A stretch of DNA of 63,152 nt, filler included, from Octopus bimaculoides (lineage: Eukaryota): NCBI RefSeq assembly GCF_001194135.2. It is 6 parts of 6 records of this genome, joined end to end, with 100 filler letters (N's around TTAATTAATTAA, not from the genome) between each part and the next. Parts side by side here need not be neighbours in the genome. Positions count along the whole stretch, not along the records: positions 29,106 to 48,162 come from NC_068990.1; 5 more parts are not named here. One strand, written 5' to 3'. The notes beneath the pieces were generated by a model. It did no database searches, was not told the DNA's origin, and worked only from the letters and a program-made list of their open reading frames with translations. Below are positions 1 through 63,152 of this stretch, in pieces (within the stretch, counting starts at the first letter, position 1; every line of letters begins with the position of its first letter). Position numbers and translations under genes: made by a program.

Positions 1-356
1 TTCAATACCAGCAGATGACAACGTTTCTCTAAAAGAAATGGAAAAACTTTCAAAATACAAAGACCTGGAAATAGAGATAACTCGAATGTGGAATCTAAAA
101 ACAGAAACAATTCCTATCATAGTAGGTGCCTTAGGTATAATAAAAAAATATTCAGACAAATACATAACAAAAACACCAGGACTTACAAATATATATAACA
201 TACAGAAAATTGCACTACTGGGTACTGCACACATTCTACGCAAAACACTTTCAATACAGTAAACATAAGAGCACCACAGCAAACCACAGCACATACCCAA
301 GGCGCACAGAGCTGCGCTCGGTAGTGAAGTGAAAGCACGTTATAAAAATAAAACTA

Positions 357-390
<34 letters not shown>

Positions 391-392
391 TT
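1..392 (+). mobile_element. 3' end of R4/Dong-like non-LTR retrotransposon (RLE domain) with (AAT)n tail
   Basis: EKLSKYKDLEIEITRMWNLKTETIPIIVGALG...QKIALLGTAHILRK is the typical RLE C-terminus; (AAT)n at ~358-392. Confidence 0.85.
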
Positions 393-759
393 TTTAATAT
401 TCAAATGCAAGACCTGCAGTTTTGAGGACAAATACATTGATTCCATTACTTGACTGGTACTTAATTGTGTGGAACCCAGAGGAATGAAAAGAAAGCATAG
501 TCATTCTCAGAATGGAAAGAGCCACAGCAATTACCACAAGGCATTTTGTCTGACACTCTAAGCAACTTACTAATCCAATTTCTAACATTGGTTGATAGTT
601 GTAGATGTTTGGGCAGTGAGGGTGAATATGATTTAGTCAACTCTCATGCATTATCAGTATTTAATTCTACAATCCTTGAAGAATATCAGGCAAAACTGTG
701 CAAATGCATTTATTGATTGACACACCAAGCTAAGCAAAATCACTGTCTTCCACACATAC

Positions 760-2995
760 AGGCTTGTCCTTTCAGGTGCCAGTGCCACTTTAAAAGCACT
801 CATGCTGGTGCTGCATTAACGTACCCCTACTGGTGCTGAGTAAACACACCCATGCCGGTGGCACATAAAGAGCACCTGGCATACTCTGTTAAGTAGTTGG
901 TGTTAGGAGGGGCATCTGGCCATAGAAACTGTTGTGTCACATTGACACTTATGTTCTTCTTTGAACTTACTGCATATGCCACTTTATAACGTGGACTTAT
1001 AACAAGGTTATAAATATACAAATATAAATCAAGCAACACGTAACAAACAATGTCTCTTCTCAAAAAATTGTATGCCTGCCGTCACAATGCACCTGCACAC
1101 ACCACACTGTCCTTCACTGACAGTGCACATGTGCCTTTATATGGTTTAGCTACATCTCCCCTTTTTGAATTTGACTTTCGTTGGAAGTCAATATTTTTCT
1201 TTTATTTATTATCTTTATAATCACCTCCCTGCTTTTTTTTTCACTTCCCCGGGAAGAAATTGGAATATTTTTTTCGTTTTGGGTCTACTTGCAAAAGTTC
1301 TGTTTGCTTTCTTTTCCTAATCACTGTACTCATTGGTTCGATTATTCCTTGAGGTATCGGGGACATCAAAAATGTCATAAAGGAATTCCATTGGCTCTTC
1401 GTGTCTTATTCTTTCTTCTGTCAACCTTTTTTTTCAGTTGGTTTAGGCATCTCTTGTGTTCCCACATATGACCTTTTACCATGTACGTTATTTTTCCTAA
1501 ATGTTTACTTATACCTTCTTCCCAACTTTCCTTTCTGTTTCTGTATATTTAATAAAAAACCCTTGTCACCAATTTTGAAGTAGTTCATCTTATTTTTGGG
1601 TGTTTCTCTCCAGTTTTTCTTTTCTTCCTGGTTGTAATTTGTCAAACACTGACCTGACTTTCCTGGTGAACATTAGTTCAGTGGGCGACATACTTGATGT
1701 TGTGTTGGGGTTAGGTGTTATTTGGTAGACACTTAAGAATTGCGTCAGTTAGTAGTTCATTTTCTAGATTTTTTTAGTGCCCTCTTAAATGTGTCTACAA
1801 AACGTTCTGCTAGTCCATTTGATCTCAGATGATATGGCGGAGTAGTAATATGCTCCGTTGCATGCACTTTGGCAAAAGTTTGTAAATTCCTTCAACATGA
1901 ACTGTGTTCCATTATCAGACACTATAGTGTCTGAGACGCTATATTGTGCAAAAAGTTCATCCAGAAATTCCATCGTTACTATGGTGGTTAGCTTCCTACA
2001 TTTACATATTTCCAGCCATTTTGTGTAACTTAATTCATCGAGTTTAAATTTTTCATATTCTCTATTTATGATTCTGGAACATGTGATGAAATCTTCTGTT
2101 TCTTTTTTTTTTCAAATTCAAACACTTCCAGCAAATATTAAATAGTGAACTTTTTTCACTGAATATTTTAGATAATAACTTAATTGTTTCCTTGAAACAA
2201 ATTTCAGATGGTTTTCTGTGCAAGATGTAATTACAAAATTTTTCATGTTCTGCTGGTGATAATTTCCTTAAAAGATGATGTACCTTCTTTTCGTCTGTCC
2301 AGCTTTTACACATTTTTTAAAGATTCCTTCATACCTTCTGAAGTATGCAGAAAACATAATCCCTTCTTCCAGATTATACATGAATTCTTCAATTGAATTA
2401 GCAACTGCATCTGCTGAAAATGAACCTGAAGTGTTTTTTGACTGCAACAATAATTCCAATAATTGTTGATTTTGTTGTAGTTGCTGTTGTACCTGTTCTT
2501 GTTGTTTTTGTTGTTCTTATTGTTGTTGCTGTAGTTGTTGTTGCAACTGAACCACGGAAGCTAATTGGTCTTCCATGCTAAGAACATCCACCGTGAGCTT
2601 TGAATGTCTCATTGCCACTGTTGTGTATTGTTGACACTGTTATGTCCTTCTTTGAACTCACTGTATATGCCACTTTATAACATGCACTTATAACAAGGTT
2701 ATAACAATACAAATATCAATCAGAAACAACACGCAACAAACAATATCGCTTCTCAACGACTTCTCTGACTGTCTTCACAAAGTGCCTGCACACACCACAC
2801 TGTCCTTCACTGACAGTGCGCATGCATCTTTATACAGTTTAGGACAGTTGACTTGCTATTCCACAGGGGTGTCAGGATTTCACCACAACAGAAACTATAC
2901 CTCAACTGACTGCTGGAGTCTGGACAAGACAGCTCCATGTCAAACTGTCCAATCCATGCCAGCATGGAAAGTGGATGTTAAATGATGATGATGTT
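760..2995 (+). mobile_element. SINE-like repeat split by the Gypsy insertion (pieces ~760-929 and ~2891-2995)
   Basis: Left piece ends GGCATCTGGCCATAGAAAC; right piece resumes GAAAC and ends CCATGCCAGCATGGAAAGTGGATGTTAAATGATGATG, the same tail seen at ~3780-3825 and, reversed, at ~5455-5500. Confidence 0.6.
930..2890 (-). mobile_element. Internally deleted Ty3/Gypsy LTR retrotransposon
   Basis: Direct repeats ~930-1154 and ~2619-2890; termini TGTTGTG...CACAACA; 5-bp TSD GAAAC (925-929, 2891-2895); PBS-like GTGGCAATGAG at 2608-2618 (-); PPT AAAAAGGGGAGA at 1155-1166 (-); gag remnants (WTDEKKVHHLLRKL) and integrase core (TIVSDNGTQF). Confidence 0.85.
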
Positions 2996-4301
2996 AGAGC
3001 ATTGGACAAAATGCTTGAGGTTTTCCTTCTGGCTTCTTATATTTTGTGGTCAAATTTTGCTGAGGTCAACTTTGGCTTCTATCATCCTTCAGAGTGGGAG
3101 TGGGTTTGTCTCTGAAATAAAGCACCAGTCAAATACCAGGGGATCAGTATAATTTACCGTACTCCTCTCCCAAATATAAGGCTTTGTGCTTCTGTTAGAA
3201 ATTGTTGTTGTTGTTCAGATATCAGGCCATCCCTCTTTTTAACAGGATTATGATTAAAAATTAACCAGTAGCAACTGTCACATCTTTTGTATATATATAT
3301 AGGACTACTGTTTGGCAAGTAGGACTACTGTTTAATACAGTAGGGTGGCGGTTTCAAACCTGGGGGGGGGGGTCTGTCAGCTGTGTTCAAAACTTCAAAA
3401 AAATGCAGTGTAGAATGTATAATTATCAAATATGTTTATCCTTGAAATGAGAGATGGAATTGAGAAAATGTGTGTTATTTATAAAATTTGCTTATTGACA
3501 GATTTGTAGGAAAATACCAAGACTCTTAGCGATTTACTGTGCTTGAGAAGATATGTCTAGCTTAGTGAACTAGTAGTCATGGTCAGTGCAAGTAACATGT
3601 TAGAGGTGCCGGTGACATGAAAATGGTACCCATGCCAGTGACATGTAAAAGACACCCATGTCACTGACACGTTAAAGGCACCCGGTACACTCTGTAGAGT
3701 GGTTAGCATTAGAAACCAAACCAAAACAGACTGTAGCCTGGCGCAGCTCTCTGGCTTACCAGTTCCAGTCAAACTGTCTAACCCATGCTTGTATAGTAAA
3801 AGGACACTAAATGATGATGATGACGATAAAAGTGAGTACTTAGAAATAACTACATTTGGGATTTGAAGGAATTTGAATGCTATGAGATTTATAACAAGTG
3901 GAGCAACTGTGGTTTGCAAAGCATTTTGTCTTCCTTGTTACTCCAGCACCTTGCTGATTTTGCCAATAAATAATGTGTGTTAGGTTACATTAATAAAACT
4001 AGCCTGCTGATTGTTACTAAAATGTGTTTACTTAGTAATATTTGTCCTTGGTTCTGTCTCTTAAGTCAGAACAGCAAATTCTCCAATGTCAGACCTAGTT
4101 GAGTGAAGCTGTCTTAATTTACAATGAGTTATTTATTTGTAGAGAATTACTTAGTTTTTGTTTTTTAAAACAAGTATCTGACACTCACATCCACTCACAG
4201 CAGAGATTACAAGGTGTTGTATTATATTCTACAAAAGTACCAACTGTTGCAGTTCACTTATTTCTTTTTACTTCTTCCATTTTTTTTTTATCACATGCTA
4301 G

Positions 4302-4354
4302 GTCTTCTTCATCACCTTATAAAAGCAGTTTCTTCTAAATTAGTCAACCACAAG
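4302..4354 (+). CDS. Candidate isolated 53-nt coding exon (phase 1 to 0, LLHHLIKAVSSKLVNHK)
   Basis: Long polypyrimidine acceptor ending TGCTAG, perfect AAG|GTAAGT donor, one open frame. No partner exons identified. Confidence 0.3.
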
Positions 4355-5339
4355 GTAAGTATATTTTATGGTGTTGTGGTTGTTAATTGATTGGTTCTTT
4401 CTTTCTCTTTCTTCCCGCCCCATCCTTGCTGTGAGCAAATCAGCATCTTACACTACTCGACTTTCACATCTAACTCATGGAAAACTGTTACTTAATGTGA
4501 AATCAGAATTGTTGTTTTGAAGAAAATTCCAAGCCTGACTTTGAAATATACATTATTCTTTTCCAAATGAAGTGCAGAAGTCACTAAATACAGATGTTCT
4601 TGAGGTTTCATACCAGATCAGCTTTCATCAACATAAATTAAAGGTACTTCCAACCATGACCATTCTGTTCCTTCTGGAAGATCTAAGCCTACATTGTTGA
4701 ATTACCCTCTTTTTTCAGATGGTAGGATGTGATTTCAGTAGATTTGACTGCTATTTCTAGTTGATTGAATAACCATATAGAGGTTCTCTTGTTGGCTAAG
4801 GAAAATTTCATAGGTCTATTAAGTTGGTGAGATAGCAGTAATGGCTTGTAATCAAGCTGTAACTGAACCCTCTCCCTTTTTATGTGTATTTAGGGCTATA
4901 TACATTTTCCCCCATTTTTTAGAAGGTAGTGAATGAGTTTTGGCTGCTGTTTCTTGCAGGTTGAGCTCCTACATAGAAGTGCTATCATCTGGTAAAAAAA
5001 AAATTTCAAAGATCTAAGCTGGGGGCAGTGGCTTGATACCTATGTTAGCTACAAGGAACAATAGAGGTAACCTACTTTTTCTGAGAAGAAACATGATTAT
5101 TAAGATATTTATTGTTGTAATAAACAAGTTGTATAGGTGAAACACCTGTCTTCCTCATGTTAAGTCTTCAATTAACTTATCATACACACATTGTACAAGT
5201 CAACTATAAAGGTCTTGAGTGACTTGCATAAATTTCTGGTTTATCTGACAGTGAACTGGAATTGGATCACTGCTGTTGTGATATTTCTACTTCTGTATAT
5301 GTGTGTACACACACAAAACACATACATACGATATATTCA

Positions 5340-5426
<87 letters not shown>

Positions 5427-5454
5427 TTGTGGATGTATATATTGTGCATGTATA

Positions 5455-5640
5455 TCATCATCATCATCGTTTAACGTCCGTTTTCCATGCTGGCATGGGT
5501 TGGACAGTTCAACTGGGGTCTGGGAAGCCAGGAGGCTGCACCAGGCCCCAATCTGATCTGGCAGTGTTTCTACAGCTGGATGCCCTTCCTAATGCCAACC
5601 ACTCCGAGAGTGTAGTGGGTGCTTTTTATGTTGAATGCAC
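5455..5640 (-). mobile_element. SINE-like repeat 3' portion with (ATC)n tail
   Basis: CATCATCGTTTAACGTCCGTTTTCCATGCTGGCATGGG motif, repeated at ~9515-9640 and, reversed, at ~2950 and ~3780. Confidence 0.7.
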
Positions 5641-7225
5641 TCGATAAAATTTTTTTAATGGTATTCTCTTGGGGCGATCTTTTGCTTTGACTCTCAGAAC
5701 TGTCATCTGGATCAGCTGATTTTGTTTGTTAATTTCCATGAATACCTAATTTCCAACTAGTATAATTGTTATATATTAACTATACAAATAACTGTTACTA
5801 TATACTAGCATCTTTGCTCTATATTTGAAAAAATTGTGTAACTTTATTGATTAAAAAGCTGATAGTCTCTTTAGTAAGAAATCATAGAATTCATTAATAC
5901 TCAGGCTGAAGCTTATGTTAGGAGAAAATTTTGACAGGCGTATACATTGATGATAATGTCATACACTGTATGTTCAAAGTTAGGTCTTATGAGACATATT
6001 TAACCCTGGATTATCATGTTTTGAAATGACATGAGATATTTTATATTTATCAACTAGTGAGGACAGAGATCTTGTAAGGATTTGTAGCAAGTAATACAAG
6101 ATCCTACTGAACATCTGCTGTCAACTGATGTGGGAGTGTTTACTGATAAAGCTTAGTAAGGCTGAAACATCACCGTAGTTGTCATTGTACTGCTGAAGGT
6201 CAGACTCATGCCCATAGCATCCCATATTTAATGGATTTTTTTATAAGAATTAAGATTTCAAGTTGTCATTTATTTAATTTATTTTTTTTACTTTACTATG
6301 TATATCAGCACTCACTTTATTATGATGTAATATTAACTTCTCAGAACACTCATATGTATCACATACAGAGAAAGGGTGTTGACAAAATAGAGTGGGCTTA
6401 ATTTCCCATCACATTTATTGATGTCTTGTCTGAGTGAACACTTGAGAGGACAGCTATAATATTTGTATCAATACTTTGCATTCATTTTGCATAGGACTAA
6501 ATCTCGTTTTTCTCAAGACATTAATAGTCAATGAGTTTGCTAAATATAAATTATGTTTTCTTTGGAAACCTAGTGATAATTTTTTTTCTTTTTTATCAGT
6601 GTTATGAGTAATATGTGCTTAAAATACTGTTTGTGATAGTCAACTACTAAACTTATAGTTCATTATTTTGTACAAATGTTGATCTTTGCTCCTAACAATG
6701 AATTTATTACCATTGTTGTGTTAAAATTGGTAAATTGAACCAAACGTTTTTTTCAAAATAGAATGCAAGAGATTGTTTAAAAAAAAGCCTAGAAACAAAA
6801 GTACACTTAAGTACTTTAAACTGAATATAATTTACTTACGCAAAGTACAGCGAAACTGCTGCTTAAGAAAGAAGAGTAACTGGTAATTAGAAATAGCAAT
6901 AAATACATCCTCATACACAGTTCCTTAGTGGTTTCTCATTATGCTTGTGGCCATTCCGAGTACTACCAACTTCTGTTGTATAATTCTTTGATGGAATATT
7001 AATTTACATTTAATCTACTTAGAAGTGATATGCTCATGAATTCAATTAACAATATATTCAAAAGCTAGTGTTTTGTTTTGTAAACTAGATTTTCACTCAT
7101 TCACAGCATTTTTGTCTGTTTTTTTTTTTACAATATTTAAGATTACTTTCAAGGGTACAACTGTAATGTTATCCTGTAGTTTCAATTCCACTTTTTCAAT
7201 GTGTTATCACACACACACACACACA

Positions 7226-7268
<43 letters not shown>

Positions 7269-8063
7269 ACACACACACACACACACACACAAAATAATGA
7301 AGATGATCATTAGTATTTTGCATTGCTACCATGCTGAAATGCATTTGCTATATACAGTTAAGTGGTTGGCAAATGAATGGCGACAGAGTGGAGTTGAGAG
7401 GGGCCCTCTAGTCTTGACAAGTTATGACACTTTCCTAAGTGCTGGTGCCATGATAAAATGCACCTGGTGCATTCTGTAAAGTAGTGGGTCAAAAGAAGGG
7501 CATTTAGTTATGCAAACCAAACCAAAAATGAAACTTATTAGTAATTGGTGACTATCTAGTTCATTTAGATTGGCAGTAATTCCCAGTAAGAACTGATTTG
7601 AAACTTGACAAACTGTTCAACCCATGACAGCATGGAAAATTGATATAAAAGGATGATGGTATATATAAGGACCGGAGTAATGTAATGCTTACAGTTTTTG
7701 CTCCAAGAAGCAGGGCACTCAGAGCTGAATAGTTGTACAACATCTTATGGCTTCTTTAGAGCCACTTAAATGAAACGTATGTTTATTGCTGAAATATCAA
7801 AATACATACAGTTGGTTACATGCTGAACTATACAATACAGTAGGAAGCTGAAAAACCCTGCTCTCAGACTAATATTTAAAAAAAAAAAAATTTTTTTTAC
7901 ATGCTTATTCTATCAGTCTCTTTTGTTGAACTGCTAATTTTCAGGGACATAAACACACCAAGATCGGTTGTCAAGCGATGGTGGTGGGAACAAACACAGA
8001 CACAAAGGCACACACACATAAATATCTGTACATATATATATATATACACACACATACACATGA

Positions 8064-8224
8064 GAGGCTTCTTTCAGTTTCAATCTACCAAATCCACTCA
8101 CAAGGCTTTGGTCGGCCCAAGGCTATAGTAGATGACACTTGTCCAAGGTGCCACGCAGTGGGACTGAACATGGAACCATGTGGTTGGGAAGAAAGCTTCT
8201 AACCACACAGCGGTCCCTGCGCCT
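8064..8224 (-). mobile_element. tRNA-derived SINE (family B)
   Basis: Reverse complement of the GGCGCAGG...GTGTGGT.AGAAGC...GGTTCAGTCCCACTGCGTGGCACCTTGG unit seen at 19044, 52097, 57853 and 60848. Confidence 0.8.
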
Positions 8225-8369
8225 ATACATATAAATATGTTTCTATGTACACGCACATGTATATACCTGTATGGAGTAACTACAGTCTCCACATATATGC
8301 ACACGTGTATCCTCAAACCTGCACGCATGTTTAGAGACATATAGGCCCAAAGATATGTGTGTGTGTGTG

Positions 8370-8403
<34 letters not shown>

Positions 8404-8408
<5 letters not shown>

Positions 8409-8540
8409 CGAAATCGAGTTAAATTGGATACTAAACTCCACTTGCGAAGACCTGTTGAGGCAAGTGAAATCGAAATCGAGTTAAATTGGACACGAAACTC
8501 AGCTTGCGAAGACTTATTGGGGCAAGCGAAAGCGAATTTG
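8404..8540 (+). repeat. ~63-bp tandem repeat, about 2.2 copies
   Basis: GAAATCGAAATCGAGTTAAATTGGA...CTTGCGAAGAC...GGCAAG repeated from ~8404 and ~8467. Confidence 0.75.
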
Positions 8541-9810
8541 TGATGGCACCTGTGCCCAGCATCGCCTTTCTGGAACTTGTGCCTGCGGCATGTCTAACGA
8601 CTTTCGAGCGAGATCGTTGCCAGTGCCCCTGGACTGGCTCTTGTGCAGGTGGCACATAAAATACACCATCTTGAGCATGGCCGTTGCCAGTACCGCCTGA
8701 CTGGCCTTCATGCGGNNNNNNNNNNNNNNNNNNNNNNNNNNNNNNNNNNNNNNNNNNNNNNNNNNNNNNNNNNNNNNNNNNNNNNNNNNNNNNNNNNNNN
8801 NNNNNNNNNNNNNNNNNNNNNNNNNNNNNNNNNNNNNNNNNNNNNNNNNNNNNNNNNNNNNNNNNNNNNNNNNNNNNNNNNNNNNNNNNNNNNNNNNNNN
8901 NNNNNNNNNNNNNNNNNNNNNNNNNNNNNNNNNNNNNNNNNNNNNNNNNNNNNNNNNNNNNNNNNNNNNNNNNNNNNNNNNNNNNNNNNNNNNNNNNNNN
9001 NNNNNNNNNNNNNNNNNNNNNNNNNNNNNNNNNNNNNNNNNNNNNNNNNNNNNNNNNNNNNNNNNNNNNNNNNNNNNNNNNNNNNNNNNNNNNNNNNNNN
9101 NNNNNNNNNNNNNNNNNNNNNNNNNNNNNNNNNNNNNNNNNNNNNNNNNNNNNNNNNNNNNNNNNNNNNNNNNNNNNNNNNNNNNNNNNNNNNNNNNNNN
9201 NNNNNNNNNNNNNNNNNNNNNNNNNNNNNNNNNNNNNNNNNNNNNNNNNNNNATGTTTTATTTATATTCCTGCAGAACTAATGTGGGGTATAGAATATGG
9301 AATATATAATATGATATACAATATACAATATAAAATAAAATAAAATAAAAATGGATGGCACCATGAAAGAAAGTATTGAATGTAGATGAAATATTGAGTG
9401 TTCAATATAAAGGATCAAATATATAAATATATAAATATAAATATATATATATAAAGGCGACTCGAGTTTCAGGGCTATTTCCCTTCGTCATGGCCGGTAT
9501 GACAGACTTAATCATCATCATCATCATTTAATGTCCATTTTCCATGCTGGCATGGGTTAGATGGTTTGATTGAAAACTGGTAAACTTAGGTGCTGCACCA
9601 GGTTCCAATCTGATTTAGCATGGTTTTTATGGCTGTATCCCTTATTACCCACTAAACGACCTTTATCTGTCTTATGATGACTTTTGTATAGATAAGATAA
9701 AGATAATTTAGTAGAAATTAAGAAACTAAGTCAAGTCTATATACATAGTTTTGTTATTTCCTTAGTTTCTGCTAAATTATCTCAATCTCATCTGCACAAA
9801 GGCCATCACA

Positions 9811-9844
<34 letters not shown>

Positions 9845-10084
9845 ACACAAAGTAAAGCTTTTTCGGGATAATAAATATGTAGTTGATGGCTTATCATTTA
9901 CATTTGTCTATAAGTTTATCAGTATCTCCATACTGTTACATCTAAGTTGATCTAGTTGTGTGTATGTGCAGCCGTCTAATTTATATATTTGTACTCGTAT
10001 GTGTCCCGAGATCGACTGGTGTCCCATTCACAGGGGTAAGTTGTGATCGATTTGGTTCCATAAAAGTATGTATGTATGTATGTA

Positions 10085-10115
<31 letters not shown>

Positions 10116-11442
10116 ATGTATGTATGTATGTATGTATGTATATAACATTTTTGTACTGTACCTATGTCTCTATACATGTATGCAGGTGTAAAGACATGTG
10201 TATATATGTGGGTGTCTGTTTTTATTTCTCGGTATGTATATATACAGGTGTATGCATTTATTCTGGTTTTACCCTTTAGCATTTAAACCAGCCACATCCA
10301 GCCCAAATATTCTACCTACTTTATGTTCAAACCAGCCAAATCCAGTCTCTCACACCTACCCTACAATGTCATTCTAAAAATATGCAGTCACATCATTGAA
10401 ATCTCATAGTTATGAGACAATGCATGATGAATTTAAAACAATGTGAATAGAAAAGCATTATATTTGACAGAATAATCTGAGTGCTAAAGGGTTAAAATAT
10501 ATTTATATATGTATAAGTCTCTATGTGGGGTTTATCACCCTCAAACTGTATTATGTATAGCTCTGCACGTAACCAACTCTATGTATTTAAATGCTTTCGG
10601 CAATCAGCATATATAACCACCACTTCCCCCTCCCTTCCCTCCTCTCCTTAGTTAAACATAAATTACAGATTTCACTAACTACCACCTTCCCTCCCTCTCC
10701 CTTCAACTAATCATGTGGAAGCGTTACGGACAGGCTAAGTAATGGAGTGACAAGCAGAATTATTGTAAGATATTATACTCTGTACTCACTTGGTGCTTTT
10801 ACCCTAAAGCAACATATATTGAGTTCTAACTGCTTATTAGTATCACTATGCCTAAGTGAAATCATATCTGTCTATCTGTCCATGCATCCATCCACCCACC
10901 CAACTGTCTGTTTGTCCTGCTGTCTGTCTGTCTGTCCTGCTGTCTGTCTGTTTGTCCTGCTGTCTGTCTGTCCCTACCTACCTACACATGCATACCTCCC
11001 TAACTTTCATTACTAACTGCCAATTGTTTTGCAAATGCTGAGAGGTTTCAATAAATCTTGAAATGAATTAAAACTATCTGAAGGAAGTTTAGCAAAATAA
11101 ACTCACTTAGAATATAACGAAAGTCCTGTTTGTTACATTAAATAATGACGGCAGGCTTAAGAGCCCAAAGTCAGTGTGTAGGAGGTGTATTAGAACAAGA
11201 GGTAGTAATGTCATGAGGGTTGCTATTAGTTTTAACAGCAATAGCAACAATCTCATTTTATGTGTTAACATCAACCTTTAACTAGCCTTTTTGATCTCTG
11301 GTCATTGTCATTGATTAGGACAGTCTTTGCACATACTTATGTTTCTTTGATTATAATCGATTTGACTAGATTAGCTGATGACATTCTTTAATTGACTTGC
11401 ACTGTTTGTACTAGCTCGTGTGTATGTATGTGTGTGTGTGTG

Positions 11443-11510
<68 letters not shown>

Positions 11511-12371
11511 GTATAATGATTATAACCTGCTAAACATGTAATGCATAAACAGTTGGATAAAAGGACAAAAATCACTAGCCATTCCTTTACCCAACTCTTT
11601 ATACCAGTTGACTAGATGCTTGCATGTGGTTGTTCAGTGTGCTAGAAATATCAGCCCTTTTTTTTTTTACTTCAAGTCATTTTTAAATATGGAAGTATAT
11701 GCTGGGTAATGTAGTCTTAGATACACTTTGCCTAAATAAAAGATGTGATGGTCCCAGATGGAACACTTTTGATGATGGATCTGCTTGATTAATAATGACA
11801 TAAGATGGGCTAAACAACAAAGGAGGACACATAGCAGAATGTATTCTGAACTACTCTGTTTGAATTAAAGGCAGGATGGTCATAGCTGGAAAATTTTGGG
11901 TCATAAGTCTGCTTGATCAGGACTGACGTCTAGATTTAAACATGGATGACTACAAAAACAGACATACTGGATGATGTGCTTCTGGATACACTATGACTGA
12001 ATGAAGCATGAGATTGTCTTGGAATCTTGGAATGCATTGATCACAAAGCTGGTTGGTCAGGGATGTCCTATAGCTAAATAGTTATAGCAACAACAACAAC
12101 AACAGTACATCTTACTTGTCTCAGGTAAAAGAGATAAATTAAAGTCTCAGAAATGTTGATCACTGACTGCATACTCAACTAATGTGTAAGAAGTTTGTTG
12201 GAAGAAACTTGCCTCTCAACACCTGATAGGTCATGCAGCCCAATGAAGGGTCTTGTTTTGTGAGCTACTTAGCAACCTTGCTTGTGTTAGTGACATGGAA
12301 AGTATCCAGTGCACTTTGTAAACATGCCATTATAGACTTTGGAGCTTTGTACAGCCTTCTGACCTGTTGTC

Positions 12372-13258
12372 TTCTATACTCACATATACCTCCATTCTCA
12401 CATTAACTGCTTCTATCCTACAAACCAATATTGTATTGTATGCATGTATTAAGCTTGACCCCAATTTTAAAACTATTTTCAAAGAATTCGTTTAAAAAGA
12501 AAAACGATTAGCCATTCCTATTCTAACATAATTCAAATTATGCCAGCATGAAATATGGATGTTGAGTGATGATGGCCAAAATTGTGGTATAAAATCATTT
12601 GAGAAAGTTTTTCATTTCAGATTTTGTTCTCATGGTTATCTTGTTTCTCTTATATTCCTGTTTTTATGTAGTTACATTCTACTTGGTCCTCAATATGCAG
12701 TTATATTGAACTTGGTCCTTAATCCTCACTAAGAATGTTCTGTTTTGTGCTGCTCATTAGATACAAACACAAGAGTACTAAGTATAAGCTATTTGATGTA
12801 TTGTTGATGAGAGCAAGATGCCTTTGCCAATCTTTTACATAACATATAAAAGTGCCTTGCTTAAGGCTACAGTTAAAAATTTGCTTAAGTCGATCTTGTA
12901 TCAGTTTCTTATTCATAGCAGAAATTGTAGGTACAGTTCCTCAATAATTGACCATTTTCATCTCAGTAGAAAGCCATTAAACTGTGGAAATCAGAAAAAA
13001 AAGTTTATTTATTATGAATTGGCTTAAGATTGTAAGTGTGTGTGTGTCTGTGGTAGTTATATGGAGCAGCTGAATAAAATTTACTTTGTTACTTGTAAAG
13101 GAATTATGTTAGGAGTGGCTAGTTGTGTTTCTTTTTAAACGAATTCTTTGAAAATAGTTTTAAAATTGGGGTCAAGCTTAATACATGCATACAATACAAT
13201 ATTGGTTTGTAAGATAGAAGCAGTTAATGTGAGAATGGAGGTATATGTGAGTATAGAA
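12372..13258. repeat. 131-bp near-perfect inverted repeat (12372-12502 / 13128-13258)
   Basis: Arms are reverse complements with one visible mismatch (TATCCTAC vs TATCTTAC); spacer 625 bp. Confidence 0.9.
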
Positions 13259-13511
13259 AACAAATGACAGAAATTGAATCAATTTCTGTAAAGGAGTGTA
13301 TGTAATTCAGCTCAAGAAGTGACTTTTCAGGTAAAAGAGTATCAGTGGATGGTATATGAGTGATGCAGCTAACAGAAAGCTGACATAGACATGCATGTTT
13401 GTGTACACACATACACAGAGTATTATATGTGCGTGTGTATGTGTACACACACATACACACATACACACACACATATGAAAATCTTTAGCGTGAATCTGAT
13501 ATTCCTTTATA

Positions 13512-13631
13512 TCATCTGTTACACATGTTTCTGTATTTGATAATCAATAATGGCAAATTATTAATGCTCCTTATAAATCACATAATTTGCCATCATCGAT
13601 TATTGATTACAGAAACATGTGTAACAGATGA
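13512..13631. repeat. 120-nt hairpin (49-bp arms, 22-nt loop)
   Basis: TCATCTGTTACACATGTTTCTGTA...ATGGCAAATTA pairs with TAATTTGCCAT...TACAGAAACATGTGTAACAGATGA; 5 non-Watson-Crick positions. Confidence 0.85.
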
Positions 13632-16064
13632 AACAAGGAATACCATTTCCATGCTTTATGTTCTCCTCTCATGATAGATGTGTTCTTTACATTACATAAT
13701 AGCCCTATACTGGTTGCAGAGAACCCTATCAGGTCATGCAACAGAGGGAGCTTAATGCGAATACATTATTAAGAGTTGCAACCGATATAGTAATTTTACT
13801 GTGCACCTAGCACATCTATTCCCTCATATATTGTACATAAGCAAATATGCAAATGCTATGTTTGTGTGCAGCTATAGTTATAAGTCATCCGTAAGCACTT
13901 ACTTGGGAGAAAAAAAAAGGAAAAATACAACAGATGAGACTAAATCCCCATATTATCCACTTTACATTGAAACATTCCTCTATTTTCTGTCCTAGGTTAC
14001 CTTGATTATAATGTCTTATATTGTTTAGAAGCTTATGCATTAATTTCTAGTTATGTGTGTAATTCCCTTTACTCATTTATTGATTTCAGTCATAGAACTG
14101 CGGATATATTACACCCAGAACCATGCTAATAGCTTTGGAGTGAAATTTAGAATTTCTCGGTTATGACTTCAGGAAGCTATATACATGTAGTTTTATTGAG
14201 GATATAATTAACCACCCTGCTACTGGTGGCATGATAATGTGCATTTAGCACTTTCTGTAAAGTGGTTACTGTTGAGGAAGGCATCTAGTTGTAGAAACCA
14301 TGACAAAAATGGAACATACAAGTGAGATGTGGTCCTCTAACTTGTCTATGAAGGTAATAACTGCAGATAAAAACTGACTTGGACCCTGATGACATATCCA
14401 ACCCATGCCAGAATGAGTAAGTGGATGTAAAAGAATGCTGATAATATATGTGAATTTATGTAGCTGGCATTTGGAGTATTTAGAAGGCAACTTGCAAATC
14501 TAAACGGTGATGTATTGGGTGCTATTTTCTTTTGTTTACGCACGTGCATACACACATATATTTATATACACCTTTTCAGTTGACTATAACATACACTTGT
14601 ATTGAACCCAATGTTTTTCAAAGGTGACAATATCTAGGGTTGTTGTTCCTCACATGAATATTATGAGTGTTGAGGATTACATCCTCATCTTTCTTTAAAA
14701 TACAAGCAGCTCTAAGAATTTTGATTTGATATTCTCAGACCATAGTCTCTAGATTACAACAGTGTCAGCAAATTAAAATGGCCTTGTCCTTGACTAGTAC
14801 TAACAGACATGCACACACTCATGCAAGTGGATGGATAAATGAAAGAAGGTGATACTCAACACATGTGATAGGAGTTACATATATTTTTTGATAGCAGTTT
14901 GACTCAGCTCCATGTGACTTATGGGAATGTAGGGCAATCCCATCTCATCAAACTCTTCTGATTTCTGATAAGATAGGTTTGTCCTATAACAGTTTGACCA
15001 AAACCTTTTAAGGCAGTGTTCCAGTATGGCTGCAGAAATGAACATGACTTAGCATTTAATAACATGTCTGGTGCCTTCAAGCAATCCCCAGGCACTTCTC
15101 AGGATTGTGTGAAAACGTTTTGTTCATAAGACATTTTATAAGTCATTTTCATTGCATGAAACTATTAGTAGCTCATAAAAATACATACTGCGTTTGTTAA
15201 TTAATATTTATCTCTCAACAGATGGAGTACTCTTGTTGTTGATCTTACCTTCAAGAAACAGTATGCTCTTTCTCTCTCTCTCTCTCTATATATATATACA
15301 TATATATATATATNNNNNNNNNNNNNNNNNNNNNNNNNNNNNNNNNNNNNNNNNNNNNNNNNNNNNNNNNNNNNNNNNNNNNNNNNNNNNNNNNNNNNNN
15401 NNNNNNNNNNNNNNNNNNNNNNNNNNNNNNNNNNNNNNNNNNNNNNNNNNNNNNNNNNNNNNNNNNNNNNNNNNNNNNNNNNNNNNNNNNNNNNNNNNNN
15501 NNNNNNNNNNNNNNNNNNNNNNNNNNNNNNNNNNNNNNNNNNNNNNNNNNNNNNNNNNNNNNNNNNNNNNNNNNNNNNNNNNNNNNNNNNNNNNNNNNNN
15601 NNNNNNNNNNNNNNNNNNNNNNNNNNNNNNNNNNNNNNNNNNNNNNNNNNNNNNNNNNNNNNNNNNNNNNNNNNNNNNNNNNNNNNNNNNNNNNNNNNNN
15701 NNNNNNNNNNNNNNNNNNNNNNNNNNNNNNNNNNNNNNNNNNNNNNNNNNNNNNNNNNNNNNNNNNNNNNNNNNNNNNNNNNNNNNNNNNNNNNNNNNNN
15801 NNNNNNNNNNNNNNNNNNNNNNNNNNNNNNNNNNNNNNNNNNNNNNNNNNNNNNNNNNNNNNNNNNNNNNNNNNNNNNNNNNNNNNNNNNNNNNNNNNNN
15901 NNNNNNNNNNNNNNNNNNNNNNNNNNNNNNNNNNNNNNNNNNNNNNNNNNNNNNNNNNNNNNNNNNNNNNNNNNNNNNNNNNNNNNNNNNNNNNNNNNNN
16001 NNNNNNNNNNNNNNNNNNNNNNNNNNNNNNNNNNNNNNNNNNNNNNNNNNNNNNNNNNNNNNNN

Positions 16065-16122
<58 letters not shown>

Positions 16123-16250
16123 GCTTATTAGTCTAGTTGTCATGATTATTTATAGAGTAACTGTAAGTTGTTTATGTCTAATATGCAAAACAATTGTCCT
16201 GTTTCATTTTAACTTGTCACATACATGTAACACAGCAGTACAGGCATTCA

Positions 16251-16303
<53 letters not shown>

Positions 16304-16759
16304 ACCCACCTCATATTCTCCTCTCTATGAGTTAGTTTCATTTTTTATCTATTTTTTTCTTCTTTAATTTCTGAATTCTGTTGGGTGTCACGTGAAACTA
16401 TTTACATTCAGTTTTTCGTATTTATGTAAAAACAACTTACAACATAAGCACTATCAGTAGAAAGTAAATAAGAAATTGACACTGTTCTACCATATGCAGA
16501 AGGAGGAAACTAATAAGAATTTCAAGTTTGTGTTTTGGTAGGAGGAAATACACTGTCCTTTTTTTTTTCTTTTGTTGTTTAAGATCTTTTGTGTGGAATT
16601 TATGATGCCTTGTTGTGTTCTATTTTTTTCACTTTACAGATTTATCATATGTGCAGGAGGGATTATAATTATGCCAATTTACAGAGAGATTTGCACTAAC
16701 TTTTAGTCATTGTCATCATCATCATCATCATCACTACTGCCCCCCCCCCCACCTTCCTT

Positions 16760-17330
16760 TAACAAAGGGAGGTTGATCTTTCTCTGCTTAGTGGCTATGG
16801 CAAACGAGGCTGTGTGGAGGACCCGTCTGAAAGGTTTGAAGACAGGCACTTTCCCATCTGGCCAAGCTTTCATCAATTTCTTCAAATATCATTTGAAGAG
16901 GAAGGTGAGGGTAAAGAGGGAGGTGTTACCTTCTCGTGCGTTTATCTAAAGATGGTTGACAGTGGTAAGGTTGGTGAGACTGAATGAATCCACTCTGAGT
17001 ACGCTTTTCTAAGTAGGAGGAAAGAAACTGGGAGATGGCACTTCCCATGCCTTAGGGATCACAGAGTAATCTTGGACTTCTGCATGGGGTTTACCTTGGA
17101 TTACCCTAAGTGGACTACTTCACTATTGGAGATTTTATTTATTGATTTTTTTCATATTTCTCTAAACTTCTATTTATATATCCTTTGTTATATCCTTTAA
17201 TGTTATAGTGTTTTCCTTTGATCGATGTTAAACCCCCACCTGTTTTGTGTTTTATCTTGTCCTTTGATATTGTCCTCCAAGTCCTGGGCCCTTGTGACAA
17301 GTGAAAGAAATTTTTATAACAATGATAATA
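16760..17330 (+). mobile_element. 3' end of an L1/Tx1-like LINE (ORF2 C-terminus plus 3' UTR)
   Basis: IFLCLVAMANEAVWRTR...FINFFKYHLKRKVRVKREVL...F..W pattern resembles the L1/Tx1 ORF2 C-terminus; pyrimidine-rich tail follows. Confidence 0.5.
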
Positions 17331-17359
17331 ATTTCAAATATTGGCATATAGTCAGCAGT

Positions 17360-17535
17360 TTTGGGGGAGGAAGTAAGCCGGTTACATTGCCCCCAGTGAT
17401 AAACTGGTACTTATTTTATCGCCCCTGAAAAGATGAAAGGCGAAGTCGACCTTGGTGGAATTTGAACTCAGTATGTGAAGATGGATGAAATGCTGCTAAA
17501 CATTTTGCCTGTTATGCTAATGAATCTGCCACCTC
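17360..17535 (-). mobile_element. tRNA-derived SINE (family A)
   Basis: Reverse complement of B-box GAGTTCAAATTCC plus GTCGAC.TTGCCTTTCATC core. Confidence 0.75.
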
Positions 17536-19043
17536 ATTGCCTTTTATAATAATAATAATAAGAAGAAGAAGAAGAAGAAGAAGAATGTGGATTGATAAAA
17601 TTGTTAGAATATCAGATAAACTGCTGTGTGGTGTTCCAATTTTTTATGTGCCGGGTTTGAATCCTATTAAAGTCAACTATGCCATTCATCCTTCTGGAGT
17701 TGATGAATTACCAATCAAGTACTGGAGTTAATGTAATTAACTAAACTCTATCCCTCAAAATTGCTGGCCTTGTGTCTAAATTAGAAACATTTATTATTAC
17801 CTAAACATTTCAATTCAACGGTTCGTTTGTGTAATCAGTTTTGGTAAATTTAAAGTTTACACACACACACACAGACACAGTTTCTCTCTGTCTCTCTCTT
17901 TCACACAAAAACATACATATAACAGTACTTTTATATATATTATGTGATATTTAATGATATCTTTAAGATGTTTCAAGCTTCCTTATTACGTCTGTATTCT
18001 CTGTCATTTTATTTGCCTGTGTGTGATATTTTAAAATCTCTAACATGTTTGTGGATATATGAAAAAACTATTTCTAAATAATCAAGTCATAAGGATCTAT
18101 ACAGAACTCCTGTTTCATGGTTTGTAATAATATCACAGACAACATTCTCAAAAGGTATGATGTTTATTTCCATCAGTGAAGTATACAAACAGATGGCATA
18201 AATTGTCCTAATCAGAGTGACACAAGGAAATAATTGTTGATGTGACCTTAAGGTTTTATGAGCTTCAACTATTTCACTTCTGTCCTAGCTTTCTACAGCT
18301 GTGATGTGTTTCAGTAAACCTGTTATGCAATAAATCTGAGAACTTTTCTGTGGCATATTAACATTGATTTATTCATTTTAAGACAACTAAGATAACTAGA
18401 TCTGTTTAGTCTTAATGGAAAACAGTTACAGTGCAAATGGAAAGTAGTTCTAGTGCTAATAGAAAACATACATTAATTTTACAGCTTTTTACTGGTGGTA
18501 GGAAAAAGCCCCTCCAAAAAGTAGTGAATGCAAGTGCCTCTTTTGTATATCAGAAGGGTGTTAGTAATTTCAGGCTCTCCCAATATTTTAACAAGTCTGT
18601 GCTTGAACTGGACATTTGTCTCGGACTTAACAACTTCCCTTTGTAATTAGCTACAGCTGTTGTTGTTTAGCAACAAGACGGCCCTGTTCAGACAATCTTC
18701 TGATTAAAGAAACTCCGTCTGTGACCAGCCCATCTTTTTATCAGACTGTGTATCTATGTGTATCCAATGTATATTTCTTATAAGACAATAGAATATAAAG
18801 GAGAGTTAGCTGTTATTTCTAGTAAGTTGAGTGACCACTCGGAAACTTTCTTCCTTTTTTTGTTATATTTACTGTTAGTTGTTACTGTTATATTTGTTTT
18901 AGTTATTACTTAACCCACCAGATCAATCTTGATTGACTGAACAGCCCTATAATCAGAGCTGTCCCAGCTGTGGCCACTGACCATCCTGCCTTTTTTAAAA
19001 TTTATTTAAAAATATTTACACAAGTGTATTTTTAATTGTATAT

Positions 19044-19200
19044 AGGCACAGGCGTGGCTGTGTGGCAAGAAGCTTGCTTCCTAAGCACATGGTTCCGGGT
19101 TCAGTCCCACTGTGTGGCACCTTGGGCAACTGTCTTCTGTAGCCTCAGGTCGACCAAAGCCTTGTGAGTGGATTTGGTAGAAACTGAAAGAAGCTTGTCG
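19044..19200 (+). mobile_element. tRNA-derived SINE (family B)
   Basis: A-box/B-box-like GTGGCTGTGTGG...GGTTCAGTCCC followed by family body and (TA)n. Confidence 0.85.
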
Positions 19201-19290
<90 letters not shown>

Positions 19291-20193
19291 TTCACCATGT
19301 TAGATCACTAGCCACTACACATTCTTTATTTTCTCTCCTTGTTTCTTTTCATNNNNNNNNNNNNNNNNNNNNNNNNNNNNNNNNNNNNNNNNNNNNTTAA
19401 TTAATTAANNNNNNNNNNNNNNNNNNNNNNNNNNNNNNNNNNNNNNNNNNNNATATATATATATATATATATATATATACATTGTTATATATTTATGCAT
19501 ATATATGTATATATGTGAGTGTATCAAGTACACTTTAAAATCAAACAACTACTCAATACTTTATAGCTGTAGAGTCTGCAGTTTTGTACTTCTCTGCTCG
19601 TTTATCACGGGTTTTGGTTACAAAATAGAAAAAGCACCGTTTTAAATGTATCATTGATAAATTAGTAATGAAGCATATGGAGGAAATACGTTTGGTTCAG
19701 AATCCCCATGTTGCGGTAGGTGGTAGGGTCGCTCGGTCACGCTTTGTGATCTAAACAGAATCTTTGACTGGCCACCGAACCGAGTTGTCATAGATCAATT
19801 CGTGATGAGCGTAACATGGTTCGTAATTAGAGTGTCATGTTGTCCCGGATCAGTGATAAATGAATCGGTAATAAACGAATATAGATGTACTAGCACGATA
19901 ATACACGCCAATCATTTTTCTTTTGAGGTATTACAACATATTGCAACATCTGTACTGCTTTCGAACATTAACTCATTATTAATCGAAAAATACACGCACA
20001 AACATTCGTACATTGATACATACATACATACATACATACATACATACATACATACATAGAACATACAAATCTGCACATATACATACATACATGAAAAATT
20101 ACCCTGTTGATGTTGCTGAAATTCCAAAGAAGGAGCCTTGAATCTAGGTTAGAAACCGGCTCTTTCTCTATTGGCAAGATATCTTGAAATAAA

Positions 20194-20396
20194 GGCTGGC
20201 AGAAACGTTAGCGCGCCGGGTGAAATGCTTAGCAGTATTTCGTCTGCCGTTACATTCTGAGTTCAAATTCCGCCGAGGTCGACTTTGCGTTTCATCCTTT
20301 CAGGGTCGATAAATTAAGTACCAGTTACGACTTAATCCCTTTGTCTGTCCTTGTTTGTCCCCTCTATGTTTAGCCCCTTGTGGGCAATAAAGAAAT
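20194..20396 (+). mobile_element. tRNA-derived SINE (family A) with 18-bp TSD
   Basis: B-box GAGTTCAAATTCC; exact flanking duplication AAGATATCTTGAAATAAA at 20176-20193 and 20397-20414. Confidence 0.9.
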
Positions 20397-21225
20397 AAGA
20401 TATCTTGAAATAAACCAAATAAACTGAATAATGACATACATGTATACATGCATACATACATTAATACACACACACATATACACACATACTTGTACGCGTG
20501 TATCTGTATGTGCTCGTGTATGTGCGTGTGTGTGCCTAGACTGAGTTTCTCGTCGACAAGTCGTTGATATTAATGAAGTGTTAAACACTAAAGACATGCA
20601 AATTAGGAGATCCAATTCTCTAACGCTACTAGATTTGATGTGTATATAAACAGAATAGCTACTTGTTTATACACAAGCTATATAGACAGCTCTGATGAAC
20701 CCTTTTCTGATGAGACCCTTCTAAGAGAGGGAGAATCGATTAAGACAATTCGTTAACTCTTTGAATCGTGAGAAAAACTAATATATCTACTATGTAGGTG
20801 TATATGCATATATATATATGGGCAGATAGATAGATTGGTGTGTTTATATTTGTATAATTATTTTGCATTGGAGGGTGGGAAGTTCGAAATTCTATTGAAG
20901 CAACTGAATAACTGTAGGGCATAACCTATCCAAGATATTAAATTTTGATTCTACATATGTAAAGTATTGAGTATTTCCTTGACCATAATGTATTTGATTC
21001 CTGTTCGAGACTTAAAACATACGTCTGTGTATGTATATATATTGAGGGTATACATGTAAACCTAATACATATGAGTGCATGCATTCTATTATATAATATA
21101 ATATATGTACATACACACATTACATATTTATATTATATATATATGTATACACACACACACAATATATTCATTTGATTAAAAAAAATTCTCCAAGTAAAAG
21201 ATAAAAATAAACGATATTATATATA

Positions 21226-21259
<34 letters not shown>

Positions 21260-22769
21260 NNNNNNNNNNNNNNNNNNNNNNNNNNNNNNNNNNNNCAACT
21301 GAATAACTGTAGGGCATAACCTATCCAAGATATTAAATTTTGATTCTACATATGTAAAGTATTGAGTATTTCCTTGACCATAATGTATTTGATTCCTGTT
21401 CGAGACTTAAAACATACGTCTGTGTATGTATATATAATATCTATACATAAACATATTTATTGTGTAGTAAAATCGGTAAAAAGAGTACATGTAAATTGAC
21501 GTGAGGAGTAGAAAATCTAACGCTTCGAATATAGTCTTTCTTCAGGAGAAAAGTCGAAATGAGAGAAATTAATAAGAGACAGCAGAATTTTACATTTAAT
21601 TTACAAAAAAATAAAAGACTGGCCACCACTCCTCACGGCAAGTTCACTGTACGCTTTTTATGGATTTTACTACAGACCAACAACAGCCTCTTTGGAGTCT
21701 GATTATCATATATACAAATATATTATATATATATATATATGTACATAATTAAGTATATATGTGTACATAATTAATTATATATATAAATATGTATATACAT
21801 AATTGTACATAATTGTATGTATGTATGTACGTACTTATCAGAATATAAATTAAATACCTGCCTTCCAGTCAGTCCGTTTAAAATTGGTTCCCGGTTATAT
21901 AATAAATATATCAATAAAAATTTCTTCACAAATTGTGTTGATTAAGTGCACGTGTATAACGGAAAGGCCTTAAATGGATTCTTGTACTTTTTATTTCTTT
22001 ATAGAGAACCAAACAAAATGTTGAGCTCTTAAGACCAGTGGGAGCACTAAAGTTCCATGAAATAAGTCTTTGAGACATCAATTCAATTCTTGTGTTCACT
22101 CATTTCACTCCTGTGAACCCTACGATTTCCGACTATAGTCTCGTTAATACGGAGAGTAAAACTTCATGCTCTATCGAGTTATGTTTCTCTCGACAAGCTC
22201 GCTATTTCAAGACGAAGTATTCAGTGGTAAACGAATGAATCCATTTCTATTTTCAAATAAATTATATCTTTTAAGATATGTTATATTTACTATAAGAGTG
22301 ATTTGTGTTTTGATATAATCGATGGATGAAAGCCTTGTGATATTTAATTATTTCCTCAGGCTTTGCGCTCCAAAAAGAAAGCCTTTAAAAAATGTTATAT
22401 TTACTACAAAGGTTATCTGTGATTTGTTATTATCGATAAAGCAGCTGACAATGCCTTATGGTATTTAGTTGTCTCACTTGAGTTTGTTTTTCAATAAGGA
22501 AATCATTTTAAATTGTCATATATACTATAAGGGTAATCTGTGATTCGATGTAATCGAGAAAGCGGTAGACAAAATACCTTGTGATATGTAGTTATCTCCC
22601 TTGGCTTTATGCCATATTATCATATTAACTTTGTTACCCTTCCAAAATGGATAAAACATAGTACCAGTTAGATATTGAAGTCTGTAATGGTCAATGCTCA
22701 TTCTTCAAATCTATATTACAAAATATTATTACTGGTCAACCCGCAAGACTGCGAACTGGACGAATCCTT

Positions 22770-23170
22770 AATGCGCTGGGCAAAATGCTTAGCGGCATTT
22801 CATCCGTTTTTTGTTCTCTGAGTTCAAATTTCACCGAGGTTGACTTTACCTTTCATCCTTTTTGGGTCGATAAAATAAGTACCAGTTAAGCACTGGTGTC
22901 GATGTAATCGACTTATATCCACTCCCATTATAACTGATCTACGCTTAAGGCGGCAAGCTGGGAGAATTGTTAGCGTGTCGGACGAAATACTTAGCGACAT
23001 TTGTTCTGATTCTTTACGTTCTGAGTTCAAATTCCTCCGAGATCGACTTCACCTGTCATCCTCCCCAGATTGATTAAAAAGTACCAGATAAGTACTGTGA
23101 TCGATGTAATCGGCTTCCTATGGCTTGCCTTACCTTCAAAAATTAATGACCTTGTACCAAAATTAGAAAG
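22770..23170 (+). mobile_element. Two head-to-tail family A SINEs
   Basis: GAGTTCAAATT...GT/ATCGAC..T..CCT.TCATCC...AAGTACCAG core at ~22820 and ~23023. Confidence 0.8.
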
Positions 23171-24035
23171 AATCATTATGTGCCTCTCCATACCGCAAAT
23201 AATGATAACAAACATGTTTATCTTAATTCTATGGGAATCGTAATAATATAAAGTCAAAAATCTGTTTAAAACTATTTTTAAACAGATGTTTACATATAGC
23301 ATTGCAGATTTTATAACATAGACTATATTTAGTTTAATACTTCACAATCTGGAAGTTTAACCAGTTCAAATGAATGATCACAGAAAGTAGAGTCAGTAAG
23401 AATAAACTTGGCCATGACTATCTAATTAAATATTCATTTTATTATTCACTTTCTGTTAATGAAAATTTTGTTCCACAAAATATTTTCTTGGTTATGATTA
23501 TTTTCTACATGCAGATTTAAATCATTTGTAGGTCTACCTAGCGCCATATTGTAACTAGAGGAGATAGCTTCAAAATTATTACAATTTTTCCTTTTGCCTG
23601 ATAAGAAATATGGAAATCCACAACGGTATTTATTAGAAGAGTGATTATTGAAAATTGGTCTCTGTTTCCATCAGTGCAGTATGATAACTATTAATTCTTC
23701 AAATCATAAAGATTATTTTCGATAAGGTGGGTTTGATTTTCCAGATAATTTATTTAAAAGAAAATGTGACTCAATGTTTATTGAAAATTTCGGATGTAAA
23801 CGAGCATCTCTTAATACTTAAACATTCGTTTCGAATTTCTAATTAAGCGTACTAGAAGTGATAAAAAAAAACAAAAACAAAAACAAACAAAAAAAACACA
23901 AAACGAAATCTGGGGTTGACTCAAGAACAAGTAGTCCTGCATTTTCTGAAGGAGTGTAGCTCGAGATGAAAGTTTAAACGAACATAAAATCTCAAAGCCG
24001 GTGTCATTAAAACTTGAAAGGCATCACAATAATAG

Positions 24036-24071
<36 letters not shown>

Positions 24072-24143
24072 ATGCATACATAGGTACATACATGTATACA
24101 TATATATACATTACATATATATATGTATATGTATATATGCATG

Positions 24144-24232
<89 letters not shown>

Positions 24233-24373
24233 GTGTATATATGCATATATATATATGTGTGTGTGTGCTCATATATATATATATATATAGATATACACAA
24301 ACATTTCTTTCTGTCAGTTTATCTTTTTGCCTGGTATTTCTCTGTATGTCTATTAAATTATCAATCTGTATAA

Positions 24374-24407
<34 letters not shown>

Positions 24408-24819
24408 CTCGAAACAATCATGAGAATTTGTGAAAATATAGAACGCAATATTAAAAAAAAAAGCATAAAATAAAAACTGAAACGAAATAATGTAAAATAA
24501 GATGTCTTGATAATAATGCTCTTTCTTCTATCTATAAGTTCAATTGACTGCAGAAAATTTTCCCTGTAATTATTTTTACTTTCATGACTTTTATCGTTTG
24601 AATATTTTCCTTCTTTGTAAATTGTTTTTCTTCTCGCCCACCACTAACAATTTTGAATCAATCTTTTTTTTATTTATAAAAAGAAATAAATTACATCTAT
24701 ATCGAAAATTAAGTAAAGAAAAAGCCTTTTATTGTTCTCTTTTTCCATTACGCTTCTTGGCGCGTGAGAGTTTTGTCACGTGGGATATACTTTCGCTTTT
24801 ATTGTCTCTACGTGTAACC

Positions 24820-24856
<37 letters not shown>

Positions 24857-25398
24857 TTCCTGTAAGAGTTCCAGGATAGAAAAGGGTAAGATCAGGAGGA
24901 TTGGAAGGGAATAAAGAAAGAACTGATATGTAATGATACGCAATAACACTACAGTGTGAATTGATTGCTTATCACCATGTTCTTTGAACTGTAATTATCA
25001 CACACACGCATACACATACACACACACACACACACAGGTGCAGGCGGAACTGCGTGGTAAGAAGCTTGCTTCCGGTTTATCGTTTTGGTTATTTAAACTA
25101 CTGTCTTTGTGTGTAACACTGGTGTTTTTGAGCTGTCTTAGCGGTGCGACGTTTTCCCTCTTGTTTAATGGAGGGAAGTCGTGTAATGAGTTGTGAAAAT
25201 TTGAGTTCTTCTTCTTCTTCAGACTTTATGTCGTCTGAAGAATAAATGGTAAAATATTTGAAAAGAATCAACAAGGAAATGGAAACAAAGAACTGTGCTA
25301 CAGTGGCAAAAGGAAAAATGGAAGACGTAAGCCTAGAAGAATACTTAAAAGGGAGAGGAACGATGTGAAGGTGTTCATCCCCAAAGAAATGTTAAAGG

Positions 25399-25910
25399 AT
25401 GAAAATGAGAGGACAATTATTTACAGGACATACGCGGTGGCAACAAGAAAAAATAGAAGCGGTGTCGGAGGCACAAGTTGAAAAGGCGTTGAGACCAGTC
25501 TGGCACGGGATTTCATACCTTGCCAGGGGAAGAAAGTGCGGAACGGTGGAGGAGCAGTTTCGTGATACAGCTACCGCCAGACTGCACTCAGCTACACCAT
25601 TACAAGCTGAAGAAGTGGTGCTTCTACCCGTATACCTTGAGAGACGTGCTTCCAGGTTTAGGATAGAAGACATACCCCCAGAAGTGAATGTAGCCTGGCT
25701 GGTGGCTGCCATACTGCTAGGCATAGAGGAAAAGGTAGTGGTCCTGCAGGCCACCAGAATACCCTACAGAAACTGGCAAGGGCAGAGCCCGGACATGGTA
25801 ATACAGGTTGCCCTAGAAGATATTGAAAGTATTGTGGAAACCATTACGGTCGGAGACGTGACACTGAAAGTCAGAGGGGAAGGGAGGGTTCCGCGGTGCT
25901 ATAAATTGCT
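25399..25910 (+). mobile_element. LINE ORF1-like fragment (L1/Tx1-like), cut at the start of a zinc knuckle
   Basis: Open 178-aa frame with RFRIEDIPPEV and LKVRGEGRVPRCYK, resembling the segment before a CCHC knuckle; higher GC than flanks. Family assignment is inference. Confidence 0.5.
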
Positions 25911-26479
25911 GGCCTTGAATCCTGCAACGGACTAGCGTCCTATCCAAGGGAATGATCTCGGCCACTTATACATACCAATGAAACCGGGCAACAGACCTTA
26001 AGAGTTCCTGGACATAATAAAAAAAAACCTATATCTTTATATACTTTATGTGTGTGCACGCGCATGCGTATGTGCGTGATTTCGAAATTGTACTTGTCCG
26101 GTAGATTACTTGATCTGAGACCGTGTGTTGAAACCGAAGCAATTACAGTGTAAAGCATTCACTTTGNNNNNNNNNNCCATCTCTGCGACCTAATCACAAA
26201 TACACTTCCGCTGTAACTGTTTGAGACTTAGTTGAGTGGAAATTCTTGCAGGCTTCAATGTTTATTATATTTTTCTTGTTGACCTGACATAAATATGGAT
26301 TATTATTTAGATACTGTTTGACTACGTGATATTGGTTATCGTTACTCATTTTTAGGTTGCATTCCCTTTGTTTGTGTCATCTGATATTTTTGTGTTAAAT
26401 TTTCTATCCTTCTCTTTTTCTTCTCCTCACTTTCACTTGTCATTACGGTTAGCTTTCAGTTTATGCATTTCTCCATTTG

Positions 26480-27510
26480 CTATCTCATATATTATAAATA
26501 GCAATGTCTGTCTGTCTGTCTGTTACCATCATATTGCCTAAACCAGCGAAGCAATACTCACGAAACTTTCCATATATGTTACACTACCATCCAGTTCAAT
26601 AATAGGCTAATAATGGGCCCCCCACCCCCAGAGAGGGGGGACGAAATATAGGATAAAATGAGAAGGGTGCAACAAGTATTAGTCGTAGTCGGACGGAGAT
26701 TTACATGGAGGCACAGTAAAGTGATTAAGGAATTCTTAGGCGTGATTTGTACCGGGAGAGGGAACACAGTGTTCTACAGAGGGAACTAGTGTTCTACAGG
26801 GGTAACTAGTGTTCTACAGGGGCAACTAGTGTTCTACAGGGGCAACTAGTGTTCTACAGAGGTAAAAATGATTGTGCTTTGGAACAGCTGTGCCAAGTGA
26901 ATCGTGGAAGTAGGGTCTACAGGATGGATCGGTTGACCTTCCTGAATGGAAAAAAATCTCCCAGACGACTTCAAGAAGAATGTTATCCGATCGTATATTG
27001 TACTCCACTCACTCTCATCAAAATATGTTGTGTTGATAGAACTCACGAAGCCGAATGAAAGCAGAATAGACGAAGCTTACATCTACAATATTGAGAAACA
27101 AGCATTTTAGCCGATTGAGAGTCCGGCTTCCAAACTAAAGACCGTGCCATGTAGGTGGGAACGAGGGTGTTTAATGGGCATATCAACCTGTGAATTCGTG
27201 AAACGGCCCTCAGTTTCTGAACGGAAGGAAACCAGAGCCCTTAAGGCAATAGTAGATGTAGCTGAGAAGAGTTCCGACTGGATCTGGTCCAGGAAGAATG
27301 GAAATGAATTTCAAAAGGCACAATTTACCCTACGATCAACTGGTCGCACACCTAAATGTTTACGATACCCAAGGTATTTTTGCTCAAGGGCACCTTCACC
27401 ACCTAAGAAGGTACAAGTTGCAATGCAGTCAGTAGCACAGACTGTTACACCTGAGGAATATCCAGGAGTCGTGACCTGGATGCGGCCCGGCTCCCTTAGA
27501 CTATAAAGAA
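26480..27510 (+). mobile_element. Possible non-autonomous Helitron-like element containing a minisatellite
   Basis: Starts TCTCATATATTATAAATAGCAATGTCTGTCTGTCTG, like invertebrate Helitron/HINE 5' ends; no clear 3' hairpin-CTAG seen. Confidence 0.35.
26761..26860 (+). repeat. 20-bp minisatellite, 5 copies
   Basis: Unit GG(G/C/T)AACTAGTGTTCTACAG(G/A). Confidence 0.95.
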
Positions 27511-27621
27511 TAAAAGGACTTACTCTCTGAAGATCTTCTGCTGTTCATGTCTCCTCACAGTTTCTCACTATCCTGACACTATGTACTTGTTCATGAGAAG
27601 TTCTAAATGTTTAATTCTTAC

Positions 27622-27838
27622 CTGTATTCACCTGAAGAAAAGGTCTTTTTTTATCCTGCATGATGTAACACTTCTGTTTATCAATAAATACAAAAGAAAA
27701 CACGTCTGAAACAGATGTAGTAAACCATAATCCATCTATTGTTATTGTTTGTCCTTCACCTGACTCGAAACCTGCAATTCGTTTGGATCTAGAGTTTTTA
27801 GGTGCAATGGGTGCAATAGGTGCAATGAGTGTAGCCAT
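27622..27838 (-). CDS. Candidate first coding exon of an unidentified minus-strand gene (72 codons + 1 nt)
   Basis: MATLIAPIAPIAPKNSRSKR...RPFLQVNT then ACAG|GTAAGA donor; non-repeat sequence; ATGGCG/CTTCCG and AGGTCAGGTCA motifs ~120-145 bp upstream. Confidence 0.3.
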
Positions 27839-28079
27839 GTGTGACCTTGATGATTCGTTGTGAATTCAGTCAGCCATTTGTGAATGTACGCACAACCGGA
27901 ATACAAATCCATGTTTACTTTAGTGAGTACGTATTTGTCCTTAAATATTGTTCGTACACGGAAGCGCCATCACTGACCTGACCTTGGTACTTTTACTATT
28001 TAAGTACTTGATTCTCTTGAATCCTGGAAATTTTGTGTGTGTATGTGTGTGCATGCACATATATACATAGCCTTGTGTA

Positions 28080-28120
<41 letters not shown>

Positions 28121-28130
28121 NNNNNNNNNN

Positions 28131-28165
<35 letters not shown>

Positions 28166-29453
28166 GTATAGGTGTGAAGAATGTAGCGACATTATTCTTT
28201 ATATTAGCATTCAAGAACCAAATCTCAATAGATTTTATCAAACGAAGAATGTAATAAGAATAACTTATGTGTGTGTGCTTGTGTGTACGTAACGATCGGG
28301 ATATGCATAAACTGAGAGTTATTAACTTTAACAAATGAAGGTGGGAAGAAATAAAAAAGGGGAAAAAGGAAACATAACAGAAAAAAAGAATATGGAACAT
28401 TGATGATAAACACAAAGTTGCAAATTGTCAAAAGAATAGAACACCATGTGACTAACGGTAACCTATGTCACGAGGTCAAAACAGCATGTATGCATCAAAC
28501 CCATATTTCTGTGACTTCAATAAGACAGAAACGGAAAACCTACCGAAGCCTATAGGAATTCGCCATTAACGAGGCGTCAAACAGATGCTGGGGAATTGTA
28601 TCGGTGACGACCGGGTCGCAGTGATGCAGCAGAAACCGTCACACCTCAAGGAATCGATGAAACACGAATTTAACTCTGCCATGATGTAATTACTCCTCTC
28701 TCTCTCACTCTCTTCCTCTTTCTCTCTCTCACTTTTTCGCTCTCTTGCTCCTTCTTTCTCTCTCTCGTTCTCTCTCTCCCCCTCTCTACCTCTGTATTCA
28801 TTTTTTAATTCTTTTACTTGTTTCAGACATTTAACTACGGCTTTAAACGGTTTTAGTCGAAATCAACCCCAGGACATAATTCGTTGTAAGCCTAGTACTT
28901 ATTGTATCGAGCTCCTTTGCCAAACCACTATGTTACAGGGATATAAACACACCAGCATCGGTCGTCAAGCGATGGTGGAAGAACAAACACAGACACACAC
29001 ACACANNNNNNNNNNNNNNNNNNNNNNNNNNNNNNNNNNNNNNNNNNNNTTAATTAATTAANNNNNNNNNNNNNNNNNNNNNNNNNNNNNNNNNNNNNNN
29101 NNNNNATAAAAAGGATATTTACATTTTCTAATACTCAGGGAAAAGATCCGTATTCACAGAAGTTGTAGGTATTAAAGTTTTTAAAGATGATCATTTCTGT
29201 GTTCGAAAACTGCAGATATGTAAGTTTATAAAATATTTTGAGGGAAATTTAAAATACTCACAGGAAATTGTAGATATTCCAGTCTTTGAGAGTTATTTTT
29301 CAGTTGTCTTGGCTTGTATTATTGTGACTGGTCAGAGCAGCGAAGAACACGTCCAATCGCTGTCAAGGCTGGCGCTCTTCTTGTTCTTGTTCTTTTTCTT
29401 CTTCTTTTCTTCTTCTTCTTTTTCTTTTCTTCTTCTTCTTCTTCTTCTTTTTC

Positions 29454-29503
<50 letters not shown>

Positions 29504-29504
29504 T

Positions 29505-30927
29505 CATTCTTTTTGCTTTGTATTTGTACAAGTTGACTCCAAGTCTCGCCCAGAGAACTCAAGAGACAACAAGTTAGGAGTTCGTGTTGGTGTAATGACT
29601 AGGGTGCCATATATTTGGTTTGGCACAAAGTATTGTTCTAGCGAATGTTTGAGAAAACATTAAAAAATTATGTTTGTTTTAAAATTTGAGATTACATAGA
29701 CAGTATTTTACGTAGGATATGGGCAGTTCCCATCAGCACTATTTTAAAAATTTCTGCCATTTTTTAATTTCCTGATATCTGAGCTTGGTAGCCATCAGTC
29801 CCTCGGGCACAACAGGTATTGTTTTAGGTTTGAGGTTCTACATTTTGCCAATTTCTATTTCAAGATCTGGTGGGAACACAAACCAGCTCAAGTGCTTGAA
29901 AATGACATCTCACTCGTCTGGAACTTCACCGTTCAAACTGACAGAAAAATAGATGCGAATAGGCCAGTATATTGAAGGACTTTATATTTCAAGATCTTTA
30001 TACTTGCTCAGTTTTTGGTAGGTCTTGACAAATATATTTATGTCGATTGGGACAGTCATATCGATGAGGAGGCATGGTTTTTGTCTAAAGTCTTTCAGTA
30101 TAATGTCTGTCCTATTCGCATCTAGCTTTCTGTCAGTTTGAACAATGAAGTTACAGACGAGTGAAATGTCATGGAGACAAAATTATCAATGGTTTCATTT
30201 TGTTGTTTACATACATATAGTGGGCTATTGCCGTTCTTTTATATGTTGGCCTGGTAGCTCCTTGTAGGTATGCATTGATCTTGGGCTGCTATGATAAACC
30301 CTTCTGTCTCTGGTTTTAAGCCAGAAGACATTAACCATTCATGGATAAGGGCATTGTCAACATCGGTATTATTAGCTCTCTCTCGGTATTTGCCATTGAG
30401 AGATTTTTCTTGCCATTTATTAGTAAGAATATCTAATGCAGCAGTTTTAGCACGAGTTTTCAAGCGCTTAGCTTTTTCTGCGGGTGTTTCTAGTTCGTCT
30501 AATTCTTGAATTTGTTGTAATTGGAATTCATTTAGATATTCCTTTGCCTGTTTTGTTACTGAGTAAGATGCTTTCTTGCTTTCATGTTTTGAGACAAGTT
30601 TTAGCATCCAGTTCTCAGAGTTTTTCAGATAGGTGTCTAGGCCAATTGTGGCTACCTTCATTGTTAATGCCAGCTGTAGAAGTCCACGGCCTCCCTCTTT
30701 TCTTGGCAGATAAAGACGTTCTATATCTGCCTTAGGGTGGTGCATTCTATGCATTGTCAACAGTTTTCGTATTTTTCTGTCAAGATTACATATTTCAGTA
30801 ATTAACCAGTTAACGATATTGAAACTGTAAGTCACCACTGGTATGGCTAGAGCATTGATCGCTTCAATCCTGTTTCTTGCGTTTAGCTCTGTCTTCAGTA
30901 TTGCTCTCACCCTGCGATAACATTCTC

Positions 30928-30928
<1 letters not shown>
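29505..30928 (-). mobile_element. 5'-truncated R4/Dong-like LINE flanked by (TAA)n tracts
   Basis: RT C-terminal region (AIPVVTYSF, RLYLPRKEGGRGL, ETEGFIIAAQDQ) and RLE (TDRKLDANRTDIILKD, KLSKYKDL, GTAHILRK); (ATT)n on both sides. Confidence 0.9.
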
Positions 30929-31006
<78 letters not shown>

Positions 31007-31059
31007 CATCATTATCATCATTATTATTATTATGTGATTAAAACTCACTACTTATTTTA

Positions 31060-34000
31060 CTGGCTATGATGGAAAGTGTCAGCTGTCCACAGCCAGCAGA
31101 CTAAGGTGACACTTTTTACTGGTCATGCTTCAAGGACCCTACGAAGAACTCTTACAGTTCCAAGCAATGCTGATTTTGTAGGTGTTCTACCTTCACACTT
31201 GCACCGATCTTTTTCAGCCATGTTGATAGCTGAGTGCTGATACTTCCAAGTGCATCAATTACTATCGGTATCACGTCTACTCTCCTCATTGACCACAACC
31301 TTCGTATTTCCCACTTCAAATCGTCATAGTTGTTTATTTTTTCTCCTTTCACATTGATCCTGTTGTCACCAGGGCTTGCTATGTCGATGATCATGTATGT
31401 TCTTTCTTTTTTTTATTCACCACAACAATATCCGGTTTCCCATGATCGCTCTGGATCATTGCATCCTATACGATTTTGCAATTCTCATTCTTGGTGACCC
31501 CTTATGGGGTTTTCTCATACCACATCTTTGCTCTTTGTTGGCCATGGTTTCCACAGAACTCCCAATAGATCATTCTTGCCACATTGTCATGACGTCGTTT
31601 GTATTCGCGTTGTACCAATTTCAGGCATTCGCTAACGATGTGCCATACCGTTTCACCCCTCTCACCACATTCTGCATTTGTTGCTGTCGGTAGTGTTGTC
31701 TACTCTGTACTTAACATAGTTGGTCCTGATCAAACTTCTCCCACCCTTTCTTCTGGACAAATACAGCCTATCGGTGTAACTCTTAGGGTGGAATGCTCCG
31801 TGTATTGTCAGCATTTTTTCTGGTCTTGGTATCCATTTTCATCACTTCTCTCTTTTGCCATTTTATAATTCCCGCTCCATACTAAAGTGATGCTATTGCC
31901 CACGTATTAACTGCTTGGATTTTATTCCATCCAGTCAATTTTGAGCGCAACACCAACCTTAGTCTTCAGAAATACTCCATCTTCAGTTGCTCTTTCATTT
32001 CTTTTTCCATTATCTCGTTGAACTCTAGTACACAAAGATATTTGTAGCCTTCCGTTTCAATTTGTTTAATCAAGTCTCTATTCGGTAATTCTATCCCTGC
32101 TAGGGACTGTACATAACCTCTTTTTTAAGTAGATTATTCCGAACTTCTTACGTGCAAATTCCATTCCAATATCAGTACTAAAACAGTGGACCATATTCAC
32201 CAAGGAGCTTACTCGTGTCTCATCCTTGCCATACAGATTCAAATTATCCCTGGAGGGGATGTGGTTGATCGTTTGGGTTTTCCCTTTAGTTGGAACCCCA
32301 GGTTCATTTTCCTAAGTACCAAGGTCAAAGGTATCTCGCAGAGAGTAAAATGCAACGGGGATAAGCTATCACGCTGAAAAATCCCTCTTCTGACACCTAG
32401 GGTGCCTAAGCTTTTTCCGTATGATATCAGTTCAGTTTTCCACTCCACCATACAGGAAATACATTACATTCCTCAAATTCCAAACAGATCTAAGCACTGG
32501 ATGATCCACGATTGTGGAATTATATCATAAGCTTTGCGACAGTCAATCCAGGCCATTCTCAAAAGTGTTCTCCTTCGTTTACAATCTTGCGTTACCATTT
32601 TGTGTATCAATAATTGATCTTGGTACCTCTGAATCTCCTTCCACGGCCTTTTTGTTCTCATCAAGTAATCTATATAATTCTTCTGCAATTCCTCCTGACA
32701 GTAACTTCTACATTAATGGGAAGCAAGAAATTGGTCTGTAGTTGTCAGCAGCATTTCTCTTTGATGCATCCTTTAGACACAACACCATTCGTCTTTTTTG
32801 TCAACCAGCCCGAGATTTCTTCTTTTCAATTTATGGCAACTACTGAACTTTTTTTTATCCTGTACACCATCAGGTCCTGCTGCTGCTTTCCAACTGCTTA
32901 TCTTTTTACTCATATTTCTAATACTGTCTTCTGTGAAGTGGATAGCCTCTTATTGGGGATAATAAGCTGTTTGCTTCAGGCTGCAGAGCTATTCAGAGCT
33001 ATTATGCTTTCTTGCTTACTCCATATCTTACCCCAGAAAAGTCGACTTTCATCAGTATCACGTTTTTTTTTATCATCATTAATCTCTTGATTAAACCTTT
33101 TTGTGTCAGTTCTAAACAATTTGTTTTGCTGTTATTGCTTCAAGCCTAGTTAACTTCACTTTCTTTGCAAGTATGCGATGCCTCAATTCTTCATTTACAA
33201 TATTCAGGCCTTTTGTATCTACACCATATTTCTTCCTAACTTTTTCCAGTTTCCATTCGTTCTTAAGTTCTCCATTTCCTTTTCTGACAAATATTCTTTT
33301 CTGCTCAAGACACAAGGCACGAAATTTGGTGGGAGGGGGCTTGTCGATTAGATCGACCACTGTACGCAACTAGTACTTAATCTATCGACCCTGAAAGATT
33401 GAAAGGCAAAGTCGATCGCGGCGGAATTTGAACTCAGAACGTAAAGACAGACGAAATACTGTTAAGCATTTCACCCGGCGTGCTAACGTTTCTGTCAGCT
33501 CGCCGCCTTTTCCTCTGACAAATGTTCTTTTCTACTCTAGGCACAAGGCCCGAAATTTTGGGGGAGGGGGCCAGTCGATTAGATCGACCCCAGTGCTAAC
33601 CTTTCTTATTTCTTTACTGTCCACAAGGGGCTACACACAGAGGGGACAAACAAGAACAGACAAACGGATTAAGTCGATTATATCGACCGCAGTGCGTAAC
33701 TGCTACTTATTTAATCGACCCCGAAAGGATGAAAGGCAAAGTCGAATTTGAACCCAGAACGTTGCAGCAGACGAAATACCGCTAAGCATTTCGCCCAGCG
33801 TGCTAATGTTTCTGCCAGCTCGCCGCCCTTTTCCCTGACAAAGGAGTTTATATCTTCTGAAATTCTCCTTTTCAACAAAGGTTGTTTATTTTTCCTCTAT
33901 CCATCGCTGTTCTATTCTCAGTAGTTCTCAATCCCATCATTTCCGCCACAATCCTACTAGCGGCCTTGATAAAATTATGTTTGTGTGATGTTCTTTGTTT

Positions 34001-34520
34001 CAATGTGCCTCCGTACCATTATTGACTTTACTCGTCTCTTGATTTAGTCTCCATTGATTAGCCTTCTTAAAGTCGTACATAAATTTTGTCCCTTCTGTAT
34101 TTAATAAATCCAAAATCCTGTCAATTATTAATCGATCTTCATTGTTTGAGTAGTCATTGATCTCAATTCTTTCACAATTCACAGTAGTATATTCTTGCGA
34201 ACAATTGTCTTCTTCTACTGTACCACTTTCGTTTTTCACATGCCCAGCATCACCCGATATTCGTTTGATAGCTTCTAGCTCCAATTCTGCTAACCATCCA
34301 TTCTTTCATATTGCTCCTACTTGGTCACATAATCTCTGGTCAATAATTTCAAACAGATCCATTGCCTTCCATGAACTGTGCATTCGTTTTCTGTACTCTC
34401 AGACAGGCACACCATTCGTGTCCACTGTAATAACACTCCATAACCATAGCGCCCCAGTAGTAACACTCCATAACCATCATGCTTACTTGTTTACTCCACT
34501 TATGTCTTGTAGCATGGCTA
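31060..34520 (-). mobile_element. Degraded, near full-length R4/Dong-like LINE (second subfamily)
   Basis: N-terminal region (LELEAIKR), RT motifs (MAWIDCRKAYD, RGIFQRDSLSPLHF) and RLE (IIDIASPGD, WEIRRLW, VIPIVIDALG); frameshifts, stops and SINE insertions. Confidence 0.85.
33292..33828 (-). mobile_element. Two tandem family A SINEs inserted in the R4-like LINE
   Basis: Two GGCGGCGAGCTG...GAGTTCAAATT units bounded by three copies of TTTCC(T)CTGACAAA. Confidence 0.85.
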
Positions 34521-34632
34521 GCAGTTGCTGGANNNNNNNNNNNNNNNNNNNNNNNNNNNNNNNNNNNNNNNNNNNNNNNNNNNNNNNNNNNNNNNNNNNN
34601 NNNNNNNNNNNNNNNNNNNNNNNNNNNNNNNN

Positions 34633-34682
<50 letters not shown>

Positions 34683-34789
34683 CTACGTAAATGATTTCCG
34701 CTTTCTTAATTTTCATAAAGGATTCTATTCTAGCTTATTTTAGGCAAATTTGCAATATATAAGAGCAATATATATATGATGTAAGACCG

Positions 34790-35700
34790 AAAATGTAGTT
34801 TACCAATGCGACGTACACATAAACGGCCATATTAGATCTTACATTGGCGCTACGAAAAACCAAATACACCTCATATACAATGAGCACCAATCTAGCTTTA
34901 GAAATAGAAAAAAAGGCAAATTCAACAGGACTTAGTAGCTATATCTGGGAATTAAAGGACAATAAGATAGAATATAAACTAAAGTGGCATATACTAAAAG
35001 CAGCAAATTCTTACAACCCAACTAACAGATGCTGTGACCTCTGTCTAACTGAACGCCTGAAAATCCTAACGGCTAGAAAGCATCTCTTAAATAAAAGATA
35101 TGGAATTAACTGAATTTGTTTACACACTACAAAATATTCATTTTCTAAGTATAATTAAATATGTAATACATTCCACTTTCTAAGTATAACTAAATATGTA
35201 AAAAAGAATTTTCCTTTTCTAAGTATAATCAATTATAATTAAATATTAATAAGGTCAGAGTTAGCACCCTCTTCACCAAAACTTAGAGTTACTCCCCTTT
35301 ACTAACACCGCCAGTGCTAAAAGTAAAAGACACACGCCTGAATTCTAAAAAACAACCACGTGCAAAATGCGTCTGATTAAGATTGGAACTACGAGCTGGA
35401 ACAACACCCACCCTACCTCTCCTTTGCAGAAAGACTATTAACACAACTTCAACTAAAATGTAAGACTAACTTTTACCTAACTCTAACCACTATATGCATT
35501 ACTATATTCACTAACTGTTTCTCCTGCATCTCTCACACCATGAACTGTAACATACTTCTCAACATTCTGAAGAGATCTGCCAAACCATTTGGCACATTGA
35601 AACGATCGTAAATGACTCATTATATAATCTCCAGATAATTAAATCAATGGCTAACTAGCCCAATTGACTTGCTTCTTCTTGAGTTTGTTTCTCCATTCTC
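34790..35700 (+). mobile_element. Penelope-like element 3' fragment (GIY-YIG endonuclease and 3' region)
   Basis: ENVVYQC...YIGAT, STGLSSYIWELKD, CDLCLTE.LKIL...LLNKR motifs; hammerhead motif downstream. Confidence 0.8.
35563..35614 (+). ncRNA. Minimal type I hammerhead ribozyme
   Basis: CATT-CTGAAGA-GATCTGCCAAACCATTTGGCACATT-GAAA-CGATCG-TA-AATG: intact core, 4-bp helix I, 10-bp helix II with one C:C mismatch, 2-bp helix III with palindromic GAUC loop, GUA site. Confidence 0.8.
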
Positions 35701-35704
35701 CACA

Positions 35705-35765
<61 letters not shown>

Positions 35766-36199
35766 CTCTTATATGTTGCAAGTTTACCTAAAATAAGCTA
35801 GAATAGAATCCTTTATGAAAATTAAGAAAGTGGAATTCATTTACGTAAACAGAATATTGAATCTGGTTATAGAAATTCAACGGCGAGTGCATTATATCAG
35901 TGAATCATTTACACTTGCAAACAAAATGATGCCATGACAGATATACACTGAACAGAAACATTATACATATGAAGTGTTTGAAGAGCTTTTAGCAAATAAA
36001 ACTTTTATGCTATATCTTGTCTTAGAATCTAACAGTACGAAACTTTAGAATTATAATGATCGTTCGAATCTGATGAAGTTTATGTCCCACGAATTTAATG
36101 CAATAAAGTTAAAGATATGTTTTTTGAAGAAATCGCCTAATCTCAACAAGTTTCAAACATGTACAAATCGAGTATATCTCCAATTATTACGAATAATAA

Positions 36200-37010
36200 G
36201 TTTAAAGAATATTTAATTAATGTGGAAAATATGTTGGCGACAATCATGCCTCTCCCTCCCCAAAATAAACGAAATGCAGTGATGGAAAGGACAGAATGTA
36301 TAGCTTTAAGAATGCAAGGAAAACGTAAGAGAACACGATAGTGATTCTCCAAAATTTTGGCCAAGTAAAGGATGGTTTTAACAGTTAAAGAAAAAAATAA
36401 CCACCATAGCATAATCTTGAACCGACAGAAGAATTAGTTGCGTGAGTACATAAAAAACTGCCACAACATGTATTTAGACTTTTGAAGACATTATTAAAAA
36501 GGCAGTAGTCATATACTTGTCTCAAAGCTTAAGTCATGCAAGTGTAAGTTCATACCACAGTTTTAATATTGATGAAACTATCTTATTTTGAAAGAAAATA
36601 CCTGAAAGTACATACCTGTTGAAAAGAAAATGCATTTGAGAATGCAAGTAGTGGCAGTCCTTCTAAGGGTGGATTGGCACTACTGGTGATAATGTAGCTG
36701 TTGACTTCAAACGGAAGCCAATGTTAGTCTGTCACTCTGAAAATCCCAGAGCTTTGAAAGGGAATTCAAAATGTATGTTGCAAGTAATTTGGTAAGCAAA
36801 GAAAGCCTGAATTCTGTATGTTTTAATATTGGTTTACTATTCATTCTGTTCTAGCAGATAAAGAACGTTCTACAAGGAAACGTTTATCATTTAGACAACG
36901 ATATTGTAATCCGCCGTCTTTATTTTAAGATGTGGCATTTTTACCTCGAAATGCCACATAAGAAATTCAGCCAATCGACCAAGCAGTAATAATAACCATC
37001 AAAAGATAAT
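36200..37010 (+). mobile_element. Degraded Tigger/pogo DDE transposase remnant
   Basis: FNIDETILF.KKIPESTY and DFKRKPMLVCHSENPRALKG match pogo/Tigger motifs; multiple stops and frameshifts; boundaries approximate. Confidence 0.7.
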
Positions 37011-37230
37011 AATAGGTAAGCTCAAAGAAAAGGGCCTAACTTGATAGGTTACAATGTCTAGAATGCTTGAATGATATTGAAGTAACATGGTCTGAGATAA
37101 AAGATTCGACAATATAAGGCTTTTTAAGAAGACGATTATGCCAAGATTTAATACCAGATTTTAAAAGGAGTGGTAATGTCAATCTGTCTCTGTATGTATG
37201 TTTGTCTGATCTTTCTTTGAAATAGAGAGA

Positions 37231-37274
<44 letters not shown>

Positions 37275-37589
37275 GAGAAAGTGAGAGAGAGAGAGAGAGA
37301 ATTGGAAACAACCAGGAAGCGATGCATTGAAAAAGAGATGGAAGAGAGCGATGGTGATGACGCATGTACATTTATGTCACATCAAACTATATTTTCGTTA
37401 AGGCTCACTTTTACCTATTCGCTCAATCAGTCTTTCTTGGGCATAGTGGAATAAAGAGACAGAGAATATGACACACACCAACTGAGATAGAGAAAAAAGA
37501 GGAGATAGAACAAACGTGATGTTGGCGGTATTTGTAAAACATCAAAGTATTTTTTCTTCCTCTCCAGTGTATCTTTAATCTAACTTTCA

Positions 37590-38100
37590 GTGGGAATAGA
37601 ATCGAGTCTTGAATGAATTTTCTGAAATCCCTGTATATGTTTTATATTCTTGCGAGCCATCTACTTACACTTTGGCTCTATAAACAATAGCTTTTTCAAG
37701 ACATTTTCCTTCCAACGGACAGCAAGTCTCATCTTTGAAGTTGCAGTTCCTTAGATGATTAGATTCTTTGCTAATATAACATTGCTTTTCATTCAAGGCT
37801 CGATTCTGTTCCCATCGAAATTCTTTTCGATACCCAGAGAACAGGACAGCAACTAGTCTTGCAAAGCATGTCTGGGAATTGAAAGAGAATGACACCCGTC
37901 CTTTCAATGTAACCTGGAAAATTCTAGAAAAAGCATCAGCATACAGACATGGAACTTATAAAAGACCTATGAAAAGTAATCTTTGCCGCTCAGAAAAGTT
38001 CATCCCGTTCCAGGATAGAAATGCTTTGAACCAGAGACGCGAGCTCTTAAATTACTGCAGGCACGCCGCATAGTTTAAAATGTTAACCGACAAAATACCG
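37590..38100. mobile_element. Rearranged Penelope-like GIY-YIG fragment
   Basis: Minus strand CPLEGKCLEKAIVYRAKV...YTGISENSFKTRFYSH; plus strand SFKARFCSHRNSF...TSLAKHVWELKE...NQRRELLNYCRH. Confidence 0.8.
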
Positions 38101-38427
38101 TATGGGTAAAATGTTTTGACTTTCGGAATATATTTTTTGACTGTCGCATTTGAATTTGACTTTACATGGTATATTTATCGTGCATCCAACGCTAGTGTAT
38201 ATTTCGACTTCGTTTTTAAGAAAGCCTTCGACTATTTTCAAATTTAAGCTTATGCTTCGCCGAGGTTTATTTTTATTGATTACTCACGTATTTAATTATG
38301 TTATATCAAATGAATGTACAATTTCCTTATTTTTACATTTTAATATTATATACACCAGACAGTTTTAAAATTGTTTGCATATATACGTTATGGTGTAGAT
38401 ATGTTTCTATATATTTATGTGTATGTA

Positions 38428-39695
38428 CAGGGGTTGGACAAAATAATGGAAACACCTTAAAATTTCAAACAAATTTATTTTAATATTGGGGTAGGACCGC
38501 CTTTGGCAGTAATTACAGCTTGAATTCTACGAGGTATGGACTCGTACAAAGTTTGAATTGTTTCCGAAGGAATTTCTGTCCATTCTTCAGCTAAAACAGT
38601 CTCCAGTTCTTGTAGTGATGATAGTGGAGGATATCGACTCCTTACTTGTTTTTTCTAAAATGCACTATGAATGTTCTATAATATTTAGATCTGGGGACTG
38701 TGGTGGCCAGATAAGATGTTCAACTTCACTAGAATGTTCCTCGTGCCATTCAGTAAGAACTTTAGCTGTGTGAATTGGCGCATTATCATCCTGAAATATT
38801 GCGTTTCCATCCGGAAACAGTTCCACAACTATCGGATGAATTTGATCAGATAAAATGCTGAAATAGTCTTGCCGTGAAGGGAAACCATTGCGTCAGCGGA
38901 TATCCAAGATATAGCCCCCGCCCCAGATCAGCACAGATCCTCCTCCATGTTTAATAGTTGGAAGAAAGCAGTCTGGGTCAAATGATACTTTTAGCTGTCT
39001 CCACACGTATACTCAGCCAGTGGTCGGAAATAAGGTAAACGATGACTCGTCCGAAAAATTAACATTCTTCCACTGCTCTAGGGACCAATTCTGTAGGTTT
39101 TTTACTCCACTCTAAACGCTTTGCAACATTTGTTTTTGAAAGTAGAGCTTTTTCTGACTGCAGCCCTCCCGTGAAATCTGGCTCTGTGCAGCTCCAGGGG
39201 AATAGTTTTTGTGGAAAGTGAGTTCTCGATGTGGTTATTAAGCTCTTCAATAATTTTGGGAGCTGTACTTTTGTGATCCTTTTTAACAATTCTCGTAAGA
39301 GTCCGACGGTTCCTATCTGAAAGTTTTGGTTTTCTTCCGGAGTTTTGTTTCAACGAGGAGGATTTTCCCTCTTTCTCAAGGATTATCATTACTGTCGAGA
39401 CAGTACTTCTTGATATACCAAACATCTGGGCAGTTTTCGTTACGCTAGTGCTTGCCATACGAGCACCAACAATTTGACTTCTTTGAAAGTCCGAAAGATC
39501 TGCCATTTTAATGAATTTTGATTTACCTTTTTCTGATGAAATGAAACAGCAATTTTAGCAAAACATATTAAGGAACACTAATAATAAGTAAAAAAAAAAG
39601 AACATAAAAATAAACAAACCTTTGACGGTTTTATAGATATTTTAAAATTATGATGCTATGATGCTAGGTATTTCCATTATTTTGTCCAACCCCTG
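38428..39695 (-). mobile_element. Tc1-family DNA transposon, degraded transposase
   Basis: 30-bp TIRs CAGGGGTTGGACAAAATAATGGAAACACCT with one mismatch, TA on both sides; MADLSDFQRSQIVGARM...SGRKPKLS HTH region; frameshifted DDE region. Confidence 0.92.
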
Positions 39696-39779
39696 TATGA
39701 TTTGTAGATATGTATATGTATGCATATGCATGTGTGTGTGTGCGAATGCATATGTGTGTGTGTGTGCGAATGCATATGA

Positions 39780-39820
<41 letters not shown>

Positions 39821-39830
39821 NNNNNNNNNN

Positions 39831-39873
<43 letters not shown>

Positions 39874-40003
39874 GTATATGCATGTGTATGCATATGTGTA
39901 TGCATATGTGTGTATACTTTTATATATGTGAGCATGTATTTGCGCACATATTTTGTATATTTGTATGCGTGTCTATATGTGTATGTACATTTGTACTTAT
40001 GTA

Positions 40004-40197
40004 TTGGGTTGTCCGGAAAGTTCGTGCCGATTTATAGTAGCTTACCTTTCGACTTATTTTAGAACATGGTTGAGTCCATAAAATAGGATTTGACTACACC
40101 TCCATTTAGAGCACAGTTGATTAAAAATGTAATGGCAAGTATTTATTGACCTTTTTCTTTCCTTTAAAAATCGGCACGAACTTTCCGGACAACCCAA
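40004..40197. mobile_element. Mariner-type MITE (194 bp)
   Basis: Perfect TIRs TTGGGTTGTCCGGAAAGTTCGTGCCGATTT with TA flanks; no coding capacity. Confidence 0.9.
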
Positions 40198-40829
40198 TAG
40201 ATATACATGTAATTTGATGTGTGCGTTTTCATGTGTTCGTTGCGCAAGCTATATGAAGTATCTAATTGTCGTTGGTTACTTTCGAGCGCCATGATGTAAT
40301 ACTTTTTGACCCTATCTGTTTTCCCCTTTCTCTCGCTAGTTTTCTGTTTCTCTTTCTTTTATTTCTTTTTCCTTCTTTTTCTTNNNNNNNNNNNNNNNNN
40401 NNNNNNNNNNNNNNNNNNNNNNNNNNNNNNNNNNNNNNNNNNNNNNNNNNNNNNNNNNNNNNNNNNNNNNNNNNNNNNNNNNNNNNNNNNNNNNNNNNNN
40501 NNNNNNNNNNNNNNNNNNNNNNNNNNNNNNNNNNNNNNNNNNNNNNNNNNNNNNNNNNNNNNNNNNNNNNNNNNNNNNNNNNNNNNNNNNNNNNNNNNNN
40601 NNNNNNNNNNNNNNNNNNNNNNNNNNNNNNNNNNNNNNNNNNNNNNNNNNNNNNNNNNNNNNNNNNNNNNNNNNNNNNNNNNNNNNNNNNNNNNNNNNNN
40701 NNNNNNNNNNNNNNNNNNNNNNNNNNNNNNNATATATATATATATATATACGCACTCATACGCACGGTAAGTAACCTACACAAACACAGCCCTACATTTA
40801 TATAGTTATATAAAATGTAGATATATATG

Positions 40830-41700
40830 AGAGTAAGCTGAAAAGTTCATAAGCTGGCTATAAAAGTGTTATGCTAGAGATATGAACGCATAAATTTTAA
40901 CTCTTCTTTATTAATAACTGCATTGCATTTTGCTAGGTCAACTGACATCTGACTGTTCAAAGAAGACTTCAAAAGTAACTGGTAAAATTTGGCAACGAGG
41001 TATTATCAAGTACCTGGAAAAAGAGGGTCTAGCCCCAACAATATTCATACTGACATGGTTGCTACATTGGGAGACGACATTCCAGCTTTATCAACATTAG
41101 AATGATTGTTTTTCTTGAAGATTCCATTGTGAACTGAATGTTATTATTCCATTAAGTAGTATTTATCATTAATTTCTCTGCTTTTATTCGAAAGGATAAA
41201 ACAATCGCCTAGAATTTTTACCAGCTCTCTTTTATAAGAGTGTGGACTAAGAACTTTATAGGCCGATTATAAAGAATTAACATTAGAGCTGTGAATTTCA
41301 GCCCTTATTTGGCATCGTAGTGTTATCAAGTATCTGTAGAAAAAGGTTTTACTCCCTCCCCCAAAGACATTCATGCCTATATGGTTGCTACATTAGAGGA
41401 TGACACTCCAGCTTTATGAAAAGTGGGAAGCTGAAATTTGGTGGGGAAGGGAGATTTTGTAGATGACCCAAGGTCTGGACATCTTGCAACTGCCATCACT
41501 GAGGAAAATATTGATCGTGTTTATCACATGGAGATGGATGACAGGCGATTGAGTATAAATCAAATAGCCAATGCTATTAGCATATCCCGTAAGAGAGTTG
41601 AGAATATTCTGCACCATTGATTATAATGGTATATTGTACTTCCATATCCTTTCACCAACCAGAAGCTGACAAGAACTATCCAAAGCACAAATATAAGTGA
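40830..41700 (+). mobile_element. Two degraded mariner (Hsmar-like) transposase 5' fragments
   Basis: Repeated GTTATCAAGTA...ATGGTTGCTACATT.G..GA.GAC segments; VDDPRSGHLATAITEENIDRV...DDRRL...IA matches the mariner N-terminus. Confidence 0.7.
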
Positions 41701-42134
41701 TATTTGATAGGATAATCCTTAATTGACAATGTGATCCACAAACAAACAAAAACAGGATTTTTATGTCATTACGTATAACAAAACTAATCAAACAGTCCTC
41801 TCCAGTTTTCAGTTTCATGTTTCTATATTCAATTTCTGTTGGAATTGAGTACCATTAAGATGTTAATCTGTTCCGAGAAAATACCTTTTCTGCAAGTCAA
41901 ATGCAATACATATTTACAATGATTTTTGAAAAACCTGTCTCATTGGTAGAATGACTATAGATTAGGCATCCAGGTAGGCGACGCTGTTTCATTCTAACTC
42001 GTAATAGGCCAGAAATGTTGCAAGTACAACATTTAAAACTATAGTTTCAAATTATTTAATTTAGTTTAAAATCAATCCTTTCCTTTTAGCATTTTTACAA
42101 AACCTACACGGAAACAAATTTATTCGTAATGCTA

Positions 42135-42196
42135 CCACGTCATCATTTGCCTGTCGTCATCATCTCTGCATTTCCAAAAAGCTTGACGTCATAAAA
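42135..42196 (+). promoter_or_regulatory. Cluster of CRE/ATF-type motifs upstream of the PDZ gene
   Basis: CCACGTCA (reverse of UPRE TGACGTGG) at 42135-42142, a further CGTCA half-site near 42155, perfect CRE TGACGTCA at 42184-42191 followed by TAAAA. Confidence 0.4.
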
Positions 42197-42219
42197 TTTT
42201 CTTCGTTCGAAACCATTGA

Positions 42220-43017
42220 ATGATGGCACCATTGGATCCTATAAACATTGTTCTGAAAAGAGACTCGTATGGATTCGGTTTTGGTTTCCAACGGCAAACT
42301 CAAAATGGTAAAACGGGTATTTACGTTGTTGATGTTCTCAGAAATTACTACAGCAACAGAGCAGTCATGTTAGACGAGTCCGATCGCATATTAGCAATAA
42401 ACGGCAGTGATTTAGAAAATAAAAATTCTAATCAGATACGCGAGTTGTTGAAAAAGTCTGGCAACGATGTATGTCTAACTATTCAGCCGAATAATAAGGA
42501 AACAAATACTATTCGAGCTGCTATACTGAATAATATTCCTGACTTTCTAAAGAATACAGACCAGTCGTGGAAAGCAAAGTTCTTAAAAATTATAAGAAAT
42601 ATATTTGAACAACCCAAAGGTGTTTTTGTTGTGACTTTCAGAAGATCAAATGATCTCAAATTTCGTATTCTAGGAGGTTCTGAACAGCCAATTATAAGCG
42701 GTTATACGGGAATTCATATCGTAAAGCTAGACAAGGATATACAATATTGCAGTGAAGGGATGCAGTTGTTAGTAGGTGATCGACTTATCAGTGCCAATAA
42801 CATACCTTTAGATGGTGAAACTCTTGCGAATACTGACGCCATTTTACGAAATGGTAAAGAAGACACTATCAAATTGATTGTGTCACGCCTTGAATTTACC
42901 AGAAAAAAGAAGCTTGCAAATAAGAAAAGAGGTGGGATGTCTTTTATGTCACCCATATCAATGGAAATAGTGTTCCTAAGCACTTTGGCTTTCATGATTT
43001 CTCGTTTTATTAATTAA
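42220..43017 (+). CDS. Intronless tandem-PDZ protein with C-terminal tail anchor (SYNJ2BP/OMP25-like second half)
   Basis: 265-aa open ORF, in-frame TGA directly before the ATG, second ATG in strong context (atgATGG). PDZ1 aa ~8-90 (KRDSYGFGFGF...GIYVVDV...DRILAINGSDL). PDZ2 aa ~135-223 (LKFRILGGSEQ...GIHIVKL...GDRLISANNIPL). Basic RKKKLANKKR aa 228-237, hydrophobic aa 240-260, AATAAA at 43158-43163. Confidence 0.85.
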   Translation: MMAPLDPINIVLKRDSYGFGFGFQRQTQNGKTGIYVVDVLRNYYSNRAVMLDESDRILAINGSDLENKNSNQIRELLKKSGNDVCLTIQPNNKETNTIRAAILNNIPDFLKNTDQSWKAKFLKIIRNIFEQPKGVFVVTFRRSNDLKFRILGGSEQPIISGYTGIHIVKLDKDIQYCSEGMQLLVGDRLISANNIPLDGETLANTDAILRNGKEDTIKLIVSRLEFTRKKKLANKKRGGMSFMSPISMEIVFLSTLAFMISRFIN

Positions 43018-43590
43018 ATTCCATGAAATACATTCTTCGAGCAAAAGAGAGAACTAACTATACAAACTAACACCCAGTAAACATCTATGGGAAATGTAAA
43101 AATGCTTTTGCTCTTAAATATGAGGAGAATTGTCAATTATAGACACACGCATATAGGAATAAATCTATGCATGGGATATCCTAACCTAATCTTTACTGAC
43201 TTCGAGATTTCGACTGATCTGTGAATTATCCAAGCAGTTTGAATAACCCACAGATCTGGTGAAACTTCTAAGCTACTATCAATTAAATATTAAACTCTTC
43301 ATGTGTTTTGACTTAATTATTCAGGAAGCGTTCATCGTTTTTATGCATACGAAATACTTAATTGTTACCATACAGTCCGTCTCTACGTTCTGAGTTCAAA
43401 TTCCGCTGAAGTCGACTTTGCCTTTCAAAAGTATCAGCTAAGTACTGGGGTCGATATAATCGTCCTATTTCCTCCTCCGAAGTTTCTGGCCCTGTGCCAA
43501 AATTTGAAATCAGTCTATAGCCATACATACACGCATACATAATGGCTGCGACTCGATTTCGAATATTACTATCGCTTGGTGGTGTTCTTA

Positions 43591-44353
43591 AAACTGTTAT
43601 GACCTTAGCATAGACTTTCAGGGTTCATTTGAGACAAAGCTGAAGGTCTATACTACTTGTGCTTTGTCTTCGTTGCTATGATCCTTAAGTATTTCTGTAT
43701 GGTGAGTTTTTCTAAAGACTTATAAACCTTTTCTCAGCTGTGGCAACAATGTGCATTTCTTTCAGTATGTGTTTCATAAATATTTTGGTGACCCTTCTTC
43801 ATATGACGTTTTAATCCGTCATGTAAAGCATGTTCTCTTCCACTTTGAAAGATAACGTATATTTCAAAGTTAACAACTTCTCTGTGTGTTTGGCTCCTCC
43901 GATGACATCTGAGGCTTGGCTTACTTAGACAGACCTGCCTACACTCCTTATATGGTAAATTGGGCTGTGCACCAACATACTCAGGAAAATTCACATCAAA
44001 ACCATGACGAATATTTCTCTTCAGTTGTTCAAGCTTGTTACGGAAACCATTTTGTTTAAATTAGTTCCTTTCATCAGACATTTTCCTCCGGGATGAACGA
44101 TCCAGAGCGGAGTTTCCCAGTCCATTTTTCTGGTGTATTCTTAATACAATCCTTATACTTTACTTTCGGTTTGTGCGCTGGTCTTTTACGCTGGGATAAC
44201 TCACCATGCAGAAAATACTCAAGGATCATATGTTTGAGGTAAGTAAGCCAGGTCACACACGCATATAGCAACGAAGACAAAACACAAGTAGTATAGACCT
44301 TCAGCTTTGTCTCAAATGAACCCTGAAAGTCTATGCTAAGGTCATAACAGTTT
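43591..44353. repeat. 89-bp inverted repeat, 1 mismatch (43591-43679 / 44265-44353)
   Basis: AAACTGTTATGACCTTAGC...CGTTGCTAT is reverse-complementary to ATAGCAACG...GTCATAACAGTTT; the arm is LINE coding sequence. Confidence 0.9.
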
Positions 44354-44420
44354 GGCTTTCTTGATTCAGAAGGAAATTTCATCGGCTTCGTGCAAGTCTT
44401 TTTCGTCACTTTAAAAACAA
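43680..44420 (-). mobile_element. RTE-like LINE 3' fragment
   Basis: TKLKVYTTCVLSSLLYACVTW and GELSQRKRPAHKPKVKYKDCIK match the RTE RT C-terminal region. Confidence 0.75.
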
Positions 44421-44773
44421 TACAAACATAGGCATCACCTGATTTTTAACATCTTTATTAACATACATATATTTGTGTTTATGCATATGAAAGCGCACGT
44501 GCGAGTGAGTGTGTGTGTGTGTGCGTGCGTGTGTGTGTGTATTAGTTGCAGGATTCGTTAGAATTTAGGTGCATCAATACGTAGGGTATCAGAACCAGCT
44601 AGGTAGCATAACATAGAGTTCACAGGGAGGTAAAACAACCATAAGGTATCATGTGGTGTTAGTATACCGAAAGTATGTAGATATGCAAGTATCAAATCCA
44701 ATATAAACCGTAAATCTGACTCAAGGTTCCACATGTGGCGTAGTTATAAAAAGAACACATATGGAGTTTAAAA

Positions 44774-44854
44774 TTTGCTACAGCTGTTTCGGTAGAATTT
44801 TATTAATATATTCATAGATTATATCATAGCGTTAATTCTCTATCTTCAGGTAAA
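44774..44854 (-). ncRNA. Minimal type I hammerhead ribozyme, partly degenerate
   Basis: Minus strand TTTAC-CTGAAGA-(52 nt with AGAATT/AATTCT stem)-GAAA-CAGCTG-TA-GCAAA; palindromic AGCU loop, GUA site, one mismatch in helix I. Confidence 0.6.
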
Positions 44855-45906
44855 ATTTTAAGCATATATACAAGCAAGCTAAAACTTTGATGATAACCTA
44901 TACAATAAACAGCATAATGAATAAGTGATATTTTGAAAAAACAAAAAAACAAAAGAATATTATAATTTATAGAGAAATCAGAAGTGTAAAGGACATGCGA
45001 ATAGCAAATTACAAGCAGTTATCTTGAAAGAGTGCAAGGAAACTGGCGGGCTAGCCAAAGACTTCAAGGAAGATACCATGTAGGCCATGGGCGAGTGGGG
45101 TCATGGTGCACCACTCTTGTGATTTACTTTAATGGGTATTTTCATGTAGCCCTGTGTCTAATAAGTCAGAAAATTGATGTTGCCAGCAAAAAACTGGGAT
45201 GAAAGCTCTAACTTTGCAACTCTTCGCCAAAATAGTTCAAATGACCACTTAAAATGATTGCGTGGTTCAGATCTACAAGTTCATGCAAATGATAAACAAA
45301 TTTATTCTGTAAAAAGCTCACCAGAGGTCAAAAGGCCACAGACTTTGACCTTTACTTATAATATCTCGCATTCACAGGTTTTATTTATCTCCAAGACCAT
45401 ATAACGTCTTTTGTTTATTGAAAATTCATCAAAACGAAGGTTTACACGTGCTTTTAAATACCAGAAGTAAAAAAGATTGAAAAGAATGTGAGATATTTCT
45501 GTACTTTTACATACTGTTTTGTACGTATTACTGAATGTGTCGAACAGAAGTAAGGCAAAATCTAGCAAGTGGTACTTTGGAATCTTTCCTTGAATCATTG
45601 CAAATGGCCACAGTAGGTAATATTTGAGTTGATCTATAAAATGAAACATCAAATTATGCAAATATTTTCATCAAAGAGGTTGTTGAAGTCAAAAGTAAAC
45701 AAAAGTTGACCCTATCTACACCACAGCAGTTTGTTATACATGGTCGTTATGAAATGTGCCATATAATTTTAATATTGAAACAAATTCAGAAAATCAGAAA
45801 TTATTATTATTTCGTGGATATTGATTTTTGAAGGAATTTCATCGTATAGTTCGTGGCCTCATCGAGGACGGTTAATAGCGAAAATAAAATTGAAAAAGTG
45901 TGTCAG

Positions 45907-46069
45907 TATAAAATGTGTGTGATTATTTAGTGGTTATTGAAGTGTGCCAGTCTCAATCAGGATTCGAAACGGCTAATCGAAGCGGCTGTTTTTTAGATCT
46001 CAGTTTTGTCAATCAAAATAACCCATGGTACCAGAACATCCAGACATTATTCGCATAGAAGAGTGAGAG
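45907..46069 (+). other. Candidate non-coding first exon with TATA box
   Basis: TATAAAA at 45907-45913, short ATG ORF (MVPEHPDIIRIEE*), strong AG|GTAAGT donor at 46069/46070; no downstream exon identified. Confidence 0.25.
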
Positions 46070-46879
46070 GTAAGTCTTAGTTTAATTCTTTTGTAACCCT
46101 AAAGATTCCGCTCGTGATTTCACAGCAAACAAGGTACAGGGCGAGACTTTAGATTGTGTAGGTGTATTTTTACCCACTTCAGTGTTTACTCACGGCCTGT
46201 TATACGTCGCTATGAGTAGAACAACGGACTCCAGTAATTTGAAAATTAGTGTCAACAAAATAGAAAACATCATCTACAAAGAAGTTTTGTAATCATGTTG
46301 ATATTATCGAAATGAATATGATTTAAGTAAGAAAATTTGTGAACTTTGAATGTATAAGTATAAACAAGCGTAAATAAGTGTAAACAACTAAAATAAAAGT
46401 ATATCTAAATGACATTTAAAAAAAAAAACTTTTTATGTAGTGGTCAAAGGAAGCTCTGGCTTTCGTTAGAAGTGGTCCACATAACCATCCATGATACAGA
46501 GGCTGGGAGACTATTTCAGTTCGGGACTGAATCGTCATCACATGTTACTTAGTCACAAACACATATCATATAGCTGCAACAGAATGCTGTATCACCAACA
46601 ATAATGTGATTTATCTAAGACATTACCCAATAACCTATCAAGTCCATTTCACATTTCTCAATATATATACTGCTGTTATGACTTCCCCACCTCATTTTAT
46701 TCCTCCATCGTATATAGATAGATTTGCTAGTTAAAACAATGGATGTACGAGTTTGCTTTAAAGTTGAGTTAGAAATCTCAAATTCGGATCATTAAAATTT
46801 GAATTAACACATTTCCAATGAGCATTCACCCTAATTCTTACCTGATTGTATCTTATTTTCACGACAGTTATGTCTGTTC

Positions 46880-48162
46880 TTAGTTTCATTAACGAAGGGA
46901 AACCTAATAATTACGATACTATGAAAATGAGAATAACCGAAGAACTGAAAACCACAGATCTTAGAATGGACCACAGATTATATCTCCCAAAAATCAAGAT
47001 AGACAATAAAACAACATCAATAATAAATAACATAAACCTGGCCGTCACGGAACTAACAACCACAGAAACAACTAGCAATATCACTGAGCTAAATGACATA
47101 ATATATGCGGCAGCCACTGCAGCCACAAAAGAAGCAGGATACTCACTCAAACCCATCCGAACAGGAGTTCTACCACCCAAACAGACCTTGTGGATAAATA
47201 GTATCCAGAACAAAATTAAAAAAAAGAGAAAAGTTTTATCGATTCTCAACGAAATTAGTAGACAATCAACACAACTAAGTAACAAGAAGAAAACAAAAAT
47301 ACTGTACAAATACAGCATTACAGAAAAAGACTTACCTGAGGCAAAAGAAAAACTAAAGCAAGATATCCTTGCCAAAGCACAAAGGATCCGCCTATATGAG
47401 AAACGCCAACGTTTCTTTGAACAAAACAAACAGTGCAAATCCAACCCCAAAAAACTCTACCAAGAACTGGGTAAAAATAAAATAGACATTACTGCAGTAC
47501 CAACCGCAGAAGAACTGGAAGAATTCTGGAAACAAATGTGGTCGGTGAAGCAACAACCCCAGAAAAGGACCATTAAAACAACGAACTTAGCACCTGAGAA
47601 ACTCTGGACCCCTATAACAACTGAAGAGGTCACCCAGACACNNNNNNNNNNGGACCCCTATAACAACTGAAGAGGTCACCCAGACACTGCAAAGACTAAG
47701 TAACTGGAAGGCACCTGGGCACGACAAGATCCCCAACTTCTGGTTAAAACACCTAACAGGAATACATAAAAAGCAGGCAGAAAACTTTAACAACATACTA
47801 GCATAGCCAGAGACAATGCCTGAATGGCTCACGAAAGGGAAAACCATCTTAATTCCCAAATCCACGGAAACGGAGAAACCACAAAACTATAGACCTATAA
47901 CCTCTCTCCCTACGATCTACAAAGCCTTTACTGCAATAATATCGCAGAGATTAAGTAAGCACCTGGAAAATAACAAGCTGTTTCCAGAAGAGCAGAAGGG
48001 ATGCTGCAAGGGCTCATACGGCTGTAAAGATCAATTATTGATCAATAAAGCCATAACTGAAGACAGCCACAGAAAGAAGAAAGGCCTCAGTATGGCCTGG
48101 GTGGACTACCAAAAGGCTTTCGACAGTGTTCCCCACACCTGGATTCTGGAAACACTAGCCAT
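46880..48162 (+). mobile_element. R4/Dong-like LINE fragment (N-terminal region plus RT domains)
   Basis: WKAPGHDKIPNFWLK, NYRPITSLPTIYK, EQKGC..GSYGCKDQLLI, AWVDYQKAFDSVPH; ends at a gap. Confidence 0.9.
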
Positions 48163-48263
48163 NNNNNNNNNNNNNNNNNNNNNNNNNNNNNNNNNNNNNN
48201 NNNNNNTTAATTAATTAANNNNNNNNNNNNNNNNNNNNNNNNNNNNNNNNNNNNNNNNNNNNT

Positions 48264-48509
<246 letters not shown>

Positions 48510-49699
48510 TAATTTGGATTCTGTCCCTAATATTATTATTATTATTATTATANNNNNNNNNNNNNNNNNNNNNNNNNNNNNNNNNNNNNNNNNNNNNNNN
48601 NNNNNNNNNNNNNNNNNNNNNNNNNNNNNNNNNNNNNNNNNNNNNNNNNNNNNNNNNNNNNNNNNNNNNNNNNNNNNNNNNNNNNNNNNNNNNNNNNNNN
48701 NNNNNNNNNNNNNNNTAATATATATATATATATATATCTTTGTATGTATGTATGTATGTATGTATGCATGAGTTTGTATGTATGTGCGTTTGTGCATTTT
48801 GATATGTATACGTTAAAGGTATCTGACGTTAAAAACAGCGCTCAGTGATGGGGAGGGTGTATAAAATGAGTCATTTTCTCATGCAATTTACAGCCAGAAC
48901 GCTATAAATATACTCTGCGTTTCTCGGTAACAGAGTTTGTGAACGGTGAGTAAAAATCGGCCTGCAAACAAAGATATATTGTTGCATGTCAAAATAATCG
49001 ACGGAGGCGCCGATTCGTATATGACGGGATGATGAGATGTTGAATTTTAGTCTTGCTCGTATGGAAAACATGGCCCTTTGTATGACATTTTTTCTCTGTT
49101 CTGTTTTTGTTTTGTTTTTTTTATTTCGCTTGCCTAGATTGCAAGCACCATTAACGATAACATTAGAATAACACGCAGAGCAAGTCTACAATTGATAATT
49201 ACAAAACAGCACACAACACATATACACGCACACAAACACACACACACACATACAAGCATACACACACACATACACTCATGCGCGCGCAATTGATAGCTGC
49301 AACATTTGAGGTACATACATAATTAATAAATGCAGAGAAAAGCATTCGAAATATGCAGCTGCAATATATTCCAACTCAGATGTGTTGTGCGATACACGCA
49401 GTATTTAACGATTTGGTAGTTATGAATAACATATAATATAGACGTAGTAACACTTCTTGAGACATAATAACAATAGAGAAGGATATGCAGACCTACGTAG
49501 TAACATTAGAAAGAGGTCTTATCAACTGGCTCAGTTTTCAATGTTTGAACAACAATGAATTTTGAATAAACTTGTAAAATTGTAGACTTGATCTACATGC
49601 GAATTGAATACTAACTTTAATAACGTTGCAATTCACCTAAGTGGAAATAAGATAATAAATCTTATTAAAATACATTTCGTTTCGGGCTATTAACTGGCT

Positions 49700-50010
49700 C
49701 TCTGTCGGTTGCGACGACGAGTTTTCCACTTGATCCAATCAATGGAACAGCCTGCTCGTTAAATTAACTTGCAAGTGGCTGAGCATTCCACAGACACACG
49801 TACCCTTAATGTAGTTCTCGGGGAGATTCAGCATGACACGGAATGTGACAAAGCCATCCCTTTGAATTACAGGTACCACTTATTTTTGTTAGCATAGTGA
49901 ACAGGGGCAACGTGAAATAAAGTGTCTTGCTCAAGGATACAATGAGTCACCGGGTATCGAACTCATGGCCTTATAATCTTGAGCCAAGTACCCTAGCCAC
50001 TAAGACAAAC
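49700..50010 (-). mobile_element. SINE-like repeat
   Basis: AAGTGTCTTGCTCAAGGA.ACAA...GGGTATCGAACTC reads as a reversed tRNA B-box plus conserved SINE core. Confidence 0.6.
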
Positions 50011-50169
50011 GCCTTCTCTTTAGGTCATTACAACTGTATTTAATAGAAACGAAACTAAAAGCATCTTCTCGTACTATATGTGATGTATGTCTCCATATAC
50101 TTGCCTTACAGTCAGAAATCTGACTGAACGAACATTCATACACATTGTTTTACCTGAACTTTATATAAA

Positions 50170-51645
50170 TAACAATATAACTTTTATATGGGACAAGAAC
50201 GCAAAACATCCAGACAGTTAGGTGATATAAGAAAGGGACAACAAAACATCCAGATAGATGATACAAAGAAAACAAGGACAGGTCATTCGGAATTTTCTTT
50301 CCTCAGTCGAGTTCCAGATTATCGTTGCAATTTCGGCTGGTTATACTCGAGATTGCTCCAATCTGGCCAGCCTCAAGCAAAAGCTAAGCTAATTCGTCCT
50401 TAGTCGAAAGACACCTGTTGTTATGTCTATGTCCTGTTATTTGTATTTGTGTAACCTCCGTTTTTGTCCGTCTTTGTTTTCGTATACATTCGCTGCTTTC
50501 TTCCAAGGAATCTAATGCTCTTAGCTTAGTTTTTCCTTGGGGCTGGCCAGATTGGAGCATTTGTTAGAAGTATCTTTAGCGATTTGTGTTGCTTTTTGCA
50601 TTTGATGAGTTTATGCGCTTTCAGGATGTTGCTCATTTTTGAGTCTCTGGTTAGTAAAGAGAGATTTTGCACAATAGTGTTGTATGTCTCATTGCTTCTA
50701 GGATTGTGGGTTGATAAATGCAGTAGTGTTTTGAGATGAGGTGTGCTGTTATGTTTTGATGTCCTTAGTGTTTCTTTGTCTAATTTCTTGGCACGATTAA
50801 TTCCATTGTCTATAAGTGAGGGTGGATATTGTCTTTCAGTTAGTGTTGTTTTGAGGTCTTGAAGACGAAGGTCCCAAGTAGTTCTATCAGACACTATTAT
50901 GCAAATCCTTTTTGCCAAATTAAAGGGGATATTTATTTTGATGTGTTTCGGGTGGCATAAGCTAAAGAAGAGATATTATTTCGAGTCCGTTGATTTATGA
51001 CAGATGTCACTTATAATTTGGTTGTTGACTTTTATTTATCACAGTATCCAAAAATGGGAGCTGTTCTTTGTTATATTCCATTGTGAATTGATTGTTACTT
51101 TTTTATCATTTAGTGTTGATTTGAAGTTCAAAAGTTTGTCAATGGTCTCCTTCCAAATGATAAAACAGTCATCCAGGTATCTTTTCCAGCTGTCTTATGT
51201 AATGGTAAAATGGATAACCATATTTTTGAAGTGACACTTCGAATATAGGTAATTCAAAATGACTTATTATCAGGTTCGCAAAAACAGGGGCTGCTTTCGT
51301 TCCCATCGTAATTCCATATTTTTCACGATAGTATGTGTCATCAAATAGGAAATAATTGTTCTGAAGTATAAATTTTAAAGATTCAGCAATAAAGATCTGA
51401 TTTATGCGTTCCGGGAGTACTTGGTTGCTTTTATTCCAGTCATGTGGGATGTTGGTGTAAAGATTGACAACATCGAAGGAAACCAATAATACTTCTTCAT
51501 TAAATGTTTTTGGTAGGTGCTCTAGCATGTCTAAATCGTCTCTAATGAAGCTTCTGATGTATTTCAGCAAAGGTTTCAGTAGTATATCTAGAAAATTGCT
51601 TAGGCGGAGCGTTTCACAGGCTGGGCCAACTATAATAGGCCTTAA
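50170..51645 (-). mobile_element. Penelope-like retroelement, RT fragment with terminal inverted segment
   Basis: LVSFDVVNLYTNIPHD, G.TMGTKAAPVFANL, RYLDDCFIIW (frameshifted), RQYPPSLID; 39-bp inverted repeat 50354-50392 / 50521-50559. Confidence 0.85.
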
Positions 51646-51943
51646 AGTTAGTGTGTGAGTGAGCGCGAATGAGTGAGTGAGCGCGAATGAGTGAGTGAGT
51701 GAGTGAGTGAGTGAGTGTGTTTGGTTGTTTCATAGCCTTAAGGTAAATGTCTTAGTGCGCAAACTATGTGGGTGTATATGAACTTGTGTTCGTGATCTCA
51801 TCCGATCCATCTTGTCACTTCGTATTTCCATTTAAAAACAATGAAAGGTAGTGACACGTGTATGTGTTTGCGTGTGTGTGTGTGTGCGTATGTGTGTGTA
51901 TGTGTGTGTGCATCAGGAGGAGTTATAATGACTTCGAAGTTTG

Positions 51944-51993
51944 TAGGCTTTGTCTGACGAGTGCTAGCAGACCGAAACTTCGAAGTCCCTGTT
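51944..51993 (+). ncRNA. Hammerhead ribozyme core with atypical helix I
   Basis: CTGACGA (51954-51960)-GTGCTAGCAGACC-GAAA-CTTCGAAG-TC-CCTG: perfect core, palindromic helix III, GUC site; helix I (TAGG/CCTG) needs a 6-nt bulge. Confidence 0.55.
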
Positions 51994-52096
51994 ACTCCTC
52001 TTTTTGTTAAGTTTTAATAAATGTACTGTACTGAAAGAATTGAGTACTTAAGTGTTTAACAGCGTATATATACATTATTAAAAATGATGTATACAT

Positions 52097-52219
52097 GCGC
52101 AGGTGTGGCTGTGTGGTAAGAAGGGTTTGGCACCATTGCGTGGCACTTTCGGAAAGTGTTTCTACTATAGTCTCAAAATCGGTTGGATTTAGTAAACGGA
52201 AACTGAAATAAGTCTGTCT
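52097..52219 (+). mobile_element. tRNA-derived SINE (family B), partial
   Basis: GCGCAGGTGTGGCTGTGTGGTAAGAAG head followed by family body. Confidence 0.7.
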
Positions 52220-52237
52220 CGTGTGTGTGTGTGTGTG

Positions 52238-52289
<52 letters not shown>

Positions 52290-52778
52290 NNNNNNNNNNN
52301 NNNNNNNNNNNNNNNNNNNNNNNNNNNNNNNNNNNNNNNNNNNNNNNNNNNNNNNNNNNNNNNNNNNNNNNNNNNNNNNNNNNNNNNNNNNNNNNNNNNN
52401 NNNNNNNNNNNNNNNNNNNNNNNNNNNNNNNNNNNNNNNNNNNNNNNNNNNNNNNNNNNNNNNNNNNNNNNNNNNNNNNNNNNNNNNNNNNNNNNNNNNN
52501 NNNNNNCCGCTTTACAACTTAGTGTTTCGGCAAAAGACACCGATAGATTAACTACGAGGCTTTAAAAAAATAAGCACTGCAATCGATTTCTTTGACTAAA
52601 CTTCTTCAAGACAGTGCCCCAGAATGGCCGCAGTCTAATGACTGAAACAAGCATAAGATACGCACATATAGTCACTGGCACATATGCATTCATATGTGTG
52701 TGAATCCGTAATTACACAGATACACACATACATATGTGAGTACAAATACAGATTCTCAAACATACGTGAGTGCATACG

Positions 52779-52810
<32 letters not shown>

Positions 52811-52815
52811 AGTGT

Positions 52816-52851
<36 letters not shown>

Positions 52852-52944
52852 TGTGTGTGTGTGTGTGATATAAGATTTAAAGTGAAAAAGCACAGAAATC
52901 TTGTTTGTGTCGATAAAGATTATTTAATCCATTGCAATATGTAA

Positions 52945-52978
52945 GAGTCGACCGGTTTCGCTTCGCTAATCATGACTC
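52945..52978 (-). ncRNA. Degenerate ultra-minimal hammerhead
   Basis: Minus strand GAGTC-ATGATTA-GCGAAGC-GAAA-CCGG-TC-GACTC: perfect 5-bp helix I, palindromic CCGG loop, but two core substitutions relative to CUGAUGA. Confidence 0.5.
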
Positions 52979-53359
52979 GATATTATGAAATCATGATAAG
53001 TTTTTGATTTAATCTTGTGTAGAAGCAGGTATGATACAGTTTTGCAGTTATAGAGGAGCGTATAGTTTAAGGGATATAATCGGTGAATATAATGTTTTTT
53101 AACTAAAGGGATAATCTGTGGATATAATATTTCTTAACTAAGGAATGGTAAATCGTTTGCTTTTTATTTTTTTCTGGTTGTCTTTTTTTATTTCAGAAGT
53201 CCATTAAATATTCATGTTAAGTTCTGGTTTGTATTTTTCAATAAATGTAGCCTCTTTATTTAGTCGTTGTTGGATTGAGTTCCTTCCCGTGCATTGGTAT
53301 AGTAGAATATCGTGAATTGTGATTGGCTGATATATAAACAGAATCGAACACACATACGG

Positions 53360-53550
53360 AAGATGTGTGTGTGTGTGTTGTTAGTTTGTCGGACGGCTGT
53401 GGTTTTTAGACATAAAACAATATATTTTCGATGCCTTTGGTGTAAATCACTTGAAAGTAAGTACTTTCAGGTGTTTTACACCAAGAGCATCGAGAATATA
53501 TTCCCTTACGTCTAAAAACCGCAGCCGCCCGACAAACTAACACACATCTT
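53360..53550. repeat. ~190-bp foldback palindrome (MITE-like)
   Basis: GTTAGTTTGTCGG...CACTTGAAAGTA (53380-53459) pairs with TACTTTCAGGTG...CCGACAAACTAAC (53462-53541) around a 2-nt centre. Confidence 0.85.
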
Positions 53551-53879
53551 GTTTATGTGTGTTTATCTATATAAATGCATATATATACGCCATGATTGAT
53601 CGCTAGCCACTTAACCTTTTTTTTATTTTTCTCTCACAGTTTATTTCTGTGTTCCTTTCTGTTGAAGAGCGTAGGCTCGAAACATAAAAGACTTTCTCAC
53701 TTCCCGAGCGTTAAACTAATACACCTGTCTGTTGTTTACACATCCTTCTTCGTCTTTTGTTTTGCTTTTTTTTTTTTGCAAATTCCAATTATATATNNNN
53801 NNNNNNNNNNNNNNNNNNNNNNNNNNNNNNNNNNNNNNNNNNNNNNNNNNNNNNNNNNNNNNNNNNNNNNNNNNNNNNN

Positions 53880-53912
<33 letters not shown>

Positions 53913-54474
53913 CACTTGTATGGTGGGGTTGTGTGTGTATATATGTATCCAATCCACCCATGCAGATACAGTAATGATAGAGAATACATAATATATATAT
54001 ATCCGGTTTCAGATGGTCTTTGTGCGGTGAATGCTAACTTTTCTGTATTATGTGTTATATTTTGAAACACATGTACTAACTTCCTTTCGAGCATATATGA
54101 ATCTTTCCTAATACATGCTGAGAGCCAGAAACTGATGGGGAACGGTTGTCCACATCTACTCCAGTGCTTGACTGACACCTAGAGACTTATACATACTAGT
54201 ACATATTCACAGTCACAGGCATACACACACATGTGGCAGCTATAGGTTTATATAGTAGAGGAGGAGTTTATTTAGGTCCGGAGTTGGTGGCACCTGCAGT
54301 GGTGGGTGCCATTTCTATTCATCTTATATTCCCTATTAAACATCGGTCGTGTTTTTCTTTTTCTGTTATATGATGAGTTCTTATATTTATCATAACGTTG
54401 CAACATGTTACTGTGTCGAGACAATTTTTAATTCAGATTTATTTAATATGACGTCAGGTTTATACTAAACGTGC

Positions 54475-54543
54475 TGATCCTCTATACTCCAATTATACTC
54501 CATTCTTTGATCCTCTATACTCCAATTATACTCCATTCTTTGA
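54475..54543 (+). repeat. 33-bp tandem duplication
   Basis: TGATCCTCTATACTCCAATTATACTCCATTCTT twice. Confidence 0.9.
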
Positions 54544-55269
54544 GTCAGGTGCGACCAGTTATATTTATGTAAGTTGTGGTAAAATTCCGATATCTAACAG
54601 AAAAACGACCAAGCTTAATAGAAAATACCAAATAAATACTAAGTGCAACCCACCCTCACCGCCATTTCCACTGACGCAAATTTCCCTACTCTCATTACCA
54701 CAATATACAGACCTGTATGAGTACTGTATAAGTATGGTGTGAGTCTGCGAGATTTTTGAGCTGAGCGGATGTATATATATATATATNNNNNNNNNNNNNN
54801 NNNNNNNNNNNNNNNNNNNNNNNNNNNNNNTTAATTAATTAANNNNNNNNNNNNNNNNNNNNNNNNNNNNNNNNNNNNNNNNNNNNTTAAGACGCTTTGA
54901 TCAGAAATTTGGAAAATTAAAGGCGTCTATTTACTTTCTGCATATCTGTGTATATATGTATGTGTAAATATGTATGTTTGTATATGTGTATATACGTATG
55001 TATGCTTGTATGTATGCGTATATACATCTCAAGGCTACTATAACAAACTTTGTTTACATATATCGAAATTTGAATTTCACATACAGCGGACAGTTTCGCT
55101 TAATGGTAAAGCACTTGACCGGGTAATCACAGACATGTGAGTTCGGGTCTCATGGCTGGCCGCTGACAGATTATTCTCCAGTATAAGGATACTTTGTCCT
55201 ATACATGCTATTAACCATTATTCCGCATTTGGAAATAAATTATTTCTATATTTGTATATGTTTATACGA

Positions 55270-55320
<51 letters not shown>

Positions 55321-56289
55321 NNNNNNNNNNNNNNNNNNNNNNNNNNNNNNNNNNNNNNNNNNNNNNNNNNNNNNNNNNNNNNNNNNNNNNNNNNNNNNNN
55401 NNNNNNNNNNNNNNNNNNNNNNNNNNNNNNNNNNNNNNNNNNNNNNNNNNNNNNNNNNNNNNNNNNNNNNNNNNNNNNNNNNNNNNNNNNNNNNNNNNNN
55501 NNNNNNNNNNNNNNNNNNNNNNNNNNNNNNNNNNNNNNNNNNNNNNNNNNNNNNNNNNNNNNNNNNNNNNNNNNNNNNNNNNNNNNNNNNNNNNNNNNNN
55601 NNNNNNNNNNNNNNNNNNNNNNNNNNNNNNNNNNNNNNNNNNNNNNNNNNNNNNNNNNNNNNNNNNNNNNNNNNNNNNNNNNNNNNNNNNNNNNNNNNNN
55701 NNNNNNNNNNNNNNNNNNNNNNNNNNNNNNNNNNNNNNNNNNNNNNNNNNNNNNNNNNNNNNNNNNNNNNNNNNNNNNNNNNNNNNNNNNNNNNNNNNNN
55801 NNNNNNNNNNNNNNNNNNNNNNNNNNNNNNNNNNNNNNNNNNNNNNNNNNNNNNNNNNNNNNNNNNNNNNNNNNNNNNNNNNNNNNNNNNNNNNNNNNNN
55901 NGTAAGTATAGGTATGTATGTGTATATAGGAATGAACGCATGTGTATGTATGGATGTATGTATTTATGAATGTATGTATGTGTGTATTGGTATGTATATA
56001 TCTGTATATACGTATGTATGCATGTGTATATTCCGATGTATACCTGTATGTATTATGTGCGTATACGTATGTATGTGTATATACGTATTATTCATCTGCA
56101 CAGGTACTTCCTGTACTCCAAATCTTAGTAAAATCATTCAATTGGTTGGTTGACAGAAACCTAAAAATGCACTTGTAACTTACTCTAAAATGTCTCAGAT
56201 TCAGTACATGCCAAAAAAGGCTTGGGAACGTCAGGGGAACAGGTCTGGCTTGGCAGGTGTCCCAGTGTATTGCAGGCTGGACCCGGTCG

Positions 56290-56685
56290 TCATCCTGCCA
56301 CTGTGGTCAAACAATCTTCAAGATAAAGTAAAAATAAACATCCTTTGAATTTTGGTTGTTGGAATGTGCTGTGGAAAATGGAGTAAAGCAAGGAGAGCTT
56401 GATGCACCCACCCTCTTTGCAATATACTTTGCTGTTGTGTTCTCACATGATTTTCAAAACTCTGGGGAAGGTATTTACATAAAATATAGAACAACAAGGA
56501 ATGTTTTTAATCTGACAAGACTGAAATTCAAAACGAAGGTTTTTACTTCACTCCTTCGGGAATTTTTGTACGCTGACGATTGCGATCTTGTCAGTCTTTC
56601 TGAAACAAGTCTGCGATCTCTTGTATCTGCATTTGAACCAGCTTGTGATGAATTTGGCTTGACCATCAACTTGAAAAAAACGTAA
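56290..56685 (+). mobile_element. RTE-clade LINE remnant with internal deletion
   Basis: APE start PLNFGCWNV joined out of frame to RT AVENGVKQG...PTLFAIYF...YADDCDL...GLTINLKKT. Confidence 0.8.
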
Positions 56686-57639
56686 GCATATATGTGTGTA
56701 TGTATGTGTATATAGGTATGTATATATGTGTGTATGTATGTCTATATATTTATGTATATATGTATGTATGTGTATATACGTATGTATGTATGTATGTATG
56801 TATACGTATGTATATATGTATGCATGTATGTGTGTATACGTATGTATATATGTATTTATACCTATGTATATATGTATGTGTATATACGTATGTATATATG
56901 TATTTATACCTATGTATATATGTATGTGTATATACGTATGTATATATGTATGTGTATCTACATATGTATGTATNNNNNNNNNNNNNNNNNNNNNNNNNNN
57001 NNNNNNNNNNNNNNNNNNNNNNNNNNNNNNNNNNNNNNNNNNNNNNNNNNNNNNNNNNNNNNNNNNNNNNNNNNNNNNNNNNNNNNNNNNNNNNNNNNNN
57101 NNNNNNNNNNNNNNNNNNNNNNNNNNNNNNNNNNNNNNNNNNNNNNNNNNNNNNNNNNNNNNNNNNNNNNNNNNNNNNNNNNNNNNNNNNNNNNNNNNNN
57201 NNNNNNNNNNNNNNNNNNNNNNNNNNNNNNNNNNNNNNNNNNNNNNNNNNNNNNNNNNNNNNNNNNNNNNNNNNNNNNNNNNNNNNNNNNNNNNNNNNNN
57301 NNNNNNNNNNNNNNNNNNNNNNNNNNNNNNNNNNNNNNNNNNNNNNNNNNNNNNNNNNNNNNNNNNNNNNNNNNNNNNNNNNNNNNNNNNNNNNNNNNNN
57401 NNNNNNNNNNNNNNNNNNNNNNNNNNNNNNNNNNNNGTGTATGTATGTGTATATAGGTATGTATATATGTGTGTATGTATGTCTATATATTTATGTATAT
57501 ATGTATGTATGTGTATTTACATATGTATGTATATGTATATACGTATGCACATATGTGTATATACATATGTATATATGTGTATATATGTGTATATACGTAT
57601 GTATTCTTTTATTCTTTTTCTTTTACGTATTTCAGTAAT

Positions 57640-58012
57640 TTGACTGCAGCCATGCTGGGGCACCTCCTTTAGTCGAGCAAATCGACCCCGGGACTTATTC
57701 TTTGTGAGCCTAGTACTAATTCTATTGGTGACTTTTGCCGAATCGCTAAGTTACGGGGGTCGTAAACACACCAGCATCGGTTGTCAAGCGATGTTGGGGT
57801 GGGGGTCAAACACAGACATACAAACATACAACCCCCCACACACACATACACGACAGGTTTTTTTCAGTTTCCGTTATCAAATCTACTCACAAGACTTTGA
57901 TTGGCCCGAGGCTATAGTAGAAGACACTTGCCCAAAGTGCCACGCAGTGGGACTGAACCCGAAACCATGTGGTTGGAAAGCAAGCTACTTACCACACTGC
58001 CACTCTGCGCCT
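57640..58012. mobile_element. Composite SINE-like repeat (family C body plus reversed family B SINE at 57853-58012)
   Basis: TAAACACACCAGCATCGGTTGTCAAGCGATG motif shared with ~7950 and ~28945; family B unit on the minus strand. Confidence 0.7.
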
Positions 58013-58329
58013 ATAATGTATGTATATGTATATACGTATGTATATGTATGTATGCTTATATACGTATATATATATATATATGTATATGTATATACGTATG
58101 TACATACACATACATAATACATACATACATACATACATACATACGTATGTATGTATTTATGTATGTGTATATGCGTATGTATATACTTATGCATGTAATG
58201 TGTACATACCTATGTATATACAGATACATGCATACATACACACATACATACATATTCAGCTGATATAAGCATGGAATTTGGCTAAAAGAAATGTTCATAT
58301 TTGTTTATAGAACGAGGAAAGTCAGTCTC

Positions 58330-59110
58330 TCAAACGCAAAACCTGTGCATCATCGATCTCTCTATCTACCTCATTCCACACAAAGAATGTTACAAGTATC
58401 TAGACATAGACGAAAATGTATCATATGTAGGCACTGTAAATGAAGATAAAGTGACCCGTGAATTTTACACCAGACTTAGGAAAATATAGCAGTCTCTCCT
58501 CTTACACAACAAAACAATATCCCACAATACATTTGCAGTGCCAGTGCTGATCCCAAAATTTGGGATACTTGATTGGTCTGTAGAGTAAATCCACTCCATA
58601 GATATCAAAACCCGCAAAATCCTGACAACGACTGCAAACTTCCACAGAAACAGTGACGTTGAGAGGCTAAGAAGAAATGTAGGTGGTAGAGGCCAAAGAT
58701 CAGTGCAGACAGCCTTCGAATGCTGTATAGTATCATTCAGGCAGCACCTGCTGAGCAACATAGATGCGGTGCTGAAAAGTGAAGTGAGCAACATTGTACG
58801 AGTTGGTATTGAGCTCCTCAAAAATCACTCTCTTTCTGATGATCTCCTATACAGCCCCAAAACAGCTGGACTCCCTTACCTCAGAAAAGACCGGGATGGA
58901 AAGCACTCAGCATTCAAAAAATAAAAAAGACTATGCATGGGTATGTTGCCCAGAAGCCTGAAGAATACAGTAGAACTGATACGAAGCGCAGCATCTCTTG
59001 TACACAAAACCACTACATCACATTACGCTTTGAAGGCTATGCGTTGGCAATTCAGGGACAGGAGATTGCCACAAAGTACCTGGTGAACAAGAAAGGCAGT
59101 GACATTCTTG
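58330..59110 (+). mobile_element. Degraded R4/Dong-like LINE RT C-terminal fragment
   Basis: YKYLDIDE, TFAVPVLI, IDIKTRKILT...SDVERL...GGRG, EGYALAIQGQEIATKY. Confidence 0.8.
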
Positions 59111-60148
59111 TAATGATACTTATGTTTTTAATATATAATGACTCTTCTATTTAATTGAAGTTATGGATATAAAAAAGATTGTTTAATGTAACTAATAATA
59201 AATGTTCTTTATCTATTGTTTATCGGAGAGAGAATTCTGTAATAAATATGAATAAAAGCCGAACAAAAAATTTGTTTACTTAATTTATCGTACGGAGAAT
59301 TCCGTAATAATGAAGATAAATTTAGAGCTACAAACACTATAACATAAAATACCCCATAGATATAGAGTTAGGCTATAATAATGGATATCAAGATATTACT
59401 AGTTGTTTAGAAGTAGCCAGATTTGAAGTTACTTCAATAAGGATTAATATTTATTCGTATATTATGGAAGGGAGAAATCAGTAAATAAAGATTAAGTAAT
59501 ACAAACAAAAACAAGGATTGAACATAGGTCCTCGATAAATATAATTAATATTATCTTTTAATTAAATGACTTTATATAGTATATATCCAAATTTTATTAA
59601 TTCTTTCATAAGTAACAAAATAATGTTGTAGTAAGAATACAAGTTATAAACTATATAATGCTATAATAATAATTATTGTATAAACTATACAATACTATAA
59701 ATAATAATTTAGTTAGTAAGTCAAATAAAACTATTTATCATTATCATTATTATTATTATTGTTATAATTATCATCCATTAATTAATAAATTGAATGAATG
59801 TATTTATGCATATAATTATTTAGTATGATGAAGACATCTTATTTGTAATATGTAATTAATATTACATTACTAATATAATGATGTATTTTACAGTAACTAC
59901 AAGAATATGCACNNNNNNNNNNNNNNNNNNNNNNNNNNNNNNNNNNNNNNNNNNNNTTAATTAATTAANNNNNNNNNNNNNNNNNNNNNNNNNNNNNNNN
60001 NNNNNNNNNNNNTATGATAATATAAATATCTAATATAGAAAAAGATAGTGAAAAGTTTTTACATCACCTACAGGAATCGAAACTCCTATCTACTATAAAC
60101 TGTATATCCGTATTAATATGATAGATAGATTTACATATGTGTGCGCGC

Positions 60149-60187
<39 letters not shown>

Positions 60188-60200
60188 CGTGTGCGTGTGT

Positions 60201-60236
<36 letters not shown>

Positions 60237-60847
60237 GCCAAAATGAATTACTGTGAGTCAGTGTGTCACATTTTGACTACCTCTCTCACTATTCAATGAC
60301 TCTTCTACTATTCCTCGTGATGGAGGAAAGTAATAGTAGGCATAGAGGCGGAGGCGACGGTAATGATGGTATGGGTGGGAGTAGCCGAGGCAGTCAGGGA
60401 TGACGGTGATAATAAGCGATGTGAAAGACAGTGGTGATGGTGATGGAGGGGAAGGCGGCGAAGTCAAAGGTATTGATGGTGGTGGCGTCAGAAGTTTGAA
60501 TGGTGTGTGTATGGCAGTTGTGGTAGTGATGGTGGTGGTACTGGAGATGATGATGGCTGACAATAATCAACAAAGAGAGAGAGAGAAAGAAAGAGGTTAC
60601 ACAGGAAAAGAAAATTGTACTGACCCTTGAATGGGAAGACAAAAAATGCTTATTATGCAGCATTGCAATAAGTTCCAAGTCGACAAATTATATCATTGTT
60701 TAGGTGAAAATTGTTCATTGTTTGAAAAATATTGGTCAAGTTTAATAAAATTTAATATGTACTCAATGCATGAAGTGTCATTGTTGGGCCCAAGGCCCAA
60801 TGAAGAGCCTTCCACAGGAGCTAGCTTAAAAGCTGCCCGATAGGGCC

Positions 60848-60985
60848 GCTGGCTATGTGGTAAGTAGCTTACCAACTACATGGTTCTGGGTTCTGTCCCA
60901 CTGCGTGGTACCTTGGGCAAGTGTCTTCTATTATAGCCTTGGGCCGACCAAATCCTTGTAGGCGGAAACTGAAAGAAGCCCGTTG
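60848..60985 (+). mobile_element. tRNA-derived SINE (family B)
   Basis: GGCTATGTGGTAAGTAGC...GGTTCTGTCCCACTGCGTGG body. Confidence 0.8.
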
Positions 60986-61398
60986 TATGTGTGTGTGTGT
61001 GTNNNNNNNNNNNNNNNNNNNNNNNNNNNNNNNNNNNNNNNNNNNNNNNNNNNNNNNNNNNNNNNNNNNNNNNNNNNNNNNNNNNNNNNNNNNNNNNNNN
61101 NNNNNNNNNNNNNNNNNNNNNNNNNNNNNNNNNNNNNNNNNNNNNNNNNNNNNNNNNNNNNNNNNNNNNNNNNNNNNNNNNCTTACGAAGAATAAGTCCT
61201 GGGGTCGATTTGCGCACACACACACATATATATACCCACACCAACCCACATATATATATATGTGTGTGTTTAAATAAAATATGCCCCGATCTCCTCCCCA
61301 AAAGTAAAAACAAAAATGTTCAGTGTACCAAAGTAAATATTTCAATATGCTGAAATTGCATATCCTGTTGTGCAACAACAAGTAGTAGTAGTAGTAGT

Positions 61399-61433
<35 letters not shown>

Positions 61434-62695
61434 TAGTAGTAGTACTTATTGCTTTAGTCGTATCTCTTGAATTGTGAGTGTCTGTTATTTGTTTAACGTT
61501 GTTTGGTTTATAATTACGGTATACATATATTTGTAGGTACGCATGTACCTGAGAATCGGTTACCAACTCATCAAGTTTCTTCCTTTTTATGTATCTATGG
61601 CATATATTTTTGCCTCTATCTGAAATATTTGACCCTTATCATCATATTCAGCTCATCATCATTATCATCATCATCAATAATATCAATATCCTTTTCAGCC
61701 ACTTTCAGCCATTCAGCGACTATTTTGTTTTGGTATTTGATTGTCTAGAGTTAAATATTTGTACTGAGCTGCTAAGTGTGTAGATACACTTGATTGTTCA
61801 AAGGTACAATGCTCTGTAAATTGCTGATTAACAAAAAAAAACGGGATGGGTTTGCCATACAGATTGATTCTGTGCGAAATAATTTCGTTTCACTAACTCT
61901 TGATACAGACGTTTTTTGTTGAAAATCTGTCGTTAATAAAATGCTACAAAATATTCCAAGGCTATTTTTGTCTTTTTCTCCCTATTTTTTACTCTGCAAA
62001 AGATATCGATTTAATGTTCACTGAGTAGGAAAAAAAACACATTTAAAGAGAACAGGAAGGGATATTGTAAGAGTCATGCCTTTCCCAATGAAATTTGAGA
62101 TGCAGATAAAGCCAACCTTCTATAACAAAGACTTGAAACTGTATTTTGTCCTCTTGTTCTACATAACTTGTCCTTCCCAGGTTTTACATAAATACTCTTC
62201 TCCAGATGGATCAAAGTGATTGCTAGATCTATCGGAAATAACAGCCAAATCTCTCTCAGGTCACAGAATTGTCTTCAAAAGTTGAAAACGCTTAAAAACA
62301 TCATGGAGAAGTTTTAGTCTAAAATACATTAAGCACATAAATCTGATGGATCGTGGCTGACTTGGGCTAAACAACAACAAAGTATCAGATTCGTGAGAAG
62401 GAAAGAAATTATTACATGGCCTTCATGATGTTTTCAAAGTCATTAGTGAAATGTGTGAATTCAAAATGCTACGTTGGTCATGTATCCAACTAACCGAGAC
62501 TTGACTTTCTACAAACCAACTTTTGTCACGTTATATTGTCGCTTTTAAAGCATTTACGTCTTTATGGCATCGATGGAATATCTCGGGTAATTTGGTGACA
62601 TTCTTGCACATATATAAATTTTAATACACATTCACACATACACACAGACGCACACAACACACACACACGTCTATTTACACACCGTGTGCATAAGC

Positions 62696-62733
<38 letters not shown>

Positions 62734-62978
62734 CTGTGTGTGCGTCTGTGTGTGTGTGTGTATGTACGTGTTGAGAAAACAGTCAGAATTTTGGGAAAAA
62801 ATCTTTTTGTTTCTTTATTATTAACGCTTTCGTTTCTTTCTCGAACTTGTCAAATGAACTTTTTGTGAATGTACAAACAGCTTGTTCATTTATGTAAAAC
62901 ATGTTTTTTTGAGGTTTTGTGGGGTTTTTGTGGGGGAGGGTCCATGACAATGAAGATGGATAGATAGAAATATAGGTA

Positions 62979-62997
62979 GGTAGATAGATAGATAGAC

Positions 62998-63066
<69 letters not shown>
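62979..63066 (+). repeat. (TAGA)n microsatellite, representative of dozens of (TA)n, (CA)n, (TATG)n, (TAA)n and (CT)n tracts
   Basis: Directly visible tandem tetranucleotide. Confidence 0.95.
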
Positions 63067-63067
<1 letters not shown>

Positions 63068-63152
63068 GTAGAGAGAGAGAGAAAGAGAGAAGGGGTATCC
63101 CACTTCCTATTCACTATTCATTTAGTCCTTTACCATTGAATTGGAATGGGTT

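What the first reader, a model, noticed from the sequence alone, without database searches (positions are those of the whole stretch)
42220..43017. Intronless two-PDZ tail-anchored protein: a possible lineage-specific OMP25/SYNJ2BP derivative
Seen: the only clean non-transposon ORF in 63 kb, with PDZ-linker-PDZ-basic patch-hydrophobic tail architecture. Established: SYNJ2BP/OMP25 is a single PDZ plus C-terminal anchor on the mitochondrial outer membrane, and PDZ2 here resembles it (F.I.GG.[ED]Q..I.G..GI). Inference: an extra N-terminal PDZ with a canonical GFGF loop was fused to an OMP25-like module whose loop has diverged to DLKF, giving a two-handed membrane adaptor. Lack of introns amid transposon debris suggests retrogene origin.
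Basis: partly seen in the sequence, partly recalled or inferred. Interest (0 to 1): 0.7.

Follow-up and report, generated by a model that had tools for sequence, protein, structure and literature searches.

The report
Intronless two-PDZ tail-anchored cephalopod gene
This is a real, selectively maintained, single-exon octopus gene for a small scaffold protein with two PDZ domains and a predicted C-terminal membrane anchor; it is found only in octopods and two unidentified related lineages, and descent from the mitochondrial protein SYNJ2BP/OMP25 could not be shown.

Summary
The ORF is real: 42220-43017 (+), 265 aa, with a stop codon directly before the ATG. It has two Pfam PDZ domains and a hydrophobic C-terminal helix.

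It is a gene, not debris. Intact single-exon orthologues exist in Octopus vulgaris (96% identity), another Octopus (Logan contig), Argonauta hians (61%), and two more distant unidentified lineages (groups A and B, 300-302 aa, 34-39%). dN/dS is 0.17-0.44, and 0.06 for PDZ1. Against Argonauta only the coding sequence aligns.

A cluster of CRE-like sites lies just upstream. A perfect TGACGTCA sits at exactly -36 in all octopods, Argonauta included. This argues for a self-contained transcription unit, not an exon of a larger gene.

An exhaustive HMM search of 1.84 billion representative proteins found only two family clusters, so the family is narrow.

The SYNJ2BP link is weak:
- Human SYNJ2BP is the best single-domain PDB match to PDZ2 (43 bits, next 39.8).
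- The reverse test fails: a SYNJ2BP profile prefers DLG PDZ domains (84-87 bits) and gives the window's PDZ2 18 bits.
- A neighbour-joining tree does not join them (1.3% bootstrap).

No parent gene or retroposition scar was found. The basic patch and the DLKF loop are octopod-only.

Verdict: a new two-PDZ variant of the tail-anchored PDZ adaptor. Origin, target membrane and expression are unresolved.

The parts
42138..42191 (+). Proximal promoter-like cluster. It holds three CGTCAT (CRE/ATF half-site) motifs at 42138, 42155 and 42187. The last is part of a perfect palindromic CRE, TGACGTCA, at 42184-42191, which is -36 from the ATG.
   Evidence: TGACGTCA occurs once in the 48 kb window (0.14 expected). 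Three of the ten CGTCAT matches fall in this 55 nt stretch. TGACGTCA is at exactly -36 in the window, O. vulgaris, the Logan Octopus contig and Argonauta, whose flanks otherwise do not align. Groups A and B carry GTCAT-type sites within about 100 nt of their ATG. Function as a promoter is inferred.
42220..43017 (+). Single-exon coding sequence: 265 codons plus TAA stop.
   Evidence: ORF. TGA lies immediately upstream in frame. The O. vulgaris and Argonauta gene models have the same 798-nt extent. dN/dS is 0.17-0.44.
42241..42486 (+). PDZ1 (residues 8-89). The carboxylate-binding loop GFGF is canonical; it is GYGF in groups A and B.
   Evidence: Pfam PF00595 covers residues 11-89. AF2 places strands and a helix at 8-89 with pLDDT about 74. 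It is the most constrained region, dN/dS 0.06-0.12. Best single-domain relatives are MAGI, PDZK1, GRIP, MPDZ and PARD3 PDZs at 36-44 bits; none is clearly closest.
42496..42615 (+). Conserved inter-PDZ linker (residues 93-132), with family-invariant motifs R-x-AIL-x-NIP and E-x-PKG.
   Evidence: Invariant columns R99, A101, I102, L103, N105, I106, P107, K123, R126, E130, P132, K133 and G134 across 9 sequences. dN/dS is 0.08-0.20. AF2 predicts two helices at low confidence. No function is known.
42616..42891 (+). PDZ2 (residues 133-224). The loop reads DLKF in octopods, where Lys replaces the second Gly of GLGF. Groups A and B have a loop closer to the consensus (TLGA or ILSA) and a 28-residue insert before the last strand.
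   Evidence: PDZ_6 hit at 183-220. PDB phmmer match at 130-214. AF2 core pLDDT is 72-79. dN/dS is 0.27-0.31. Loop and insert are visible in the alignment.
42892..42948 (+). Spacer (residues 225-243). Strongly basic in Octopus only.
   Evidence: Net charge upstream of the hydrophobic segment (last 13-15 residues) is +6 to +7 in Octopus, +1 in Argonauta and -1 in groups A and B. It is the least constrained region, dN/dS about 0.35.
42949..43014 (+). Predicted tail anchor (residues 244-265): SPISMEIVFLSTLAFMISRFIN. At most 5 residues follow the hydrophobic segment.
   Evidence: It is the highest hydropathy window of the protein. GRAVY is 1.4-1.7 in octopods and 1.9-2.3 in groups A and B, with low hydrophobic moment of 0.01-0.33. 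AF2 predicts a helix at 245-261. S244, P245, I246, E249, T255 and L256 are invariant in all 9 sequences. dN/dS is 0.07-0.19. Membrane insertion is inferred, not shown.
43158..43163 (+). Candidate polyadenylation signal AATAAA, 143 nt after the first base of the stop codon.
   Evidence: Same offset in O. vulgaris (143), 137 in the Logan Octopus contig and 113 in Argonauta. None was found within 700 nt in groups A and B. Use as a poly(A) signal is inferred.

Best explanation
The ORF is a functional, intronless, taxonomically restricted gene. It is found in octopods and in two unidentified, probably cephalopod, lineages.

It encodes a tail-anchored scaffold. Two cytosol-facing PDZ domains are held on an organelle membrane by a C-terminal transmembrane helix. 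The membrane would be the mitochondrial outer membrane or the ER.

The likely mechanism is the one known for SYNJ2BP/OMP25, but with two binding sites. After post-translational insertion of the tail, each PDZ domain captures the C-terminal motif of a partner protein. Partners are thereby recruited to, or bridged at, that membrane surface. PDZ1 has a canonical GFGF/GYGF loop and is the most constrained region, so it is probably the main binding site. PDZ2 is more derived.

Transcription probably starts a few tens of nucleotides upstream of the ATG, from a compact promoter bearing CRE/ATF-type sites.

Shown: the ORF, its domains, its conservation, purifying selection, absence of introns, the narrow distribution, and the conserved upstream motifs.

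Inferred: membrane insertion, which membrane, peptide binding, promoter activity, and any descent from SYNJ2BP or from a retrocopy.
For: - ORF and domains.
- Orthologues: each is 265 aa and a single 798-nt exon in O. vulgaris and Argonauta hians. A further Octopus copy is colinear with the window.
- Distant members: 300-302 aa with the same domain order and a homologous SPIxxE... hydrophobic C-terminus, also single-exon.
- Selection: dN/dS is 0.17-0.19 over dS of about 1.3 (window vs Argonauta), 0.17-0.18 between groups A and B, and 0.19-0.44 among close species. Every region is below 0.4, and the tail is at 0.07-0.19.
- Only the CDS aligns between Octopus and Argonauta, and between groups A and B.
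- Narrow family: just two clusters at E < 1e-30 among 1.84 billion representatives.
- Tail: terminal position, moderate GRAVY, low hydrophobic moment, predicted helix.
- Upstream motifs: CRE at -36 in four octopod genomes and related sites in groups A and B.
- SYNJ2BP as a working analogue: it is a tail-anchored PDZ protein of the mitochondrial outer membrane that recruits partners (PMC5404927, PMC10627786, PMC7164261, as listed).
Against: - No expression data could be reached. The Logan contigs are colinear genomic unitigs without poly(A) ends.
- The hydrophobic segment is short and only moderately hydrophobic. It contains an invariant Glu, and in octopods an Arg near its end, so membrane spanning is a prediction.
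- Target membrane is not predictable. Tail charge is 0 to +1 and GRAVY is 1.4-2.3. Under the rules in PMC5450235 this leaves both ER and mitochondria open.
- The PDZ2 loop in octopods has Lys in place of the second loop Gly, so canonical carboxylate binding by PDZ2 is uncertain.
- The AF2 model is only moderately confident (mean pLDDT 59.8).
Confidence: 0.6

Rival explanations
1. It is a true SYNJ2BP/OMP25 derivative, either an orthologue or a duplicate. On this view PDZ2, the spacer and the tail are the ancestral OMP25 module, and PDZ1 plus the linker were added at the N-terminus.
For: - Human SYNJ2BP is the best single-domain PDB hit of the PDZ2 profile: 43 bits, next DLG2 PDZ2 at 39.8.
- 120 vertebrate SYNJ2BP sequences score a median of 40.7 bits, against 36.4 for the best of 874 other PDZ domains.
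- BLASTP aligns window 141-262 with SYNJ2BP 18-142, colinearly through spacer and membrane segment (PISMEIV...AFMISR vs PIFMVLV...AFMRYR).
- The order PDZ, roughly 20-residue spacer, terminal hydrophobic helix is the same.
Against: - It is not reciprocal. The SYNJ2BP profile ranks DLG PDZ1/2 first (84-87 bits). Family domains rank 357th or lower of 1043, and the window's PDZ1 (36.3) outscores its PDZ2 (18.3).
- NJ bootstrap support for PDZ2+SYNJ2BP is 1.3%.
- The tail resemblance rests on a few residues in a hydrophobic segment. A similar-looking match to P0150 turned out to be a fragment of a multi-PDZ protein.
- The basic C-terminal flank of SYNJ2BP (RYRQQL) is absent in groups A and B.
- Whether cephalopods have a separate canonical SYNJ2BP could not be checked. 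The list was filled by vertebrate sequences.
Confidence: 0.25
2. It is a retrocopy of a multi-exon tandem-PDZ scaffold gene that acquired a hydrophobic C-terminus. Candidate parents are of the NHERF/PDZK1, MAGI, GRIP, DLG or MPDZ type. The source-given name 'NHE-RF2-like' would then point to its origin.
For: - It is intronless in all eight genomic copies.
- It sits alone among transposon fragments, with no other called gene within 10 kb in O. vulgaris or Argonauta.
- PDZ1 has a GYGF/GFGF loop. It is nearest to PDZK1_1 or GRIP domains in NJ replicates and scores 34-44 bits with PDZK1, MAGI and GRIP PDZs.
- The PDZ-linker-PDZ unit aligns as one stretch to tandem PDZs of large scaffolds.
Against: - No parent stands out. 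The high totals of multi-PDZ proteins are sums over 5-11 domains.
- The best per-domain scores come from different families for PDZ1 and PDZ2.
- NHERF PDZs are not among the top 60 PDB hits for PDZ2.
- The NHERF C-terminal ERM-binding motif is not seen in the tail (own knowledge of the motif, read against the sequence).
- No poly(A) remnant or target-site duplication is visible, though none would be expected to survive at this age.
Confidence: 0.3
3. The C-terminal hydrophobic helix is not a membrane anchor. It would instead be a protein-binding or self-binding element, making this a soluble tandem-PDZ adaptor. It might be auto-inhibited, as in NHERF1 or X11/Mint.
For: - GRAVY is only 1.4-1.7 in octopods, and the segment contains an invariant Glu and an Arg.
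- Groups A and B end in -S-L-F, which reads as a class I PDZ-binding motif (S/T-x-hydrophobic; own knowledge). This is seen in the sequences.
Against: - Hydrophobic moment is low (0.01-0.33). The segment is 17-20 uninterrupted apolar or small residues at the extreme C-terminus, typical of tail anchors.
- Octopod termini (-RFIN, -RFIP) are not PDZ ligands.
- The whole segment is conserved, not just the last residues.
Confidence: 0.12

Closest known systems
SYNJ2BP / OMP25 (synaptojanin-2-binding protein)
   Same: Both are small proteins with a PDZ domain, a short spacer and a hydrophobic helix at the extreme C-terminus. The presumed mode of action is the same: recruiting partners to an organelle surface through their C-termini. 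SYNJ2BP is the best single-domain PDB match of the PDZ2 profile. A colinear BLASTP alignment runs from PDZ2 through the tail.
   Different: This protein has two PDZ domains and a conserved 40-residue linker, where SYNJ2BP has one PDZ. The similarity is not reciprocal and has no tree support. The membrane segment is less hydrophobic (GRAVY 1.4-2.3 against 2.35-2.5). The basic C-terminal flank is reduced to one Arg in octopods and is absent in groups A and B. Localisation is unknown.
NHERF1/2 and PDZK1 (NHERF3) tandem-PDZ adaptors
   Same: The order PDZ-linker-PDZ-C-terminal helix is shared. PDZ1 has a GYGF/GFGF loop. NHERF3 PDZs are among the best single-sequence PDB hits for PDZ1 (E 1e-7). The O. 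vulgaris and Argonauta records are named 'NHE-RF2-like'.
   Different: Profile scores for NHERF3 (34 bits) are below MPDZ, PARD3 and PATJ for PDZ1. NHERF is absent from the top 60 hits for PDZ2. The C-terminus is a uniformly hydrophobic segment, not the amphipathic ERM-binding helix. The name looks like a best-hit transfer, not orthology.
Tandem-PDZ units of DLG/PSD-95, syntenin, GRIP and PATJ
   Same: The fold is shared. Foldseek top matches are PSD-95 PDZ1-2, Scribble PDZ3-4, GRIP1 PDZ1-2, PATJ PDZ8-9 and the syntenin tandem.
   Different: Sequence identity is 14-21% (14-26% including single-domain matches). The linker is long and family-specific. Those proteins have no membrane anchor.

Membership tests
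PDZ domain superfamily (Pfam PF00595) | Sequence match above the curated threshold, and a PDZ fold. | tested here: met
   PF00595 scores 52.6 bits against a cutoff of 23.2, with two stretches. AF2 gives two beta-sandwich-plus-helix cores. Foldseek assigns probability 1.00 to tandem-PDZ structures.
Tail-anchored membrane proteins | A single hydrophobic segment within the last ~30 residues, a very short C-terminal remainder, and no N-terminal signal or other membrane segment. | tested here: met
   The only strongly hydrophobic window is residues 242-264. Between 0 and 5 residues follow it. GRAVY is 1.4-2.3 and hydrophobic moment is low. This is prediction only; insertion was not tested.
SYNJ2BP / OMP25 | Architecture: one PDZ domain followed by the tail anchor (about 145 aa). 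| tested here: not met
   There are two PDZ domains and 265-302 aa. The SYNJ2BP clusters listed are mostly 143-148 aa with one PDZ.
SYNJ2BP / OMP25 | The PDZ domain is specifically related to the SYNJ2BP PDZ (reciprocal best similarity or a shared clade). | tested here: inconclusive
   Forward, SYNJ2BP is the best single domain for PDZ2 (43 vs 39.8 bits; median 40.7 vs 36.4). In reverse, the SYNJ2BP profile prefers DLG (84-87 bits) and gives the window's PDZ2 18.3 bits. NJ support is 1.3%. No invertebrate SYNJ2BP was available.
SYNJ2BP / OMP25 | Basic residues flanking the membrane segment on the C-terminal side (RYRQQL in human). | tested here: not met
   C-terminal tail charge is 0 to +1 in octopods and 0 in groups A and B, against +2 in human SYNJ2BP.
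SYNJ2BP / OMP25 | Localisation to the mitochondrial outer membrane. | not testable with these tools
   It needs a GFP-tail or antibody experiment. The physicochemical rules (PMC5450235) do not separate ER from mitochondria for these values.
NHERF family (name carried by the O. vulgaris and Argonauta records) | Two NHERF-type PDZ domains plus a C-terminal ERM-binding amphipathic helix. | tested here: not met
   Two PDZs are present. However, NHERF PDZs are not the closest for either domain in profile searches. The C-terminus is uniformly hydrophobic with low moment. Absence of the ERM-binding motif was judged by reading the sequence against the motif as I know it.
Retrogene (processed retrocopy) | No introns, an identifiable intron-containing parent gene, and a poly(A) remnant with target-site duplications. 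| tested here: inconclusive
   It is intronless in all eight genomic copies. No parent was identified. No poly(A) tract was seen downstream. The age of the gene would have erased such marks.

The most novel reading that the evidence does not exclude
This would be a coleoid-cephalopod innovation: an intronless gene for a two-handed, tail-anchored PDZ tether. It would bridge or recruit two different C-terminal-motif partners at the mitochondrial or ER surface, under CREB/ATF-type (activity- or cAMP-dependent) transcriptional control. No such architecture has been described in model animals. The gene also appears to be missing from several cephalopod genome annotations.
Probability: 0.25. Interest if true: 0.55.

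Novelty: new variant of a known kind. Interest (0 to 1): 0.35.

Why it matters
Tail-anchored PDZ proteins are rare. To my knowledge SYNJ2BP is the only well-studied one, and it organises mitochondria-ER contacts and mRNA or receptor recruitment. A conserved two-PDZ version restricted to cephalopods would be a compact, testable example of a lineage-specific organelle-surface adaptor. These animals are noted for neural and genomic novelty.

The locus is also practically useful:
- The current database name ('NHE-RF2-like isoform X4') is probably misleading.
- Only two named database records were found, and the window's own protein is not in the collection, so the gene may be missed in other cephalopod annotations.
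- The conserved CRE cluster at -36 to -85 gives a ready-made minimal promoter to test.

It is not a major surprise, though. New combinations of PDZ domains with other modules are common in animal evolution.

Tried and rejected
1. MPDZ/PATJ C-terminal tandem as parent. This was suggested by single-stretch alignments. It was rejected because the totals are sums over 5-11 PDZs, and the best per-domain scores come from MAGI, PDZK1 and GRIP for PDZ1, and from SYNJ2BP, DLG and another multi-PDZ protein for PDZ2.

2. P0150 (280 aa) as a distant two-PDZ tail-anchored relative. Its 'tail' resembles SxxE..F..T..FM. It was rejected because it is a fragment of an MPDZ-like protein running into the start of the next PDZ (compared with the MPDZ-like sequences). 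This shows how easily tail similarity arises by chance.

3. P0144 as a relative. hhalign gives 97% probability but only 23% identity. It is a generic tandem PDZ of MPDZ type.

4. Logan contigs as transcript evidence. They are colinear with genomic DNA, end at variable points and carry no poly(A). They therefore give no expression evidence.

5. Identifying the source species of groups A and B. Searching run and assembly accessions in the literature found nothing for them. A JGI metagenome scan found no further members.

6. Finding a cephalopod SYNJ2BP. The third and last homologue search was filled by 120 vertebrate SYNJ2BP clusters. A literature search returned nothing.

7. First AF2 run with 3 sequences. 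The model was unusable (pLDDT 40.5).

8. Rfam scan of the piece. No matches.
Full report
**Observation**

The window holds an ORF at 42220..43017 on the + strand encoding 265 aa. The codon directly before the ATG is TGA (42217-42219). There is no AG between that stop and the ATG, so the frame cannot be entered from an upstream exon at this point.

The piece has 36% G+C and 0.0565 stop codons per codon. A stop-free run of 266 codons has probability 1.9e-7, about 0.007 expected in six frames of the 19 kb piece.

Pfam finds PDZ (PF00595, 52.6 bits, E 5.9e-14) in two stretches. A phmmer search of the PDB matches residues 4-108 and 130-214 to many PDZ domains.

Other ORFs of 90 aa or more in the piece are low-complexity runs, artefacts of N runs, or unassigned. 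Two match transposon domains: a Tc1/mariner helix-turn-helix at 39102-39506(-) and a reverse transcriptase at 47816-48160(+).

**It is a gene under selection**

The first homologue search returned two proteins, both 265 aa:
- CAI9728939.1 of Octopus vulgaris, 96% identical.
- GAB1598118.1 of Argonauta hians, 61% identical.

In both genomes the gene model is one 798-nt exon, with no other called gene within 10 kb. A third Octopus copy, on a Logan contig from SRR11869391, is colinear with window 41614-43404 at 88% DNA identity. Against Argonauta only the coding region aligns, at 71%. The flanks do not.

dN/dS values:

| Comparison | dN/dS |
|---|---|
| Window vs O. vulgaris | 0.41-0.44 |
| Window vs Logan Octopus | 0.24-0.30 |
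| Window vs Argonauta (dS about 1.3) | 0.17-0.19 |

An exhaustive HMMER search of 1.84 billion representative proteins used the three-sequence octopod profile (window, O. vulgaris, Argonauta). It found only two hits below 1e-30: the octopod cluster and P0004 (300 aa, E 3e-42). Everything else was generic multi-PDZ proteins.

P0004 lies on a 15-kb contig of an ENA metagenome assembly, again as a single exon. A profile search added P0153-P0156 (301-302 aa) from Logan assemblies. Their contigs form a group of three close lineages (group B), 91-94% identical including flanks. Group B aligns to the P0004 contig (group A) only in the coding region, at 76%.

dN/dS is 0.17-0.18 between groups A and B and 0.19-0.33 within group B. 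The source organisms of A and B could not be identified. That they are decapodiform cephalopods is my inference from the degree of divergence.

**Anatomy**

All nine sequences share the same order: PDZ1, a roughly 40-residue linker, PDZ2, a spacer, and a hydrophobic C-terminus. The linker carries invariant motifs (R-x-AIL-x-NIP ... E-x-PKG).

Constraint by region, window vs Argonauta:

| Region | dN/dS |
|---|---|
| PDZ1 | 0.06 |
| Linker | 0.17 |
| PDZ2 | 0.29 |
| Spacer | 0.35 |
| Tail | 0.19 |

- **PDZ1** has a canonical loop, GFGF in octopods and GYGF in groups A and B.
Groups A and B also carry a 28-residue insert before the last strand of PDZ2.
- **The basic patch** is confined to Octopus. 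Net charge is +6 to +7 there, +1 in Argonauta and -1 in groups A and B.
- **The tail** keeps S244, P245, I246, E249, T255 and L256 invariant. It is the most hydrophobic window of the protein. GRAVY is 1.4-1.7 in octopods and 1.9-2.3 in groups A and B, with a low hydrophobic moment and at most five residues after it.

AlphaFold2 with the nine-sequence alignment gives two PDZ cores at pLDDT 70-79, a low-confidence linker, and a helix at 245-261. Foldseek matches tandem-PDZ crystal structures such as PSD-95 PDZ1-2.

**A conserved promoter-like element**

The octamer TGACGTCA, a perfect palindromic CRE, occurs once in the whole window, at 42184-42191, which is -36 from the ATG (0.14 expected). Two further CGTCAT half-sites lie at 42138 and 42155.

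The same three sites, with TGACGTCA again at exactly -36, are present in O. vulgaris, the Logan Octopus contig and Argonauta. The rest of the Argonauta flank is unalignable. Groups A and B carry GTCAT-type sites within about 100 nt of their ATG. These include TGACGTCAT in L006 and TTACGTCAT in L004.

An AATAAA follows the stop codon by 143 nt in two of the three Octopus copies (137 in the third) and by 113 nt in Argonauta.

Together with the upstream stop and the conserved start, this points to a compact, self-contained transcription unit. That the sites act as a promoter is inferred.

**Relationship to SYNJ2BP/OMP25**

I tested each PDZ separately with family profiles.

For PDZ1, the best single domains in the PDB are MPDZ, PARD3 and PATJ (41-42 bits), with SYNJ2BP at 34. 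Among the fetched proteins the best are MAGI, PDZK1-like and GRIP-like PDZs (36-44 bits).

For PDZ2, evidence in favour:
- The best single domain in the PDB is SYNJ2BP at 43 bits, followed by DLG2 PDZ2 at 39.8.
- 120 vertebrate SYNJ2BP sequences score a median of 40.7 bits. The best of 874 other PDZ domains scores 36.4.
- BLASTP of the window protein against human SYNJ2BP gives a second alignment from PDZ2 through the spacer into the membrane segment (window 141-262 vs 18-142, 26% identity).

Evidence against:
- A profile of 76 full-length vertebrate SYNJ2BP sequences was searched against 1043 PDZ domains. It ranks DLG PDZ1/2 first at 84-87 bits.
- In that search the window's PDZ1 scores 36.3 bits (rank 358) and its PDZ2 only 18.3.
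- A bootstrapped neighbour-joining tree of 54 domains joins PDZ2 with SYNJ2BP in 1.3% of replicates. PDZ1 falls nearest to PDZK1 or GRIP domains. That tree is crude and prone to long-branch effects.

The SYNJ2BP PDZ is a consensus-like, DLG-type domain, which may be why it scores well with divergent profiles. I could not find out whether cephalopods have a separate canonical SYNJ2BP. My last homologue search was saturated by vertebrate sequences.

Descent from OMP25 is therefore possible but not shown. The resemblance in architecture, and probably in mode of action, stands.

**Retrogene question**

All eight genomic copies lack introns, and the gene sits alone among transposon fragments. I found no parent gene, and no poly(A) remnant or target-site duplication. 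Such marks would not be expected to survive at this age. Retroposition remains a reasonable but untested origin.

**Mechanism**

My best explanation is a tail-anchored scaffold. The C-terminal helix would insert post-translationally into an organelle membrane, leaving two PDZ domains in the cytosol. These would bind C-terminal motifs of partners and recruit or bridge them at that surface, as SYNJ2BP does on mitochondria (papers listed).

Under the published rules for tail-anchor sorting (TMD hydrophobicity against tail charge; PMC5450235), a tail charge of 0 to +1 with moderate hydrophobicity does not separate ER from mitochondria.

The main rival for the tail is a non-membrane protein-binding helix. 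I rate that lower because the segment is uniformly apolar, terminal, and conserved along its whole length.

**Novelty and verdict**

The protein is already deposited for two species under a name ('NHE-RF2-like isoform X4') that my tests do not support. The window's own protein is not in the 15-billion-sequence collection. No paper on it was found.

I know of no described two-PDZ tail-anchored protein. I therefore rate it a new variant of a known kind, of moderate interest. Expression, localisation, ligands and origin remain open.

Noticed in passing
window 43591-43679 and 44265-44353: An 89-nt inverted repeat, 99% complementary, flanks 585 nt. It lies about 570 nt downstream of the gene's stop codon and looks like a young foldback or MITE-type element. 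Both arms are also present at the orthologous place in O. vulgaris (L001 11456-11544 and 12103-12191).
   Followed up: partly
window 39102-39506 (-) and 41438-41620 (+): Fragments of DNA-transposon transposase. The first matches Tc1/mariner-type helix-turn-helix domains at E 7e-7. The second reads like a mariner N-terminal region but had no Pfam hit.
   Followed up: partly
window 46846-47670 (+) and 47816-48160 (+): A 274-aa ORF without a Pfam hit is followed by a reverse-transcriptase fragment (RVT_1, E 7.7e-13). This is probably one LINE-type element cut by the end of the piece. Another unassigned 269-aa ORF at 30239-31048 (-) starts with a long isoleucine run made by a TTA/TAA microsatellite.
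   Followed up: partly
window 34600-34700, 39780-39880, 40380-40700: Runs of N (assembly gaps) are flanked by TA/ATA microsatellites. They create spurious long ORFs containing X in the ORF list.
   Followed up: no
L001 and L002 (O. vulgaris OX597823.1 and Argonauta hians BAAFZT010000002.1): Only two named database records of this family were found, and both carry the name 'NHE-RF2-like isoform X4'. The window's own protein is absent from the 15-billion-protein collection. This suggests the gene is unannotated in some cephalopod assemblies and that the name was transferred from a weak best hit.
   Followed up: partly
L004 5421-6323; L005, L006, L011: Groups A and B of the family end in -S-L-F, which reads as a class I PDZ-binding motif. 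They also carry a 28-residue insert inside PDZ2 and an acidic rather than basic spacer. The source organisms of these contigs are unknown.
   Followed up: partly
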